The notes below the pieces were generated by a model. It was not told the DNA's origin, did no database searches, and saw only the letters and a program-made list of their open reading frames with translations. A stretch of DNA of 62,331 nt from Verrucomicrobiales bacterium (GTDB taxonomy: Bacteria; Verrucomicrobiota; Verrucomicrobiia; Verrucomicrobiales; SLCJ01). The translations under genes and the position numbers were made by a program. The stretch spans positions 1 through 62,331 of the forward strand of contig JBJTQJ010000010.1 in assembly GCA_046075565.1 (NCBI GenBank), read 5' to 3'. Position 1 is the stretch's first letter. Each line of letters opens with the position of its first letter. Of the stretch, positions 1 through 62,331 are shown one piece after another.

Positions 1-71
1 CCGAGAGCGAGCAGTTCGACAGCTTGGACTTTGAATTCGGGGGTGTAACGCTTGCGTGGTGTCTGGTTCAT
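1..71 (-). CDS. IS3-family transposase OrfA, N-terminal fragment (partial)
   Basis: Manual translation from ATG at 71 gives MNQTPRKRYTPEFKVQAVELLALG, the RKRY.PEFK..AV.L helix-turn-helix start typical of IS3 OrfA. Confidence 0.85.
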   Translation of the reverse strand, partial: MNQTPRKRYTPEFKVQAVELLAL

Positions 72-120
72 ATCGTGCTTGATTTTCGAAGTTGATGGTC
101 CAGAAATCTAGATCAACTCA
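1..120 (-). mobile_element. Left end of an IS3-family insertion sequence (runs off the window edge)
   Basis: Minus strand from 120 reads TGAGTTGATCTAGATTTCTGGACCA (96-120), a 5'-TG...TGGACCA IS3-like terminal repeat, followed about 25 nt later by a transposase-like start. Confidence 0.8.
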
Positions 121-572
121 GGGTTTTTGCCGTCACTCAGAAAAGCACCACCTTTGTCAGCTGAGCAATTTTTCTCCTCCTCCCGTGACGAAGAACCGAA
201 AAAAAGGACGGTTGGAGTCGCGGCAAAGGTTTCCAACTTGGCCCGCTCGACGATGAATTCGAAAGAGACGCGTTCCGTGGCTTTCTCCTTCCAAGCCACA
301 ATGGTGTATTTTTCCTCGTTGGCGGATTGGGAAAGGGCTAGGGTTGCCACAGGTGGAATGAAAGGCAGTCCGGGATATTGGCCAACTGCAACTTGCAGGA
401 TCTCAGTCCCGTTGCGGTGTACCGCGATTCGGTGATTTTCCGCATATAAACGGTTAATGGAAAGATCGAAATTCACAGAGGCAGCATTTTGCGCGGCGAC
501 CGCGACAACTGACAGCAGAAGAGCAGCAATCGAAACCAGAGAAGCGAAAAATGGCTTATGGTTTGTTTTCGT
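108..572 (-). pseudogene. Secreted-protein gene truncated by the IS3 insertion; start codon apparently ACG
   Basis: Frame is open 695..108; from ACG at 572 it reads (M)KTNHKPFFASLVSIAALLLSVVAVAAQNAAS, a signal peptide; the last codons and the stop come from the IS end. Confidence 0.55.
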
Positions 573-728
573 AGTGCCAGGTTGTTTTGCAGTCCAAGGC
601 CATAATTGAAACCCGAAATGGTCGGGTTTGTCGAGGGAATTCTGGTTTCCTCGTGATCGAGCGGAGTTGGGTTGGGCTCCGAGGTATTCGTAGCCTCAAA
701 TGGTTCAGTGTTCGGCTGCGCCGTAGGC

Positions 729-838
729 CACGGGCAAGATGCCCTTGCTCCCCCTCCGGTCGTCCAGAGTTTCAGGCATTCTGCGGTGTGCAAAGGCTTG
801 GACATCCTTGTAGGGCAAGACCGGGACGGTCTTGCTAC
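729..838. repeat. Two REP-like palindromes (CACGGGCAAGATGCCCTTGCTCCCC at 729-753; GGCAAGACCGGGACGGTCTTGCTAC at 814-838)
   Basis: Hairpins with relatives at 27526-27550 and 17972-17996. Confidence 0.7.
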
Positions 839-906
839 GCTTGACGTGGAAACTCAAGGGGATATAGCCCCTGAGGAACTGGGCCAAAGGAGATCGAACC
901 CGCTGC

Positions 907-2931
907 TCAGACCTCGCTGGGGCCGTCGAGTTCGGCGAACATGGCGCGGAACATTTCCATCTCGGCCTCGCGTTCGTCGGCGGTGACGGGCTGGTTCATG
1001 ACTTCCTTGTAGTCCACCGATTCGACATGGGTCATGTCGAGTTCACGGAAGAAAGAACTCGGCATACAGGCTTGGACTTGCCCCCATTTCTTGCGCTGCA
1101 TACACCAGGTGAGGGTGAGACGGCGCATGGCGCGGGTGACCCCGACATAAAAGAGCCGGCGTTCCTCGTCGCGTCCGCCTTCCTCGAGGGCGCGTTTGTG
1201 CGGCATGGTGCCTTCCTCGACCCCGACGAGATAGACATGCGGGAATTCGAGTCCTTTGGCCGCATGCAGGGTGATGAGACTGACTCCCTGCTTTTTGTCG
1301 AGATCGTCTTTTTCTTCATCGCGGTCGCCATTGAGCGCGACGTCGTCGAGAAAGCCCTGCAATCCGGCGGAAGGATGTTTTTCCTTGTGGCGGCGCAGGT
1401 CTTCGATGATGGAGGCAATGGATTCCTCGCGGGGTTTGGCTTCTTCCGGTGTCTTGCAACTCCGGCGAGTGAATTCCATGTATTCGATTTCTTCCAACAA
1501 CCCGGAAGCGGCGGCGGCATAGTCCGTCTTCGCGGTCTCGGTCCATTTCACGACGAGGTCCCGGAACTTGTGCACGGCCTCTTTGGCGCGGGACGAGAGG
1601 GCGGGCTGGAAATCGGAATGGCCGAGCGTTTGCCAGACACTGAGCTTGAGTTCGCGGCTGCGTTCGATGGCGAGTTCGGCGGTGGCAGTGCTGAGTCCAC
1701 GCGGCGGGGTGTTCAGCACGCGCAGCAGGGCGATGTCGTCATCCGGGTGCACGAGCAGGGTCAGGTAGGCGAGTAAATCTTTGACCTCGCGGCGATCGAA
1801 GAAACTCATGCCCCCGATCATGCGGTAAGGAATGCGGCGCTCGCGCAGGCCTTCCTCGAAGAGGCGCGATTGCAGGTTGGTCCGGAAGAGGATGGCGAAG
1901 TCTTCCCACGGGCGTTTGGTGGAAAACGACAGCATCTGGATTTCATCGACGATGAAGGCGGCCTCTTCCGCATCACCGGGCATGGAGACGAGACGCACCT
2001 TGTCTTCGCCGTGGGTGCGGCTCCAGAGTTTCTTTTCCCTCCGATTCAGGTTATGCCGGATGATGCTGTTGGCGGTGTGGAGAATCGGCGTGGTGCTGCG
2101 GTAGTTCTCCTCGAGTTTGATCACCTTCGGGTCGGGGAACCAGCGCTCGAATTGCAGGAGGTTCTCGATCTCGGCCCCGCGCCATCCATAGATGCTCTGA
2201 TCGTCGTCGCCGACGACACAGACTTTGGTGAGGCTGCCGGTGAGCAGGCGGAGCAATTCGAGCTGGAGGCGGTTGGTGTCCTGGAACTCATCGACCATGA
2301 TCCAGGGAAAACGTCGACGCCATTCGTCGCGCGTGTCGGAGTGCTCGCGCAGCACACGCACGGCGAGCACGAGCAGGTCGTCGAAATCGACGGCATTCAT
2401 GGCGCGTTTTTCGTTTTCGTAATCGGTGGCGATGGCGTGGAGGAATGCGTCTTCCTCGGCGGTGATGGGTGTGCCGCGGTTTTTCGCCCCACTGATGCGG
2501 CCGATGATTTGTCCGGCTTCGACTTTTTCGTCGCGTCCGCCCCGTCGCACGAGGATGCGGCGGATGAGTCCGGTTTGTTCACTGGCCGTGTGGATGGAGA
2601 AATTCCTCTTGTAGCCGAGATGCTCGATCGATTGGCGCAAGATGCGCACGCAGAGAGAGTGGAAGGTGCAAAGGGTGAGCCGGGAGGCGACGCCGCGGGC
2701 GACCATGCCGGCGACCCGCTCTTTCATTTCGGTGGCCGCCTTGTTGGTGAAGGTGACGGCAAGGATATTCTCGGGGCGAATGCCCTGCGAGAGCATGTGC
2801 GTGATGCGGGCGGTGATGGTGCGCGTCTTTCCCGTGCCGGCTCCGGCGAGGATGAGCACATGCCCGCCCAAGGCGGTGGCGGCCTCGCGTTGCTGGGGAT
2901 TGAGTTTCGAGAGGTCGAAGCCCTGGGCCAT
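907..2931 (-). CDS. UvrD/PcrA/Rep-family ATP-dependent DNA helicase
   Basis: LNPQQ Q-motif, AGAGTGKT Walker A, VTFTNKAA, VDEFQD, VGDDDQSIY, LEENYRS, TLHAAKGLEF, EERRLFYVGVTRA. Confidence 0.96.
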   Translation of the reverse strand: MAQGFDLSKLNPQQREAATALGGHVLILAGAGTGKTRTITARITHMLSQGIRPENILAVTFTNKAATEMKERVAGMVARGVASRLTLCTFHSLCVRILRQSIEHLGYKRNFSIHTASEQTGLIRRILVRRGGRDEKVEAGQIIGRISGAKNRGTPITAEEDAFLHAIATDYENEKRAMNAVDFDDLLVLAVRVLREHSDTRDEWRRRFPWIMVDEFQDTNRLQLELLRLLTGSLTKVCVVGDDDQSIYGWRGAEIENLLQFERWFPDPKVIKLEENYRSTTPILHTANSIIRHNLNRREKKLWSRTHGEDKVRLVSMPGDAEEAAFIVDEIQMLSFSTKRPWEDFAILFRTNLQSRLFEEGLRERRIPYRMIGGMSFFDRREVKDLLAYLTLLVHPDDDIALLRVLNTPPRGLSTATAELAIERSRELKLSVWQTLGHSDFQPALSSRAKEAVHKFRDLVVKWTETAKTDYAAAASGLLEEIEYMEFTRRSCKTPEEAKPREESIASIIEDLRRHKEKHPSAGLQGFLDDVALNGDRDEEKDDLDKKQGVSLITLHAAKGLEFPHVYLVGVEEGTMPHKRALEEGGRDEERRLFYVGVTRAMRRLTLTWCMQRKKWGQVQACMPSSFFRELDMTHVESVDYKEVMNQPVTADEREAEMEMFRAMFAELDGPSEV

Positions 2932-3027
2932 GGCGTGGGGGACGAGAAAAAACGGGGGGGGGAACGACCGGATGACCGGCCGTTCAGTTGGGCAAGCAAA
3001 GCGCGTGCCGGGTTTGCCGCGGGCGGC

Positions 3028-4194
3028 TCAGTAGGCGCGGCAGAAGTCCTCGAAGCGATCGAGGCCTTCTTTGATCACGTCAAGCGAGGTGGCGTAGGAG
3101 AGACGCACGGTTTGATCATCGCCGAAGGCTTCGCCGGGCACGACCGCGACCTTGTGGCGGCTGAGCAGTTTGTCGGCGAAGTTGATCGATTTGAGTTGCG
3201 TCTTCTTGATGTTGACGAGGAAGTAGAAGGCACCCTGCGGTTCGACGGTCGAGATGTTGTTGATGCGGCGCAGGCGGCTGAGCATGTATTTGCGGCGCAT
3301 GTCGAATTCCTCGCGCATTTCCTTGACCGGACCTTGGTCACCGACGAGCGCGGCAATGGCTCCGTATTGAGCAAAGGTGGTGGGTGCGGAGGTGGTGTGG
3401 CTCTGGATGGTGTCGATGGCCTTGGCGATCTCCTTCGGCGCGGCGGTGTAACCAAGACGCCAACCGGTCATGGCATAGGCTTTGGAAAAGCCGTTCACCG
3501 TGATGGTGATGTCGCGCACTTCATTGGAGAGCGAGGCGATCGAAACATGTTCGTTGCCTTCGTAAACGAGTTTTTCGTAGATTTCGTCGGAGAGAATGAC
3601 GATGTCCTCGGAGAGCGCGACCTCGGCGAGGGCTTCGAGTTCGGCGCGGGTGTAGATGGTGCCCGTGGGATTGCCGGGGCTGTTGAGGATGACCATCTTG
3701 GTGCGCGGCGAGATGTTTTCCTCGAAGAGTTCGGGCGTGAGTTTCCACCCTTGTTTTTCTTCGGTGCGAACGGGCACGGGCACACCACTGACCAGGCGAA
3801 CCATTTCCGGATAACTCGTCCAGTAGGGCGCGGGAATGATGACTTCATCACCGGGGCTGACAACCGCCGCGATGGCATTGTAGCAGGAGTGTTTGGCTCC
3901 GCAGTTGACGGAGATGTCACCGACCGAGTATTCGATGCCGTTTTCGGCCATGAGTTTGGCGGCGATGGCCTCGCGGAGAGTCGGCAGACCGGCGGAAGCG
4001 GTGTATTTGGTGGCCCCGCTCTGGAGGGCGGCGATGGCAGCGGCCTTGATGTGCTCGGGGGTGTCGAAATCCGGCTCCCCTGCCCCGAAACTGCAAACGT
4101 CTTCTCCTTTGGCCTTCATTTCGGCGGCGCGGGCCGTCACGGCAAGGGTCATCGAGGGGGCGAGCTGGGAGATGGTCTGGGATACAAGGTCCAT
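3028..4194 (-). CDS. PLP-dependent class I/II (aspartate-type) aminotransferase
   Basis: GAGEPDF, NSPGNPTG, SDEIY, NGFSKAYAMTGWRLG; start placed at MDLVSQ (4194). Confidence 0.93.
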   Translation of the reverse strand: MDLVSQTISQLAPSMTLAVTARAAEMKAKGEDVCSFGAGEPDFDTPEHIKAAAIAALQSGATKYTASAGLPTLREAIAAKLMAENGIEYSVGDISVNCGAKHSCYNAIAAVVSPGDEVIIPAPYWTSYPEMVRLVSGVPVPVRTEEKQGWKLTPELFEENISPRTKMVILNSPGNPTGTIYTRAELEALAEVALSEDIVILSDEIYEKLVYEGNEHVSIASLSNEVRDITITVNGFSKAYAMTGWRLGYTAAPKEIAKAIDTIQSHTTSAPTTFAQYGAIAALVGDQGPVKEMREEFDMRRKYMLSRLRRINNISTVEPQGAFYFLVNIKKTQLKSINFADKLLSRHKVAVVPGEAFGDDQTVRLSYATSLDVIKEGLDRFEDFCRAY

Positions 4195-4321
4195 GGCTTG
4201 GGAATGCGGATAGGGTAAATTTGGCCGCGTTGGCGGGTACATAGCGTCGGCAGATTCGGGACCGATGCAAGAAGAAACCTGCGCCACGGAGATTTCCGGG
4301 CGATTTTCGGGTTTTCGGGCG

Positions 4322-4425
4322 GGTTCGGTGCAACCACAATCCTGTGGTTGCAGAAGATGCGAGAAACATGGCAATGCATTCGCCGCGCCCCTGCCGCCAC
4401 GACAAGATTGTCGTGGCTCCGAACC
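4322..4425. repeat. Inverted REP-like doublet
   Basis: GGTTCGGTGCAACCACAATCCTGTGGTTGC (4322-4351) versus reverse complement of 4396-4425, GGTTCGGAGCCACGACAATCTTGTCGTGGC. Confidence 0.8.
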
Positions 4426-4467
4426 AGATCCCGACCCTCCGGATTTCTCGCGAAACCCCGCCGCCCT

Positions 4468-5676
4468 TCACGGATCCTTTTTCTTCAAGGTGCTTTCCAC
4501 TCCGCAGGCCCGGGCGAGACCGGAGGCCTTGTGGTGGGTTTCGTCGAATTCCGCGCCGGGGTCTGAGCCTTCGACGATGCCGGAGCCGGCATGGAAAGAG
4601 AGGCGGTTTCCGCGCAAGACGGCGGTGCGAATGGCGATGTTGAAGCAGGCCCGGCGGGGACCGAACATCCAGCCGATGGCTCCGGTGTAGAAACCACGGG
4701 GGACGGGTTCCAGTTCCCGGATGATCTCGATGGCGCGTTTTTTCGGGGCACCGGTGATGGAGCCGCCGGGGAAAAGCGCTTGCCAGATGGCGGGCCAATC
4801 GGCCCCGGCGCGCAGCTCCCCCGCCACGGTGGAGACGAGGTGATGGACCTGGGGAAAGGATTCGAGCACACAGAGGGCCTCGACATTGACCGAACCGGTG
4901 GTGCAGACGCGCCCGAGGTCGTTGCGTTCAAGATCGGTGATCATGACCAATTCCGCGCGTTCCTTGGGCGAATCGACCAACTCCTGGCGCATCCGGGTGT
5001 CTTCTTCGGGCGTGCCCCCGCGTGGTCGCGTGCCTTTGATCGGCCGGGTAAGGAGCCGCGCATCGCGCCGGTCGAAGAAGGTTTCCGGGGAGGCGGAGAG
5101 CAGGCAACATTCCCCGAGGTCGAGGAAAGCGGCGTGCGGGGCCGGAGAAATGGCGCGGAGTCGGCGGTAAAGGGCCATGGGGTCGGGCGCATTTTCCCAT
5201 CCGGCCTCGAACCGGTGGGCGAGATTGACCTGATAGATGTCTCCGGCGGCGATGTAGTCCTTGGCGCGGCGAACGAGGTCGATGAAGGTTTGGCGATCGA
5301 GGCCGGGGTCCCAGGAAACCGGCGGCGCGACCGGGGAGGCGGGCTCGGGCGGCCCTTCCGCTCGCGGTGCGTGGCGATGGGCGTTCCATGCCTGACCCGG
5401 CGAGGGACGATGCCAAAATCCGGGATACCGGGAAAAGGTCCAATCGCCCTCGTAGCCAATGGCACCAGCCCAGAATTCCCCTTCGGCAGGCACGGGTGGG
5501 CTGTCGTCCGGCCAACGACCCGAAAGAACCCGGTCGGGGTTGGCGGCGACCCACTCGCCGCCCCAGCGTCCGCTGCAGGTGGCGTCGTCGAAGATGACCC
5601 GCCGGGTCGCGCCGGAAAGCGCCGCTCCCAGGTCGGCGGCGTTGATTTCGGCGGGATGAGGCGGCGGTGATTCCAT
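4468..5676 (-). CDS. pabB: Aminodeoxychorismate synthase component I / anthranilate synthase component I family
   Basis: GDIYQVNL, SASPETF, RPIKGTRPR (PabB-type PIKGT), ELVMITDLERNDLGRV, FPGGSITGAPK. Confidence 0.85.
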   Translation of the reverse strand: MESPPPHPAEINAADLGAALSGATRRVIFDDATCSGRWGGEWVAANPDRVLSGRWPDDSPPVPAEGEFWAGAIGYEGDWTFSRYPGFWHRPSPGQAWNAHRHAPRAEGPPEPASPVAPPVSWDPGLDRQTFIDLVRRAKDYIAAGDIYQVNLAHRFEAGWENAPDPMALYRRLRAISPAPHAAFLDLGECCLLSASPETFFDRRDARLLTRPIKGTRPRGGTPEEDTRMRQELVDSPKERAELVMITDLERNDLGRVCTTGSVNVEALCVLESFPQVHHLVSTVAGELRAGADWPAIWQALFPGGSITGAPKKRAIEIIRELEPVPRGFYTGAIGWMFGPRRACFNIAIRTAVLRGNRLSFHAGSGIVEGSDPGAEFDETHHKASGLARACGVESTLKKKDP

Positions 5677-5784
5677 GAGGCGAATTACGTTTCACGATGC
5701 GGGAAAAGCAGCCCGCATGCAAGTGGCGCCAAGGTGCGCGCGCTCCTTGACCGATGCACAACCTTCGTCGAATATCATCGTGTC

Positions 5785-6939
5785 ATGGGTTTTGGTGAAA
5801 AAGACGCGGCCATTTGTTGCCGCCCACGCGGGAGCGCGCTGGGCGCGACGTTGGGGCTGCTGGCCATTGTCGCCTTGTCCCAGCTCTTCTTGTTTTTCAA
5901 TCTGCAGGGCAAAACAACCGGCGCGGACAAAGCCGGCACCGCCCCTGAAGTCGCGGCCGGTGTCGCTGTCGCGGAAATCCCGGCCCAGGCGAACTTGGCC
6001 AATTCTTTGCCGACGGAACTGCCACCCTTGGAGGAACCAGTGGAAATCCGGAATCTGGCAGCTTCTGCGGCGAAAAAACTCGTGGCCAACCCGGAGCCAC
6101 CAGCCGCGAGTTCGACGGCTCTTGATCTTAGCGGCGTGGATCCAGCCATCCTGCCACGCGATGATTTGAAAGTATTGGTCGCTGAGTCGATTCGTCTGCG
6201 CCGGGAGGGAAACATGGCGGGAGCTGTGGGCAAGCTCAACACGGCGTTGGACGCGCTCCCCGGTCATCCGCGGTTGGTTTTCGAAATGGCTTCCACGTAT
6301 GAAGCCATGGGGATGACAGAGCGGGCCATGGAAAGCTATCGAAATGTGGCGGCCATGGGACCTCGCGCCGGTGTGCTCCAACCAATCGCCGAACGCCGCC
6401 TTCAGGATGTGACCGAAGCCGTGGCCGGCAAAGGAAGCGCTGGTAGTGACGACATACTTTTTCTCGGCGACATCGAGGAGGTGCGCGAGCCGGCTTTGGA
6501 TGGTGAAACCATGCTCCTGCGTTTCGACATCCAAGCCCAACCGGGCACCGTGGTGGACGCCACGAAGGTTTCCCTGCCCGTGAAATTTTTTGATCTGGTT
6601 GGAGGAAATCTCACCGAACCTTCCATGGCGGAAAACCCGGCCGTGCGCTGGGCCACTCCCCCTGTGGACTGGAAAGAGCCGGGCATCGAAACGGTGGAGG
6701 TCCGCTACCATCTTCCCTCCTCGCTGCGCGATGAGGGTCCGCGCGAACGCAAATACCTCGGTTACGTGGTCGAACTCCGTTATCGCGAAAACCTTCTGGA
6801 CGTGGTTTCCCGTCCGCGGCGCTTGGTCATGGAAAGTCCGCCCGCTTTGCCAGCGTTTACTCCAGCGATCCAAGACCTGCCGGGCGAACTGCCAGAGGAA
6901 CTTCCGGGTAACCTCGGCGGTCCTCTGCTGGGTCCCTGA
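5785..6939 (+). CDS. Membrane-anchored TPR-containing hypothetical protein
   Basis: N-terminal TM helix, Pro/Ala linker, TPR-like helices (AVGKLNTALDALPGHPRLVFEMASTYEAMGMTERAMESYRNV), C-terminal beta-rich domain; start uncertain (5734 or 5785). Confidence 0.65.
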   Translation: MGFGEKDAAICCRPRGSALGATLGLLAIVALSQLFLFFNLQGKTTGADKAGTAPEVAAGVAVAEIPAQANLANSLPTELPPLEEPVEIRNLAASAAKKLVANPEPPAASSTALDLSGVDPAILPRDDLKVLVAESIRLRREGNMAGAVGKLNTALDALPGHPRLVFEMASTYEAMGMTERAMESYRNVAAMGPRAGVLQPIAERRLQDVTEAVAGKGSAGSDDILFLGDIEEVREPALDGETMLLRFDIQAQPGTVVDATKVSLPVKFFDLVGGNLTEPSMAENPAVRWATPPVDWKEPGIETVEVRYHLPSSLRDEGPRERKYLGYVVELRYRENLLDVVSRPRRLVMESPPALPAFTPAIQDLPGELPEELPGNLGGPLLGP

Positions 6940-6981
6940 ACCGAATTTCACCACTTCACATCCCACGATTTTATCTTCACC

Positions 6982-8865
6982 GTGCTAGTCTTACTCCAAA
7001 ATCACGATCCGAGGCACCTCGAGCTCATGACCGAAACGCTGAACCTGCGCGGGGATGACGCCCGGGGCTCGTCGGACTTGCTCGAGCTTCGCCATCTGGC
7101 GGCATCCAACGAGCCCGCTGGAGCAGTGTTTCTCGATTACACCGAAGAGGCGATCGAGTGGCGAAGCATTTACAAACAAACCAATCCGAATTGCCGGTTT
7201 GTTTTCTTCTCTCCCCGGTCGGAGATGAACGATGTCATGGCCAAGTATCCGGATCTATCGATTCTCCCCGCACCCGGCACGGCATTGGCGGCCCGTTGCC
7301 TTGTCTCCGCCGCTCCGGATACCGATCCCGCATGCGAACTCGGCGACTACCAGTTGATCGAAATCCAGGCACTCGACAGCCGCAGCCATATTTTCCGCGC
7401 TCTCCAGCGCTCGATCCAGCGTCCGGTGGTGCTGCGTCTTTTGAACCAAGAGAACGAAATTGATGAAGCTGCGTTGAACGCGTTTCTCGATGACGCCCGG
7501 GCGAAAGCCGCGATCAACCATGACCGGGTCGGAGCCGTGTTCCAAGCCCTTGAGGATCGGGGCTCGGTCTTCTACACCGCCGAATCAATCGAAGGCACTT
7601 CACTGCACAGCATGGCCGCCGCCGGCCAAACTCTTCCTCCCCGTCAGGTGCTGGACGTCGCGCGCACGGTAGCTTCCGCCTTGGCCCATGTCGCATCGAA
7701 GAACCTCAACTGCGCGCCCATTGAACTGCGGCACATCCATTTGAGCGGCCCGCAGTCCACTCCACGGTTGGCGAACCCCGCAACCTTGGGCACCGCAACG
7801 CCGGGCACGTGGAGCAACATCTTGCAGCACACGTTTTCGTTATTGGCCCCTCTGGTCGATGCGGCGGCATCCCATTCCGGGGAGGTGCAAACATGGCTCA
7901 GCGGAGTCGCAGCCCGCCCGGCGGGTTCGGTCGATCCGAGCGATATCGTCTCGGAAATCCGCAACCAAATCGCCCATATGGAAGACCGCGTGCCGGCCGC
8001 TACAAGCGCACGCACCCAACCCGGCAAGCCCCCCCGCTCGACCACCTTGATGGTCGGCGCGGCCGTGCTTGCTCTTGCCATCATCGGGTGGATCATAAGC
8101 GCGGCGATGAAAAAGCCACCTCAACGGGTGGTCGGCGACACGGAGACCATCGTTTCTTTCGCGGGCGGCGAATTCGAGCATCCGGAAATGGGCACCATCC
8201 GGTTCGCGCCATTTAACATCGACAAATACGAGGTCACGATCCGGCAATACGCCGAATTCCTGCAAGCCATCGCCTCCCAACCACCCGCGGAGAATCCAGA
8301 GCCCAAAGAGAATCAACGCCCGGAGAAGAAGAGCCACGAACCCGCCGATTGGTCCGTTTACTATCCGATCGCAGTGACCGGCGGTGAATTCGGGGGACGA
8401 AAGCTCACGCTTGATTGTCCTGTATTCAATGTGGACTGGAGGAATGCCGCCGCCTATGCAAAATGGAGAAACCGCCGCTTGCCCACGCAGGAAGAATGGG
8501 AACTCGTCGCGCGCGGAAACTCGTGGCGGAAATACCCATGGGGAGATCAGTGGTCGGCCGCGAAAGCAAATTCAGCCGACAAGCCGGTGGCGTTGGAAGA
8601 GCACCAGGCATGGTCGCCGGTGGACTTGCCGGAAGGCGATCGCACTCCGGAAAATGTCGCCGGCCTCGCGGGTAATGTTTCCGAGTGGACCTCTTCGGAA
8701 GCCGTGCATCCGGAAGATCCCAACCGCACCGTGCCCGTGGTCAAAGGTGGCTCCTTCATGACGAGAGGCGACATCGATGCAGGGAAACGCGTGAGCGTTC
8801 TTTCGCGCAACGAACAAAAAACCTGGCTGGGCTTCCGCACCGCCACCACCCTGAGCAATCCATGA
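6982..8865 (+). CDS. Pseudo-receiver + Ser/Thr pseudokinase + TM + FGE/SUMF1-like domain protein
   Basis: Kinase-like N-lobe (LGDYQL..IFRALQRSIQRPVVLRLL..FLDDARAKAAINH), TM helix, FGE motifs IDKYEVT, PVFNVDW, RRLPTQEEWE, YPWG, LAGNVSEWT, GFRT. Confidence 0.8.
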   Translation: MLVLLQNHDPRHLELMTETLNLRGDDARGSSDLLELRHLAASNEPAGAVFLDYTEEAIEWRSIYKQTNPNCRFVFFSPRSEMNDVMAKYPDLSILPAPGTALAARCLVSAAPDTDPACELGDYQLIEIQALDSRSHIFRALQRSIQRPVVLRLLNQENEIDEAALNAFLDDARAKAAINHDRVGAVFQALEDRGSVFYTAESIEGTSLHSMAAAGQTLPPRQVLDVARTVASALAHVASKNLNCAPIELRHIHLSGPQSTPRLANPATLGTATPGTWSNILQHTFSLLAPLVDAAASHSGEVQTWLSGVAARPAGSVDPSDIVSEIRNQIAHMEDRVPAATSARTQPGKPPRSTTLMVGAAVLALAIIGWIISAAMKKPPQRVVGDTETIVSFAGGEFEHPEMGTIRFAPFNIDKYEVTIRQYAEFLQAIASQPPAENPEPKENQRPEKKSHEPADWSVYYPIAVTGGEFGGRKLTLDCPVFNVDWRNAAAYAKWRNRRLPTQEEWELVARGNSWRKYPWGDQWSAAKANSADKPVALEEHQAWSPVDLPEGDRTPENVAGLAGNVSEWTSSEAVHPEDPNRTVPVVKGGSFMTRGDIDAGKRVSVLSRNEQKTWLGFRTATTLSNP

Positions 8866-9848
8866 TTCTATCCCTTCAGCGCTTTTCCATCCTCTGCCCG
8901 GCGGTCATTCTGCTAACATCTCTTTTCGCCGTTCCCGCCCGCGCGCAGGTGGATCTCTCCATCACCACGGAAAAGAACGAATATGTCCCCTATGAGGCGG
9001 TCATGGTGAACGTGAGCATAACCAATCGCTCCGGGCGTCCCATTCTCATGGCATCAACCGATGGGGTTGCGCCGTGGGTCAAATTCGTGGTCACCAACGA
9101 GAAGGGCGAAAACCTGCCTCGCGTCGCCGAACCACCGCCACTCCCTCCGCTCCAACTCCGCCCCGGGCAAAGTATCTCCCAGCAATTCATGGTCAATGCA
9201 ACCTACCCGATGATCGCCTTCGGGGGCTATTCCATCCAAGCCAGTGTCTGGGTGCCGCCGGATCGTGCCTATGCGTCTTCGAACAAAATCCGGGTGAATG
9301 TGATCGGTGCGCGGGAGATTTGGTCGAGCGCCTTCGCCGTGCCCGCCGGAAGACCTGATGGCGGAGGCACGAGCCGCATCTTCCGTCTGCTCAAGCTCCG
9401 CGCCATCGACAAACAAATCATGTATGTGCGTCTGGACGACAGGGCGAGCGGAGAGGTGCTCGCCTGTTTTCCCGCTGGCAATAGCCTCGATTTCCGCGAA
9501 CCGAGTTACACCATCGATGGGGATGGCAACTTGCACCTCCTCCATCTCGTGGACCGCGAACTCTATCAGCACGTGGTGGTGGACTCGTCCGGGAAACTGC
9601 TCAACGTGGATAACCACCTCGAGGTGGGCGGTAGCCGACCAGTGCTCGCAGCGGCTCAGAACAATTCAATTGGAGTGCTCGGCGGACGACTTTTCGATCC
9701 GGAAGTCGAGCGCATCCGCCGCATGAGCGTGCGCAAACTTTCGGAACGCCCGAGCGGTCTCTCCGAGTTGTTAGGCGGCCCACCGCCTCCGGTTGCCCCC
9801 GGCGGGGATCCGAACTACCGCCCGATGCAACCCGAACGCTCCCGTTGA
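8862..9848 (+). CDS. Secreted hypothetical protein (Ig-like/beta-rich)
   Basis: Signal peptide ending PARA-Q; ATGA overlap with the upstream stop. Confidence 0.7.
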   Translation: MILSLQRFSILCPAVILLTSLFAVPARAQVDLSITTEKNEYVPYEAVMVNVSITNRSGRPILMASTDGVAPWVKFVVTNEKGENLPRVAEPPPLPPLQLRPGQSISQQFMVNATYPMIAFGGYSIQASVWVPPDRAYASSNKIRVNVIGAREIWSSAFAVPAGRPDGGGTSRIFRLLKLRAIDKQIMYVRLDDRASGEVLACFPAGNSLDFREPSYTIDGDGNLHLLHLVDRELYQHVVVDSSGKLLNVDNHLEVGGSRPVLAAAQNNSIGVLGGRLFDPEVERIRRMSVRKLSERPSGLSELLGGPPPPVAPGGDPNYRPMQPERSR

Positions 9849-9850
9849 AC

Positions 9851-10474
9851 ATGCGGAATTTCCGAATCCTTCTCGCCCTCCTGTTCGCGCTCGCGTTCCC
9901 CGGATATTCCTCGGCGGCCGGTTTCCGCACGGTTGTCATCGATGCGGGTCACGGTGCTCACGATCTGGGTCAGGGTGTTGGCGGGGTTTATGAAAAGTGG
10001 ATGGCCCTCGATGTTTCCCTGAGGCTCGAAAGATACCTCAAGGCCAAGGGAGTCAAGACGGTGATGACACGCCGCTCGGATGTCTACATTGGCTTGGACC
10101 AACGCGCCGCCCTCGCCAACCGCTACGCCAAAGATTCGGTATTTGTCAGCGTGCACTTCAACGGCGCAAAAAATACCGATGCGCACGGACTGGAAACATT
10201 CTACTACAACCGCAGCGGCTACGAGCTGGCCGCGCGGGTGCACCGGAGGAAGATCGCAGCACTCAGAGGAGTGGACCGGGGTGTGAAATTCGCACGTTTC
10301 CACGTGCTGAGAAACACCAAACAGGCCGCCATCCTCGTCGAAGGAGGCTTCCTCACCAACGCAACCGAACGGAAACAAATCGCCACCGGCCCGTATCGCC
10401 AGGCCTTGGCAGAAGCCATCGGACAAGGTATTCTCGACTATCAGGCTGCGTTGAAGAAAGGCGTGGCACGTTAA
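9851..10474 (+). CDS. N-acetylmuramoyl-L-alanine amidase (Amidase_3)
   Basis: Signal peptide, VVIDAGHG, EK, FVSVHFNG, ILVEGGFLTN zinc-amidase motifs. Confidence 0.93.
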   Translation: MRNFRILLALLFALAFPGYSSAAGFRTVVIDAGHGAHDLGQGVGGVYEKWMALDVSLRLERYLKAKGVKTVMTRRSDVYIGLDQRAALANRYAKDSVFVSVHFNGAKNTDAHGLETFYYNRSGYELAARVHRRKIAALRGVDRGVKFARFHVLRNTKQAAILVEGGFLTNATERKQIATGPYRQALAEAIGQGILDYQAALKKGVAR

Positions 10475-10488
10475 CCAGTTTTCTTCCC

Positions 10489-12012
10489 ATGTTTCCCGAC
10501 CCGGTCCAGACGCGCGCCCGCGAACGGGCCATCTTCGATGGGAATCCCGGGATGGAAGCCGCCACGCTCGCCGAAGCCGGCCTAGGTCTCGCCCGTGTGC
10601 TCGCTTGTCATTTCCCGACGCCGGGCACTCTTTTTGTTTTCGCCGGATCCGGCCACAATGGTGCGGATGCTTTGTTAGGCGCACGACACCTGCTTGGCAA
10701 AGAATGGAAAGTCGAAGCCTGTCTCATGCGCACGCCCGGGAAATCCCCTGCCCCGGCGACCACGGCCGCCATGGAGGCACTAACTCAAGATGGAGTGGGA
10801 ATTATCGGCGTGGAAGCCACTCCGAATCCGTCGTTGCCACGCCCATGGGTCGTGCTCGATGGACTCTGCGGCATCGGCGCACGTTTGCCGCTCGAAGGTG
10901 ACTCCGCCACCGCCGCGCGGACGATCAACAGGCTTCGCGAATACCACGGAGCGTCTGTCGTCGCGGTGGACATGCCGAGTGGACTTGACGGCTCGACCGG
11001 CGAGGCCACCGAACCATGTGTAACCGCCGATTTGACCGTAACCATGGCGGTGGTAAAGCGGGGACTTGTGCTCGCACCCGCATCCACGGGAAGACTCGCA
11101 CTGCTTCCCATTGCCAGCCTTCCCATTTTCCAAGCACCCGGAGAACCCGAGGAATGTCTCGTCACCTCGGAAATGCTCGGCCCGTGGTTGCCCCCGCGCC
11201 CGCATGATCTCCATAAGGGCACGGCGGGAAAAATCGCCATCATCGCCGGTTCTCCGGGCATGACCGGAGCGCCCGCCCTCGCTGCCATGGGAGCGATGCA
11301 TGGCGGCGCCGGGCTGGTTCATGTCTTTTGCTCGCCGGACTCCTTGGACGAAGTTGCCAAAAGCTGCCCGCCGGAAATCATGGTTCGCCCGTGGCCGAAA
11401 AGCGGACTGGCCTCGTTTCCCGGCGCGGATTTCGACGCCATTGCCATCGGTCCCGGTATCGGTCGCCAGCATGATGCAAGCCTGCCCGGTTTCGTCCGCC
11501 ATTGTCCCGTGCCTCTTCTGATCGATGCCGATGCGCTCAATGGGCTCGCCTTGCAGTCCGGCCAAGCACTTCCCTTCATGGAAAATCCCCCGGCCGGGCG
11601 ACTGATCACTCCCCATCCCGGCGAATTCGCCCGCCTCGCTCCCGACCTCGCAGGGCTGCCTCGCCCGCAGGCGGCTCAGGAATTTTCACGGCGTTTCCCC
11701 GGATGCACATTGCTTTTGAAGGGACCCCGCACGATTGTCAGCCGTCACGGCGCCCCCGTGGCGTATAACCAAACAGGCAACTCCGGTCTGGCCAGCGGAG
11801 GATCCGGCGACGTGCTCGCCGGCCTCGGTGCCGCCTTGCTCGCGAGACTGTCCGACCCATGGATGGCCGGATGTGCAGCCGCCTGGCTGCACGGACGAGC
11901 CGCCGAACTCGCCATCAAAAATGGAAACGAAACCACCGAATCTCTCCTCGCCTCCACCACCGCCCGCTTCCTGGGGCCATCATGGTTATCCCTCCGCCAG
12001 CGGGATCCCTGA
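10489..12012 (+). CDS. nnr: Bifunctional NAD(P)H-hydrate epimerase/dehydratase
   Basis: GSGHNGAD, DGLCGIG, AVDMPSG (epimerase); HKG, IGPGIG, IDADAL, TPHPGEF, GGSGDVLAG (dehydratase). Confidence 0.92.
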   Translation: MFPDPVQTRARERAIFDGNPGMEAATLAEAGLGLARVLACHFPTPGTLFVFAGSGHNGADALLGARHLLGKEWKVEACLMRTPGKSPAPATTAAMEALTQDGVGIIGVEATPNPSLPRPWVVLDGLCGIGARLPLEGDSATAARTINRLREYHGASVVAVDMPSGLDGSTGEATEPCVTADLTVTMAVVKRGLVLAPASTGRLALLPIASLPIFQAPGEPEECLVTSEMLGPWLPPRPHDLHKGTAGKIAIIAGSPGMTGAPALAAMGAMHGGAGLVHVFCSPDSLDEVAKSCPPEIMVRPWPKSGLASFPGADFDAIAIGPGIGRQHDASLPGFVRHCPVPLLIDADALNGLALQSGQALPFMENPPAGRLITPHPGEFARLAPDLAGLPRPQAAQEFSRRFPGCTLLLKGPRTIVSRHGAPVAYNQTGNSGLASGGSGDVLAGLGAALLARLSDPWMAGCAAAWLHGRAAELAIKNGNETTESLLASTTARFLGPSWLSLRQRDP

Positions 12013-13051
12013 AAAGAAATCACGCTCGGCGTGGCCGTTCCTTGGATGTGGCTGCCTCGTCCTCGTGCTGGTGCTCGGTGTCGTTTTTATCGGCGGATTT
12101 TTCAAACTCGTGGGCTCGGCCATGCAATCGGGCATCAGTTCGGCCACGTTCACCACCGACGACTCGATTCGTATCCAGGAAAAAACCGTCGTCCGTGGTT
12201 CCGCCGATCGGATCGTGCAGATCGATCTGGAGGGCGTGATTACGGGTGCCACCCGCGGCAGTGGCGGGTCGATGGTCGAGGACCTGCAAAACCAACTCAA
12301 AAAGGCCATCGCCGACAACAAGGTGAAGGCCATCGTGGTGCGTATCAACTCGCCTGGCGGTGAAGTGACCGCCTCCGATCGCCTCCACCACATCATCCAG
12401 GAAGCCAACAAAGTAAAGCCCGTGGTCGCCTACATGGACACCATCGCTGCTTCCGGAGGTTACTATGCCGCCTGCGGGGCCCGGAAAATCATGGCACATC
12501 CGACCACCCTGACCGGATCCATCGGGGTGATCATCGCCGGCATCGACTACTCTGAATTGTTAGGAAAAGTCGGTGTCTCCATGGATGCCTACAAGAGCGG
12601 CAAGTTCAAGGACATGCTCTCGGGAGCCCGCCCCCCGACGGATGAAGAAAAGGCCTATGTCAATGCCATGGTGCGCGAAACCTACGAGCGCTTCCTCGAA
12701 GTAGTCTCCGCCTCCCGGGGAAAACCCGTCGATCAACTGCGTGATTCCGATGTCGCCGACGGACGCATCTACTCCGGCACGGTCGCCAAGGAGAAAGGCA
12801 TGGTCGATGCCACCGGTTTCATCGAAGACGCCTATGCCGAAGCGATGAACCTAGCCGGCATCAGGGATGCCACGATCATCCGCTACCATCCCCAATTCGG
12901 ACTTTTTTCGGCCCTCGGGCTCATGTCGACCGAAGCCGCCAAGAGCAGCCCGGCGCGTGTCGAATTGGATGTCTCGAACCGCCTGCTCCCGCGCTTGACC
13001 CCCGGCGTGCCCTACTACCTGCACTTGCCCGCGGCCACTGGAGAAGAATGA
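11921..13051 (+). CDS. sppA: Signal peptide peptidase SppA (S49)
   Basis: TM helix, INSPGG, AASGGYY, TGSIGVI, KSGKFKD; start METKPP overlaps the nnr 3' end. Confidence 0.92.
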   Translation: METKPPNLSSPPPPPASWGHHGYPSASGIPEKKSRSAWPFLGCGCLVLVLVLGVVFIGGFFKLVGSAMQSGISSATFTTDDSIRIQEKTVVRGSADRIVQIDLEGVITGATRGSGGSMVEDLQNQLKKAIADNKVKAIVVRINSPGGEVTASDRLHHIIQEANKVKPVVAYMDTIAASGGYYAACGARKIMAHPTTLTGSIGVIIAGIDYSELLGKVGVSMDAYKSGKFKDMLSGARPPTDEEKAYVNAMVRETYERFLEVVSASRGKPVDQLRDSDVADGRIYSGTVAKEKGMVDATGFIEDAYAEAMNLAGIRDATIIRYHPQFGLFSALGLMSTEAAKSSPARVELDVSNRLLPRLTPGVPYYLHLPAATGEE

Positions 13052-13054
13052 GCC

Positions 13055-13414
13055 ATGCTGCCGAGCCGGAAAATTTTCATCGGGTCCACCGCCCTCGTCA
13101 CGAGCATCGCGCTGCAACTCCTCGGCATGGTCGGGGAACAAAAAGTGCGTGATGCCATCAAAAGCGCCTCACAAGTGCAGGACAACGTGGACGGTTTGAC
13201 CATGAGCACCATCTCCGTAGAAGCGATGGCCGCCCGCGCGCGGGAACTCGAGGGCACCGTGCGCTACATCGCCGCGGGGGGCACGGTCGCGATGATTCTC
13301 GGCATTCTCGGCCTGTTGCTCCTCCTAACCGGACTTTACCAACTGGCCATCTTGGTGGAAAGTAGGGAGCCGCGCTCCGACGCGGACTCCACCCGCCCCG
13401 GATCCCCGCTTTGA
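13055..13414 (+). CDS. Small two-TM membrane protein
   Basis: Two hydrophobic segments; tightly packed between sppA and the CPBP gene. Confidence 0.6.
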   Translation: MLPSRKIFIGSTALVTSIALQLLGMVGEQKVRDAIKSASQVQDNVDGLTMSTISVEAMAARARELEGTVRYIAAGGTVAMILGILGLLLLLTGLYQLAILVESREPRSDADSTRPGSPL

Positions 13415-14232
13415 ACGCCGCCAGCCAAGCCATCTTCACCGACACCTTCAATTTCGCCCTGCTCCTGCTGGCGATTGGGCTTGTCGGTTACGCGCTTCTC
13501 CGCCGGTCCGGGACCACGCTCGCCTTCGAACGCGCCGGAAATGTCTGGACGACCCCGTTTTCTGGGCTCGACCTGATTGTGGTTGTTCTTCTTATCCTCG
13601 CCTTCCGGGCCATGGCCTTGCACTACACCGGCCCGAGCCCCGACACCACTTATACCCCGGCATCGATTCTGCAAGGCAGCTTTCTTTTTGTTATTCTGGC
13701 CGGTTGCCTGCTGCTCGCGCTCGGGATCCGGCGTGTTCCTTTCTCGGAATTGTTCGGGCTCAACCGCCTCGGTGCCGGCGCCATGACCGCATGGATTGTG
13801 TTGGGTGTCATCGGTTGTATTGCCATCACCCAAGGAGCCGCGTGGCTTTGGAAACACCATGTGCTGACCCCGGAATGGCTCTCCACCGGCGACCAGACGG
13901 CCGTTCGCCTGTTGCGCGAGTCCCCGGACCTCGGATTGCGGCTCGCCATCGCGATCGTCGCGTGCGTTTTGCAACCGGTCACGGAGGAAGTCATCTTCCG
14001 GGGGTATGTCTACCCCGCCATCAAACGCCACACCGACCGGCCCTTCGCCGCGCTGGTGAGTGCCATCGTCTTCGCTGCGCTACATTTTCATGTGCCCACC
14101 CTCGGGCCGCTTTTTGTTTTCGGCCTCCTGCTCGTGATCAGCTACGAGTTGAGCGGGTCGCTCTGGGTTCCCATCGGCATCCATGCCCTTTTCAACACCA
14201 CCACCGTCGTGCTCCAGGTCCTCCCCCAGTGA
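13411..14232 (+). CDS. CPBP (CAAX/Abi) intramembrane glutamic protease
   Basis: PVTEEVIFRG, FAALH, HALFN motifs; multiple TM helices. Confidence 0.92.
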   Translation: MNAASQAIFTDTFNFALLLLAIGLVGYALLRRSGTTLAFERAGNVWTTPFSGLDLIVVVLLILAFRAMALHYTGPSPDTTYTPASILQGSFLFVILAGCLLLALGIRRVPFSELFGLNRLGAGAMTAWIVLGVIGCIAITQGAAWLWKHHVLTPEWLSTGDQTAVRLLRESPDLGLRLAIAIVACVLQPVTEEVIFRGYVYPAIKRHTDRPFAALVSAIVFAALHFHVPTLGPLFVFGLLLVISYELSGSLWVPIGIHALFNTTTVVLQVLPQ

Positions 14233-14253
14233 GCGCCGCGCCATTTCCACCAA

Positions 14254-15213
14254 ATGATCGAATACCTGAAAATCTGGCGCATTGAGCACTGGTTGAAGAA
14301 TATCTTCATCGTCTTCGGCCATGCCGTGGCCATCGTGCTTTTCCATCAGCTCGATTGGACCGGCCCCATGCTCGGCACGGCCACACTCTCCCTCATCCCG
14401 GCCTGCCTCATCGCCTCCGCGAACTACATCCTCAACGAGATCCTCGACGCGCCCTTCGATCGCCTGCATCCCACGAAAAAACTCCGCGGCATCCCGGCCG
14501 GGAAAGTCAAAGTGGCATGGCTGTGGTGGCATTTCGCCGGACTCATCGCCGTCGGATTCGCCCTCGCCTGGTGGTGGTTCCCCAATCCCGGTTACATCAT
14601 CGCCCTCGCCCTCCTGCTGATCAGCGGACTCGTCTACAACATCCCGCCCGTCCGGCTCAAAGACCGCGCCTTTCTCGATGTCATCGCCGAGTCGTTCAAC
14701 AATCCCGTTCGCCTCTGGCTCGGTTGGTATGCCCTCATGCCGGCGCACGTGCTCGCCGCACCGCCCATCTCCATCACCATGGCCTGGTGGTTCTTCGGAG
14801 CCCTGCTCATGACCGGCAAACGCTACGCCGAATTCCGCTTCATCGGGGATCAGGAAGTGAGCGGACGTTATCGGAAATCTTTCAAAACTTACGACGCCAA
14901 CAAGTTGATCATCGCGATGATCACCTATGCCAACCTCTTCTGCTTCTGCACCGGCATCGCCATGGCCACCTACCGTGAGCTGAACAACCTCGTGCTCGTT
15001 TTCCCGATGATTGTGCTCGCCGTCATCGCCTACTTCCACCACGCCATGAGCGAAACCGGCGCCCGTCTCGAACCGGAAAAACTCCTCCAGAACAAAGGTG
15101 TCGTCGCCTGCACCTTGCTCACCGCCATCGCCGCGGTCTGGTTGCTACATGCCCACAAATCCGGCACCTTCGAGGTCCGCGACGCCCTCAAGCTCATGCA
15201 GCCGAGGTGGTGA
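14254..15213 (+). CDS. UbiA-family prenyltransferase (polyprenyl-phosphate phosphoribosyltransferase-like)
   Basis: HWLKN, SANYILNEILDAPFDRLHPTKK, GKRYAE; polytopic membrane protein. Confidence 0.85.
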   Translation: MIEYLKIWRIEHWLKNIFIVFGHAVAIVLFHQLDWTGPMLGTATLSLIPACLIASANYILNEILDAPFDRLHPTKKLRGIPAGKVKVAWLWWHFAGLIAVGFALAWWWFPNPGYIIALALLLISGLVYNIPPVRLKDRAFLDVIAESFNNPVRLWLGWYALMPAHVLAAPPISITMAWWFFGALLMTGKRYAEFRFIGDQEVSGRYRKSFKTYDANKLIIAMITYANLFCFCTGIAMATYRELNNLVLVFPMIVLAVIAYFHHAMSETGARLEPEKLLQNKGVVACTLLTAIAAVWLLHAHKSGTFEVRDALKLMQPRW

Positions 15214-15336
15214 GAGCGCGGGATAACATATTCGATTGCGCAGATTTCATTTTAGATATCCGATTTCTGGCAAAAAGATAACCATGGGAATTTGCTAGAC
15301 CCCTTCGAGGTTAGTCATCTCGCTGGGGTTCTTCTA

Positions 15337-16033
15337 TCCCGAAGGGATTGTGTCCCAGAGCCCGGGGTTGCTCCGTGCTCGGGGCTACCCCGGGAGTTCC
15401 AGACCAAATAGCATCAACCCTGAAAGGGTTGTGCCCCCTTTGGACGCAACCATTTCAGCGTCCATAACCGATAGATAGCGGAACAATGCTACCGGGAAGT
15501 TGGTCTGGTGAAACACGCCGCCGCATCCGCTATTGGTTGCTTGGCGCGGGCGGGAGAAAGCCATACCCCGATTGTCCCAGCGTCTGAAACGTCAGGCGAA
15601 AGCTCTCGGGTCCGACCACGACCAATCAACGAGTCAGATCAATCGACAGGCAGGGACCGCTGTCCCAGCGGTCCGTGAGATCGTGAGGCCGGGGAAACCG
15701 CCAAAGCATGGTGGTTCTCCCCCCGCGGACGTTTGGGGACAAACGTCCCTGCCTTAGTCGTTCGGAGAGAGCGGCCTAGAGGAGGGATCGTCTGGTTGGT
15801 CGGCTCGTAAGGGCGATAGAGGATCTTACCCCAGAGCGATGGAGGAACCACCGCAGTCCCAGAGCCTCCGGCGGATGGGGGAGGAGCCGCGGGAAAACTT
15901 GAGAGAGATGCGTAAGACGAGCCCTTGTGTTGGAGTGCGCCGACATCGGCGGCGCTTTCAGAGGCGGAGCGGCCTCATACCGCCGGTTTGGCACTAGAAA
16001 CAGGCTTTGGGGCAGAACCCCGTTGGGGTTCAA
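15337..16033. repeat. Composite cluster of REP-like modules (module A 15641-15767, module B 15765-15925, CCCnnnGGG-type hairpins at about 15337, 15416 and 16015)
   Basis: Near-identical copies at 54529-54655 (direct) and 54211-54505 (inverted); expanded copy at 18043-18272. Confidence 0.88.
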
Positions 16034-16092
16034 TGGAGGAAAAGGCTTGCCCGGGACCCGGGATGCGATTATTTAAGGAATCCGAAACAACC

Positions 16093-17955
16093 ATGGCCAG
16101 CAAACCGACCATCCCCGGCTACACCGAAGACCATATCCGCTCGCTCGACTGGCGGGAGCATATCCGCATGCGCCCGGGCATGTATATCGGGAAACTCGGT
16201 GACGGTTCCTCCTCCGATGATGGGATGTATATCCTCCTCAAGGAGGTGCTCGACAACGCCGTGGACGAACACATCATGGGCCACGGGAAGGAGGTTGAAA
16301 TCGAGATCGACGACGAGGGCCGGGTGGAAGTGCGCGACTTCGGTCGGGGCATCCCCTTGGGCAAACTGATGGACTGCGCGGCCAAGATCAACACGGGCGC
16401 AAAATACGACAGCGAGGCCTTCAAGAAGTCGGTCGGGTTAAACGGGGTCGGCATCAAGGCCGTCAACGCCCTTTCCTCGTTTTTCGAAATTCAGGCCTGG
16501 CGCGACGGGCAGACCAAGGCCATCGAATTCGCCCAAGGCGAGGTGGCCGAGGAAATGAAAAATCCACGTCTTGATGGCGGGACGAATGGCACGCGGGTCG
16601 CCTTCGACATCGACCGGAGCATCTTCCCGGTCAAAACCAAATGGCGGCACGATCTGGTGGAAAAGATGTGCCGTTACTATTCCTATCTGAATCCCGGGCT
16701 CACGCTCAAGTTCAATGGCCAGCGTTTCCGCTCGAAGGACGGCCTGCTCGATCTGCTCAAAGAAGAGATGGATGAGGAACCGCTATACCCGGCGGTGCAG
16801 TTGATCGGCAAGGATATCGAAATCGCCTTTACCCACGGGGCCGAAAGCGCGGAAGAATGTTATTCCTTCGTCAATGGCCAGAACACCAGCCAGGGAGGGA
16901 CCCACCTCGCCGCCTTCCGCGAAGCCGTGGTGAATACGCTGCGGACTTTCTTCAAAAAGCAGTATGACCCGCAGGACATCCGGGCCGGCATGTGGGCGGC
17001 GGTATCCGTGCGCATCGAGGAACCGGTTTTCGAAAGCCAGACGAAGACGAAACTCGGCTCGGCGACCGTGAGCCCCGATGGCGAGACCATCCGGACTTTC
17101 ATAGGAAATTTCCTCAAAGAGCAACTCGACAACTATCTGCACAAACACCCGCAGGTCGCCGAGGCAATGCAGAAGCGCATCAATGCCGCCGAACGCGAGC
17201 GCAAGGAACTGAGCGGCGTGAAGAAATTGGCCCGCGACCGTGCCCGCCAGACGAAATTGCATAACAAGAAGCTGCGCGACTGCCGTGCCCACCTCGACAC
17301 GCGCCACAAACGCCGGCTCGAGACGACGGTCTTTATCACCGAAGGCGACAGCGCCAGCGGGTCCATTACCAAAAGCCGCGATGTGGAAACGCAGGCCGTC
17401 TTCTCCTTGCGCGGCAAACCTCTCAATTGTTTCGGACTCACCCGCAAAGTGGTCTATGAGAACGAGGAGTTCGCATTACTTCAGGCCGCACTCAATGTGG
17501 AGGAAGGTTTGGAAGGCCTCCGTTACCAGAACGTCGTCATCGCCACCGATGCCGACGTGGACGGCATGCATATCCGCTTGCTGTTGCTCACCTTCTTCCT
17601 CCAGTTCTTCCCTGAACTGGTGCGCGAGGGCCATTTGCATATTCTCCAAACACCGCTCTTCCGCGTGCGGAATAAAAAGGAAACATTCTATTGTTATACC
17701 GAAGAAGAACGCGTGGCCGCCATCGCCAAATTGGGCAAGTCGGCGGAGATCACACGATTCAAAGGATTGGGCGAAATTTCACCGGATGAATTCAAATTCA
17801 TGATCGGGCCTGACATCCGCTTGGATCCCGTGCGTATGGAGGAAGGAAAAAGTCTCAAGGAAATGCTCGCCTTCTACATGGGCAAGAACACACCCGAACG
17901 CCAGGAATTCATCATCGAGCACCTGCGCGAAGATGTGGACCGGCAAGTGGCTTGA
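16093..17955 (+). CDS. parE: Type IIA topoisomerase B subunit, ParE-like
   Basis: [65 protein letters not shown]; 620 aa. Confidence 0.88.
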
Positions 17956-17971
17956 GCGAGAGGAGTCTTAT

Positions 17972-18272
17972 GTAGCAAGAGCGTCTCGCTCTTGCCGTGG
18001 CGTGAGCCGACTCCTCGTAAAAACGCATCCGTCCATTCCACCGGCAGGGACCGCTGTCCCCAGCGGTCCGTGAGATCGCGAGGCGACTGCAGTCGCGAAG
18101 GTGTGGAGAAAGTTGTTTGGAGTGTGCCACCGGCATCTTGCCGGTGGTCGTTGGAGGACGAAACAGGCGGGACGCCTGTTTTACACTCCAGAGCAGTAGG
18201 TCGAGGCTCAAGGGGTATAGCAGCCCTTACCCCGCGGACGTTTAGGGACAAACGTCCCTGCCTTGGTCGTTC
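17972..18272. repeat. GTAG-type REP (17972-17996) plus expanded module A (18043-18272) containing a nested REP doublet (18118-18190)
   Basis: Ends GGCAGGGACCGCTGTCCCCAGCGGTCCG and CGGACGTTTAGGGACAAACGTCCCTGCC match 15649-15753. Confidence 0.85.
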
Positions 18273-18359
18273 CAAGGATAGCGCCGAACCGGGCTGAACA
18301 TCCCATCAATCGTTGCAATATCCGCGATACAACATCAGAGTGATGGCGAGACTTTTTTC

Positions 18360-19880
18360 TCAAGCAACGACAACCGCGGGTCGGGTCAGGCGTTCCCAGA
18401 GCCCGCCGAGCACTTCGGCAGCGTCGGATTCCCAGAGGGATTTTCCGGCCGCGAGTTCGATGAGAGCGGATTTTTCATCCTCTTCCAGCCAGACGCGGTT
18501 CCAGGTGGGCGGAGCGGCGGCGGCCTCGGCTTCCGTGAGGGCAAGTTGGGCTATCTGAAGGGCGGTGCTAGCGGGAGCGGTGGGCTTGAGCCGGCGTGCT
18601 TCCTCCTCGATTTTTTCCCAGCACCGGCTGCTGGTGCAGGAGCAGACCAGAACCCAGAGGCCCGGCGAGCGGAGGACGACGGAGCGCGGGATATCCGGAC
18701 GGGCGAGCGGGGCCGCTTCGATGAAGGGCAAGGGTGCGGCGGCGGCGAGTAAGCCTTCCACCCACGGAATGGAGCTATTGGTGTTGGCGGGTTCTCCTCC
18801 AGAGAGGCTCCCGCTTGAATCCGCAGGCGCGATGATGGGCATGATGGGCGCCACCGGTTGGAGCCGGTGCAGGTCCCAGAACATGGCGGCTTCCACCAGG
18901 GCTTCCCGGGGCGTGCCTCCCAACGGTAAGGCGGTCGAGACAACCCAATCGGGTAGTCCGGGCAGATCGGCGGAGGAAGTGGCGAGGCGGTCGGCCAAAA
19001 GTCGCCGCACGCAAGCGGGTGGCAAAGGATCGACACGCACACACCGGCGAACCAGTCGTTCGCGCCAGGCGGCGGGCAAACAAGGCTCCAGGCTCTCCTG
19101 CCATACCTCTTCGTTGGTGGCCACCAGCGCACGGTTTCCGGAAGCGATGAGCGTGGCAATCCGACGCCAGAACACCGGCAAGGCCGAACCATCAAAAACC
19201 AGCGAGTCGAGTCCGTCAAAAACCCAAACCAGGGGCAATCCGCAGGCGCTGGCGGCGAGGGCGAGCGTGCGCACCCGTTCCTCCTCGGAGTTTCCGGGGG
19301 GCATCCAGGCAGGCTGTTGCCCCTGCGAGCGGGCCCTCACCCAGACTAACAACGAGGAAAGAAAGGCTTGGGAGTCTGGCAAGGCAAGCGTTTGCAGCCG
19401 CCGGGCGAGCGCAGGCCCGACCGTTTGCTCACGTTCGAGCAGCCAACTGGTCATTGGCGTGCCGGTGGCGAAATCGAGCACCCGTTCGCTCTCCCGCTCG
19501 AGTTGCATGGCGACCATCTCAGGGTCGGTGCTGGGAAGCAATCCCCCGCGCACGACCGTGGCAAGCAGGCGCCCCATCAAGGCCGGCACGAGCTTTTCGG
19601 CGCAGCGAAAACCGCCGGCCGCCTGCCGCAATCCGCCCCATCCGAGATCAATGGCTCCATCAACCTGCACGGGAACCACCCCCGCCTTGGCGAGGGCGGC
19701 TTCGACGAGAAAACTCACTCCCGCACCCGAGCGACAACCCCGCACCGCGATGACTCCGGGTTCGCCGCTCAATTCGCGAGCCAACTTCGCCAAGGCCGAC
19801 CCCTGTAAAACCCTCGCCCCGACGGTCTCCCCGGCGCGGTGGATGGTTTCACGGAAGGGATGCTCGCTCAGGTCGGCCAT
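18360..19880 (-). CDS. Hypothetical protein with a degenerate P-loop NTPase (AAA-like) fold
   Basis: IAVRGCRSGAGVS (Walker-A-like, no Lys), LVWVFDGLD (Walker-B-like), WRERL; AT-rich upstream region. Confidence 0.6.
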   Translation of the reverse strand: MADLSEHPFRETIHRAGETVGARVLQGSALAKLARELSGEPGVIAVRGCRSGAGVSFLVEAALAKAGVVPVQVDGAIDLGWGGLRQAAGGFRCAEKLVPALMGRLLATVVRGGLLPSTDPEMVAMQLERESERVLDFATGTPMTSWLLEREQTVGPALARRLQTLALPDSQAFLSSLLVWVRARSQGQQPAWMPPGNSEEERVRTLALAASACGLPLVWVFDGLDSLVFDGSALPVFWRRIATLIASGNRALVATNEEVWQESLEPCLPAAWRERLVRRCVRVDPLPPACVRRLLADRLATSSADLPGLPDWVVSTALPLGGTPREALVEAAMFWDLHRLQPVAPIMPIIAPADSSGSLSGGEPANTNSSIPWVEGLLAAAAPLPFIEAAPLARPDIPRSVVLRSPGLWVLVCSCTSSRCWEKIEEEARRLKPTAPASTALQIAQLALTEAEAAAAPPTWNRVWLEEDEKSALIELAAGKSLWESDAAEVLGGLWERLTRPAVVVA

Positions 19881-19996
19881 GACTAATTCGCAACTTAAGC
19901 ATGATATTTATAATTACCAAAAACCGCAAGTGAGCATTTTGAGAATTTTGACGAATTTTTCGTCGCCCTTGAGCGGAAATTGCCGAAATTCGGGAG

Positions 19997-20605
19997 ATGC
20001 TCCCCCTGCCGATTTCTCCCCTGCCCCGTGCGGTTCTTTTTGACTGCGACGGCACTTTGGTCGATTCGATGCCTTTGCACTACGATGCGTGGCTGGATGC
20101 CTTTGCCAGGGCCGGGGTCAAAGACGCGCTCGATGAGAAGGAATATCTGGATTTGGGCGGCGTGCCCGGGCCGGTGGTGGTGGACTATGTCGCCCGGAAG
20201 GTTGGAAAGGCTCTGGAAACCGAGACGATTCTCCGTCACAAGCGGGCATTGGTTTCGGAAAAAATCGGGCTGGTGCGTCCGATTGAGCCGGTGGTCTCCT
20301 GGCTGCGCTGGTGCCATGCGGAGGGGATGGGCTTGGCCGTCGGATCGGGAGGGACGCGCCGGATTGTCCTGGCCAGCCTCGCGGCAACCGGGTTGGATGC
20401 CTATTTTGACCCGGCCAACATTTTCACGGCCGATGACGTGGCGATAGGAAAACCCGCACCTGACCTCTTTCTCGCGGCAGCCCGGGCTCTCGGTGTGCCC
20501 CCCCCGGACTGTCTGGTCGTCGAGGACGGCCCGCCCGGCATCGCGGCGGCGGCCGCCGCGGGGATGCGTTGCCTCGATGTGCGACCGATACTCGGCCTGT
20601 CCTGA
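19997..20605 (+). CDS. HAD-family phosphatase (beta-PGM/YqaB-like)
   Basis: FDCDGTLVDS, GKPAPD, VVEDG. Confidence 0.92.
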   Translation: MLPLPISPLPRAVLFDCDGTLVDSMPLHYDAWLDAFARAGVKDALDEKEYLDLGGVPGPVVVDYVARKVGKALETETILRHKRALVSEKIGLVRPIEPVVSWLRWCHAEGMGLAVGSGGTRRIVLASLAATGLDAYFDPANIFTADDVAIGKPAPDLFLAAARALGVPPPDCLVVEDGPPGIAAAAAAGMRCLDVRPILGLS

Positions 20606-20750
20606 GACGGCAAATCGCTCCCGTTTCCGCAAGGATTGACGTCTAACCGGGCAAAATGCACATTTTTTTGCCTCTTTTCGTTTTCCTTGGTTGCCAAAAC
20701 GCCCCGGAATCTCCCATAGTCACCCGTTCCCATCCCAAAACAACAAATCC

Positions 20751-22946
20751 ATGAGCACCCAAACACTCATTCTGTCCATCCCCGTATTTGGCATCCTCGG
20801 CCTGCTTTACACCTGGTATAAATCCACGTGGGTCGCAAAACAAGATCCTGGCAACGAACGCATGCAACGCATCGCGGCCAGCATCCAGGAGGGCGCGATG
20901 GCTTTCCTGAAAGCCGAATACAAGGTCCTCGGCATTTTCGTCGTCTCCGTGGCCGTGCTCTTGTTCATCGGCGGCCAGAGCAGCGAGAGTTCGCATCCGA
21001 TGGTGGCACTTTCCTTCGTGGTTGGTGCGCTCTGCTCGGCCATCGCGGGCTTCATCGGAATGAAAGTCGCGACGAAGGCGAATGTCCGCACCACCAACGC
21101 CGCCCGCAGCAGCCTTGGGAAAGCTCTCGAGATCGCTTTCTCCGGCGGTTCGGTCATGGGAATGGGTGTCGTCGGTCTTGGCCTGCTCGGACTTGGCACG
21201 CTCTTCGCCATCTATACGAAGGTGGTTGGCATGGAAAACCAACACCACATCGAGCAAGTGATGACGATCATCACGGGCTTCTCGTTCGGTGCCTCTTCCA
21301 TCGCGCTCTTCGCCCGTGTGGGTGGAGGGATTTACACGAAGGCCGCCGACGTCGGAGCCGACCTTGTCGGCAAAGTCGAAGCCGGTATTCCGGAAGACCA
21401 CCCCCTCAACCCCGCCACCATCGCCGACAACGTGGGCGACAACGTCGGCGACGTCGCCGGTATGGGCGCGGACCTTTTCGAAAGCTATGTCGGCGCGATT
21501 GTCGGCACGATGGTCCTTGGGGCTGTGTTTATCGCGCTTCCCGAATTCAAGGACTATTCCGATGGCTTGGGCGCGGTGCTGCTTCCGATGGTCATCGCGG
21601 GACTCGGCGTGCTGACTTCCATTGCCGGTGGTTTCCTCGTGAAAGTGAAAGAAGGCGGCAGCCCGCACAAGGCGCTGAACATGGGTGAATTCGGTTCGTC
21701 GATCATCTTGCTGGTTCTCACCTTCTTCGCGGTTAAATGGATGCTGCCCGCTCAGTGGGTGCATGATGGCACGACTTACACCGCCATGGGAGTCTTCTGG
21801 GCCATGATCATCGGTCTCTTCTCCGGTCTGGCCATCGGCAAAATCACCGAGCACTACACCGGCACAGGCACGAAGCCCGTCCTTTCGATCGTGCGCCAAT
21901 CGGTAACCGGCTCGGCCACCAACATTATCGCCGGTCTCGGTGTCGGCATGCTCTCGACCGCCTGGCCGATCATCGTGCTCGCGGCCGGGATTGTCGGTTC
22001 CTATCACTTCGCCGGTCTCTATGGTATTGCCATTGCCGCCGTCGGCATGCTTTCCAATCTCGGCATCCAGCTCGCTGTCGATGCCTACGGACCCATTTCC
22101 GACAACGCGGGCGGCATCGCGGAAATGAGCGAGTTGCCGAAGGAAGTGCGCAGCCGCACCGACAAACTCGACGCTGTCGGCAATACCACCGCCGCCATCG
22201 GCAAAGGCTTCGCCATCGGTTCGGCCGCTCTCACCGCACTCGCCCTCTTCGCGGCATTCAAGACGAATTACGAACATTCCCACGATGGGGCGAATCTGGT
22301 CATCGAAATCACCGACCCGAAAGTCATGGCCGCGCTCTTCGTCGGTGGCATGTTGCCCTTCCTTTTCTCCGCCCTCTCGATGGGCGCGGTTGGCCGGGCC
22401 GCCATGTCCATGATTGAGGAAGTGCGCCGCCAGTTCCGCGATATTCCCGCATTGAAAAATGCCCTCGCCGCCATGACCCGGAATGAAGGCAAGGATGTCT
22501 CCGAATGGAGCGATGCCGACCGCAAGATCTTCGAAGAAGCCGATGGCAAAGCGGAATACGGCAAATGCGTCGAAATCTCGACCAAAGCTGCCATCCGTGA
22601 GATGGTGAAGCCCGGTCTGCTCGCCGTGATTGCTCCGGTGGCTGTCGGATTCCTCGGCGGCGCCTCCATGCTCGGTGGTTTGCTCGCGGGCGTGACGGTC
22701 TCCGGCGTGCTCATGGCCATCTTCCAATCCAACGCCGGTGGCGCGTGGGACAACGCCAAAAAGATGTTCGAAGAAGGCATCGACGTGAATGGCACCATCT
22801 TGAAAAAGGGCTCGGACGCGCACAAAGCCGCCGTTGTCGGCGACACCGTGGGCGACCCCCTCAAGGACACCTCCGGCCCTTCGCTCAACATCCTGCTCAA
22901 ACTCATGTCCGTCGTCGCGCTGGTGATTGCTCCGATGATTTCGTGA
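20751..22946 (+). CDS. hppA: Membrane-bound ion-translocating pyrophosphatase, K+-dependent type
   Basis: [44 protein letters not shown] (Ala = K+-dependent), [14 protein letters not shown]. Confidence 0.96.
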
Positions 22947-22975
22947 GGCGCGTTCCCACCGACAACCCACTCAAC

Positions 22976-23016
22976 ACGGGCCGCGTTCCATCTCCGGAGC
23001 GCGGCCCGTTCTCTTT
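22976..23016 (+). terminator. Intrinsic terminator after hppA
   Basis: ACGGGCCGCG/CGCGGCCCGT stem followed by TCTCTTT. Confidence 0.65.
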
Positions 23017-23085
23017 GGAGGTTCTCCGAAAAATCGGGGAGAATGTTCAAGCCGCAGCGAAGTTCATACTTTGCCTTGCCTCCCG

Positions 23086-23159
23086 CGTTGGAGTTCCGCC
23101 TTCAGGCGGTTCATAGTCCGTGGTGACTTGATAGGCTGGGCAAACCCGGAACTCCAGCG
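23086..23159. repeat. Degenerate REP-like doublet
   Basis: CGTTGGAGTTCCG...CGGAACTCCAGCG terminal inverted repeat; internal hairpin CCGCCTTCAGGCGG. Confidence 0.65.
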
Positions 23160-23264
23160 AGGGAGGAAGGCGGCAGAGATGAAGATTGCGACTTTCCCGC
23201 TCGCCATCTTGCCTTCCCAACCGCTTGCCCAAGGCCGGGAAGACTGCTAGATTCCATCTTCTCC

Positions 23265-24023
23265 ATGGAACACCTGAAAAAGCTCCTCGCTGACAAACGC
23301 GTCCGTATCGCCCTCGCCATCGGATTCGTCGGCTTCATATTGGCCGTGATTGTGGCATGGAAACTGGGAGTCACTTTCGCTGGCCTGAAGCAGGCCTGGG
23401 TCGATTCGCGGGAATTTCTGATGGCCCACCCCTGGGCGATGTTCGTTGCGCTGGTTTTTCTGCCGGGTTTGCCGATCCCCATGAGCGCGTTGTTGTTGAT
23501 TGCCGGGGCGGTCTGGGGAGCCAATGTCAAAGCCTGCCTGCTCATGCTCCTCGCCATGGCGTTGAACATGAGCTGGACCTACTGGCTCGCCGCCGGTCCC
23601 GCCCGTGGTTTCATCGAGAAGGTGCTCGTCAACACGAAGATCCGCATCCCGGAATTGCCGAAGAACGATCACATCCGGCTCATCCTCATCCTTCGCCTCA
23701 CACCGGGAATCCCCCTCTTCATCCACAACTACATCCTCGGGTTTTTCCGCACGCCCTTCCTGCTCTATCTTTCCCTCTCGTTGCTCCTGGCCGGCTCGAT
23801 TGCTTGTGGCATTCTCGTAACCGGAGGCGCAATACTCCAGGGCAAAGCAGGCGCGGCCATCACCGGTATCTCGCTCATCGTCGTCGGTGTTCTTGTCATC
23901 CGCATCCTGCGCGCGAAGCTCGCGAAGAAGCAATTGACGGATACACTGCCCGGTCTAACCGAACCACCTGCACCGCTGAAAGAAAGTCCGGAAAGCGCGC
24001 CTGACCCAGCGTCGGAGATTTGA
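23265..24023 (+). CDS. VTT/DedA (TVP38/TMEM64) family membrane protein
   Basis: PGLPIP..LL..GAVWG, LILRLTPGIP..IHNY motifs. Confidence 0.85.
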   Translation: MEHLKKLLADKRVRIALAIGFVGFILAVIVAWKLGVTFAGLKQAWVDSREFLMAHPWAMFVALVFLPGLPIPMSALLLIAGAVWGANVKACLLMLLAMALNMSWTYWLAAGPARGFIEKVLVNTKIRIPELPKNDHIRLILILRLTPGIPLFIHNYILGFFRTPFLLYLSLSLLLAGSIACGILVTGGAILQGKAGAAITGISLIVVGVLVIRILRAKLAKKQLTDTLPGLTEPPAPLKESPESAPDPASEI

Positions 24024-24046
24024 TCGGCCCTTCCCCTTTCCCCATC

Positions 24047-25219
24047 GTGTCCACGCTCATCATCCGCCCCCGTTCCCGTATCTTCCACGGCCACGATTGG
24101 GTCTATGGAGCCGAGATCCTCCGGGCAACCGGAGATCCCCAGCCCGGTGAAGTCGTTTATCTGAAAGATCAACGCGACAAACCGCTGGGCACCGCCATTT
24201 ACAATCCACATTCGCAGATTGTCGCGCGCCGCATCTCGCGCCGGAAGCAGGAACTCGATCAGGATTTTTTCATCCGCCGTCTCGAACGCGCTCGCACCTG
24301 GAGGGTAGCCCGCGGAATCGATCCGCGTCTTTGCCGTATGGTCTGGAGTGAAAGCGACGGACTTCCGGGCGTGGTCGTCGATGTCTATGGACCAGCCGTG
24401 GTCTTTCAGACCAATACCATGGCCATGGACATCAACCGCGAGTTGTTAGTCAATGCCATCCTCAAGGTTCTGGAACCGCAGACGATCATCGAACGCAACG
24501 ACAGCGGGAGCAGAAAGGCCGAGGGCATTGAAAATCGCACCGGCATCGTATTCGGACCCGACCCCGGCCCTGTTCCCATCGAATTCGGCGGCGTGACCGT
24601 GAAAGTGGATTTGTTAGGCGGTCAGAAGACAGGATTTTACCTCGACCAGATCGACAACCATCTCGCGGTCGCCCGTTTGGCCAAGGGAAAACGCGTGCTC
24701 GATTGTTTCTGCAACCAGGGGGGATTCGCTCTCCACTGCGCCAAGGCGGGAGCCGCCTCCGTGCTCGGGGTCGATATTTCCGGTGACGCCGTGGCTGGAG
24801 CGGCCGCCAATGCCGCCGCCAATGGTCTCTCCTGCGAGTTCCGCGAGGCCAATGTCTTCGATTTCCTGCGCGAGGAATCCGACAAAGGAGAGCGGAAATA
24901 CGATCTGATCATCCTCGATCCTCCTTCCTTCACGAAGAACCGGAAAACCGTGGGTGGCGCCATGCGTGGCTACAAGGAAATCCACCTCCGGGCCATGAAG
25001 TTGCTCGCCCCGGATGGACTGCTCGCCACTTACACCTGCTCGCACCATGTCAGCCGCCAGGAATACCTCGACATGATCGTCGAAGCCATGGTCGATGCGT
25101 CTGCCACCCTGCGCTTGCTCGAATCGCACACCCAACGCGCCGATCATCCGGTTTTGCCCGGTTTACCGGAAACCGAATACCTCAAGGGATTCGTCTTCCA
25201 GAGCATCGCGGCATGGTGA
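24047..25219 (+). CDS. RlmI-like class I SAM-dependent rRNA methyltransferase
   Basis: GHDWVY PUA-like start, ESDGLPG, GQKTGFYLDQ, VLDCF, ILDPPSF, TCS, PETEYLK; GTG start assumed. Confidence 0.9.
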   Translation: MSTLIIRPRSRIFHGHDWVYGAEILRATGDPQPGEVVYLKDQRDKPLGTAIYNPHSQIVARRISRRKQELDQDFFIRRLERARTWRVARGIDPRLCRMVWSESDGLPGVVVDVYGPAVVFQTNTMAMDINRELLVNAILKVLEPQTIIERNDSGSRKAEGIENRTGIVFGPDPGPVPIEFGGVTVKVDLLGGQKTGFYLDQIDNHLAVARLAKGKRVLDCFCNQGGFALHCAKAGAASVLGVDISGDAVAGAAANAAANGLSCEFREANVFDFLREESDKGERKYDLIILDPPSFTKNRKTVGGAMRGYKEIHLRAMKLLAPDGLLATYTCSHHVSRQEYLDMIVEAMVDASATLRLLESHTQRADHPVLPGLPETEYLKGFVFQSIAAW

Positions 25220-25232
25220 GATAGGATGGCTT

Positions 25233-28200
25233 TCACACGCCTAACAGCTCCCTGAGATCTGTATCTCCGGTCGCTTCGAGGTCATCATCAGCACCGAGGG
25301 TTTGTTCGGCGATGGTGCGTTTCTTCTCCTGAAGCCGGAGAATCTTTTCTTCCACCGTGCCTCGGGCCGCGAAACGATAGGCGCTGACAACCTTGGCTTG
25401 TCCGATCCGGTGGGCGCGATCGATGGCCTGGGCCTCGACAGCGGGATTCCACCAAGGATCGTAAAGAAAAACCGTGTCGGCGGCGGTGAGCGTGAGCCCG
25501 TAACCACCTGCCTTCAAACTGAGCAGGAATACGGGACTCGTTCCCTCTTGAAAAGCACGGACCTGATCGGCGCGGTCTTGTGAGGCTCCGGTGAGCCAGC
25601 AAGGCTCAACACCGAATTCCCGGACGTCCTCGCGCAATCGTTCGAGCATGGTGGTGAATTGGCTGAAGACAAGCACACGATGTCCGCCTTCGAGGGCTTC
25701 GCGCAGACGTTCGCGGAAGAGTTCCCTTTTCGCGCCCGGTCCGGTATCGATGCCGACCAATCCCGGATCACAGCAGATTTGGCGCAATCGCAACAAAGCG
25801 GTGAGCACGCTCATGCGCGCGCGGGCGAAACCATCCTTCTTGATCGCGTCGGCGGCTTTGTCGCGGGATTCGCGAAGCACGGCCTGGTAGAGCGCCGCCT
25901 GTTCGCCTTCCAACTCGCACCATGCGGTATTTTCCAATCGCGCTGGCAAATCGCGTGCGACATCGGATTTGAGCCGGCGCAGGAGCAGGGGTTTGAGGCG
26001 GCGTTGCAGACGGACTCCGGCAGCCTTGTCCCCCGCGGACACGCTTTTTTCGTAGCGCATCTTAAAATCATCGCGTGTCCCCAGATATCCGGGCTGCACA
26101 AAGCGTGCGACCGACCACAAATCGCGCACCGAGTTCTCCACCGGCGTGCCGGTGAGGGCAATGCGGGCTTTGCCACGCAACCGGTGCGTCGCCTTCGCCA
26201 TTTGACTGTCGGGATTGCGGATGAGACTGGCTTCGTCGAGCACGATGGCGCGAAATTCATGCTCCTGGTAGCGGTCCGCGTCGCGGGACACCAGCGCGTA
26301 GCTGGTGAGCACGAGATCTGCAGCATCGAGGACCTCCCAGTCTTGGTTCCGCTTCTGGCCATGCTGGACCAAAACCCGCCACGCGGGGAAAAAGCGGGCG
26401 GCTTCGTCGCGCCACGACCCGAGCAAGGAAGTCGGGCACACGACCAATGCCGGGCCGTCTTGCCCTTGTCGACGTTGCCATTCGAGGAAAACCAGCGTTT
26501 GCAAGGTTTTGCCCAACCCCATGTCGTCGGCGAGCACCGCCCCGAGGTCATGCCCGGATTGCGCGACCAGCCAAGACACCCCCTTTTGCTGATAGGGACG
26601 CAGCATCTTCCAGATCGGCCCGGCAGCCTCGCCATCAAGCATGGCAACATGGCCCGCCCCACCGGAAGCTGAGGGCTGTAGTGTTTCCTGCAAATACGCC
26701 AACTGTTCCCGACGGAAACGAAATTGACCCGGCGTGGACTGATTGGCTCCCACATCACGCAAAACTTCTTCGATCTCTCCCGCCAAGCCGAGGTCCACAA
26801 CAACCCGGCGTCCGGCTGAAGACTGGAAGTGACCGCGCTGACTTCTCAAGAGACGATGGAGGTCGGCCCGTGAAATGGTCAATCCCGAGTCGGTGGCGCA
26901 TTTCAGCTCCCCTTCGAGCCAACCTTCACTAGTGGACGCACCATCGAAGCGAAATTTTGCCACCTCGACCGTGGCCATGGTCCGCTGCCAGCGGTCCGAC
27001 GAGACAATTTGCCAGTCGTCTGGAAGCAATCGACCCATGGATGCAATCCACGTGAGAACCAAGTTTTCTCCTCTTAGAACGAATGTGTTTTCACTGCCAG
27101 CAGATGATTGAAACCCGAAGCCTTTGATTCGGGAAAGCGCGTCCGCCTCAACCGCCTCATCACGCAGCCAAAATCTCCCCGGCTTTTCACGCGAGAGACG
27201 TGGAAAGTCATTCTCGACATGACTCGGGAGCATCACGGGTGGTCCGTCGGGGTAAGAGGCGAACAAGCTGGCGCGAAGTTCAGCCACCGAGCCATCAAGG
27301 TGGATTTGGATTTCCGGGTGAACGGCGATCAACTCGAGGTTGAGCTGACTCGTATCGAGATCGGCGGCTGCAGTCAGCGGACCCGCAAGGCGAAGGAACT
27401 CCGTTGTCGCGATTTCCACGGTTTGCGGACGGGTCGGATCGAACAAAGGCAAAAAGCACTTTGGGATGGGGGCCGCCCCCGGATACAGGGGAGCACGGGC
27501 GTCCTCTCTCGTGACCAAACCAGACGGCGGGCAAGATGCCCGCCCTCCCTTTGGTTCCTTCGAGGAATTTTGTGCCGAAAGTTCCGTGGCCAGCAACTGT
27601 CGGGTTTCTCCCGAAACATGGAGCCACCAGCCGGGTGGTCCTTTAGCCCAAACCCCGGACCCGAGCGGTCGCGAAGAGAGGCGGACTTTTTCCGCGGATT
27701 CCGTGAAAAACTCGGACTTCACGGATGGACGAAGAGGCTCGCTCGCGAGGATCCAATCTCCATCCGGACTCCACAGAACTTCGACTTTCCCTCTCAACCA
27801 CTGGAGCAACTCCCCTGCGGCCGCTCCATCCATCCGGATCGCCGGAGGCAAACTTGCCACCCGTCCCAGCCAGGGTCGGAGTCCGGCCAGAAGTTCATTC
27901 ATTGGCAAAGTTCGACCAGCAATCGCCTCTTCAACAACCTCAAAAAGAATGGGTAAAGCACCGATTTCCCATGATTTACAGAATTGTGTTGGAACCCTTA
28001 ATTGCACCGGTCGGACGTCAGCCGTGTCCCCGGGCCCACCTCCCAAAGCACCCACAGCGGCACTTTTTACGTAAGATACGGAGTCAATTTTTCCCGGGCT
28101 CGCTGCCGGATTGTTTCCGCTCATCCCGGCCCGCGCAGCCAGCACGAGGGCGAAGCCGTGTCCGCAAAGCACCCCGCGTCTCGCGGTCGCACAGGAACAC

Positions 28201-28412
28201 GAAACGCGGGCGTCGCGGGGGGAATCCCAGCGCAAGATTACGCGTCGTTCCGCGCCACCAACCAACACCTCACCCACAATCTTCCCCGGAGCCTCCGAGG
28301 TATCGACCGACCGCACCGCTCCCAGTTGGATCAGCTTGCGAGCCTCCTGCACGGCCTGCCATCCCCCGGCGGAGCGGAGTTCGGCGTCGGTTGGCAGGTT
28401 CGGCGACGGCAT
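25233..28412 (-). CDS. SNF2-family helicase with N-terminal SWIM zinc finger
   Basis: CSC..(x)..CGH SWIM, LRPYQ, LADDMGLGKT, LDEA, LTGTPVEN, VFSQF, DPWWNP, QAIDRAHRIGQ. Confidence 0.95.
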   Translation of the reverse strand: MPSPNLPTDAELRSAGGWQAVQEARKLIQLGAVRSVDTSEAPGKIVGEVLVGGAERRVILRWDSPRDARVSCSCATARRGVLCGHGFALVLAARAGMSGNNPAASPGKIDSVSYVKSAAVGALGGGPGDTADVRPVQLRVPTQFCKSWEIGALPILFEVVEEAIAGRTLPMNELLAGLRPWLGRVASLPPAIRMDGAAAGELLQWLRGKVEVLWSPDGDWILASEPLRPSVKSEFFTESAEKVRLSSRPLGSGVWAKGPPGWWLHVSGETRQLLATELSAQNSSKEPKGGRASCPPSGLVTREDARAPLYPGAAPIPKCFLPLFDPTRPQTVEIATTEFLRLAGPLTAAADLDTSQLNLELIAVHPEIQIHLDGSVAELRASLFASYPDGPPVMLPSHVENDFPRLSREKPGRFWLRDEAVEADALSRIKGFGFQSSAGSENTFVLRGENLVLTWIASMGRLLPDDWQIVSSDRWQRTMATVEVAKFRFDGASTSEGWLEGELKCATDSGLTISRADLHRLLRSQRGHFQSSAGRRVVVDLGLAGEIEEVLRDVGANQSTPGQFRFRREQLAYLQETLQPSASGGAGHVAMLDGEAAGPIWKMLRPYQQKGVSWLVAQSGHDLGAVLADDMGLGKTLQTLVFLEWQRRQGQDGPALVVCPTSLLGSWRDEAARFFPAWRVLVQHGQKRNQDWEVLDAADLVLTSYALVSRDADRYQEHEFRAIVLDEASLIRNPDSQMAKATHRLRGKARIALTGTPVENSVRDLWSVARFVQPGYLGTRDDFKMRYEKSVSAGDKAAGVRLQRRLKPLLLRRLKSDVARDLPARLENTAWCELEGEQAALYQAVLRESRDKAADAIKKDGFARARMSVLTALLRLRQICCDPGLVGIDTGPGAKRELFRERLREALEGGHRVLVFSQFTTMLERLREDVREFGVEPCWLTGASQDRADQVRAFQEGTSPVFLLSLKAGGYGLTLTAADTVFLYDPWWNPAVEAQAIDRAHRIGQAKVVSAYRFAARGTVEEKILRLQEKKRTIAEQTLGADDDLEATGDTDLRELLGV
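27487..27550. repeat. REP-like doublet lying in frame inside the SNF2 gene
   Basis: AGGGGAGCACGGGCGTCC...GGCGGGCAAGATGCCCGCCCTCCCT; right half resembles intergenic 729-753. Confidence 0.75.
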
Positions 28413-28626
28413 GGCGGTATTGGCGGGGAGGAGAGAATGGCTACCATAGCGCGGGATGGACGAAATGCTCAAGACCCGGTCAAATTTCATGCCCTAGGCA
28501 ACCCAAGCTCGCCAAGGAAATTACCCCAATCGTCTGGCGCGACTCTTCTCCCCTGCCCCGAAAAACGCTTCTCCCGGCATTTTTCACTAGCCACGGGTGC
28601 CAGTTAGATGGTAAATCCAACCCCTC

Positions 28627-28956
28627 ATGTCCCACGATCCCCTTCCCGAACACGACGACTTCATCCACAGCGAGGATTTCTTGCGCTCGCTCATGCGGCG
28701 TCAACTCAAACTTTCCATCGCGTGTGCCCTTGCCTTCCTAGTAGTTCTCCTCGGTTTGCCACTGGCCAACTACCTGTTTCCCGACTTGATGGCGACCCGG
28801 GTTTTCGGCTTCACCCTGAGTTGGCTGCTGCTCGGGGTGCTCTTTTTCCCGGCTGTCTGGGTAATCAGCGCCTATTTCATTCGTTCATCTTTGCGTATGG
28901 AAGCCGAGGAGGCTGAAGAAGCCCTTAAGGAAAACCGCAAACGCGCCGCGCGCTGA
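28627..28956 (+). CDS. DUF485 (YjcH-like) small membrane partner of the symporter
   Basis: Two TM helices, FLRSLMRRQ...LMATRVFG; directly upstream of the ActP-like gene. Confidence 0.8.
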   Translation: MSHDPLPEHDDFIHSEDFLRSLMRRQLKLSIACALAFLVVLLGLPLANYLFPDLMATRVFGFTLSWLLLGVLFFPAVWVISAYFIRSSLRMEAEEAEEALKENRKRAAR

Positions 28957-28976
28957 CCTCCGAATCCCCTACCCCG

Positions 28977-30824
28977 ATGTCCCCCATTTTCCTCCTCGCA
29001 TCCGCCAATCCCGCCATCAACTGGTGGGTCGTTGCATTCTCCGCTGTCACGGTCATCGCCACCGTCTGGCTCGGCTTCTGGTCGGCCAAACGTGCCCGCA
29101 CCGCTTCCGACTTCTTTGTCGCCGGCAGGTCGGTCAGCGTGGGCTGGAATGCCTCCGCCATTTCCGGCGAATACCTCAGCGCCGCCAGTTTCATGGGCGT
29201 CGCGGGTATGGTGATGAGCAGCGGCTACGACGCGCTCTGGTATCCGGTCTGTTACGCCTGCGGTTACCTTTTCCTGCTGCTATTCATCGCCGGTCCGCTG
29301 CGCCGCTTTGGAGCCTATACCATCCCCGATTTCGCGGAAGGCCGGTTCGACTCACCGCTTTTCCGCCGCATCGCGGTTTGTTTTGTCCTTTTCATTGGAT
29401 TCTTCTACACCATGCCGCAGATGAAAGGCGCGGGCACGGCCATGGCCTTCATCATCCCCGGTCTCCCCTACTGGGTCGGCGTGGCGGTGGTCGGGGCCGT
29501 GATCACGGTCAATGTCGCCCTTGGCGGCATGAAAGGCATCACGCTTGTGCAGGCCTTCCAATATTGGTTGAAGATGTTCGCCATCTCCGTGCCCATCTTC
29601 GTGATCATGAGCGTCTATGGTAGCTACCAGAGCCATCTGGCAGCCAACGTCACACCGGCGGAAAGCAAAGCCGGCACGACATGGCAACAGGCCGCAGAAG
29701 GCGCAGGTGTGGAGCGACAATCAATTACCACCCAGGTCGCGGAGAAAAAAGCGGCCGCCGACGCGACGTGGATTTCTCCCTTCGGACCAATGACCTCGAA
29801 GGCCGCCAACACCGCCATCGCAGCGGGGGTGCCGGTGGCCGATACCAAACCCTTCGCCCTGCTTTACACCTACTCGCTCATCATCGCCCTGGTCTGCGGC
29901 ACGGCCGGGCTCCCGCACATCCTCGTGCGTTTCTACACCAACCCGGATGGTGTGGCCGCCAAACGCACCACGATGTGGGTCATGATTCTCATCGGCGTGT
30001 TCTATGTCTTCCCGCCCATCTTCGGGGTGCTCGGACGCAACCTCATGCCCGAACTCTACAACGGGGCGACCGGAGTGAAGGGCACCGACGGCTCGGTGTT
30101 GCATATGCCGCTGAAACTCGGAGGCACCCTCGGCTCGGTGCTTTCCGGCATCACTTGTGCCGGGGCCTTCGCCGCCTTCATGAGCACGTTCAGCGGATTG
30201 CTGGTCAGCATCACCAGTGCTCTCGCCCACGACATCTACGGACGGATCCTGCGTCCGCAATCCACTCCCGAGGATCGCATGAGGATGTTCAAGATCTTCG
30301 CGTTTGTTTGCGGTGCGGCGGCGATTCTCCTCGGCCTGCTGGTGGAAAAATTCGAGATCAATAAATTGGTTGGCTGGGCCTTCGCCATTGCCGCCACCAG
30401 CTACTTCCCCTTGTTGTTCCTCGCTACCTGGTGGCGCGGAATCACCATGAAAGGCGCGGCCACTGGGATGCTCGTTGGAGGGTTCTGCAGCCTCGCGGCC
30501 ATCGTGAGCACGATGATCGCCGATGCGGCCGCCAGCGGACTCAAGGAATGGAAAGCCGCCAACCCCGGCGGCGGACAAGCGCCGTCCTTCTTCGGTGGCG
30601 ACCTGAACCTCTGGTATGCTCAACATCCCCTTGCCCGCACGCTGGCGGAACAGCCCGCCATCTGGGCTCTTCCCCTCGCCATCACCCTCATGGTGGTCAT
30701 TTCCAAGGCAACCCGTGCGGAAATCCCTGGCGACGCGCGCCGCAAGATGCTCGTGCTGCACGCACCCGAGAAACTCGGGCTCAAGGAAGAATACATCAAG
30801 GAGCACGAAGGCCTCGGCCACTAA
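28977..30824 (+). CDS. actP: Cation/acetate symporter (SSS family, ActP-like)
   Basis: DFFVAGR, NASAISGEYLSAASFMG, GGMKGIT, GTAGLPHILVRFYT. Confidence 0.88.
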   Translation: MSPIFLLASANPAINWWVVAFSAVTVIATVWLGFWSAKRARTASDFFVAGRSVSVGWNASAISGEYLSAASFMGVAGMVMSSGYDALWYPVCYACGYLFLLLFIAGPLRRFGAYTIPDFAEGRFDSPLFRRIAVCFVLFIGFFYTMPQMKGAGTAMAFIIPGLPYWVGVAVVGAVITVNVALGGMKGITLVQAFQYWLKMFAISVPIFVIMSVYGSYQSHLAANVTPAESKAGTTWQQAAEGAGVERQSITTQVAEKKAAADATWISPFGPMTSKAANTAIAAGVPVADTKPFALLYTYSLIIALVCGTAGLPHILVRFYTNPDGVAAKRTTMWVMILIGVFYVFPPIFGVLGRNLMPELYNGATGVKGTDGSVLHMPLKLGGTLGSVLSGITCAGAFAAFMSTFSGLLVSITSALAHDIYGRILRPQSTPEDRMRMFKIFAFVCGAAAILLGLLVEKFEINKLVGWAFAIAATSYFPLLFLATWWRGITMKGAATGMLVGGFCSLAAIVSTMIADAAASGLKEWKAANPGGGQAPSFFGGDLNLWYAQHPLARTLAEQPAIWALPLAITLMVVISKATRAEIPGDARRKMLVLHAPEKLGLKEEYIKEHEGLGH

Positions 30825-30831
30825 GCCGGCA

Positions 30832-31713
30832 TCAATACTCGGGCGCTTTCACTCTACCGGCTTCATCTTCGGCGCGCTTGCGGTCGAGGATGCGGTCGGC
30901 GGTTTCGAGGATCATTTCCTCGAGCAGGAACCGCAGATGGCTACCGGCGCGGAAATCGGAGGGAGCCATGTGTTTCACCCGATCGGCATGGGTGGCCAAC
31001 TGGTAACACTTGCGGAAGCTCCGGCGGGTTTGGTCACCGGGATTATAGACGGCGATGGCACTGCCGCCGTATTTTTTCATCAGCGTGAAGCAGGGCACGT
31101 CGGTCGGACCATCGCCGATGTAGATCATGTTCGGGAAGGGCACCGGGCGCAGCTCGAAGGGCATGTGGTCGTTCACATCCTGCCGGTGATCCAACATCCC
31201 TTTGTGGATGCGGAAGAGATATTGGGTCTTGGTCGTGTGGCTGATGACCCTTTTCGGAAAACTAATCCGCCCTTGCGCGTCCTGCGCGAACTCGCATCCG
31301 AAGATCGCTTTGACCAATGGCTGGAGACGGCTGCCATCAAGCAGGGCTTTGAGCCCACTCGAGACGATATAGTGCTCGACATTGATCCCCATGTGCTGAT
31401 GGGTTTCCGGCAGGAACGACGTATTGAGTTCCTCGAAGACGGCCGGCACCCCGGGGTAGAAATTCAGCTTCGCCCCGAGGCGCACGAGATCGTCATTGGT
31501 CGGACGATCCATCTCGAGGTAGTCGAGCAGGACCTTCAGGTAGGCCAGTTCATTGTCGAACCCCTGCTCTTCAACCAGGCGCTGGCAGCGGGGCCAGAAC
31601 TGTTTCGGCTCGATGCCAAATTCGGGAAACAAGACATCGTCCTGCATGTAAACCGGACTCAGGGTCTGGTCGTAGTCATAGACGATGGCGATGGTGTTCT
31701 GGGGCGAGGCCAT
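30832..31713 (-). CDS. HAD-like hydrolase
   Basis: YDYDQTL, IVSSG, K in TTKTQ, YIGDGPTD. Confidence 0.85.
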   Translation of the reverse strand: MASPQNTIAIVYDYDQTLSPVYMQDDVLFPEFGIEPKQFWPRCQRLVEEQGFDNELAYLKVLLDYLEMDRPTNDDLVRLGAKLNFYPGVPAVFEELNTSFLPETHQHMGINVEHYIVSSGLKALLDGSRLQPLVKAIFGCEFAQDAQGRISFPKRVISHTTKTQYLFRIHKGMLDHRQDVNDHMPFELRPVPFPNMIYIGDGPTDVPCFTLMKKYGGSAIAVYNPGDQTRRSFRKCYQLATHADRVKHMAPSDFRAGSHLRFLLEEMILETADRILDRKRAEDEAGRVKAPEY

Positions 31714-31753
31714 GGGGACAAGATGCGCCGGATTCGCTAGGCTCGCAACGCGA

Positions 31754-32950
31754 TTACTGGCGATTCAACCGCTCTTTCACGTTTTGCGGGAGATTCGGCA
31801 TGGTTTCCAGCACGGCCCGGGCATTTTGGGCATCTCGGCGGAGCCACTCCCGCGCGATGCGGGTGACCGTCTCGTCGCGGCGTCCTTGATCGGTGATGGT
31901 GCCGGCCCAGGCCAAAGACGACTGCGGGTCGCGATGATCGATGGAATAAGCGAAGGCCTCGCGGACGCGATCATTTTCCTGATTCGCGGGGAAATTGCGG
32001 TTCACCCAGTCACCGGTGGCATTCGGGTCCTGTCCCGACCACTTTTCAATGATGTCGGCGGCTGCCCTTGCCTTGGCCTGCGGTTGGGTGAGCGATTCAA
32101 TCCAGGTGGCAGCCACCTTTGGGTCGGAATCTGCGAGACGATCCGCTATCCTGACGGCAACGCCGGCTTGCAGCCTCTCGTCACCGATGCTGTTGATCCA
32201 AGTTTTGGTTTGCTCGGGATCCTGTTTCCACATCTTGGCAAAGACCACATCGAGAGCGTTTCCGCGGGCTTCCCCGAAATTCATGGACTCAAGAGCGCTA
32301 GCCGCTTGACCGAGGTCAGTCTTGGCCAGTCCATGGACCGCACCCACCATGTTCCAGTTTTCCTGCGGATTGCCATTTTCATCCACCGGTGCGTTGGCTT
32401 TCGCCCACTCGATGGCTTTGGAGGGAGCAACTTCGGCCCAGGAACTGAGGATGGAGAAATTCGCGCGTTCGCTTCCAACTTCGGCGGTGTAAGCCAAAGC
32501 CGCTTCCGGGTCTTTGCGCCCCCACGCATAGAAGAGCATTGACGACTGATATCTTGAGGTCCCCCAGTCGTCCTGGCTGCGAAGAAGTTGATGAGCCTCC
32601 TTGAATCCCTCGTTGTCCAGTCCATCGAGTGCTTCCAGGAACGCCTTTTGGCGATCCAAAGAATTCAGGTTCGAGAATGAAGCCTTCAACTTCGCCAGAG
32701 CTTGAGCGCTCCCCGCGCCCGTCGCGCCTCCACCGCCGCCGGGAGTCCATGGCGAGGAGGATTTCGTGTTCACGGATGCAGAAGAGCCCGAACCGGAGGA
32801 TACCGAGACGCTGCCGGAAGACCCCGGTTGACCTGCTGACTGCCCGGAAGGTTTGTTTGCCTCGGCGGAACGGTGTTGGCCCATATAAAAGGCCCCGGCC
32901 ACGGTGATCAGCCAGAACCCGGCGATGGCGGTGAGTGTCGGTTTTTTCAT
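31754..32950 (-). CDS. Membrane-anchored all-alpha repeat hypothetical protein
   Basis: N-terminal TM, Ser/Gly linker, recurring W...DP..A..W helical repeats. Confidence 0.7.
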   Translation of the reverse strand: MKKPTLTAIAGFWLITVAGAFYMGQHRSAEANKPSGQSAGQPGSSGSVSVSSGSGSSASVNTKSSSPWTPGGGGGATGAGSAQALAKLKASFSNLNSLDRQKAFLEALDGLDNEGFKEAHQLLRSQDDWGTSRYQSSMLFYAWGRKDPEAALAYTAEVGSERANFSILSSWAEVAPSKAIEWAKANAPVDENGNPQENWNMVGAVHGLAKTDLGQAASALESMNFGEARGNALDVVFAKMWKQDPEQTKTWINSIGDERLQAGVAVRIADRLADSDPKVAATWIESLTQPQAKARAAADIIEKWSGQDPNATGDWVNRNFPANQENDRVREAFAYSIDHRDPQSSLAWAGTITDQGRRDETVTRIAREWLRRDAQNARAVLETMPNLPQNVKERLNRQ

Positions 32951-33128
32951 GTCGAGGGTAGGAATGTGAAGTTAGTTCGCAATAACTAAACGTCGCCAAA
33001 GCCCGAAAGTTTTCCCAAAAGTTCCGCGGCCGGATGCTCCAATCCCCCGGATCCGGGCCCCGAATCCGACAATTTCCGCAATAGCCATCGGGAATCCTCC
33101 GTTTATCGTCTGTCCTGAACTCCACCGC

Positions 33129-35489
33129 ATGAAAAAGGCTCTCCTCGCCATGATCGCCACGATTTCGCTGTGTCCGCTCCATGCGGTCGAAGTCATCCAG
33201 TCCAACGACCAATTAAGCATCGCCAACCAGGCGCTCCTGCTGTCCTACGATTTAAAAGCCGGCACGTGGTCCGCCACCAACCTCTCGTCCGATACGGTGG
33301 TTTTCGCCAACGTCCGCTTCACCGTCGATGAAACCGGATGGCAGAAACCCGCTGGAGTCACCCGTTCCTGGACGCAATCGGAAGTGAAGGATGAATTCGG
33401 AAGCGGCCGCACCCTGACCATCACCGAGACGCCCAACGGTGGCTACGCGCCGATCAAATCGCTGCATCTGACGGTTTATGAGGGGCAGCCGTTTGCCGTG
33501 CTCGGATTCAGCGTGACCAATCAACGCGAGTTCCCCATGCGGGTTGCCCGCATCGGCGTAATCGACAAGGCCAAGTTCCTGCCGGGAAAAAAACTCGATA
33601 AACCACAGGTTTTGCGCGGCGGAGCCGGCGCACAAAAAAACCATGTCGAAAACACCTCCACCATCGACGCGCATAACAATCTGCTCGTGACCGGCAAAGT
33701 CGATGGAAGCCGCCAATCGATGGTGGCCGGAGGCCTGCGCTACCGTGAATTCCTCCGGCGGCTCGTGTTGGATGAAAAGAAGAACGAGTTGACCATCACC
33801 ATCGAGGATCCGTTTGGCAAGCTGGTCCCGCCCGGCACCACTTATGAAGCGGTGGATACGGTCTTTCTCGACATCACTACTGCCGATCCCTTTGCCTCGC
33901 TTGAAGCCTATGGACTGGCCATGCGCGCCGCCAACAAGGCCAATCCAAAGCCCTACGATTTCCCAACGCTCTGCGGCTGGCTCGTTTCCCAAGGATCCTA
34001 CGGTGAAGGCAAACCGATCAACGATTCGGCATCTCTGGTCGGGCAGATGGAACTCGCCGTAAAATCGGGATTGCTGAAATACACCCCGGTAGCCATCCGC
34101 CTCGAGCCGGACTTCTATTGCGACCAGAATTATGGTGACACCCAGCAAGGATGGTGGAACGACAAGATGTGGGCGAAATATGGAGCCCTCACCCCTCCCT
34201 ACGAAACCTTCGGGAAGTTCTGCGGCAAGATCCGCGAACTCGGCGGCATCCCGTTCACCTACATCCAGACCAACATGCCGTCGAACGACTTCGCACTCGC
34301 CCACCCCGGCTGGATGATGCGCAGCGACATCACCCGTCTGCATGCAGAACACCGCCACCACATGCCATGGGTAAAATACGACTTCACCCATCCGGAGTTC
34401 CAAGCCCACACCCTCGCCATGTGGAAAGGCCTCGCCAAAGACGGACTGCTGGGCATCAAGTTCGATTATCCGGAAAGCGGTTGGATCCCCACCGGGGGCT
34501 TCCATGATGAAAAGCACACCACCACCACCGCCTACCGCAAGGTTTTCGAAATCTGCCGCGAGGGACTCGGCCCCGATGCCTTCATCCACGAACGCAATCT
34601 TGGCGAATACGGCACCCCCATGCTCGATGTGACCGCGGGCATCATCGACCTCCAGCGTGTCTGGGACGACTCCTCCCACTTCGAACCCGAGATGGCCTCC
34701 CGCATGGGCCTGCGCTGGTATAAAAACCGCAGCGTTTTTGGCTACTATCCGGATGGCAAATCCTTTAAGGGCATGGACACGGACGCCCGTCGCACCATGC
34801 TCACGCTTGTCGGGCTGCTCTCGGGGCGTCTCGAACTCGGCACATCATTCGGACGCATGACCCCCGAGGAGCAACACGATCTCACCCGCATCTATCCCTT
34901 GCTCAAGGGCACCCGGTCGTTCCGCCCGGTGGACATGCTTTCCGCCGCGCCGGCCGAGCCATCGGTCTATGTCTATGCCAGCGACACCGATGCCGCCCAG
35001 ATCATTCTTGCCAACAATCACGACAAAGCAGGTGATGTCGGCACTGCCCTTTCCGGCGACCAGGCCGACACCGGTTCGCTCGGACTCGATGCCACCGCCA
35101 CTTACCATCTCCACGACTTCTGGAATGATGAATATCTCGGCGAATTCAAAGGCAACGGACAAATCTCCCGTCCGCTCAAGCCCTTGCAGTCGCTGGTTTA
35201 CTCATTGCGCCGCAAGCTCGACCATCCGCAGGCCATCTCCAGCAATCGCCACATCATGCAAGGACTGCTGGAGCCGACCGGATGGGACCCCGCCGCCCTC
35301 ACCCTGAGCGGCACCACCCGTGTCGTCGCTGGAGAACCCGTCGTCATCACTCTCGCCGGAAACGGCTACCAACCCGTAGCCCCGGAGAAACCAGGAATGA
35401 GCATCACCCGCGAAGGCGACATCGTGAAGCTCACTCTCACCAGCGAAACCACCACCGATGTCGCTTGGTCGCTTGTCTGGAAAAAATGA
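33129..35489 (+). CDS. Secreted glycoside hydrolase, clan GH-D (alpha-galactosidase-like)
   Basis: Signal peptide, PTLCGW, YDFTHPE, GIKFDY (KxD nucleophile), LQRVWDD (acid/base), C-terminal DFW beta-sandwich. Confidence 0.7.
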   Translation: MKKALLAMIATISLCPLHAVEVIQSNDQLSIANQALLLSYDLKAGTWSATNLSSDTVVFANVRFTVDETGWQKPAGVTRSWTQSEVKDEFGSGRTLTITETPNGGYAPIKSLHLTVYEGQPFAVLGFSVTNQREFPMRVARIGVIDKAKFLPGKKLDKPQVLRGGAGAQKNHVENTSTIDAHNNLLVTGKVDGSRQSMVAGGLRYREFLRRLVLDEKKNELTITIEDPFGKLVPPGTTYEAVDTVFLDITTADPFASLEAYGLAMRAANKANPKPYDFPTLCGWLVSQGSYGEGKPINDSASLVGQMELAVKSGLLKYTPVAIRLEPDFYCDQNYGDTQQGWWNDKMWAKYGALTPPYETFGKFCGKIRELGGIPFTYIQTNMPSNDFALAHPGWMMRSDITRLHAEHRHHMPWVKYDFTHPEFQAHTLAMWKGLAKDGLLGIKFDYPESGWIPTGGFHDEKHTTTTAYRKVFEICREGLGPDAFIHERNLGEYGTPMLDVTAGIIDLQRVWDDSSHFEPEMASRMGLRWYKNRSVFGYYPDGKSFKGMDTDARRTMLTLVGLLSGRLELGTSFGRMTPEEQHDLTRIYPLLKGTRSFRPVDMLSAAPAEPSVYVYASDTDAAQIILANNHDKAGDVGTALSGDQADTGSLGLDATATYHLHDFWNDEYLGEFKGNGQISRPLKPLQSLVYSLRRKLDHPQAISSNRHIMQGLLEPTGWDPAALTLSGTTRVVAGEPVVITLAGNGYQPVAPEKPGMSITREGDIVKLTLTSETTTDVAWSLVWKK

Positions 35490-35512
35490 ACTTCATCCTT
35501 CCGAATTGATTC

Positions 35513-35986
35513 ATGACCGAGGAAAGCATTACGGTTAGGCAGGCGGTTTTATCCGATACGGAAATCATCGCTGATTTCAATATCGCGTTGTGCCGGGAGA
35601 CCGAGGACCGGGACCTCGATCGGGACATCGTGTTGAAAGGAGTCGAACGCTTTCTTTCCGAGCCGGCACGCGGCCGGTATCTTGTGGCGGTCATCGACGG
35701 CGAAGTCGTTGGCCAATCGGCACACACCTTCGAATGGAGCGATTGGAGAAATGGCGAAATCTGGTGGATTCAGAGTGTGTATGTCCACGCACGTTTCCGT
35801 GGCCAAGGCGTCTTCCGCGCTCTGTTCTCCCACATCAAGGAACTCGGTGAAGCGGCCCCGGACTGTTGCGGTATCCGGCTCTACATGGAAAGGGAAAACG
35901 AGACGGCACGCCATAGCTACCAACGACTCGGATTCAGCGAAACGGGGTATGAGGTTTTCGAACTTCTGTTTCCCACCGTCGGTTGA
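35513..35986 (+). CDS. GNAT N-acetyltransferase
   Basis: EWSDWRNG, VYVHARFRGQGVF, N..A...Y..LGF. Confidence 0.92.
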   Translation: MTEESITVRQAVLSDTEIIADFNIALCRETEDRDLDRDIVLKGVERFLSEPARGRYLVAVIDGEVVGQSAHTFEWSDWRNGEIWWIQSVYVHARFRGQGVFRALFSHIKELGEAAPDCCGIRLYMERENETARHSYQRLGFSETGYEVFELLFPTVG

Positions 35987-36076
35987 CCTTGACCGCCGGG
36001 GATCGGGTGTAGCTCGATTCATCATCGACACCACGATTGTCCACATCGGGTTTGCCCGTGAGCGCCGCAGGCTTTC

Positions 36077-36166
36077 GGACTGCTGGGATTCTTCCCAGCT
36101 CTTGAGGCGAGGCGGCTTCACCCTCAAAGCGGTGGAGGAACCACCGCACTCCAGAGCCTCCGGCGG
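36077..36166. repeat. REP-like doublet between convergent genes
   Basis: GGACTGCTGGGATTCTTCCCAGCTCT and AAAGCGGTGGAGGAACCACCGCACTCCAGAGCCTCCGGCGG; halves recur at about 54299-54325, 54400-54435 and 15833-15875. Confidence 0.82.
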
Positions 36167-36206
36167 TAATAGACCCACCACCACAGGGTTGGAACAATTG
36201 CCATTC

Positions 36207-36446
36207 TCACACGTTCGCCCGTGGGTTCCGTTCGCTGGGGCGTCCGCAATGCGGGCAAGTGGCGAAGTGGGACGACGAGCGGTCGATGAAGACATGTCCG
36301 CAGGCGCGGCACGCGACTTTTTCCATGGATTCGCGGTGGCGGATGCGGGCGGTGCGGCGAGTGGAGGCGATCCACGCAATGCCGATGATGGACAGCACAA
36401 CGGCCAGATAGATCAAAACGAGAGCAACGAGGGGAATTTTGATCAT
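36207..36446 (-). CDS. Small membrane-anchored zinc-ribbon protein
   Basis: N-terminal TM, Arg-rich linker, CRACG...CPHCG; ATGA overlap with the upstream gene. Confidence 0.78.
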   Translation of the reverse strand: MIKIPLVALVLIYLAVVLSIIGIAWIASTRRTARIRHRESMEKVACRACGHVFIDRSSSHFATCPHCGRPSERNPRANV

Positions 36447-37195
36447 GATTTTGGGCCGGGGGCAAACCGGAGGTTGAGCCAACGGACGGCACCGGGAGCG
36501 GGCCGGATTGATTCCGGGACAATGATATTGAGCAAATGCCGCCGCAGGGCCGCATCGGCGGCTCCGCCGGTCGAGCGGAGGGGCACCGCCTCGGCAACCT
36601 GTCCGCTATCGGTGACGCGGGCTTGCCAGAGCGATTCACCGGTCACGAGAGTTGGCTCGGGACAGGTCCATGGCATTTCGGTTTGTTCCCCGGTGGCGGG
36701 ATCTTCCCAGAGGGTTTGGCCATCACGCGCGGGCGAAGGCAATCCGGCCATGGGCAATTCTTCGGTTGGTGGAAGGGCGGCGGGCACTGCGTTGGGAAAG
36801 ACGAGGGGCTGGTTGAGGGAACGCGGAGGCAGGCGTTCGAAACCGGGTTGGTATCCATCGAAGGAAAGCCGCATCGGAACCAAGTCGATGGCGGGAGGGC
36901 CGTCGCGAAAGGGCACGGCCCCGGAGAAGGCCCCGAGCGCAGGTCCGTGGCGGGCGAGGTTGGCGAGCACGTCCGGATCATCGGCGCGCAGTTGCCAGAC
37001 CTCCGCGTCGCGCGGCAGTGATTTCTGGTTGGGCGGATAGACAACCCTGAAGAGATAAAACCCCGCGATGTGAAGCGCGAATGAGAGGAGCAAGAAGAAT
37101 CCGAGACGAAAGGACAATACATGCGGGCGCTTCCAGCGAAAGATCATCGGCACCGGTCGCCGGCGTTCATTTCTCCGTGCCAACCAGGTGATCAT
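36443..37195 (-). CDS. TonB/TolA-like energy transducer
   Basis: TM with SFALH (SxxxH), Pro-rich middle, C-terminal ARVTDSGQV...RSTGGAADAA resembling TonB_C. Confidence 0.65.
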   Translation of the reverse strand: MITWLARRNERRRPVPMIFRWKRPHVLSFRLGFFLLLSFALHIAGFYLFRVVYPPNQKSLPRDAEVWQLRADDPDVLANLARHGPALGAFSGAVPFRDGPPAIDLVPMRLSFDGYQPGFERLPPRSLNQPLVFPNAVPAALPPTEELPMAGLPSPARDGQTLWEDPATGEQTEMPWTCPEPTLVTGESLWQARVTDSGQVAEAVPLRSTGGAADAALRRHLLNIIVPESIRPAPGAVRWLNLRFAPGPKS

Positions 37196-37199
37196 AATC

Positions 37200-37628
37200 T
37201 CAGGGATTTTCGGCGGGTTGCGCGGCCTCCGCGACACGGAAGCCTTTGGCAAGGGCGAGGTTTTTCACCTTCATGGCCATTCCGTGGGAAGTGGTCTGAT
37301 CCATCTTCAACACGAGCGTGGAGACACGCCCGAGGCGATTCCGATCGGCCGCGGCGAGATCCTTGAGGTCGGTTTCGAGGCGGTCGAGATCGGTTTCCAA
37401 ATCATTGAGCAGTAATTTTGGCGGCGTGCCGGCGGAAACCACCAGCACATGAGCCTCGGCCAGCCCCTGGAGGGAAAACGAAGAGGGAGGGAGTTCGATC
37501 CGGACTCCGGATGGCGAAACCAACGATGAGCCTAACAAGAAGAACAACAACAAGGTCGCAAAGACATCCACGAGAGGCGCGACCAGCATCATCTCGCCAC
37601 GGAAATCGAGATGGGAGCGGAGTTTCAC
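37200..37628 (-). CDS. exbD: ExbD/TolR-family protein
   Basis: APLVDVFATLLLFFL (conserved TM Asp), IELP, LKMD. Confidence 0.88.
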   Translation of the reverse strand: MKLRSHLDFRGEMMLVAPLVDVFATLLLFFLLGSSLVSPSGVRIELPPSSFSLQGLAEAHVLVVSAGTPPKLLLNDLETDLDRLETDLKDLAAADRNRLGRVSTLVLKMDQTTSHGMAMKVKNLALAKGFRVAEAAQPAENP

Positions 37629-38290
37629 GAAGCCACCTCCTCATCGTCGGGTTTGGTCCGTGCGTCCATAATCAGATTCACGACTTCAATGCCGGCGCGC
37701 TCCATGTCGTGCATGAGCTGGCGGCAACGGGCGAGGGTGAAGTGATAGAGGATATACACCGGCACCCCGACAAAGAGTCCACCAGCGGTGGTGATGAGGC
37801 TCTGGTAAACCGAACGCGAGAGTTGCACCGGCGTGGCATAACCGGTGACCTCGCTCACCTGCACGAAGGCGTCGATAAGACCGAGGATGGTGCCGAGCAA
37901 TCCGAAAAGCGGCGTGCAGAGGGCGATGGTCGAGAGCACGGGCAGATGGAGTTCGAGGCGGCCGAGTTCGATTTGTCCGGATTCCTGGACGACATCGCGT
38001 AATTCGGCGCGGGGCAAATGCGGACGCTGGAGGGCGGATTGCACCACGCGGGCCACCGGTCCGGGGGCGGCCCGGCTTTCCCGGAGCGCTTCATCAAGGC
38101 GGCCCTGCCCGATGAGCCGGCCGATTCCCTGGAGCAATTCTCCCACATGTACGCTGGAACGGTGGTAAAAAAACAGCCGCTCGGCCGCCACGGCCATGGC
38201 GATGATGCTGCATCCGAGGAGCAGCCACATGATCTGGCCGCCTTTGTCAATCAGTTCGAACATGGTGATGGTGAGGTGACTCGGCCACAC
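37625..38290 (-). CDS. exbB: ExbB/TolQ/MotA-family proton channel
   Basis: GGQIMW..AER, PLFGLLGTILGLIDAF, LITTAGGL. Confidence 0.92.
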   Translation of the reverse strand: MWPSHLTITMFELIDKGGQIMWLLLGCSIIAMAVAAERLFFYHRSSVHVGELLQGIGRLIGQGRLDEALRESRAAPGPVARVVQSALQRPHLPRAELRDVVQESGQIELGRLELHLPVLSTIALCTPLFGLLGTILGLIDAFVQVSEVTGYATPVQLSRSVYQSLITTAGGLFVGVPVYILYHFTLARCRQLMHDMERAGIEVVNLIMDARTKPDDEEVAS

Positions 38291-38423
38291 TTTACCCGCG
38301 AAAGGGAAATTGAAACCACGGATTTCTCGGCCGGACCCGTATTTTTCGGCACTTGCATGGGGAGGGCGCGGCTCGGAAGAGGTGGAGAATCCATTTCCCG
38401 ACCGGCTGGCAGCGCGGTCGCGC

Positions 38424-38930
38424 TCATTTCAACGACGTCTCCTGCGAGGAGAATCGGCGGGCATCCTCACGGGTTTCCTGCTGGAATGGCACGGGGATTT
38501 TGGAAAGCGGAGGCAGGCGGGTATCCTCGTCGGCGAGGGCGGCCATGAGCCGGGGCAAGTGGCGGCGCACCGCGAAGGCGACCGCTCCCTCGGCATGAGC
38601 GCTGTCGTGCACGACGACGAGCCGGTGGCGGGCTCCGGCAGTGATGACCCCGCAACCGCCGCAGTGGGCGCGCTGCCAGAATTCGCCGGGCGAACCGAGG
38701 GCGGCGAGTCGCGAAACCTCGCGGGCGGCGACAAAGGCATTGATGGCGAGCACGGCGAGCGGTTCGGCGGTGGAAACTTCGATTTGGCCGGCATGGCGCA
38801 ATAACATGCCCGCTTCGTCGGCGAGCACGATGCCGCTGGCTCCGCTTTCGCGCACCATCTCCGCGAGCACCAGGCCGACGATGTTTTCACCGGACGGCGG
38901 GTTGAAGGTGGATTCCGGAGGCGTATTCAT
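38424..38930 (-). CDS. mglB: Roadblock/LC7 protein, MglB-like
   Basis: LAEMVRESGASGIVLADEAG..G..LAVLA...LVVV..GAV roadblock pattern; ATGA-coupled to mglA. Confidence 0.78.
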   Translation of the reverse strand: MNTPPESTFNPPSGENIVGLVLAEMVRESGASGIVLADEAGMLLRHAGQIEVSTAEPLAVLAINAFVAAREVSRLAALGSPGEFWQRAHCGGCGVITAGARHRLVVVHDSAHAEGAVAFAVRRHLPRLMAALADEDTRLPPLSKIPVPFQQETREDARRFSSQETSLK

Positions 38931-39535
38931 CGTCCGGGGACTTGGTTGGCGGAAAAGAACCGCTCGAGCACGGTCTGGGAAACAGAAGTGAGCGTGGAGA
39001 AAACATTCCATCCCGAGCCGGCCACGCACTCGACGGCCTGCAGTCGCCGCGATCCGCTGTTGAAGATGTTTTCGAGATCGGCCATGGCCATGGCCCCGGC
39101 TACGTCCCGTTTGTTATACTGCAGCACGAGCGGCACCTCCGCGGGATCCACTCCATTGTCGCGCAGGTTTGCCCAAGTCGTGCGCCATGCCGCCAGGTTG
39201 TCATCGAGGCGGGTGCGTTCGGAATCGATCACGAAGACAATACCATCCACGCCGCGCAGCACGATCTGTCTGGTGGCATTGAAGACCGCTTGACCGGGCA
39301 CGGTGTAAAGCTGGAACGAAACCCGGCAGCCCGCGACTTCCATCGCCTCGACGGGCATAAAGTCGAAAAAGAGCGTGCGGTCTGCCGCAGTGGCCAGCGA
39401 TATCAACTCACCCCGCCGGGATGGATCCAGACGCGAGTGGATATACGAAAGATTCGTGGTTTTGCCGGACCAACCGGCCCCGCAATAAACGATCTTGAAC
39501 CTGACTTCCCGGCTGGATGGATTGTATGCGGGCAT
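38927..39535 (-). CDS. mglA: MglA-family small GTPase
   Basis: KIVYCGAGWSGKTTN, DRTLFFDF, YTVPGQ, VLRGVDGIVFVIDS, QYNKRD. Confidence 0.95.
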   Translation of the reverse strand: MPAYNPSSREVRFKIVYCGAGWSGKTTNLSYIHSRLDPSRRGELISLATAADRTLFFDFMPVEAMEVAGCRVSFQLYTVPGQAVFNATRQIVLRGVDGIVFVIDSERTRLDDNLAAWRTTWANLRDNGVDPAEVPLVLQYNKRDVAGAMAMADLENIFNSGSRRLQAVECVAGSGWNVFSTLTSVSQTVLERFFSANQVPGR

Positions 39536-39564
39536 GGCGGGCGTGGGTCGGGGACCGGCGGGCC

Positions 39565-41562
39565 TCAGCCGCGCATGAGTTCCCGCAAGATGATGACGAG
39601 TCGTTCCCTCACGCCGTGGGCGAAGCGCCGGCCTTCGTGGAGCACGGCGAGACAAGCCTCGCCTTCGCTGAAGAATGCGAGCAATCCCCGATCGGTCTGG
39701 ATGGTCAGCGCACGGGCGTTGGAGATGCCGAGTTCACGGGCCATACGCGCGAGATGCGTGTAGGCAGCGGGCATGGTTTCAAGGCTCACGCCATCAGGCG
39801 CGTTGCCATACACGAGTTTGTCTCCAGCGAAATAACCCGCGGCTTTTACCCCTTGCAAACCGGTGGCAAGGCCGAAGACTCCTTCGGGTGGAAGAACGCC
39901 GGAGAGACCGAAGATCGTCCGTAGTTCGATTTGGCGGAAATCGATGGCGAAGTCGTCGTCACTCACCGCAGAGGCTGCCACGGGCTGGACCACGGGAGCG
40001 GGTGGAACGAAGGGTTTCGCTTCGACCGGGGCGGCGGCAACAGGCAACACCGGAGCGACCAGCTCGGGCACCGGAGCCAATGGAAGCGGTTCGGGTTCGG
40101 GCTCGGGTTGGGCCGGATTGACCATGGCGACAAATGGACTTGCCGGAGTTTCCAGCGGGGGAGCGGCGGGCTCGAAGTCTGTCGAGGTGATAGGTGCCAA
40201 AGGAGCCAGGGGCTCGGGCGAAGATTCTTTGACGATTGGTGCGGCGGGAATCTGGACGGGCGGAGCGATGTAGGCATCCTCGCGGGCGAGCACGGCGAAT
40301 GGCGTTTCGAAAACAGGGGCGGCGGGCGACGCGGGCGGGGCCGAAACCTCAATGGGGCCGGTCATCAGTTCGGTCGGCTCCGGCACGGACTCGTCCGGAA
40401 TCGGAGATAGAGCGGCTTCGGCTCCCAGATAAGGAATGACCAACTCGTGGTCGAGTTTGGCAGCGCCAAAAACCGAACGATAGGCCACGGGAAGAGATGA
40501 GACCACATCACGCAGGGCGACCATACCGGTCCCGGGGAATGCCCCCGCGCGAACCTTCGAAGCGGGCACTTTGCATTCGATGCCGCCGGGAAGTTGTTCG
40601 GCGGAGAAACCCAGGACATCGGCAGAAACCACCTTGAGCGAATCGGCGAGATCAAATTTGATTTCACCTCCACCTCCCGCCGGGGCCATTGGAGTGACGC
40701 GTTCGGTAGCGGGAACTTCCACCGGGTCGGCGGCCACGGGACGGAAGGGTGAAAAAACGGGAGGGACTTCGACCGGCTTCTCCACCGGACGCTGCGGCTC
40801 GGGCAAAAACCGACCCACCGGTTGACCGACTGCCGGGGCGGCAGGCCCGACGGGTTCAACAGGAGCCTCGGGCGCGGGCGCAGCGACCTCGAAGGGAGAA
40901 GCGAAGGCCGCAGTGGCCTCCGGTTCCGTAGAGGGCGTCAGCGTCTGGAAAGGCGATACGGCAGGCGCGGGAGTCGCCACTTGGAAGGGTGAAACCGGTG
41001 CATCGGCAGCGGGAGTAACCGCTTGGAAGGGAGAGGCCACAGACGGGGAAGCCGCTTGGAAGGGAGATGCGGCTTGAAATGGAGAGGCAGCCGCGGGAAC
41101 AGCCGCTTGGAATGGTGACGCTGCTTGGAATGGCGAAGCAACCGCTGCCGGGGTGGCAGGCGCCACCATGGCTTTCGGGGCGAAGGTCGCCGAAGGAGCG
41201 CCATCCTCCCCCAACAACGAACGGACCCGGGAAACTGGAAGACGCACTTCGAAGTCATCTTCGGGCGTCACGGCACGCGGGAAAATTTCAGGGCAGGCTT
41301 GGAAAATTTCCGAAAGCATAACGGCGGGCCGGCCTTCGGCAATCGTGCGTTTGGCCGTAGCCAAATTGAGCGAGACCGTGCGGTTCACATCGACTCCTTG
41401 CAACCGCACGAACTCCGGAGGCAGGAGGTTGGCCAGCTCCGAGACGGAACACGGCCGCGCCGTGGACGTCGGCAGGGAAGGAATCTGATCCTCGCGACTG
41501 GGAACTGGAGCGGGGACCGAAGGCTCGGGATTTCCGAAGAGTTTATTGAAGAATCCGGACAT
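39565..41562 (-). CDS. Large Pro/Ala-rich scaffold: amphipathic N-terminus, SPF repeats, C-terminal roadblock-like domain
   Basis: 665-aa ORF; MSGFFNKLFG; seven SPFQ motifs; C-terminal alpha-beta-beta-alpha-beta-beta-beta-alpha pattern. Confidence 0.75.
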   Translation of the reverse strand: MSGFFNKLFGNPEPSVPAPVPSREDQIPSLPTSTARPCSVSELANLLPPEFVRLQGVDVNRTVSLNLATAKRTIAEGRPAVMLSEIFQACPEIFPRAVTPEDDFEVRLPVSRVRSLLGEDGAPSATFAPKAMVAPATPAAVASPFQAASPFQAAVPAAASPFQAASPFQAASPSVASPFQAVTPAADAPVSPFQVATPAPAVSPFQTLTPSTEPEATAAFASPFEVAAPAPEAPVEPVGPAAPAVGQPVGRFLPEPQRPVEKPVEVPPVFSPFRPVAADPVEVPATERVTPMAPAGGGGEIKFDLADSLKVVSADVLGFSAEQLPGGIECKVPASKVRAGAFPGTGMVALRDVVSSLPVAYRSVFGAAKLDHELVIPYLGAEAALSPIPDESVPEPTELMTGPIEVSAPPASPAAPVFETPFAVLAREDAYIAPPVQIPAAPIVKESSPEPLAPLAPITSTDFEPAAPPLETPASPFVAMVNPAQPEPEPEPLPLAPVPELVAPVLPVAAAPVEAKPFVPPAPVVQPVAASAVSDDDFAIDFRQIELRTIFGLSGVLPPEGVFGLATGLQGVKAAGYFAGDKLVYGNAPDGVSLETMPAAYTHLARMARELGISNARALTIQTDRGLLAFFSEGEACLAVLHEGRRFAHGVRERLVIILRELMRG
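40945..41137 (-). repeat. Coding tandem repeat encoding seven SPFQ motifs
   Basis: Plus-strand (T/C)TGRAANGGNGA units near 40945, 40981, 41023, 41056, 41074, 41107 and 41125. Confidence 0.85.
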
Positions 41563-41684
41563 GGTCGTGGCTGATGGAGCGGATTTTTGATTCGATGGAA
41601 CGGCGAATCTTGGGCAGATTAGAAAACTGAAGCCCCGCTGTCAACCATTCCCGATGATTAGGGTAGCAAAACTTTCAAAAATTT

Positions 41685-41759
41685 TGGTGCACGGGGAGGG
41701 GTTCGAACCCCCGACCAACTCGGTGTAAACGAGTCGCTCTACCGCTGAGCTACCCATGC
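41685..41759 (-). tRNA. tRNA-Val (anticodon TAC)
   Basis: Full cloverleaf: GCATGGG/CCCGTGC acceptor, GCTC/GAGC D-arm, ACTCG-TTTACAC-CGAGT anticodon arm, TTCGAAC T-loop, encoded CCA. Confidence 0.97.
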
Positions 41760-41769
41760 GAAGAGGGGA

Positions 41770-41798
41770 AGTGTACACGCGGACGGTGGTTTCCGCAA
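41770..41798 (-). promoter_or_regulatory. Putative sigma70 promoter for tRNA-Val
   Basis: TTGCGG-N17-TACACT on the minus strand, 10 nt before the tRNA. Confidence 0.5.
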
Positions 41799-41869
41799 GA
41801 GGTTGCGGCCAACCCCCGGGAAAATTTTTCGACTTTCGCGCTCCGCGATTCGGAGGCATGATGTGGTTG

Positions 41870-42967
41870 ATGTCCAGTCAATACGGCACCCTTTTCCGCA
41901 TCAGCACCTTCGGCGAATCCCACGGCCCCGCCGTCGGGGTGGTCGTGGATGGATGTCCTCCCGGGCTTCCGATCGCCGCCGCAGAGATCCAGAAAGAACT
42001 CGACCGCCGTCGTCCCGGCCAGAGCGAGATCACCACTCCGCGGAAAGAAGCGGATGCCTGCGAGATTCTTTCCGGCGTCTTCGACGGCTTCACCACCGGC
42101 ACTCCGATCGCCCTGCTCGTGCGTAACAACGACCAGAGGTCGTCCGCCTACGACGAGATGCGCGACAAATACCGCCCGTCGCACGCCGACTATACCTACG
42201 ACGCGAAATACGGCCTGCGCGCTTGGCCCGGTGGTGGTCGCTCCAGCGCACGGGAATCCATCGGACGCGTGGCCGCGGCTGCCATCGCGCGCAAGGTCCT
42301 GCTGGCCCGGCATCCTGCTTTGGAAATCCTCGCTTATGTAAAATCGATTCACGATCTGGAAGCGGAAATCCGCCCGGAAGATCTGAACTCCACGAACATC
42401 GAATCGAATATCGTGCGCACTCCCGACGCCAACATGGCGGAGAAAATGATCGAGAAGATCAAAGCGGCGAGAGCGGCAGGCGACTCCCTCGGCGGAGTGG
42501 TGGAATGTGTCGTGCGTGGACTGCCCGCTGGCTGGGGAGAACCGGTTTTCGACAAACTCGATGCCGATCTCGCCAAGGCGATGATGTCACTGCCGGCGAC
42601 CAAAGGATTTGAAATCGGAAGTGGTTTCGCTGGGACATTGTTAAAAGGGAGCGAACACAACGACCCATTCCGCGTCGAGCAGGGCAAAATCGTGACCACG
42701 ACCAACCACTCCGGCGGGGTCCAGGGCGGGATTTCCAATGGCATGCCCGTCGTCTTCCGGGTGGCCTTCAAGCCGGTCGCCACCATCATGACCGCACAAC
42801 AAACCGTCTCCTCCTCCGGGGAAGAAACCGAACTCACCGGACGGGGCCGCCACGACCCCTGCGTGTTGCCGCGGGCCGTGCCCCTGGTCGAAGCCATGGC
42901 CGCCCTCGTGCTCTGCGACCACGCCCTCCGCCACCACGCCCAATGCGATTGGCCGCCGTCCCGCTGA
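41870..42967 (+). CDS. aroC: Chorismate synthase
   Basis: TFGESHG, RRRPGQS, RPSHAD, RSSARE, GGISNG, GRHDPCV. Confidence 0.97.
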
Positions 42968-43045
42968 ATTTCCTTGGCTTTTTTTCACATCTGTTGAATA
43001 ATTGCCATAGACCATGTCGTCTATTCACACGTAACTACAATCGCC

Positions 43046-43456
43046 ATGAAAATCCGCGCCTTCTCCATCACCGCTGCCGCCATCACCTCCCTCACCCTCG
43101 TGGGATGTGAAGGCATGAACAACCAAACCTCCGGCACCCTCGGTGGCGCCGCCACCGGCGCACTCGTCGGAGGAATCGCCGGCAACAACATCGACGGCAT
43201 CAGCAAAACCGAAGGTGCCATCGCCGGCGCCCTCGTGGGCGGCCTGCTCGGCAACACCATGGGCCGCCAGCAAGATCAAATCAACGCCATCGACGCCCGC
43301 ACCAACTACATGACCGTCTCCGTTCGCAATAGCAACGGCAGCGTCACCCCGGTGCAACTGAGCCGCGTGCAAGGCGATATCTGGCGCGGACCGCGCGGAG
43401 AACAGTACAATGGCGTGCCTTCCGAAGGACAACTTCGCCAACTCTATGGTTTCTGA
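43046..43456 (+). CDS. Glycine-zipper lipoprotein
   Basis: Lipobox LVGC; GTLGGAATGALVGG...GAIAGALVGGLLG. Confidence 0.85.
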   Translation: MKIRAFSITAAAITSLTLVGCEGMNNQTSGTLGGAATGALVGGIAGNNIDGISKTEGAIAGALVGGLLGNTMGRQQDQINAIDARTNYMTVSVRNSNGSVTPVQLSRVQGDIWRGPRGEQYNGVPSEGQLRQLYGF

Positions 43457-43541
43457 TCCGCGTCCATCCCCCGCTCTATTATCGGGGATATTAGGAGCGG
43501 TATTCGCTATCTAACAGGAGAGCAATCAGTATAAAGAGAAC

Positions 43542-43572
43542 CACCCGCCCGGAAATTCCGAGGCGGGTGTTT
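43542..43572. terminator. Probable bidirectional terminator
   Basis: CACCCGCC/GGCGGGTG stem between convergent genes. Confidence 0.6.
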
Positions 43573-43632
43573 CGTTATATATGAGGAATTGTTTCCCTCG
43601 CTTCGCGGAGGTGTTCCGCTGCCGTTTCCACC

Positions 43633-45003
43633 TCAATCGAGAGCCAGCTCGAGCAATTTCACGGCCTCGCTCGGCGAGGCCGGGGAAGCGAGCACGTTGG
43701 AGACGCCCGGCACATCCAACCAGCGGCGTCCCTCGCCTTCCGACATGGACAAGACGATGATCGGCATGGTGAGACCGAGGAAAATCGCATTCTCGTTGGG
43801 CACCACACCCGGGCCATCGACCAGGATGGCCGCGTCGAAGGGACGCTTCGCCGGAGCGCGGGAACCATAATGGGCGGCACGGGACACCGTGCTGACCGGC
43901 ACCGGCAACATGCCCTTGCGCCAGACCATCTGACAAAGGATCGGCGACTCGATGGCATCGGAAGCGACCACGAGCACACGGCGAAGGCGCGGAGTGGCTC
44001 GGCGCTCGCGCAGGACCGCGTCTTCCTTCACCGGAAACACGCATCTCCAGTCTCCCGACGGTGCCAATTCAAATCTTCCACCGGCGGCACTCATGCGCGC
44101 GGCCAGCGAAAGAAGGGCCTCGGCCAATTCCGGCACCCTATCCGGACCAGGCAGCCCGCGGCATTCCAATTCCAGTTGACGCCATGGTGCCACGGCGCGT
44201 TCGCGCGCAGAAATCACCACGGGATGCGAGGTGTTATCCGAGACCGCCACACGGCAAGCGAGAACAAGACCCTCGAGGGCCTTCTCCATCGGCCAACGAG
44301 CCATGGCGACATCTGGCATCACGTCGGGCAACTCGTCCACCCATGTCAGGCTGCCGTCCACGGCGGCCAAATCGAAAGCCGCTTCGATTGAAGACCAAAC
44401 GGAAGACGCACCGGGCGCCACGGGGGCAGGTCCCATACCGGTGGCGAGATTTTTCTGCAAATCCCCCATCCGGCGCACCGATTCGCGGGCTTCGTTCAGA
44501 TAATCACTGCCTGCGATCGCGCTCGGCTGCGCATCCACGAAGCGACGCAGGTTGTCCTCGATGTCGCTCAGGGCCTGACGCCCCGCCTGCAAATACCAGC
44601 GCCCGAGTGGCTCGCCGGTGGCTTCCGCCATCGGTGCGGCCGCCTCGGCCGAAAGTGGGTTCCTGGCCGCCGCTCCACTGGATTCCAGAGCACGTTCGAG
44701 AGCATTGGCATCCCATGGGTCACCCAGATTCTCGCCACCTTCGACAATACTGCGCGCTTGCACGCCCGGGGGCAAATCACGGCTGCCATCGGTCACCACC
44801 ACCTCGGCGCTCTCTCCCGCCACCGCATACTGATCCAAGGCCGACCAGCCAACCGCCCGCCAGAGGTAACCACGACCCTCAAGCATCGAGCCAACCCATG
44901 TCCTCCAGAGCGGACTTTCCGAAACCACCCACGCTTCAGCCAGAGGGCGCAGGGTTTCGGGTGCTGGGGAGAGAACGGGGTTTAGATTTGTTGAGGTATC
45001 CAT
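43633..45003 (-). CDS. Degenerate hybrid sensor-kinase-like protein (REC-HisKA-HATPase-REC architecture)
   Basis: Receiver-like N- and C-termini (VVVTD; RRVLVV..FDAAIL..PIIVLS..VLASP); HATPase-like MEKALEGLVLACRVA..VVISAR..AAGGRFEL..VFP. Confidence 0.6.
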   Translation of the reverse strand: MDTSTNLNPVLSPAPETLRPLAEAWVVSESPLWRTWVGSMLEGRGYLWRAVGWSALDQYAVAGESAEVVVTDGSRDLPPGVQARSIVEGGENLGDPWDANALERALESSGAAARNPLSAEAAAPMAEATGEPLGRWYLQAGRQALSDIEDNLRRFVDAQPSAIAGSDYLNEARESVRRMGDLQKNLATGMGPAPVAPGASSVWSSIEAAFDLAAVDGSLTWVDELPDVMPDVAMARWPMEKALEGLVLACRVAVSDNTSHPVVISARERAVAPWRQLELECRGLPGPDRVPELAEALLSLAARMSAAGGRFELAPSGDWRCVFPVKEDAVLRERRATPRLRRVLVVASDAIESPILCQMVWRKGMLPVPVSTVSRAAHYGSRAPAKRPFDAAILVDGPGVVPNENAIFLGLTMPIIVLSMSEGEGRRWLDVPGVSNVLASPASPSEAVKLLELALD

Positions 45004-45212
45004 AATTGCTAGGTTGCCTGACCGGGAAAATCTAAAAATTATACTGATATAAATCCAGATATTTCTAATTTTCATGGAAATTCGGCTACTTGGATAGCAA
45101 AGATTCCTTCAATTTTGCGAATCTGCCCAATGCTTTTGCGAGAATCGAGCAAGGTTTAGTTAAGAGTTCTAAAACAACTTGCCTGAGGGACAGACGTATG
45201 GCATTCGCCACC

Positions 45213-48200
45213 ATGGAAAAAATCTGGAAAATCCGCACGGATACCGGCGGCACCTTCACCGATGCTCTCGCCTTCGATCCGCAAGGCACGCGCCACCGGC
45301 TGAAGATCCTGTCATCCGGTGCCCTGCGCGCGACTTTGGCGGAGACTGCGGACTCGTCACACCGGGTGAAGACCGTCGGCCTCCCGGACCTGCCAACCAA
45401 TTTTTTCCGCGGGTTCCGATTGCGACTTTTGCCAGACGGGCAGGAAATCGAGATCACGGGCTCGGAGAATGGTGCGGGTTTCCTCACGCTGGCCGAAACA
45501 CTTTCCGCTCCACCTAGTTCGGCCTTCGAGGTTTCCTGCGGCGAAGAAGCACCAGTGCTCGCGGCCCGCATCTTGACCCGCACCCCTCTTGGCACCGCCT
45601 TTCCCCCGCTCGACTTCCGGCTCGCCACCACCCGTGCGACCAATGCGTTGCTCGAACGGAAGATTGCGCCGGTCGTACTTTTCACGAACCGCGGCTTTGA
45701 GGACCTTCCGCAGATCGGGGACCAGCGGCGCCCTGACCTTTTTGCCATCGCCCCCGAACTCCCCCCACCCCTCATCAAGGGCAGTTTCGGCTTGCCCGGA
45801 CGACTCGACGCGGACGGGAAGGAATTGGAACCACTCGACGAAGCGGAGGTCGAGGCCATCGCCCGCGACGCATTGCAGAGATTCCCTTGCGCGACAGCCG
45901 CCGTCGCCCTCATGCACTCCCATCGCAACGGACCACATGAGCAGATGGTGGCAGCCGTCCTCCGCAAAGTCGGTTTCACCCACATCGCCATTTCTTCCGC
46001 GCTCGCCCCCTCCATCAAACTCCTCCACCGCGCCCAAACCGCCATCGTGGAAGCTGCATTGGCCCCCATCATCGGACGTTTCCTTGAAAACATCGGGCAC
46101 CCCACCGGTCAATCGCAGCTCTGGATGATGAATTCCGCCGGCAGTGTCTTGCCTTCCAAGGGGTTCGCTGCCAAAGACGCCCTGCTCTCCGGTCCGGCTG
46201 CGGGAGTCGTCGGTGCCACGACCATCGCGCGGAGCCTTGGATGGGAGAAAGTCCTAACATTCGACATGGGTGGCACCTCGACCGACGTGGCCCGCATCGA
46301 GGGCGCTTATCCTTACCAATTCGAGCACCAGGTCGGAGATGCCCGTCTTGTTTTCCCGTCCATTCGCATCGAAACCGTGGCCGCCGGAGGCGGTTCGATT
46401 TGCCGCTGGGCCGATGGTCGGTTGCATGTCGGCCCGGAAAGCGCGGGGGCGAATCCCGGTCCGGCTTGTTATGGAAAAGGTGGTCCACTGACCGTGACTG
46501 ACTTGAACTTGCTGCTCGGTTATTTCCGTCCGGAGGATGCACCGGTTCCGATCTCCAGCGAACCCGCCCTTTCCCGGTTGGAGGAGTTGGCTTCAACCGT
46601 CGCCGCCGCCACGGGAGAAACGATCCGTCCGCTCGATCTGGCCGCCGACCTGCGCCATCTCGCCATTGAGATCATGGCCGACGCCATTCGGACCGTCTCG
46701 CTGCGTGAAGGCGCAGACCCGGCGGATTATTCCCTCGTTGCCTTCGGAGGTGCAGGCCCACAACACGCTTGCGAGGTCGCTGCCGCACTCGGCATCCGAC
46801 GGGTTGCCATCCCGGCCGACGCCGGACTGCTCTCGGCCAACGGACTCCACCATGCGCCCATCGAACGTATCGCGGAGTCATTGGAGATCCGTTTGTTAGA
46901 TAACATGGAAAGATCCATCTCGGAAAAGTTCGAATCGTTACGCGAGCGTGCGGTTTCCGAAGTGCGCGGACATGCCGGGGCCGATGTTGAGATCTCCATC
47001 CGACGACAATTCCTGACCTTGCGGTTGCGAGGACAAGACAGCACGCTGCCAATTGAATGGGTTGATGGAACATCGATCAAAGAAAATTTTTCCTCGGAAT
47101 ACAATAAGCAATTTCATCGTCTGCCGCCGATGCGTCCCATCGAAGTGGTTAGCCTGCGGGTCGTCGCTTCGACCGTCGTCCCGGCACCAATGATCGAAAC
47201 TCTTGCGGATGCATCGGAGTCAGGTCCGGCTCTTCTTCAAGATGGATTTTCCACCTGCCTGATTCCGGTCGGCTGGACCTATCGGAAAGGAACCAACGGC
47301 ACCTTGATGTTAGAGAGAATCGATCAGACCGATGAAGGGACTTCTACGAGCATGACCGTGCAGACGGAACTGTTCCGGGCCCGCTTCGATTCCTTGGTCG
47401 CCGATATGGGGGCATTGCTTGTGCACACCGCCCTTTCGACCAACATCCGGGAAAGACTCGACTTCTCCTGCGCCCTTCTCGACCCGGAAGGCCGCCTCGT
47501 CGTCAATGCTCCCCACATACCTGTTCACCTCGGCGCGCTCGGCGTGTGCGTGAGATCGGTGGTCAATACACTCGACCTGCGTCCCGGCGATGTCGTGATC
47601 ACGAATCATCCCGCTTTTGGCGGAAGCCACCTGCCGGATGTCACCCTTCTCGCACCGGTTCACGCCGAAGATGGGCAACTGCTCGGCTATGTGGCCAACC
47701 GTGCCCATCATGCGGAAATCGGTGGACTCACCCCCGGCTCGATGCCGCCCGATGCCACCCGTCTTGCCGAGGAAGGTGTGGTGATCCCGCCAACCATTCT
47801 CGCTCGCGAGGGTTCTCCTCCCGATTGGTCGCTGGCAGAGCAAATCTTTCGGAGCGGTCCATGGCCGAGCCGAAACCCGGCCGAAAACCTCGCCGACCTC
47901 CAAGGCCAATGGACCGCCCTGGTCCACGCGAGGAAAACATTGTTGTCTCTCGCTAGACATCACGGACCCACTTCTCTGCTTTCAGCCATGGAGAACATCG
48001 CCAGCCAAGCCCGCGACGCGCTGGTCGCCGCCTTCGCCAAACTCGAATGGACCCAACCTCGGGAGGCAGAGGAATGCTTCGACAATGGCGGCAAAATCCA
48101 TGTGCGACTCCGCCGCCTCGAAGACGGCCGCATCGAAATCGACTGCTCGGGAAGCGCGGACCAACACCCGGGAAACTTCAATGCCACCCCGGCCATCGCG

Positions 48201-48914
48201 ACTTCTTCCGTTCTTTACGTAACAAGACTTTTGGCCGGCGGAAAGCTGCCGCTCAATGATGGGCTACTAAAACCAATTCACCTTATCCTAAGGGATGGAA
48301 GCATACTTTCTCCGCACTTCACGGAGTCAGCAGAAAGCTGCCCGGCGGTGGTGGCGGGCAACGTGGAAACCTCCCAACATCTGGTCAATGCCCTGCTCAA
48401 AGCCCTCGGACTCGCCGCTTGTTCCCAAGGGACGATGAACAATGTCCTCTTCGGAAACGAGTCGTTCGCCCACTATGAAACACTCGGTGGCGGGCATGGG
48501 GCGACCCCGGACCGCGACGGAATTTCCGGGCGTCATTCGCACATGACGAACACCGCCATCACGGACCCGGAAATTCTCGAACACCGGTTTCCGGTGCGGC
48601 TGAGGCAGTTCGCACTTCGATCGGGCAGCGGCGGCCAAGGCGAGCGGCGCGGAGGCGACGGCCTGATTCGAGAATACGAATTCCTGGCTCCGGTGCGGGT
48701 TTCCCTTCTCGGGTCGAAACGAAAGGCCGGTCCGGAAGGAGCCAATGGCGGTTCGGCAGGCCAGCCGGGGTTTCAGGAGGTGATGGGCGCCGACGGGGCG
48801 TGGCGGGAGGTCCCCGGGGTCGTTTCTTTGGACCTCAAACCCGGTGAGCGGCTTCGCGTTTCCACTCCCGGAGGCGGGGCTTGGGGAACTCTGGTTCTGC
48901 CGAATCGTGCTTGA
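45213..48914 (+). CDS. Fused hydantoinase A/B, ATP-dependent 5-oxoprolinase
   Basis: DTGGTFTD, LSGPAAG, DMGGTSTD, GPESAGA.PGP, NIRERLDFSC, PHIPVHLG, GSHLPD, RAHHAE, HMTNT. Confidence 0.93.
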   Translation: MEKIWKIRTDTGGTFTDALAFDPQGTRHRLKILSSGALRATLAETADSSHRVKTVGLPDLPTNFFRGFRLRLLPDGQEIEITGSENGAGFLTLAETLSAPPSSAFEVSCGEEAPVLAARILTRTPLGTAFPPLDFRLATTRATNALLERKIAPVVLFTNRGFEDLPQIGDQRRPDLFAIAPELPPPLIKGSFGLPGRLDADGKELEPLDEAEVEAIARDALQRFPCATAAVALMHSHRNGPHEQMVAAVLRKVGFTHIAISSALAPSIKLLHRAQTAIVEAALAPIIGRFLENIGHPTGQSQLWMMNSAGSVLPSKGFAAKDALLSGPAAGVVGATTIARSLGWEKVLTFDMGGTSTDVARIEGAYPYQFEHQVGDARLVFPSIRIETVAAGGGSICRWADGRLHVGPESAGANPGPACYGKGGPLTVTDLNLLLGYFRPEDAPVPISSEPALSRLEELASTVAAATGETIRPLDLAADLRHLAIEIMADAIRTVSLREGADPADYSLVAFGGAGPQHACEVAAALGIRRVAIPADAGLLSANGLHHAPIERIAESLEIRLLDNMERSISEKFESLRERAVSEVRGHAGADVEISIRRQFLTLRLRGQDSTLPIEWVDGTSIKENFSSEYNKQFHRLPPMRPIEVVSLRVVASTVVPAPMIETLADASESGPALLQDGFSTCLIPVGWTYRKGTNGTLMLERIDQTDEGTSTSMTVQTELFRARFDSLVADMGALLVHTALSTNIRERLDFSCALLDPEGRLVVNAPHIPVHLGALGVCVRSVVNTLDLRPGDVVITNHPAFGGSHLPDVTLLAPVHAEDGQLLGYVANRAHHAEIGGLTPGSMPPDATRLAEEGVVIPPTILAREGSPPDWSLAEQIFRSGPWPSRNPAENLADLQGQWTALVHARKTLLSLARHHGPTSLLSAMENIASQARDALVAAFAKLEWTQPREAEECFDNGGKIHVRLRRLEDGRIEIDCSGSADQHPGNFNATPAIATSSVLYVTRLLAGGKLPLNDGLLKPIHLILRDGSILSPHFTESAESCPAVVAGNVETSQHLVNALLKALGLAACSQGTMNNVLFGNESFAHYETLGGGHGATPDRDGISGRHSHMTNTAITDPEILEHRFPVRLRQFALRSGSGGQGERRGGDGLIREYEFLAPVRVSLLGSKRKAGPEGANGGSAGQPGFQEVMGADGAWREVPGVVSLDLKPGERLRVSTPGGGAWGTLVLPNRA

Positions 48915-48983
48915 AGACGAAGCCTTCCATGGTTAGAGAATTGCCCGAGCTTCACCCGTCTGCCTCGACTGCTTTCCAGCTTT

Positions 48984-50159
48984 ATGCGCCTCAGCATTGT
49001 CACCGATACCTTCCCTCCGGATGTCAACGGCGTGGCGAACACTCTCCGGCGCCTGCGGGGACTTTTGCAAACGCGGGGCCATGAGGTGGACCTCGTGCTT
49101 CCCGGCGACCTGCGGGTGGGAGCGCATAAAGCGGGTTTGATCTCGGAAGAAGAATCCTCGGCCCGTCTTCGCCTAGCGGCCTTGCCGGTGCCGGGCTACA
49201 AGGGTTTGCGTTTCGGGCTTTTTTCGCGCGCTCCCTTGCGCAAACACTGGACGAAGTATCGCCCGGATATCATTTACGTGGCCACGGAAAGCCCTCTCGG
49301 TTTTTCCGCCGTGGAAGCTGCAGAGGACCTTGGCATCGCCGTCGTCTCCGGTTACCACACGAATTTCGATACCTACATGCAGGATTACAAGGTCCCGATG
49401 CTCAAGTCCATCGCGGGCGGCTATTTGAAAAACCTCCACAACCGGACCGCCGCCACCTTCGCGCCCGCGCCGGATGTGATTGACCGGCTTCAGGAGACAG
49501 GATTCAAAGAGATCCGTTTGTTAGGCCGTGGGGTGGACACCGTGCTTTTTGATCCGGATAAACGCTGCCCCGAGCTGCGGCGGGAGTGGGGCGCGGCGGA
49601 TGATAACACGACCGTCGGACTTTACGTCGGACGCGTGGCTCCCGAGAAGAATGTGCCGCTGGCCCTGGAATCAGCCGCCGCTCTGCGGGCCTCCGAGATT
49701 GCATCCGGCCGCGATTCCCGTATGGTCGTGGTTGGCGACGGGCCGAAACGCGAGGAATTGGCCAAGGCACATCCGGGGGTCATTTTTGCGGGCACCCTCA
49801 CCGGGGTCGATTTGGCGCGGGCTTTCGCCTCCGCCGACCTGTTCCTTTTCCCCAGCACGAGCGAGACGTTCGGAAATGTCATCCTCGAGGCCATGGCGAG
49901 CGGATTGGTGACGGTCTCTTTTGATTACGCCGCGACGTCACTTCATGTCCGCGATGGACAAAACGGGTTCGCCGTCTCCCCTGTCGGGGATGCCGGGGCA
50001 TTTCTCACCGCCTGCGGGCGGGCCGCCGATCGGGAAAAATGGCCGGAAATCCGCGCCGAAGCCCGCCGGACCAGCCTCGCCATCTCCTGGGATGCGGTCG
50101 CCGACCAGTTCGAAAGCGATTTGCTGGAACTGCTCGCCCGCCATGGCGGAAAGTCTTGA
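48984..50159 (+). CDS. GT4-family glycosyltransferase
   Basis: TDTFPPDVNGVA, YHTNF, YVGRVAPEKN, ETFGNVILEAMASG. Confidence 0.93.
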   Translation: MRLSIVTDTFPPDVNGVANTLRRLRGLLQTRGHEVDLVLPGDLRVGAHKAGLISEEESSARLRLAALPVPGYKGLRFGLFSRAPLRKHWTKYRPDIIYVATESPLGFSAVEAAEDLGIAVVSGYHTNFDTYMQDYKVPMLKSIAGGYLKNLHNRTAATFAPAPDVIDRLQETGFKEIRLLGRGVDTVLFDPDKRCPELRREWGAADDNTTVGLYVGRVAPEKNVPLALESAAALRASEIASGRDSRMVVVGDGPKREELAKAHPGVIFAGTLTGVDLARAFASADLFLFPSTSETFGNVILEAMASGLVTVSFDYAATSLHVRDGQNGFAVSPVGDAGAFLTACGRAADREKWPEIRAEARRTSLAISWDAVADQFESDLLELLARHGGKS

Positions 50160-50184
50160 CAGTTCTGGCGGCATCGCCTAGCTT
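50156..50184 (+). promoter_or_regulatory. sigma70 promoter for rpoA-rplQ
   Basis: TTGACA (50156-50161)-N17-TAGCTT (50179-50184). Confidence 0.7.
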
Positions 50185-50286
50185 TCCTGCCCCGCGAGTC
50201 CTGCCATCGGCCGTCGGTCTCTGGGCATCTCCTTTTGGGAAGGTGTCGCGCTCGCCAGAGGTAACCCGGCCAATCAAAATACATCC

Positions 50287-51357
50287 ATGCCAGCCAAACT
50301 AGCCCGGTTCGAACTGCCGAACAAACTCGTGCGTGACGAAGTCACCGCCACGGAAACCTACGCCAAATTCATCGCCGAACCTTTCGAACAAGGATACGGC
50401 CACACCATCGGGAACTCGCTCCGCCGCGTCCTGCTCTCCTCTCTGGAAGGGGCCGCCATCACCTCGGTGAAAGTCTCCGGAGCCCTCCACGAATTCACTT
50501 CCCTGCCCGGAGTGGTCGAGGACGTCACTGAAATCATCCTCAATCTCAAGAAGATCAAATTCCTCAACCACGGGGAAAGCAAAGAACCGCGCGTTCTCAC
50601 CATCAACGTTGACAAAGAAGGTGTGGTGACCGCGGGCGACATCAGCGAAGACAACCTCTATGAGGTCGTCAACAAAGACCAGATCATCTGCACGCTCGAT
50701 CGCAAAACGCGCTTCGAAGCCGAAATGGAAGTCCGCGTCGGCCGTGGTTTCAATACCGGCGAAGAAAATAAATACCGCGACATGCCCATCGGCGTGATCG
50801 CCATCGACTCGATTTTCTCCCCGGTCGTGCGCGTGAAATACGCCGTCGAAGATACCCGCGTCGGCCAGCACACCGACTACAACCGTCTCATCATGGAGAT
50901 CTGGACCGATGGTCGTATCAATCCTCAGGATGCCCTGCTTCAATCCTCGGCCATTCTCCGCCACCACCTCGATGTCTTCGTCAACTACGACGACAGCCAA
51001 GTTGAATTCGAAGCCGCGCCGGAATCGCAAAGCGAAGAAAACGCCGAGCTGCGCCGCCTGCTCAACATGAGCGTGAACGAGATCGAACTCTCCGTGCGCG
51101 CCGCCAATTGCCTCAACAACGCCAACATCACCACCGTTGGACAGCTGGCCATGAAGTCGGAAGCCGAAATGCTCAAATACCGCAACTTCGGCAAGAAGTC
51201 CCTCAACGAGATCAAGGACAAACTGCACGAACTCGGTCTTGGCCTCGGCATGAGCTTCGATCCCAACATGCTCGAAAGCAACGCCCCGGCGAGCCCCCTG
51301 GCCGCCAACATCGAAGCCGACGCCTTCGCCAGCCTCATCAAAGATAATCTGCGCTGA
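50287..51357 (+). CDS. rpoA: RNA polymerase alpha subunit
   Basis: EPFEQGYGHTIGNSLRRVLLSS, IDSIFSPV, ELSVRAANCL, NFGKKSLNEI. Confidence 0.98.
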   Translation: MPAKLARFELPNKLVRDEVTATETYAKFIAEPFEQGYGHTIGNSLRRVLLSSLEGAAITSVKVSGALHEFTSLPGVVEDVTEIILNLKKIKFLNHGESKEPRVLTINVDKEGVVTAGDISEDNLYEVVNKDQIICTLDRKTRFEAEMEVRVGRGFNTGEENKYRDMPIGVIAIDSIFSPVVRVKYAVEDTRVGQHTDYNRLIMEIWTDGRINPQDALLQSSAILRHHLDVFVNYDDSQVEFEAAPESQSEENAELRRLLNMSVNEIELSVRAANCLNNANITTVGQLAMKSEAEMLKYRNFGKKSLNEIKDKLHELGLGLGMSFDPNMLESNAPASPLAANIEADAFASLIKDNLR

Positions 51358-51398
51358 CGCGCTCGCCCCCACCGGCACCCCTTAACCACACAGAAGCC

Positions 51399-51812
51399 AT
51401 GAGACACAATCGTAAAGTCCCCAAACTCCAGCGCCGCGCCGACCAACGCAAGGCCCTGTTGTCCAACCTTGTCTGCTCGCTCATCGAGCACCGCCGCATC
51501 CGCACCACCCTGGCCAAGGCCAAGGCCGTGCGCCCGTTCGCGGAAAGAATGCTCACCCTCGGCAAACGCGGCGATCTTCACGCCCGCCGCACCGCCCTGA
51601 GCTATCTCAAGCACAAGGACATCGTCGCGAAACTCTTCTCCGAGGTCGCGCCCGCTGCCGCCGCCCGCAATGGCGGTTACACCCGCATCACCAAACTCGG
51701 CCAACGCCCCACCGACTCCGCCCCCATGGCCTACATCGAGTGGGTTGATTTCGTGGCCACGCCTGCGGCAAAAGAATCCACCGAAAAAGCGGCCGAAGCC
51801 ACCGCGTCCTGA
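51399..51812 (+). CDS. rplQ: 50S ribosomal protein L17
   Basis: MRH, IRTTLAKAK, RNGGYTRI, DSAPMAYIE. Confidence 0.98.
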   Translation: MRHNRKVPKLQRRADQRKALLSNLVCSLIEHRRIRTTLAKAKAVRPFAERMLTLGKRGDLHARRTALSYLKHKDIVAKLFSEVAPAAAARNGGYTRITKLGQRPTDSAPMAYIEWVDFVATPAAKESTEKAAEATAS

Positions 51813-51856
51813 TTCCCGAAAAGGAATCACACGCGAGGCCACGCCCCCGCTTCCCG

Positions 51857-51896
51857 AACTCCCCGCTCCACTCATGGAGCGGGGAGTTTTTGTTTT
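51857..51896 (+). terminator. Intrinsic terminator after rplQ
   Basis: 14-bp stem AACTCCCCGCTCCA/TGGAGCGGGGAGTT followed by TTTGTTTT. Confidence 0.88.
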
Positions 51897-52054
51897 GAGT
51901 GGGTGACCCCACTCCCGGCCGAACATCCAACTGCTCCCGTGGATCCGCTGACACACATTGCGGCAAAGACGTCCCCAATTGCCCCACTTTGTCAACCATT
52001 CCGCAGCTTGGCACTTGCGCGGCGGGCCCGGCACCAGCAGAGTCCGCATACCTC

Positions 52055-53317
52055 ATGACTCCCCTGCGTCTCGCCATCGCCGGTTGCGGCTCCCGCGGCC
52101 GAACTTACGCCCGCATCGCCGCCCAGCTCTCACCCCGTTATTCCATCGTTGCGGCAGCCGACCCCGACCCCGCGGCCCGCGCCCAGATTGCCCTCGTCGC
52201 CGGCGAGAATTGCCGCGAGTTCGCGTCGGCCGATGAACTCATCGAAGCCCGTCCCGATGCCGATGCGATGGTCATCGCCACCCAGGATGAAACGCACCAT
52301 GAGCTGGCTATCCGAGCCATGGAAGCCGGATATGACCTGCTTCTGGAAAAACCCGCCGCCACAAACCTCGAACATGTGCTGGCAATCCGCGAAACCGCCC
52401 GGGCGACCGGAAAAAAAGTCGTGCTCTGTTATGTGCTGCGCCACACGCCGTTCTACAGGGCCATCCGCGACTTTCTCTCGAGCGGCCGTTTGGGGAAAAT
52501 CGTGAATATCCAGATGGTCGAGGGGGTTGAACCATATCATCAGGCCCATAGTTTTGTGCGCGGGCATTGGTCACGGGAGCAGGATTCAAGTCCCATGATC
52601 CTCGCGAAGTCATGCCACGACATGGATATCATGCAATGGCTGGTTGGCTCCCCCGCGAGGGCGCTCTCTTCCTTCGGTCGTCTCGGACATTTCCATAAAG
52701 GCAATGCCCCCGCCGGCTCAACCGCCCGCTGCACCGATGGGTGCCCACACAGTGGGAGCTGCTTTTACGATGCCCATCGTTACCTTTCCGACAAACGCCG
52801 CTGGTTGAACATGATTCTGCCGAATGCGGAATCCATGGACGACGCCTCGATTCTCGACTTCTTGCGCTCCAGTCCATGGGGTCGATGCGTCTGGCATTGT
52901 GACAACGATGTCGTCGACCACCAGGTCATCGGCTTTGACTTTGAAAACGGAGTCAGCGGCACGTTCACCATGAGCGCCTTCGACAGCGGACGCCAAATCA
53001 GCATCATGGGCACGGAAGGCGTTCTCAAGGGCGGCGCCGACGGCACCCGCACCGGTGCGCCCGAACTGTGGTTCCGCTCGCATGCTTCCGAGAGTGCCGA
53101 AGCCGTGGCTTTGCCTCCCGCCCCTGAACATGGCTATGCCGGTCATGGTGGAGGAGACTACGGCATCATCGATGCCCTCGACAAAATCCTGCGCGGTGCC
53201 GACTCGGGCGAACACCTGCTCGACTCCACCCTCGAGTCGCACTTCATGGCCTTCGCCGCCGAACAATCCCGACGCGAGGATGGACGCCGCATCCTGCTCG
53301 ACGAACTCCGCGGGTGA
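52055..53317 (+). CDS. Gfo/Idh/MocA-family oxidoreductase
   Basis: IAGCGSRG, IATQD..H, LLEKP, LAKSCHDMD. Confidence 0.92.
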   Translation: MTPLRLAIAGCGSRGRTYARIAAQLSPRYSIVAAADPDPAARAQIALVAGENCREFASADELIEARPDADAMVIATQDETHHELAIRAMEAGYDLLLEKPAATNLEHVLAIRETARATGKKVVLCYVLRHTPFYRAIRDFLSSGRLGKIVNIQMVEGVEPYHQAHSFVRGHWSREQDSSPMILAKSCHDMDIMQWLVGSPARALSSFGRLGHFHKGNAPAGSTARCTDGCPHSGSCFYDAHRYLSDKRRWLNMILPNAESMDDASILDFLRSSPWGRCVWHCDNDVVDHQVIGFDFENGVSGTFTMSAFDSGRQISIMGTEGVLKGGADGTRTGAPELWFRSHASESAEAVALPPAPEHGYAGHGGGDYGIIDALDKILRGADSGEHLLDSTLESHFMAFAAEQSRREDGRRILLDELRG

Positions 53318-53339
53318 AAGAAAATCAATTTCAACCGAT

Positions 53340-54128
53340 ATGAACACCCATTCTCCCATCGGCATCTTCGATAGCGGGCTGGGTGGCCTTTCCGTCGCGC
53401 GCGAAGTCCACCAACTCCTGCCCGGAGAGGATTTGCTCTACATCGCCGACAGCGCGTGGTGCCCGTATGGTGGACGCCCGCTTTCCGAAATCCGCGAGCG
53501 CGCCCATTTTCTAACAGAATCACTGCTTGCAGCCGGCGCGAAACTGATTGTCGTCGCTTGCAATACCGCCACCATCGCCGCCGTCGAAAGTTTGCGGGCC
53601 ACCTATCCCATCGGCTTCGTCGGCATGGAACCGGCTGTCAAACCAGCCGTGGCCGCCACAAGGACCGGCGTGGTGGGAGTGCTGGCAACCGGAGCTGCGC
53701 TCAGCGGGGAAAAATTCCACCAACTTGTCGCCCGCCATGCCGACGGAGTGCGTGTGATCACCCAACCTTGCCCGGGATTGGTAGAAAAGGTCGAAACAGG
53801 TGATCTCGATGGCGACGAGACTGCCACCTTGGTTCGACGTTATGCCAATCCTCTTCTGGAGGCGGGTGCCGATACACTCGTGCTCGGTTGCACACACTAC
53901 CCGCTCCTGCGACCCCTCATCCAGTCCATCGTGGGACTCGGAGTCCAACTGATCGACACGGGAGCAGCGGTCGCACGTCAGGTCGGGCGGATGCTTGAAA
54001 AAGAAGGGCTCGCGCGCACGGAATCCAATCATAAAGGAACACTCCGCGTCCGCACCACCGGCGATGCCGCCTCGTTGGCCCGTGTTTTCCCGAAGCTCTG
54101 GCCGGGCCCGAAGATGGAGAGTTGGTGA
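53340..54128 (+). CDS. murI: Glutamate racemase
   Basis: FDSGLGG, PYG, ACNTA, LGCTHYP. Confidence 0.96.
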   Translation: MNTHSPIGIFDSGLGGLSVAREVHQLLPGEDLLYIADSAWCPYGGRPLSEIRERAHFLTESLLAAGAKLIVVACNTATIAAVESLRATYPIGFVGMEPAVKPAVAATRTGVVGVLATGAALSGEKFHQLVARHADGVRVITQPCPGLVEKVETGDLDGDETATLVRRYANPLLEAGADTLVLGCTHYPLLRPLIQSIVGLGVQLIDTGAAVARQVGRMLEKEGLARTESNHKGTLRVRTTGDAASLARVFPKLWPGPKMESW

Positions 54129-54177
54129 GCCGAAGCTCCGCAATGAGCTTGCGCCGCCGTAGCCTGAATCCTGCTTC

Positions 54178-54655
54178 CAATCCCAACGGGATTGTGTCCT
54201 ACTGGTGTGCGAGGGCTCGTCTTACGCGTCTCTGTCAAGCCTTCCCGCGGCTCCTCGAAGGGTGGTCCCGACTCACTGAGCCGTCGCGTCACCCACCAAG
54301 AGCTGGGAAGAATCCCAGCAGTCCAAGAGTCTTCGGCGCTACGGTAAGCCAACCCCGAGAGCCACGTTCTCCTTTTTCCGGGGAGCCACGGATCATTCGC
54401 CGGAGGCTCTGGACTGCGGTGGTTCCTCCACCGCTCTGGGGAAAGATCCTCCATCGCCCTTACGAGCCGAGCAACCGGACGATCCCTCCACTGGGCCGCT
54501 CTCTCTAAGAAAGCGAGTTCAGCACCAAAATCGAGAGGCAGGGACCGCTGTCCCAGCGGTCCGTGAGATCGTGAGGCCAAGGAAACCGCCAAAGCGTGGT
54601 GGATCTCCCCCCGCGGACGTTTGGGGCCAAACGTCCCTGCCTCGGTCGTTCGGAG
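54178..54655. repeat. Composite REP-like cluster: inverted module B (54211-54505) then module A (54529-54655)
   Basis: Matches 15765-15925 (reverse complement) and 15641-15767 (direct). Confidence 0.88.
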
Positions 54656-54745
54656 GGGCAAGCTGGGTGGCGGGGGCAGATCGCTCGGGGAGCCACCACG
54701 GCGAGATAAAACAATCCGCAGCAGAACGGGTGGGAGAAACGCGGG

Positions 54746-56977
54746 TTACCCCAACTGGTAGCTGTCCACATCCACTCCGATGCCGACATTTTTCCCGGGC
54801 TTCCAATCCCGCATGGCCTCCTGCAAGCGGGCGCAAAGCAAACGCACGGAAGAGGATCGCAGCATGAGTTGGAAGCGGAAATGATCCTGTGCTTTGGCAA
54901 GCGGCGAAGCGACCGGCTCTCCCATACTCACGGATTCCGGCAGGATACGCTTGAGACGTCCGTGCAAGTCGAGCAGCGCACCTTCGGCCAACGCCGCATC
55001 CTGGCAACGCGCGGTGATGAGCACGACATGCGATTCGGGCGGATACCGGAAAGCATTGCGGAAATCCATCTCCTGCTCCAGAAACCCCGCGAAGTCGTGG
55101 CGCCTGGCATGTTGGATCGCCGGGCTGTGGGGAGCATACGTTTGGATGATCACCTCGCCCGCGACATCGCCGCGTCCGGCTCGGCCAGCTACCTGGGTTA
55201 GAAGTTGGAAGGTGCGTTCGCCCGCTCGGAAATCCGGCATGTTCAGACTGACGTCGGCATTGAGCACACCCACCAGCGTGACATTGGGAAAATCCAACCC
55301 CTTGGCAATCATCTGTGTGCCGACGAGGATATCAATCTTCCCGGTGCGGAACGCGCGCAAGGTCTCGCGGAGGTGGTGTTTACGCTGGGTGTTGTCGCTG
55401 TCGAGGCGCGCCAACTTCGCTTTGGGAAACACCTTACCCAACACCTCCTCGACTTTCTGGGTGCCATAGCCGGTCATGAGAATGCTTGGATCTCCGCAGG
55501 CAGGACATTTGCTCGGAACCCGCTGCCGGAACCCGCAAACATGGCAGACGAGTCGATCTTCGGATTTATGATAGGTCAGGGCCACGCTGCAGTGGTTGCA
55601 TGTGCACAGGTGTCCGCAACTAGGGCATTGCAGCGTGCGCGCGAATCCACGGCGGTTCAGAAAGAGGATGCTTTGTTCTCCCTTGGCCAGACGCTCTTCG
55701 ATTCCCCGCCGCAAAGGATCGCTGAGGATCGCCACGCCCTTCATCTTGCGCGACTCGATCCGCATGTCCACCACCCGGATGAGCGGCAGATGCCGATGGT
55801 CGATGCGTCGGGTCATGGCCACGAGCGCATATTTCCCGGTCTTCGTATTCTGAAAAGATTCGAACGACGGTGTCGCGCTTCCCAGCACGACACCGCATCC
55901 TTCAAGATGGGCCCGCACTACCGCCACGTCGCGGCCATGGTATCGGGGCACGCTGTCCTGTTTGTAGGATGCTTCGTGTTCCTCATCCACGATGATGATG
56001 CCGAGGTTCGCCACCGGAGCGAAGACGGCGCTGCGGGGTCCGATGACCACACGTGCCTCGCCCTTGCGGATGCGCCGCCACTCGTCGTGGCGCTCGCCTT
56101 CGGAAAGCTGGCTGTGCAGTACCGCCACCCCGATACCGCAGGCATCAAACCGCCCTTTGAAGCGTTCGACCGTCTGCGGGGTGAGCGCGATTTCGGGCAC
56201 GAGAACAATCGCGCCGCGCCCGGCCTCTAGCATCTGGGCAATCAGTTGCAGATAGACTTCCGTTTTCCCGCTACCAGTCACCCCATGCAGCAAAACGGGC
56301 TTCGGTGCCGGACCAGCCAACAACCCGCTGATATTGGCCACAGCGGCGGACTGCTCCTCGGTGAGTGCGGGCGCTTCGGTGGCGACGATTTCTTCCCCCT
56401 CCCAGGGGTCGCGGGTCACCTCCTCCTCGCCGAAAGCCACCCATCCCCGGCCAGCGAGCGCTTTGAGCGAAGCACCGACCGATTGGCTATCGCCGAGCTC
56501 GGCCACAGGGGTGGACTCCCCGACGGAAAGGGCGCGCACCAATGCCGCCTGACGGGGTGCCCGGCGCCGCAGTGCCTCGATTTCCTCCTCGGGGATCTCC
56601 TTGGCCAACCGCGCGGTGCGGCGGACTTTCCCCTTATTCTCCTCCGGACGGACCGCGGGGGGAGCCATGGCTCGCAAAATGGCTTCCATGGGGGCGAGGT
56701 AGTAGGCGGCAATCCAGCGAGCTAATTCCAGCAATTTTGGGGGCAGGAGGGGAGCCTCGTCGAGCACACCAAGAATTGGCTTCAGTTCCACCCCCGCCGG
56801 AACTGCCGCCTCCCGGGCAGGACGCACGTCCATCACCGTGCCCGTGGCCGCGCGCTGCCGGAGGGGCACCCTCACCCTCATTCCGGGCACAATGCGGGCA
56901 TCCAAATCCGCCGGCACCCGGTAGTCAAATACCCGGTCCGCCGAACTGTCGATCAACACGGCCGCCACTTTCTCCAT
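54746..56977 (-). CDS. priA: Primosomal protein N'
   Basis: FDY, GVTGSGKTEVY, VPEIALT, DEEHE, four CxxC pairs, GTQMIAKG, QVAGRAGR. Confidence 0.97.
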   Translation of the reverse strand: MEKVAAVLIDSSADRVFDYRVPADLDARIVPGMRVRVPLRQRAATGTVMDVRPAREAAVPAGVELKPILGVLDEAPLLPPKLLELARWIAAYYLAPMEAILRAMAPPAVRPEENKGKVRRTARLAKEIPEEEIEALRRRAPRQAALVRALSVGESTPVAELGDSQSVGASLKALAGRGWVAFGEEEVTRDPWEGEEIVATEAPALTEEQSAAVANISGLLAGPAPKPVLLHGVTGSGKTEVYLQLIAQMLEAGRGAIVLVPEIALTPQTVERFKGRFDACGIGVAVLHSQLSEGERHDEWRRIRKGEARVVIGPRSAVFAPVANLGIIIVDEEHEASYKQDSVPRYHGRDVAVVRAHLEGCGVVLGSATPSFESFQNTKTGKYALVAMTRRIDHRHLPLIRVVDMRIESRKMKGVAILSDPLRRGIEERLAKGEQSILFLNRRGFARTLQCPSCGHLCTCNHCSVALTYHKSEDRLVCHVCGFRQRVPSKCPACGDPSILMTGYGTQKVEEVLGKVFPKAKLARLDSDNTQRKHHLRETLRAFRTGKIDILVGTQMIAKGLDFPNVTLVGVLNADVSLNMPDFRAGERTFQLLTQVAGRAGRGDVAGEVIIQTYAPHSPAIQHARRHDFAGFLEQEMDFRNAFRYPPESHVVLITARCQDAALAEGALLDLHGRLKRILPESVSMGEPVASPLAKAQDHFRFQLMLRSSSVRLLCARLQEAMRDWKPGKNVGIGVDVDSYQLG

Positions 56978-57032
56978 GCCCGGCTACGGTGGCGCGATTC
57001 GGGCAACTGCTCAAGAGAATTGGAAGCGGCAA

Positions 57033-57060
57033 TTGACAGCCGCGGAATCTCCGATATACT
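57033..57060 (+). promoter_or_regulatory. sigma70 promoter for rpsT
   Basis: TTGACA-N16-TATACT. Confidence 0.7.
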
Positions 57061-57087
57061 TGCGATCCTTTTACAAATCCGATTTCC

Positions 57088-57354
57088 ATGGCCAATACCA
57101 AGTCAGCCCTCAAGCGCGTGCGCCAAATCGAGCGTCGCACCGAACTCAATCGTGCCGCCAAGTCCCGTCTCAAGACCCTCCGCAAAAAGGTGGGCACCGC
57201 CGCCGAATCCGGGAAAGCCGAGGAAATCAGCGCCGCTCTCAGCTCCTACGCCTCCGCCGTGGACCGCGCCGCCAAGACCAGCCTCATTCACAAGAATGCC
57301 GCCTCCCGCCTGAAGAGCAAGGCTGCCGCCGCCGCCAAAAAGGCCAAGGCCTGA
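57088..57354 (+). CDS. rpsT: 30S ribosomal protein S20
   Basis: MANTKSALKR..N...KSRLKT..IHKNAASR.KS. Confidence 0.97.
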   Translation: MANTKSALKRVRQIERRTELNRAAKSRLKTLRKKVGTAAESGKAEEISAALSSYASAVDRAAKTSLIHKNAASRLKSKAAAAAKKAKA

Positions 57355-57378
57355 TTTTCAAACCAGTTTTTCCAAAAG

Positions 57379-57413
57379 AGCGGCCCGGATACTCTCCGGG
57401 CCGCTTCTTTTTT
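57379..57413 (+). terminator. Intrinsic terminator after rpsT
   Basis: AGCGGCCCGGA/TCCGGGCCGCT stem followed by TCTTTTTT. Confidence 0.85.
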
Positions 57414-57489
57414 GTGAGCGCAAAATAGCCGCTCTGCCAGCCCGCATTTCTGCTTTCTCTCCGGTGTCTCCCGCCTACCCTTTGCCGCG

Positions 57490-58128
57490 ATGTTTTTCCT
57501 GCCGCCGCCGACCGACGAAGATCCGCCGCCCCGCGGGGTCATCTTCGATTTTGACGGGGTGATCGTCAATACCGAGGAAGCGGTTTATGATGCGTGGCGC
57601 GAAGTGTTTCTCGCCCATGGTGCCGACCTGCCGCTCGACCTCTATCGCCGATGTGTGGGCAGCGACCACGGGCTCTGGGATCCGAAAGTTTATTTCGAAG
57701 AAGTCACCGGTCTCAAACCCGAGTGGGATCCCATTCTCCATGAAAAAAACCGCCGGACGCGCGAACTCTTGGCCGGCATGCAAACAATGCCCGGGATCCT
57801 CGACACCCTCGCTTTTCTGGAGAGTCGCGCCATTCCCATGGCGGTCGCTTCCAGTTCAAGCCGATCATGGGTCGGTGGTTGGCTCGACCGGCTGGGTCTC
57901 GTGAAATACTTCCACTCCTGGCATTGCCGGGACGACGTGGCTCGTGTAAAGCCCTTTCCCGACCTTTTTCTCCGTGCCGCGGCCGCCCTCCGACTTCATC
58001 CGTCGGAAATTCTGGTGATCGAAGACTCGGCGAACGGCCTCCGCGCCGCCCACGCCGCGAATATGCGCTGCCTCCTCATCCCGAATGAGATCACCCGGGG
58101 ACAAGTAGGACCCGATACTGGCCCTTGA
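57490..58128 (+). CDS. HAD-family phosphatase
   Basis: FDFDGVIVNTE, VASSS, KPFPD, IEDSANG. Confidence 0.92.
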   Translation: MFFLPPPTDEDPPPRGVIFDFDGVIVNTEEAVYDAWREVFLAHGADLPLDLYRRCVGSDHGLWDPKVYFEEVTGLKPEWDPILHEKNRRTRELLAGMQTMPGILDTLAFLESRAIPMAVASSSSRSWVGGWLDRLGLVKYFHSWHCRDDVARVKPFPDLFLRAAAALRLHPSEILVIEDSANGLRAAHAANMRCLLIPNEITRGQVGPDTGP

Positions 58129-58180
58129 GTGGTTCAAGGGAGCATCACCGAGTCGGGGCACAAGAAGGATCGTTTTCGGT

Positions 58181-58453
58181 TCAGTAGTAGTATCTCGGAC
58201 GCCCGTAATACATGGAGTTTACCTTGCCACGTCGGTCCCCTGCTAAACCACCAACGGCTGCCCCGATGGCGGCACCGCCCCAGGAACCCATGCTGGTGTT
58301 ATTGCCGATGACCGCTCCGGTAATGCCTCCCACCACCGTGCCTGTGCGGCGACCGGACCGAACGTAGGGATCAGGATGAGGAGCGACCACACAGGAAGTG
58401 AAAGGAGAAACCACTGTCAAAGCGGTGAGAAGAAGAATTGCGTGCTTTTTCAT
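58181..58453 (-). CDS. Small glycine-zipper lipoprotein
   Basis: Signal ending FTSC; GTVVGGITGAVIG..GAAIGAAVGGLAG. Confidence 0.78.
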   Translation of the reverse strand: MKKHAILLLTALTVVSPFTSCVVAPHPDPYVRSGRRTGTVVGGITGAVIGNNTSMGSWGGAAIGAAVGGLAGDRRGKVNSMYYGRPRYYY

Positions 58454-58917
58454 TGGCGTGAGTAGTTGATGAGTTTTTCCATTTCGGTTTCACCTTTGGC
58501 GGCTGACATGGCAGCGTGGAACTCCTTGGCTTCGGCCCGATCAACGAAACCGTCTCCCCCTTTGTCGATACTGGCGAAGAGTTTGTCGAAGGATTTCTTG
58601 GAATCGGAATAAGCCTTGAGTTCGGCCGGAGTCACCGCGCCATCATTATTGGAATCGCGAAGTTCAAAGTCGCTTTTCTTGGCTTCCGGATCGACCATCT
58701 TCCATTCCTCCATGGTAATGCGGGAATCCCCGTTGGCGTCTCCGGCGGAGTAAACGGCATTGAGCAAGACCCGACCCAGTTCCGGTTTCGACAGTTTCCC
58801 GTCGCCGTCCTTGTCGGCTTCCGCGAACGGGTCCGGTCCACCACTGCAACCAGCGAAAACGGCCACACCCGCCAGCATCGCCCAACGTGTCCAAGATTGA
58901 TATATTCCGATTTTCAT
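58450..58917 (-). CDS. EF-hand lipoprotein
   Basis: Lipobox FAGC; loops DKDGDGKLSKPE, DANGDSRITMEE, DSNNDGAVTPAE, DKGGDGFVDRAE. Confidence 0.88.
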   Translation of the reverse strand: MKIGIYQSWTRWAMLAGVAVFAGCSGGPDPFAEADKDGDGKLSKPELGRVLLNAVYSAGDANGDSRITMEEWKMVDPEAKKSDFELRDSNNDGAVTPAELKAYSDSKKSFDKLFASIDKGGDGFVDRAEAKEFHAAMSAAKGETEMEKLINYSRQ

Positions 58918-59022
58918 GACATCTCATTATTTTCGATGACCCGGGCGGGTCAATCGTTTGCTCGCAAAAAAAGTGGGACTTTGGTCTCGCGTTTTCCGCC
59001 TTTTTTCCGACACTTGCTTGCT

Positions 59023-59688
59023 ATGACACGAATCGGCATTCTCATTTGGATTATCGTGCTGGCCGGTTGTGGCAAGCCGACCAATCCGACGGAGAGGGAG
59101 AAACCGCCAAAACAGACACTTCAGCCAGGCCTGCCTTGGGAAAAGGTTGCGGCGGAGGTGGTCTTTAGCCGGAACTTCATGAGTCCGCTCTTTCCAGAAA
59201 AGGAAGGACTTCATTTGCTGCCGGACCACTACCGGTTGGGCTCGAAGGCATTCGCAAAATCTCCACCGGCCTGGTGGCTCAGTCTGGCCAAACAACAGAA
59301 TCTGAAGGAGAAATGGAATTGCACCGACTTTCCCCTCGCCTATGCCGGACAGGTGGAAACGGAAAATGGCCCGGCACTTCTGGTGGTTCAGGTGACCCAT
59401 TCGTTTACCGGAGATGGCTTCTTTTCGCCCGGCCCAGTTTTGTCACTTGTCGCCTTCCTCTTCGCGAAGGAACCATCAGGTGCTCGCCTCGTGGCCACGG
59501 AAACAACAACTTTGGGCTCCGGCGGGAGCTTTCAATTTTCCCGCCTTCATGCAGGGAAGCCCGACGGTCGGTTCATCCTTTTCCGCACAGAAAGCGGTTC
59601 TTCCTTCGATAGCCGAGAAATAACCGGGACGAGCGAATTGAAGCTCCGGGTCGAGCCGAAGGGGAAACTTCATTGGGAGCGCGAATAG
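59023..59688 (+). CDS. Hypothetical lipoprotein
   Basis: MTRIGILIWIIVLAGC lipobox; start reassigned from the longer ORF call. Confidence 0.68.
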   Translation: MTRIGILIWIIVLAGCGKPTNPTEREKPPKQTLQPGLPWEKVAAEVVFSRNFMSPLFPEKEGLHLLPDHYRLGSKAFAKSPPAWWLSLAKQQNLKEKWNCTDFPLAYAGQVETENGPALLVVQVTHSFTGDGFFSPGPVLSLVAFLFAKEPSGARLVATETTTLGSGGSFQFSRLHAGKPDGRFILFRTESGSSFDSREITGTSELKLRVEPKGKLHWERE

Positions 59689-59747
59689 CCCTGAATCAAA
59701 GCCAGTCGACATACTTCCTCATGCGATGCCTCGTTTGAGAAGATGGG

Positions 59748-60191
59748 TCAGGGCTTCTTCAACACGCGGGCGGGCACCTCGCCGACAGGAATCCCCGCTT
59801 TGACGAGGGCGTCCCAGACGGCGATCAACTTCCCAAGGGGAACATTTTCATCAGGTTCGAGTTCAAAGGCTTCCGCAGGGTTGGCGTCTCGGCGAGCGCG
59901 CAGGGTTTCCACGAGTTCCTCGGGCGTGGCGACGGGAGTTCCATCAAAGAGAATCGACCCATCGGCGGTAAGAGCGATGCTGGCGCGCGGATCCTCGGCT
60001 GGTTGACCTTCCATCGCACTGACCCCAGGCAAGGCGATGTCGAGTCGACGTTCCTGATTGGGGCCCTTCTCTTCTTCCTCCTTGCGGAATTCGGAGGCGA
60101 CGATGAAGAAAAGCAGCAGGATGGTGAGAATGTCGATCAGACTCACCAGAGGAATAACAGGCCGGCTGCGTTTGCGGTCGATGAAGCGCAT
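59748..60191 (-). CDS. exbD: ExbD/TolR-family protein
   Basis: VSLIDILTILLLFFIV, IALP, PDENVPLG. Confidence 0.9.
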   Translation of the reverse strand: MRFIDRKRSRPVIPLVSLIDILTILLLFFIVASEFRKEEEEKGPNQERRLDIALPGVSAMEGQPAEDPRASIALTADGSILFDGTPVATPEELVETLRARRDANPAEAFELEPDENVPLGKLIAVWDALVKAGIPVGEVPARVLKKP

Positions 60192-60202
60192 GACGGAAAA
60201 AT

Positions 60203-60883
60203 TCAGTAACCGCGGGCGGCTTGGACAAGGCGACCGACGAGGCGATGCATGAGGACTTCCATCTCCACGGCCCCGCGTTCAATACTCGAGTTGAAAACGG
60301 AATGGGCGATGACACTGGGCACGGCAACGGCCAATCCGGCAATGGTGGTCGAGAGCGCCTTGCCGACACCGAGGGCGATGACCTTCATGTCGCGTTCCGC
60401 TCCCCCGATACCGCCGAAGACATCGACCAATCCTGCGGCCGTGCCGAGAAGCCCCAACAACGGCGCGATAGTGATGACGACGTCGAGCACGGAGAGACCC
60501 CATTGCATGTTTGTCACCTCGCGGCGGGCACGCGCCTCCACCGCTCCCTCGAGATCGGGCAGGTTGCCGGAAGCGCCATTGAGCGCCACCCGTGTCACTT
60601 TGCCAAGCGGGCTTTTCTCCGCCGGGCCGCGCAAGAGCACACGCACCCGTTCGATGGCGGAGGGATCATTTTCCAAACGTTCGAGTTCCCGCACCAGCGG
60701 AGCAGGAAACATCTGCGAGCGCCGCATCCAGAGAGCACGCAGCAGGATGACAAAAATGCTGACCCCTCCGCAGAGGAGGATGAGCCAGAGGAATGTGCCG
60801 CCTTCGATGACCCATGTGCGGAGGCGGTCGAGGATGGCGGAGGGAACGGGAGATGCCGCTTGAGCGAGGAAGTGGACGAACAT
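60203..60883 (-). CDS. exbB: ExbB/TolQ/MotA-family proton channel
   Basis: IAPLLGLLGT, ALSTTIAGLAVAVP. Confidence 0.92.
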   Translation of the reverse strand: MFVHFLAQAASPVPSAILDRLRTWVIEGGTFLWLILLCGGVSIFVILLRALWMRRSQMFPAPLVRELERLENDPSAIERVRVLLRGPAEKSPLGKVTRVALNGASGNLPDLEGAVEARARREVTNMQWGLSVLDVVITIAPLLGLLGTAAGLVDVFGGIGGAERDMKVIALGVGKALSTTIAGLAVAVPSVIAHSVFNSSIERGAVEMEVLMHRLVGRLVQAARGY

Positions 60884-60892
60884 TTGAATTTG

Positions 60893-61951
60893 TTAGAAGA
60901 AGAGAAAGTTGAAATTGATTTCGAGGTGACCGGCTTCGAGCATCTCGACGACCTCGGCAGGAATGGGCGGGAGCTTCGCGCCCTTGACAGCATTGAGGGT
61001 GAACCACAGACTGGCTTCACCGCCATCGCGGGCTTCCACCTTGCGGGCGGTGGTCACCCGCCCATCGGCAGAAATGGTGAAATTCACCCGCAGGAATCCC
61101 GGCGTGGCAACATCGCGGTGGCGGCGGCAGGCGCTTTGCCAGTCGCGTTCGATCATCCGCGAGACCGTCTTCAGGTAGCGACCGAGTGGCGTGTCCTCCA
61201 CTTCCAATGAGGCCTTGCCCCTCTGGCTGAGCGTGCCTTCGATGGCGCGCTGGATCTTTTCACTCTGGAATCCGGGAGTTCCACCCCCGCCACCGGGAGG
61301 GGGACGCAGCGGGACATTGTTGGCGACTTCGGGTTCGTCCGGTTTTTCCTCACGCGGCCGCAACAGTTCATCCGGCCGGGTAACCTCCATACGGGGCAGC
61401 GGAGTCGGCAATGGCAAAAGCTCTTCCGGCGGAGTTGCAACAACTTCTTTCGGTTGGGCCGCCTCGGCAGGCGGTGAGGGCGGGGTTGGCTCCGGAGGAA
61501 TAGGTTCCGGCGGACCGCTCGGCCCACTCGGCGCAGCGGAGGCGACTTCTTGCTCACCATCGGAAAACTTCTGGTTTGTTAGGTCCAAGCCGGGTGCATC
61601 GATACCATCCTGGGTTGGCATGGCCGGACCATCCTCACGGCGGGAAGGCAATTCGGATGCGGCCTTGGAATCCGCATCGGAAATCAAGTTCGTCGGACGG
61701 GTCGGCTTTTCCCGCAGGGCCCCGGCATCGACGAATTCAAAGCTCAACTTCGCGGGCACGGGAACTGGCAAGACCGGCATGAGGGTCGCCATCACCACGC
61801 GAGGCGGAGGCGAGGAATCCGTCGACGGCTTTTTCTCCGTGATGGATTGCTCCGGCGGGGCTTCAAGCCAATACGCGATCGCCAAAAGCAGCACGACCTC
61901 CACGAGGAGGGCGGCAAGGGCGGCGAACACGATTTGGGAGCGTCCGATCAT
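60893..61951 (-). CDS. TonB/TolA-like protein
   Basis: N-terminal TM, Pro/Glu-rich linker, C-terminal YLKTVSRMIERDW..VNFTISADGRV..LPPIP. Confidence 0.8.
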   Translation of the reverse strand: MIGRSQIVFAALAALLVEVVLLLAIAYWLEAPPEQSITEKKPSTDSSPPPRVVMATLMPVLPVPVPAKLSFEFVDAGALREKPTRPTNLISDADSKAASELPSRREDGPAMPTQDGIDAPGLDLTNQKFSDGEQEVASAAPSGPSGPPEPIPPEPTPPSPPAEAAQPKEVVATPPEELLPLPTPLPRMEVTRPDELLRPREEKPDEPEVANNVPLRPPPGGGGGTPGFQSEKIQRAIEGTLSQRGKASLEVEDTPLGRYLKTVSRMIERDWQSACRRHRDVATPGFLRVNFTISADGRVTTARKVEARDGGEASLWFTLNAVKGAKLPPIPAEVVEMLEAGHLEINFNFLFF

Positions 61952-62331
61952 GGGTGCGTGGAGCCGTTCAGACGGGCGTGGTGGAAAAGATATTGCTGGG
62001 CGTATCCAGCATACGCTCCGAATCGCTTCGCCGCAAAAGCGATGATGGCCCGTTCCGACATTTCCTCCCCCTGGAAATAGCCGTCGCGAACCGCCCTGGA
62101 AATCCAGACATCAACGGGAAAGGCCTCCAGCCGGCCATAGGCGAAAAGCAGCACACAGTCGGCGATTTTGGGACCGACGCCCGGCAGGGCCATGAGCCGC
62201 ATGCGCAGATCCGGCGTGGGCAAACCGGCCCAGCCCTCGAGATCGGCGCATCCATCGGCCACGAGGGCAGCCGTGGCGGCGAGTCCTTTGGCGCGGTATC
62301 CAAGCGCACAGCGCCTGAGGGCGGATTCCCC
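61948..62331 (-). CDS. 8-oxoguanine DNA glycosylase / HhH-GPD family (5' part outside the window)
   Basis: LGYRAKG, LPGVGPKIADCVLLF, FPVDVW, YAGYAQQYLF. Confidence 0.9.
   Translation of the reverse strand, partial: GESALRRCALGYRAKGLAATAALVADGCADLEGWAGLPTPDLRMRLMALPGVGPKIADCVLLFAYGRLEAFPVDVWISRAVRDGYFQGEEMSERAIIAFAAKRFGAYAGYAQQYLFHHARLNGSTHP

Follow-up and report, generated by a model that had tools for sequence, protein, structure and literature searches.

Organization of the locus

The stretch of DNA analysed here (the window; 62,331 nt) belongs to a freshwater verrucomicrobium and carries, at positions 36207-41562, seven minus-strand genes encoding a scaffold protein, MglA, an MglB-like protein, ExbB, ExbD, a TonB-like protein and a transmembrane (TM) zinc-ribbon protein (Table 1). 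A sequence-only reading had described them as consecutive and given these identities, with which the ORF calls, the Pfam and NCBIfam searches and the translations agree. Beyond the tRNA gene at the upstream boundary is a divergent chorismate synthase gene, while a convergent GNAT gene lies below the zinc-ribbon gene. The three 4-nt start/stop overlaps already proposed can be read directly in the sequence, as ATGA at mglA/mglB and TonB-like/zinc ribbon, and as GTGA at exbB/exbD. The scaffold gene ends 29 nt before mglA, and exbD ends 4 nt before the TonB-like gene, so that neighbours inside module 1 (scaffold to mglB-like) and module 2 (exbB to zinc ribbon) overlap or sit 4-29 nt apart. The scaffold, mglA, mglB-like, TonB-like, zinc-ribbon and motor genes are each present as a single copy in the source genome.

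Table 1. Features of the locus and of a second motor set in the window
Feature	Position	Strand	Basis or remark
tRNA-Val(TAC)	41685..41759	-	ARAGORN; upstream boundary of the cluster
Scaffold gene, 665 aa	39565..41562	-	ORF; homologue directly 5' of mglA in relatives
Scaffold N-domain, about residues 38-118	41209..41451	-	Alignment of 10 sequences
Scaffold SPF/Pro-rich repeat region	40867..41136	-	Read from translation
Scaffold C-terminal Roadblock/LC7 domain (predicted)	39568..39930	-	AF2 and Foldseek
mglA, 202 aa, Ras-like GTPase with intrinsic Arg finger	38927..39535	-	phmmer, motifs
mglB-like Roadblock gene, 168 aa, divergent	38424..38930	-	Pfam Robl_LC7
mglB-exbB spacer	38264..38423	-	About 160 nt, counted from exbB ATG at 38263
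exbB/tolQ-like proton channel, 212 aa from ATG at 38263	37625..38263	-	Pfam MotA_ExbB
exbD/tolR-like, 142 aa	37200..37628	-	Pfam ExbD, 2.9e-13
TonB/TolA-like protein, 250 aa	36443..37195	-	Orthologue profile
Small membrane zinc-ribbon protein, 79 aa	36207..36446	-	Invariant Cys/Pro, PDB profile
Second-set ExbB	60203-60883		Confirmed
Second-set ExbD-like ORF	59748-60191		Confirmed

The spacer between the modules had been put at 133 nt. Because orthologues of ExbB begin to align at the ATG at 38263, and not at the GTG at 38290, its length is revised to the value in Table 1. The gap had also been described as lacking a clear terminator, and no terminator-like or sigma-70-like site was found in it; it folds no better than shuffled sequences (z 0.10) and is unstructured. 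The corresponding spacers in four linked relatives, computed from coordinates, measure 83-180 nt.

The scaffold, MglA and the MglB-like protein

In phmmer searches of the PDB, MglA matched the MglA proteins of T. thermophilus (9.5e-51) and M. xanthus (5.8e-49). The DRT (catalytic Arg), TVPGQ and NKRD motifs, which the protein had been said to keep, are all there, and R53, T54, P80-G81-Q82 and N141-K142-R143-D144 are invariant across 32 orthologues. Its MglB-like neighbour matched Pfam Robl_LC7 (E 1.1e-6; 28.7 bits against a cut-off of 23) and reached only 17.5 bits with the NCBIfam MglB equivalog, for which the cut-off is 200. This protein may have GAP activity toward MglA and, by itself or with the Roadblock domain of the scaffold, would act on the GTP state of MglA.

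As a whole, the 665-aa scaffold has no Pfam or NCBIfam match. It consists of a short N-terminal motif, a conserved N-domain, a Pro-rich region with SPF repeats and a C-terminal Roadblock/LC7-type domain. The N-domain is modelled well (AF2 pLDDT about 90); searches for a known fold gave 0 Foldseek matches in the PDB at E<=0.001 and a best Z of 2.1 in VIA wide. The C-terminal model (pLDDT 91.2) has the helix-strand order of the Roadblock fold, with 57 Foldseek PDB matches at E<=0.001 that include an Asgard Roadblock protein (2e-6), Ragulator and MglB (1.4e-4). A PDB profile search returned 7f8f Robl_LC7 (E 0.03), and Pfam Robl_LC7 matched 3 of 19 members. On its predicted structure, the C-terminus is thus a Roadblock/LC7 domain. 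The description of the protein as an SPF scaffold holds for the source copy, which has ten SPF motifs and, at 41021-41142 within or near the SPF region, a DNA tandem repeat (period 51, 2.4 copies). Since the count ranges from 0 to 13 across the nine orthologues counted, SPF is not a conserved feature of the family.

The triad is characteristic of Verrucomicrobiales. Among 41 genomes of the order that were searched, the scaffold Roadblock lies immediately 5' of mglA in 26 of the 27 that bear MglA. The scaffold may anchor the MglA/MglB switch at some cellular site.

The motor block

ExbB matched Pfam MotA_ExbB (6e-22) and, among NCBIfam models, tolQ best (1e-16); its closest solved relatives are TolQ (4e-11) and then ExbB (5e-5). 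The TM segment of ExbD carries an Asp (PLVDVFATLLLFF). By homology, the TolQ-like ExbB and ExbD would form a 5:2 proton-driven motor. The third protein begins with a basic N-tail and a single TM helix that carries His42, followed by a Pro-rich periplasmic part and a C-terminal TonB_C-like domain. The source copy has no Pfam match; a profile of 26 orthologues found TolA (0.018), TonB (0.025 and 0.031) and HasB (0.16) in the PDB, and Pfam TonB_C matched five of the 26. His42 is present in 17/26 and W239 in 23/26. The TonB_C assignment (E about 0.02) is weak; on this reading the protein would be a TonB/TolA-like arm, its TM helix carrying the usual His and its C-terminal domain extending into the periplasm.

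The last gene product has a TM segment at about residues 4-26 and a basic stretch, followed by CxxC-x14-CPxC, in which C46, C49, C64, P65 and C67 are invariant in 24 orthologues. Pfam gave generic zinc-ribbon matches only, all below cut-off, and the top PDB profile match (8e-6) was to the zinc ribbon that lies next to the membrane in YebS. From the positive-inside rule the ribbon is predicted to face the cytoplasm, so that this 79-aa protein would display it there from the membrane.

Eleven MotA/ExbB genes and two receptor barrels were found in the source genome, including a Tol-Pal-like set (C108:131.6-135.8 kb) and a receptor with TonB_C and ExbB (C119:77-80 kb). A second tonB-exbBD set had been placed at 59.7-62 kb of the window; its ExbB and ExbD-like ORFs were found (Table 1), while its tonB was not confirmed, since the 352-aa ORF at 60893-61951 has no Pfam match. 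As the earlier reading had noted for the surroundings of the locus, a genome-wide search placed no TonB-dependent receptor, TolB or Pal on the contig of the window: the barrels lie on C119 and C124, and a TolB-like and one OmpA/Pal-like protein on C108. Module 2 is neither the Tol-Pal set nor the receptor-linked TonB set of this genome.

These results bear on whether module 2 is an ordinary TonB-ExbB-ExbD energiser of nutrient uptake that simply lies beside an unrelated GTPase operon. Its Pfam ExbB and ExbD matches, the TonB_C-like C-terminus in the orthologue profile and a TM His like that of TonB would suit such a device, and tonB is frequently distant from its receptors according to the account in PMC12204202. 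However, a separate TonB_C-ExbB set adjoins a receptor on C119, the ExbB of module 2 is closer to TolQ than to ExbB, and the orthologous block is retained in a 0.9-Mb genome (G121; 99% complete) which has only two MotA/ExbB genes, a TolB-like gene elsewhere and 0 receptor-barrel matches. Outside the order, an 830-960-aa ORF heads the motor operon in 12 of 20 loci, and all six of those scanned proved to be TPR proteins. Furthermore, module 2 has an invariant zinc-ribbon subunit which is not known to be part of classical Ton systems. Receptor-mediated uptake is therefore an unlikely role for the block, and this explanation is highly improbable, in keeping with the earlier view that this is not a standard nutrient-uptake TonB set.

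The distribution of the block is wide. With thresholds of E<=1e-44 within the order and E<=1e-30 across the phylum, an ExbB orthologue was found in 40 of the 41 genomes of the order, among them 13 of the 14 with no MglA match, and in 142 of 201 genomes across the phylum. MglA was found in 12 of the 201; in draft genomes "not found" does not equal absence. The zinc-ribbon gene lies downstream of exbD in 17/20 order-level loci and again in 17/20 at class or phylum level. Judged from these patterns, the core job of module 2 does not appear to need MglA.

Linkage of the two modules

The seven genes had been proposed as a single system. Of the 27 MglA-bearing order genomes, 6 have the modules side by side and the other 21 have them unlinked, a separation in relatives that the earlier reading had itself named as evidence against its proposal. 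In G013 and G038, which are complete genomes, >0.6 Mb lies between them. Adjacency was also seen in three of eight further verrucomicrobial MAG loci, one of them too short to judge (hence 3/7), and in none of 36 non-verrucomicrobial MglA loci. Of ten other MglA loci in the phylum, one, in another order, has the modules close together in an inverted arrangement whose gene order is consistent with a single inversion of exbB..fabF. Linked loci are scattered over the MglA tree, deep branches included, and at least 4-6 changes are needed to account for them; same-strand adjacency persists in at least four families. This scattered linkage suggests, most simply, that adjacency is the ancestral gene order of Verrucomicrobiales and a sister order, and that it has been lost repeatedly, in roughly three of every four lineages. 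As a control, the unrelated fabF is found 3' of the zinc-ribbon gene in 15 of 29 loci, at least as often as the modules are adjacent.

Because the blocks are mostly unlinked and the motor block is conserved phylum-wide without MglA, the seven genes are not one obligate system. We favour, with a probability of roughly two in three for the reading as a whole, two separable modules lying head to tail: a Verrucomicrobiales-type MglA polarity-switch cassette (scaffold-MglA-MglB) with a group-1-type MglA, and a single-copy, phylum-wide envelope motor block that is independent of the switch.

The alternative is one coupled machine, in which MglA-GTP, MglB and the Roadblock scaffold would dock on the zinc ribbon or on the N-tail of the TonB-like protein and so control the switching or the spatial placement of the ExbBD motor, giving a minimal equivalent, outside the myxobacteria, of AglRQS-GltJ as governed by MglA/MglB. 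In genus g11 (G012 and G040, 96% and 94% complete) MglA was not found, and a 276-292-aa "mini-scaffold" lies 90-296 nt upstream of exbB. It retains the N-terminal motif and also a Roadblock domain, matched at E 1e-17 and 1e-19. With a dN/dS of 0.19 over the Roadblock domain (dS saturated), it is under purifying selection, and its persistence beside exbB after the loss of mglA and mglB speaks for coupling, as do the linked loci in several families and the single-copy parts. Against this, lineages without MglA also conserve the motor block, complete with zinc ribbon and C-terminal NER tail, most MglA-bearing genomes are unlinked, a spacer always separates modules whose own genes overlap, and fabF synteny is at least equally kept. 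The zinc ribbon is generic, and none of the best 60 PDB matches listed points specifically to GltJ or ZitP; it is C-terminal to the TM helix of a separate protein, and there is no GYF domain. Coupling is plausible because the parts parallel AglRQS/GltJ of Myxococcus; on balance we hold it to be possible, with the odds clearly against it. If true, it would mean an MglA/MglB-controlled proton-driven motor outside the myxobacteria.

Comparison with known systems

The gene order here is scaffold-mglA-mglB, whereas that of Myxococcus is mglB-mglA. As in the MglA/MglB switches of T. thermophilus and M. xanthus (PDB 3t12, 6h5b, 6izw), a Roadblock-domain gene adjoins mglA, and MglA (E 1e-50 and 1e-49) has the Arg finger, PGQ and NKRD; the MglB here is, unlike theirs, very divergent from the equivalog. 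The system also has a second Roadblock protein, as do those with MglC, a Roadblock paralogue of MglA/MglB systems, but here it is fused to the Pro-rich scaffold, the N-domain of which has no recognised fold.

In Myxococcus, as PMC11135422 describes, the TonB-like GltJ binds MglB through a cytosolic zinc ribbon, which makes GAP action four times as efficient, and MglA-GTP through a linker. The Myxococcus analogy drawn earlier is apt, and stronger than had been claimed. Agl-Glt (AglRQS; TonB-like GltG and GltJ) and the present locus share a proton motor of the TolQ/R-ExbB/D type and a TonB-like protein that crosses the membrane once and has a TonB_C-type domain in the periplasm. Both also have a membrane-associated zinc ribbon in the cytoplasm (predicted here) and a group-1-type MglA whose Roadblock partner is encoded next to it. 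The parts list (motor, TonB-like arm, zinc ribbon, MglA/MglB) matches the inner-membrane core of Agl-Glt. They differ in that the zinc ribbon here is on its own 79-aa protein, without linker or GYF domain, that no Glt periplasmic or outer-membrane genes were seen beside the locus, and that the motor block occurs phylum-wide without MglA. A literature search found no published description of a switch cassette and motor in this arrangement.

With Ton and Tol-Pal the block shares members of the MotA/ExbB and ExbD families, an arm whose TM helix carries a His and, by profile, a TonB/TolA-type C-terminal domain. In contrast to those systems it has no adjacent receptor, TolB or Pal in a genome with its own separate sets, its conserved fourth gene is a zinc ribbon, and it is kept where no receptor was found. 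Lastly, the arrangement outside Verrucomicrobiales, a large TPR gene followed by TolQ-like and TolR-like genes, resembles the PVC-group TPR-tolQ-like-tolR-like clusters described, with their new force transducers, in PMC12204202. The present block has a TonB/TolA-like transducer and not a vWA one, a single ExbD gene where those clusters have a pair, and a zinc-ribbon gene, while "zinc" and "GltJ" each occur 0 times in the main text of that paper.

Three features of the locus and its relatives speak for something more than relic synteny: same-strand adjacency in at least four families together with the inverted form in another order, the g11 mini-scaffold by exbB and the Agl-Glt-like parts list.

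Organization of the locus

The cluster consists of seven minus-strand genes in the same orientation, and our reading of the ORFs and of the sequence bore out both this run and the three 4-nt start/stop overlaps that the sequence-only reading had described. Upstream it is bounded by a tRNA gene and, further out, by a divergent chorismate synthase gene; the downstream boundary is a convergent GNAT gene. The genes form two modules, scaffold-mglA-mglB-like and exbB-exbD-TonB-like-zinc ribbon (znr), within each of which they overlap or almost abut. Since the alignment of orthologues begins with the ATG at 38263, ExbB is a protein of 212 amino acids and the spacer between mglB and exbB measures approximately 160 nt. 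A site scan of this spacer returned no terminator-like or sigma-70-like site, and folding gave no RNA structure. In four relatives with linked modules the corresponding spacers, computed from locus coordinates, are 83-180 nt. Within the coding region of exbB, ca. 75 nt past its start, there is a hairpin and T-run resembling a terminator, probably a chance match. The sequencing runs listed for the window are four DNA runs from freshwater metagenomes of a single study, with no RNA run among them. Two ORFs in the flanks (786 and 480 amino acids) are without a Pfam match at E ≤ 0.001.

Coordinates of the cluster genes, of neighbouring features and of related loci (C, contig; L, fetched locus; G, genome)
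Feature	Location	Strand	Remark
scaffold	39565-41562	minus	module 1
mglA	38927-39535	minus	module 1
mglB-like	38424-38930	minus	module 1
exbB	37625-38263	minus	module 2
exbD	37200-37628	minus	module 2
TonB-like	36443-37195	minus	module 2
zinc ribbon (znr)	36207-36446	minus	module 2
Seven-gene cluster	36207-41562	minus	
tRNA-Val(TAC)	41685-41759		upstream boundary of cluster
Hairpin and T-run	38172-38189		inside exbB
786-aa ORF	33129-35489	plus	flank
480-aa ORF	43633-45075	minus	flank
Second ExbB	60203-60883		
ExbD-like ORF	59748-60191		adjoins second ExbB
Second ExbB/ExbD-like set	59748-61951		range includes 352-aa ORF
Mini-scaffold, G040	L103:249-1076		directly upstream of exbB
Mini-scaffold, G012	L105:8721-9596		directly upstream of exbB
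exbB-exbD-(short ORF)-znr, G121	C1:539600-552300		locus L130
GYF_2 protein, source genome	C9:7726-7872		
GYF_2 protein, source genome	C117:14085-14225		
GYF_2 protein, source genome	C14:44471-44614		

The MglA module

The mglA product matches MglA-type GTPases in Pfam and NCBIfam and aligns with the solved MglA proteins of T. thermophilus (3t12; E 9.5e-51 over residues 3-193) and M. xanthus (5.8e-49). The catalytic Arg, TVPGQ and NKRD pointed out from the sequence were all recovered: with the P-loop GAGWSGKT and R53-T54 they occupy positions that are invariant in 32 orthologues. Group-1-type prokaryotic Ras-like GTPases are recognized by a P-loop GxxxxGK[ST], an intrinsic Arg finger in switch I, a G3 'PGQ' lacking the usual Asp and a G4 NKxD, and by these motifs and its full-length similarity the protein belongs among them. 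The mglB-like gene, which shares an ATGA overlap with mglA, scores 28.7 bits against Pfam Robl_LC7 (cut-off 23), and lies far under the MglB equivalog score (NF052242, 17.5 bits versus a cut-off of 200). From its sequence it is a Roadblock/LC7 protein adjoining mglA and a putative GAP.

The 665-residue scaffold has no Pfam or NCBIfam match. Its last 140 residues are predicted to fold with a pLDDT of 91.2 in the helix-strand order of a Roadblock domain; Foldseek returned 57 matches to this model at E ≤ 0.001, including Asgard Roadblock, Ragulator and MglB chains, and sequence profiles concur weakly. The N-terminal domain (residues 38-118) is conserved and has a confident predicted fold, for which Foldseek gave no PDB match at E ≤ 0.001 and the wide VIA search a best Z of 2.1; no fold could be assigned from these. 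An internal duplication (residues 36-120 versus 295-390) was considered and discarded, the BLASTP E value being 0.036 over 11 residues. SPF motifs number ten in this scaffold and from 0 to 13 in the nine orthologues counted. Among the 41 genomes of the order Verrucomicrobiales that were searched, 28 carry one copy of the scaffold Roadblock profile, and it lies directly upstream of mglA in 26 of the 27 that possess MglA. In the source genome the scaffold-Roadblock, MglB-like, TonB-like and zinc-ribbon families are each single-copy. The triad of scaffold, MglA and MglB, in which the long scaffold itself ends in a second Roadblock domain, constitutes an undescribed form of MglA cassette. The 2014 survey of prokaryotic Ras-like GTPases, in its available sections, places the Verrucomicrobia under group 5 MglA only and mentions neither TolQ nor ExbB (PMC4316618).

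The motor module

ExbB (PF01618, 6e-22) and ExbD (PF02472, 2.9e-13) were assigned by Pfam, the former being closer to TolQ than to ExbB. The window copy of the TonB-like protein (250 amino acids) has no Pfam or NCBIfam match; TonB_C is present in five of its 26 orthologues, and the profile built from all 26 finds the C-terminal domain of TolA (E 0.018) and TonB (0.025) in the PDB. A transmembrane His is present in 17 of the 26. In the zinc-ribbon protein four Cys and one Pro are invariant in 24 orthologues. Its matches in Pfam and NCBIfam are to generic zinc ribbons and all sub-threshold, and its profile likewise finds generic zinc ribbons in the PDB (YebS best, 8e-6), with no GltJ or ZitP chain among the best 60 rows. 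A word-index search yielded 11 close matches with uninformative names; the atlas clusters are labelled 'hypothetical' and come mainly from Verrucomicrobiota, with one from Lentisphaerota. A C-terminal NER tail was rejected as an MglA-linked feature, as it also occurs in genomes without MglA.

The motor block is far more widespread than MglA. In the order, 27 genomes gave a match to MglA and 40 to the ExbB orthologue at E ≤ 1e-44; in the 201 genomes searched across the phylum Verrucomicrobiota the figures are 12 and 142, the latter at E ≤ 1e-30 with a single orthologue in each genome. Of 20 unlinked loci fetched from the order, 17 have the zinc ribbon after exbD, and it is likewise downstream in 17 of 20 class- or phylum-level loci. 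The best zinc-ribbon match stands apart from exbB-exbD in seven genomes (G013, G033 and G026, loci L107-L109; G007, G008, G017 and G025), where it lies on a different contig or at a distance of hundreds of kb, and not beside mglA. Outside the order, 12 of 20 loci (L134-L140, L142-L145, L149) have an ORF of 830-960 amino acids that ends 0-200 nt before exbB; all six that were scanned are TPR proteins, and the N-termini of these ORFs resemble signal peptides. Judged from sequence, the operon there is TPR-ExbB-ExbD-TonB-like-zinc ribbon. A TPR orthologue in the source genome is represented by one weak tblastn match only, adjoining a different ExbB paralogue on contig C31. No Roadblock gene was detected upstream of exbB in the 20 loci outside the order (two profiles, E ≤ 1).

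The block shares its ExbB and ExbD families with Ton systems, and the possibility that it is an ordinary nutrient-uptake Ton system had been named as what would overturn the sequence-only reading. The receptor partnership of such systems was not seen. There is no receptor on the contig, in line with the claim that none is nearby, and a genome of 0.9 Mb (G121, 99% complete) retains exbB-exbD-(short ORF)-znr while giving no match to the TonB-dependent receptor barrel, PF00593; it has just two MotA/ExbB genes, with a TolB-like gene at another site. These sequence comparisons make an ordinary Ton system very improbable. The source genome itself has 11 MotA/ExbB genes versus only two receptor barrels. 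One of its sets, on contig C119, combines a receptor, TonB_C and ExbB; another, on C108, is Tol-Pal-like, with a TolB-like gene (1.3e-68) and an OmpA/Pal-like gene adjoining a further ExbB paralogue. The block is therefore neither of these. The location of the TolB and Pal-like genes on C108 led us to reject a Tol-Pal assignment, and the absence of tolB and pal beside the block, also claimed from the sequence, held. The second ExbB of the window is one of the 11, and with its ExbD-like neighbour it adjoins a 352-amino acid ORF that has no Pfam match.

Being single-copy, phylum-wide and putatively proton-driven, with an invariant zinc ribbon, kept where no receptor was found, and distinct from Tol-Pal, the motor operon points to a core function in the envelope of Verrucomicrobiota, Akkermansia-like genomes among them.

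Linkage of the two modules

Six of the order's 27 genomes with MglA (the source genome, G016, G010, G036, G032 and G030) have the exb block after mglB, on the same strand. In the other 21 the blocks are separate: they lie on different contigs, at a distance of 27 kb (G028), or with more than 0.6 Mb between them (the complete genomes G013 and G038). Unlinked blocks in relatives had been named as part of what would overturn the earlier proposal, and most relatives show them. Eight further loci from verrucomicrobial MAGs comprised three linked, four unlinked and one too short for judgement, while the 36 non-verrucomicrobial MglA loci all lack both exb block and scaffold. Among ten other MglA loci of the phylum, one from another order (G085) has scaffold-mglA-mglB facing fabF-znr-tonB-exbD-exbB, an arrangement that one inversion of exbB..fabF would produce. 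Linked loci are dispersed over the MglA tree, deep branches included, and their distribution requires at least 4-6 changes; we read this pattern as an ancestral adjacency that has been lost repeatedly. As a control we followed fabF (beta-ketoacyl-ACP synthase II, called by sequence reading); at 15 of 29 loci this is the gene directly after the zinc ribbon, and unrelated synteny is thus kept at least as well as the mgl-exb adjacency. The 15 loci are L100, L101, L103, L105, L106, L112, L113, L118-L120, L032, L034, L049, L056 and L086; in the window the convergent GNAT gene stands in this place.

We consider two separable modules, in an ancestral and decaying adjacency, to be the best reading, with a probability of roughly two in three. 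The GTPase-positioned envelope machine proposed from the sequence survives in part: the block is indeed neither Tol-Pal-like nor a receptor-linked set, but the modules are mostly separate in relatives. That switch and motor form one coupled machine is the less likely account, at somewhat over one chance in four by our estimate. One point in favour of a link comes from two genomes of one genus (G012 and G040, 96% and 94% complete), in which no MglA was found. Here a protein of 276-292 amino acids, 90-296 nt upstream of exbB, has the scaffold N-terminal motif MGFSFRSLY and a Roadblock domain (E 1e-17 and 1e-19), the latter with a dN/dS of 0.19 at saturated dS. The scaffold thus serves a role that does not need MglA, and it has remained beside the motor operon. 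A predicted complex of MglA, two MglB and zinc-ribbon residues 27-79 scored 0.19 versus a mark of 0.32 (each chain with its own alignment, run without controls) and counts for neither reading.

Comparison with the Agl-Glt machinery

In the account available to us, GltJ of M. xanthus, a TonB-like protein of the Agl-Glt system, binds MglA-GTP through its cytosolic linker and MglB through its zinc ribbon, raising GAP efficiency fourfold, and its authors report no correlation of zinc ribbon-GYF proteins with MglA-MglB operons outside Myxococcales (PMC11135422). The parts found here are analogous and their arrangement is different. GltJ carries zinc ribbon, linker and GYF on the TonB-like protein itself, whereas here the zinc ribbon, which looks generic, is a separate protein of 79 amino acids, and Pfam detected no GYF domain in the seven-gene cluster. 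By analogy, the Roadblock scaffold and MglA/MglB might dock on the zinc ribbon, predicted to be cytoplasmic, or the N-tail of the TonB-like protein and so place or gate a TolQR-type motor that is found phylum-wide and is independent of receptors. In that case the MglA-controlled Agl-Glt/GltJ machine would have in Verrucomicrobiales either a minimal counterpart that was assembled independently or an evolutionary precursor, and the motor operon TPR-ExbB-ExbD-TonB-like-zinc ribbon would represent a core system of the verrucomicrobiotal envelope that is as yet undescribed. This scheme is speculative, and we put it at about one chance in four. Should the switch prove to control the motor, the regulation of TolQR-type motors by small GTPases would not be an invention of myxobacteria, and a far simpler system would become available for dissecting it.

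No description of an mgl cassette paired with an exb-zinc ribbon block was found in the literature searched. The available part of a 2025 article on force transducers describes PVC-group TPR-tolQ-like-tolR-like clusters with vWA transducers and mentions neither zinc nor GltJ (PMC12204202), and the main text of the V. spinosum essential-genome paper contains no mention of ExbB, ExbD, TolQ, TonB or MglA.

The source genome encodes three GYF_2 proteins at other sites (loci L150-L152). GYF domains bind Pro-rich motifs, that of GltJ binding AglZ, and the three are candidates for binding the Pro-rich scaffold.
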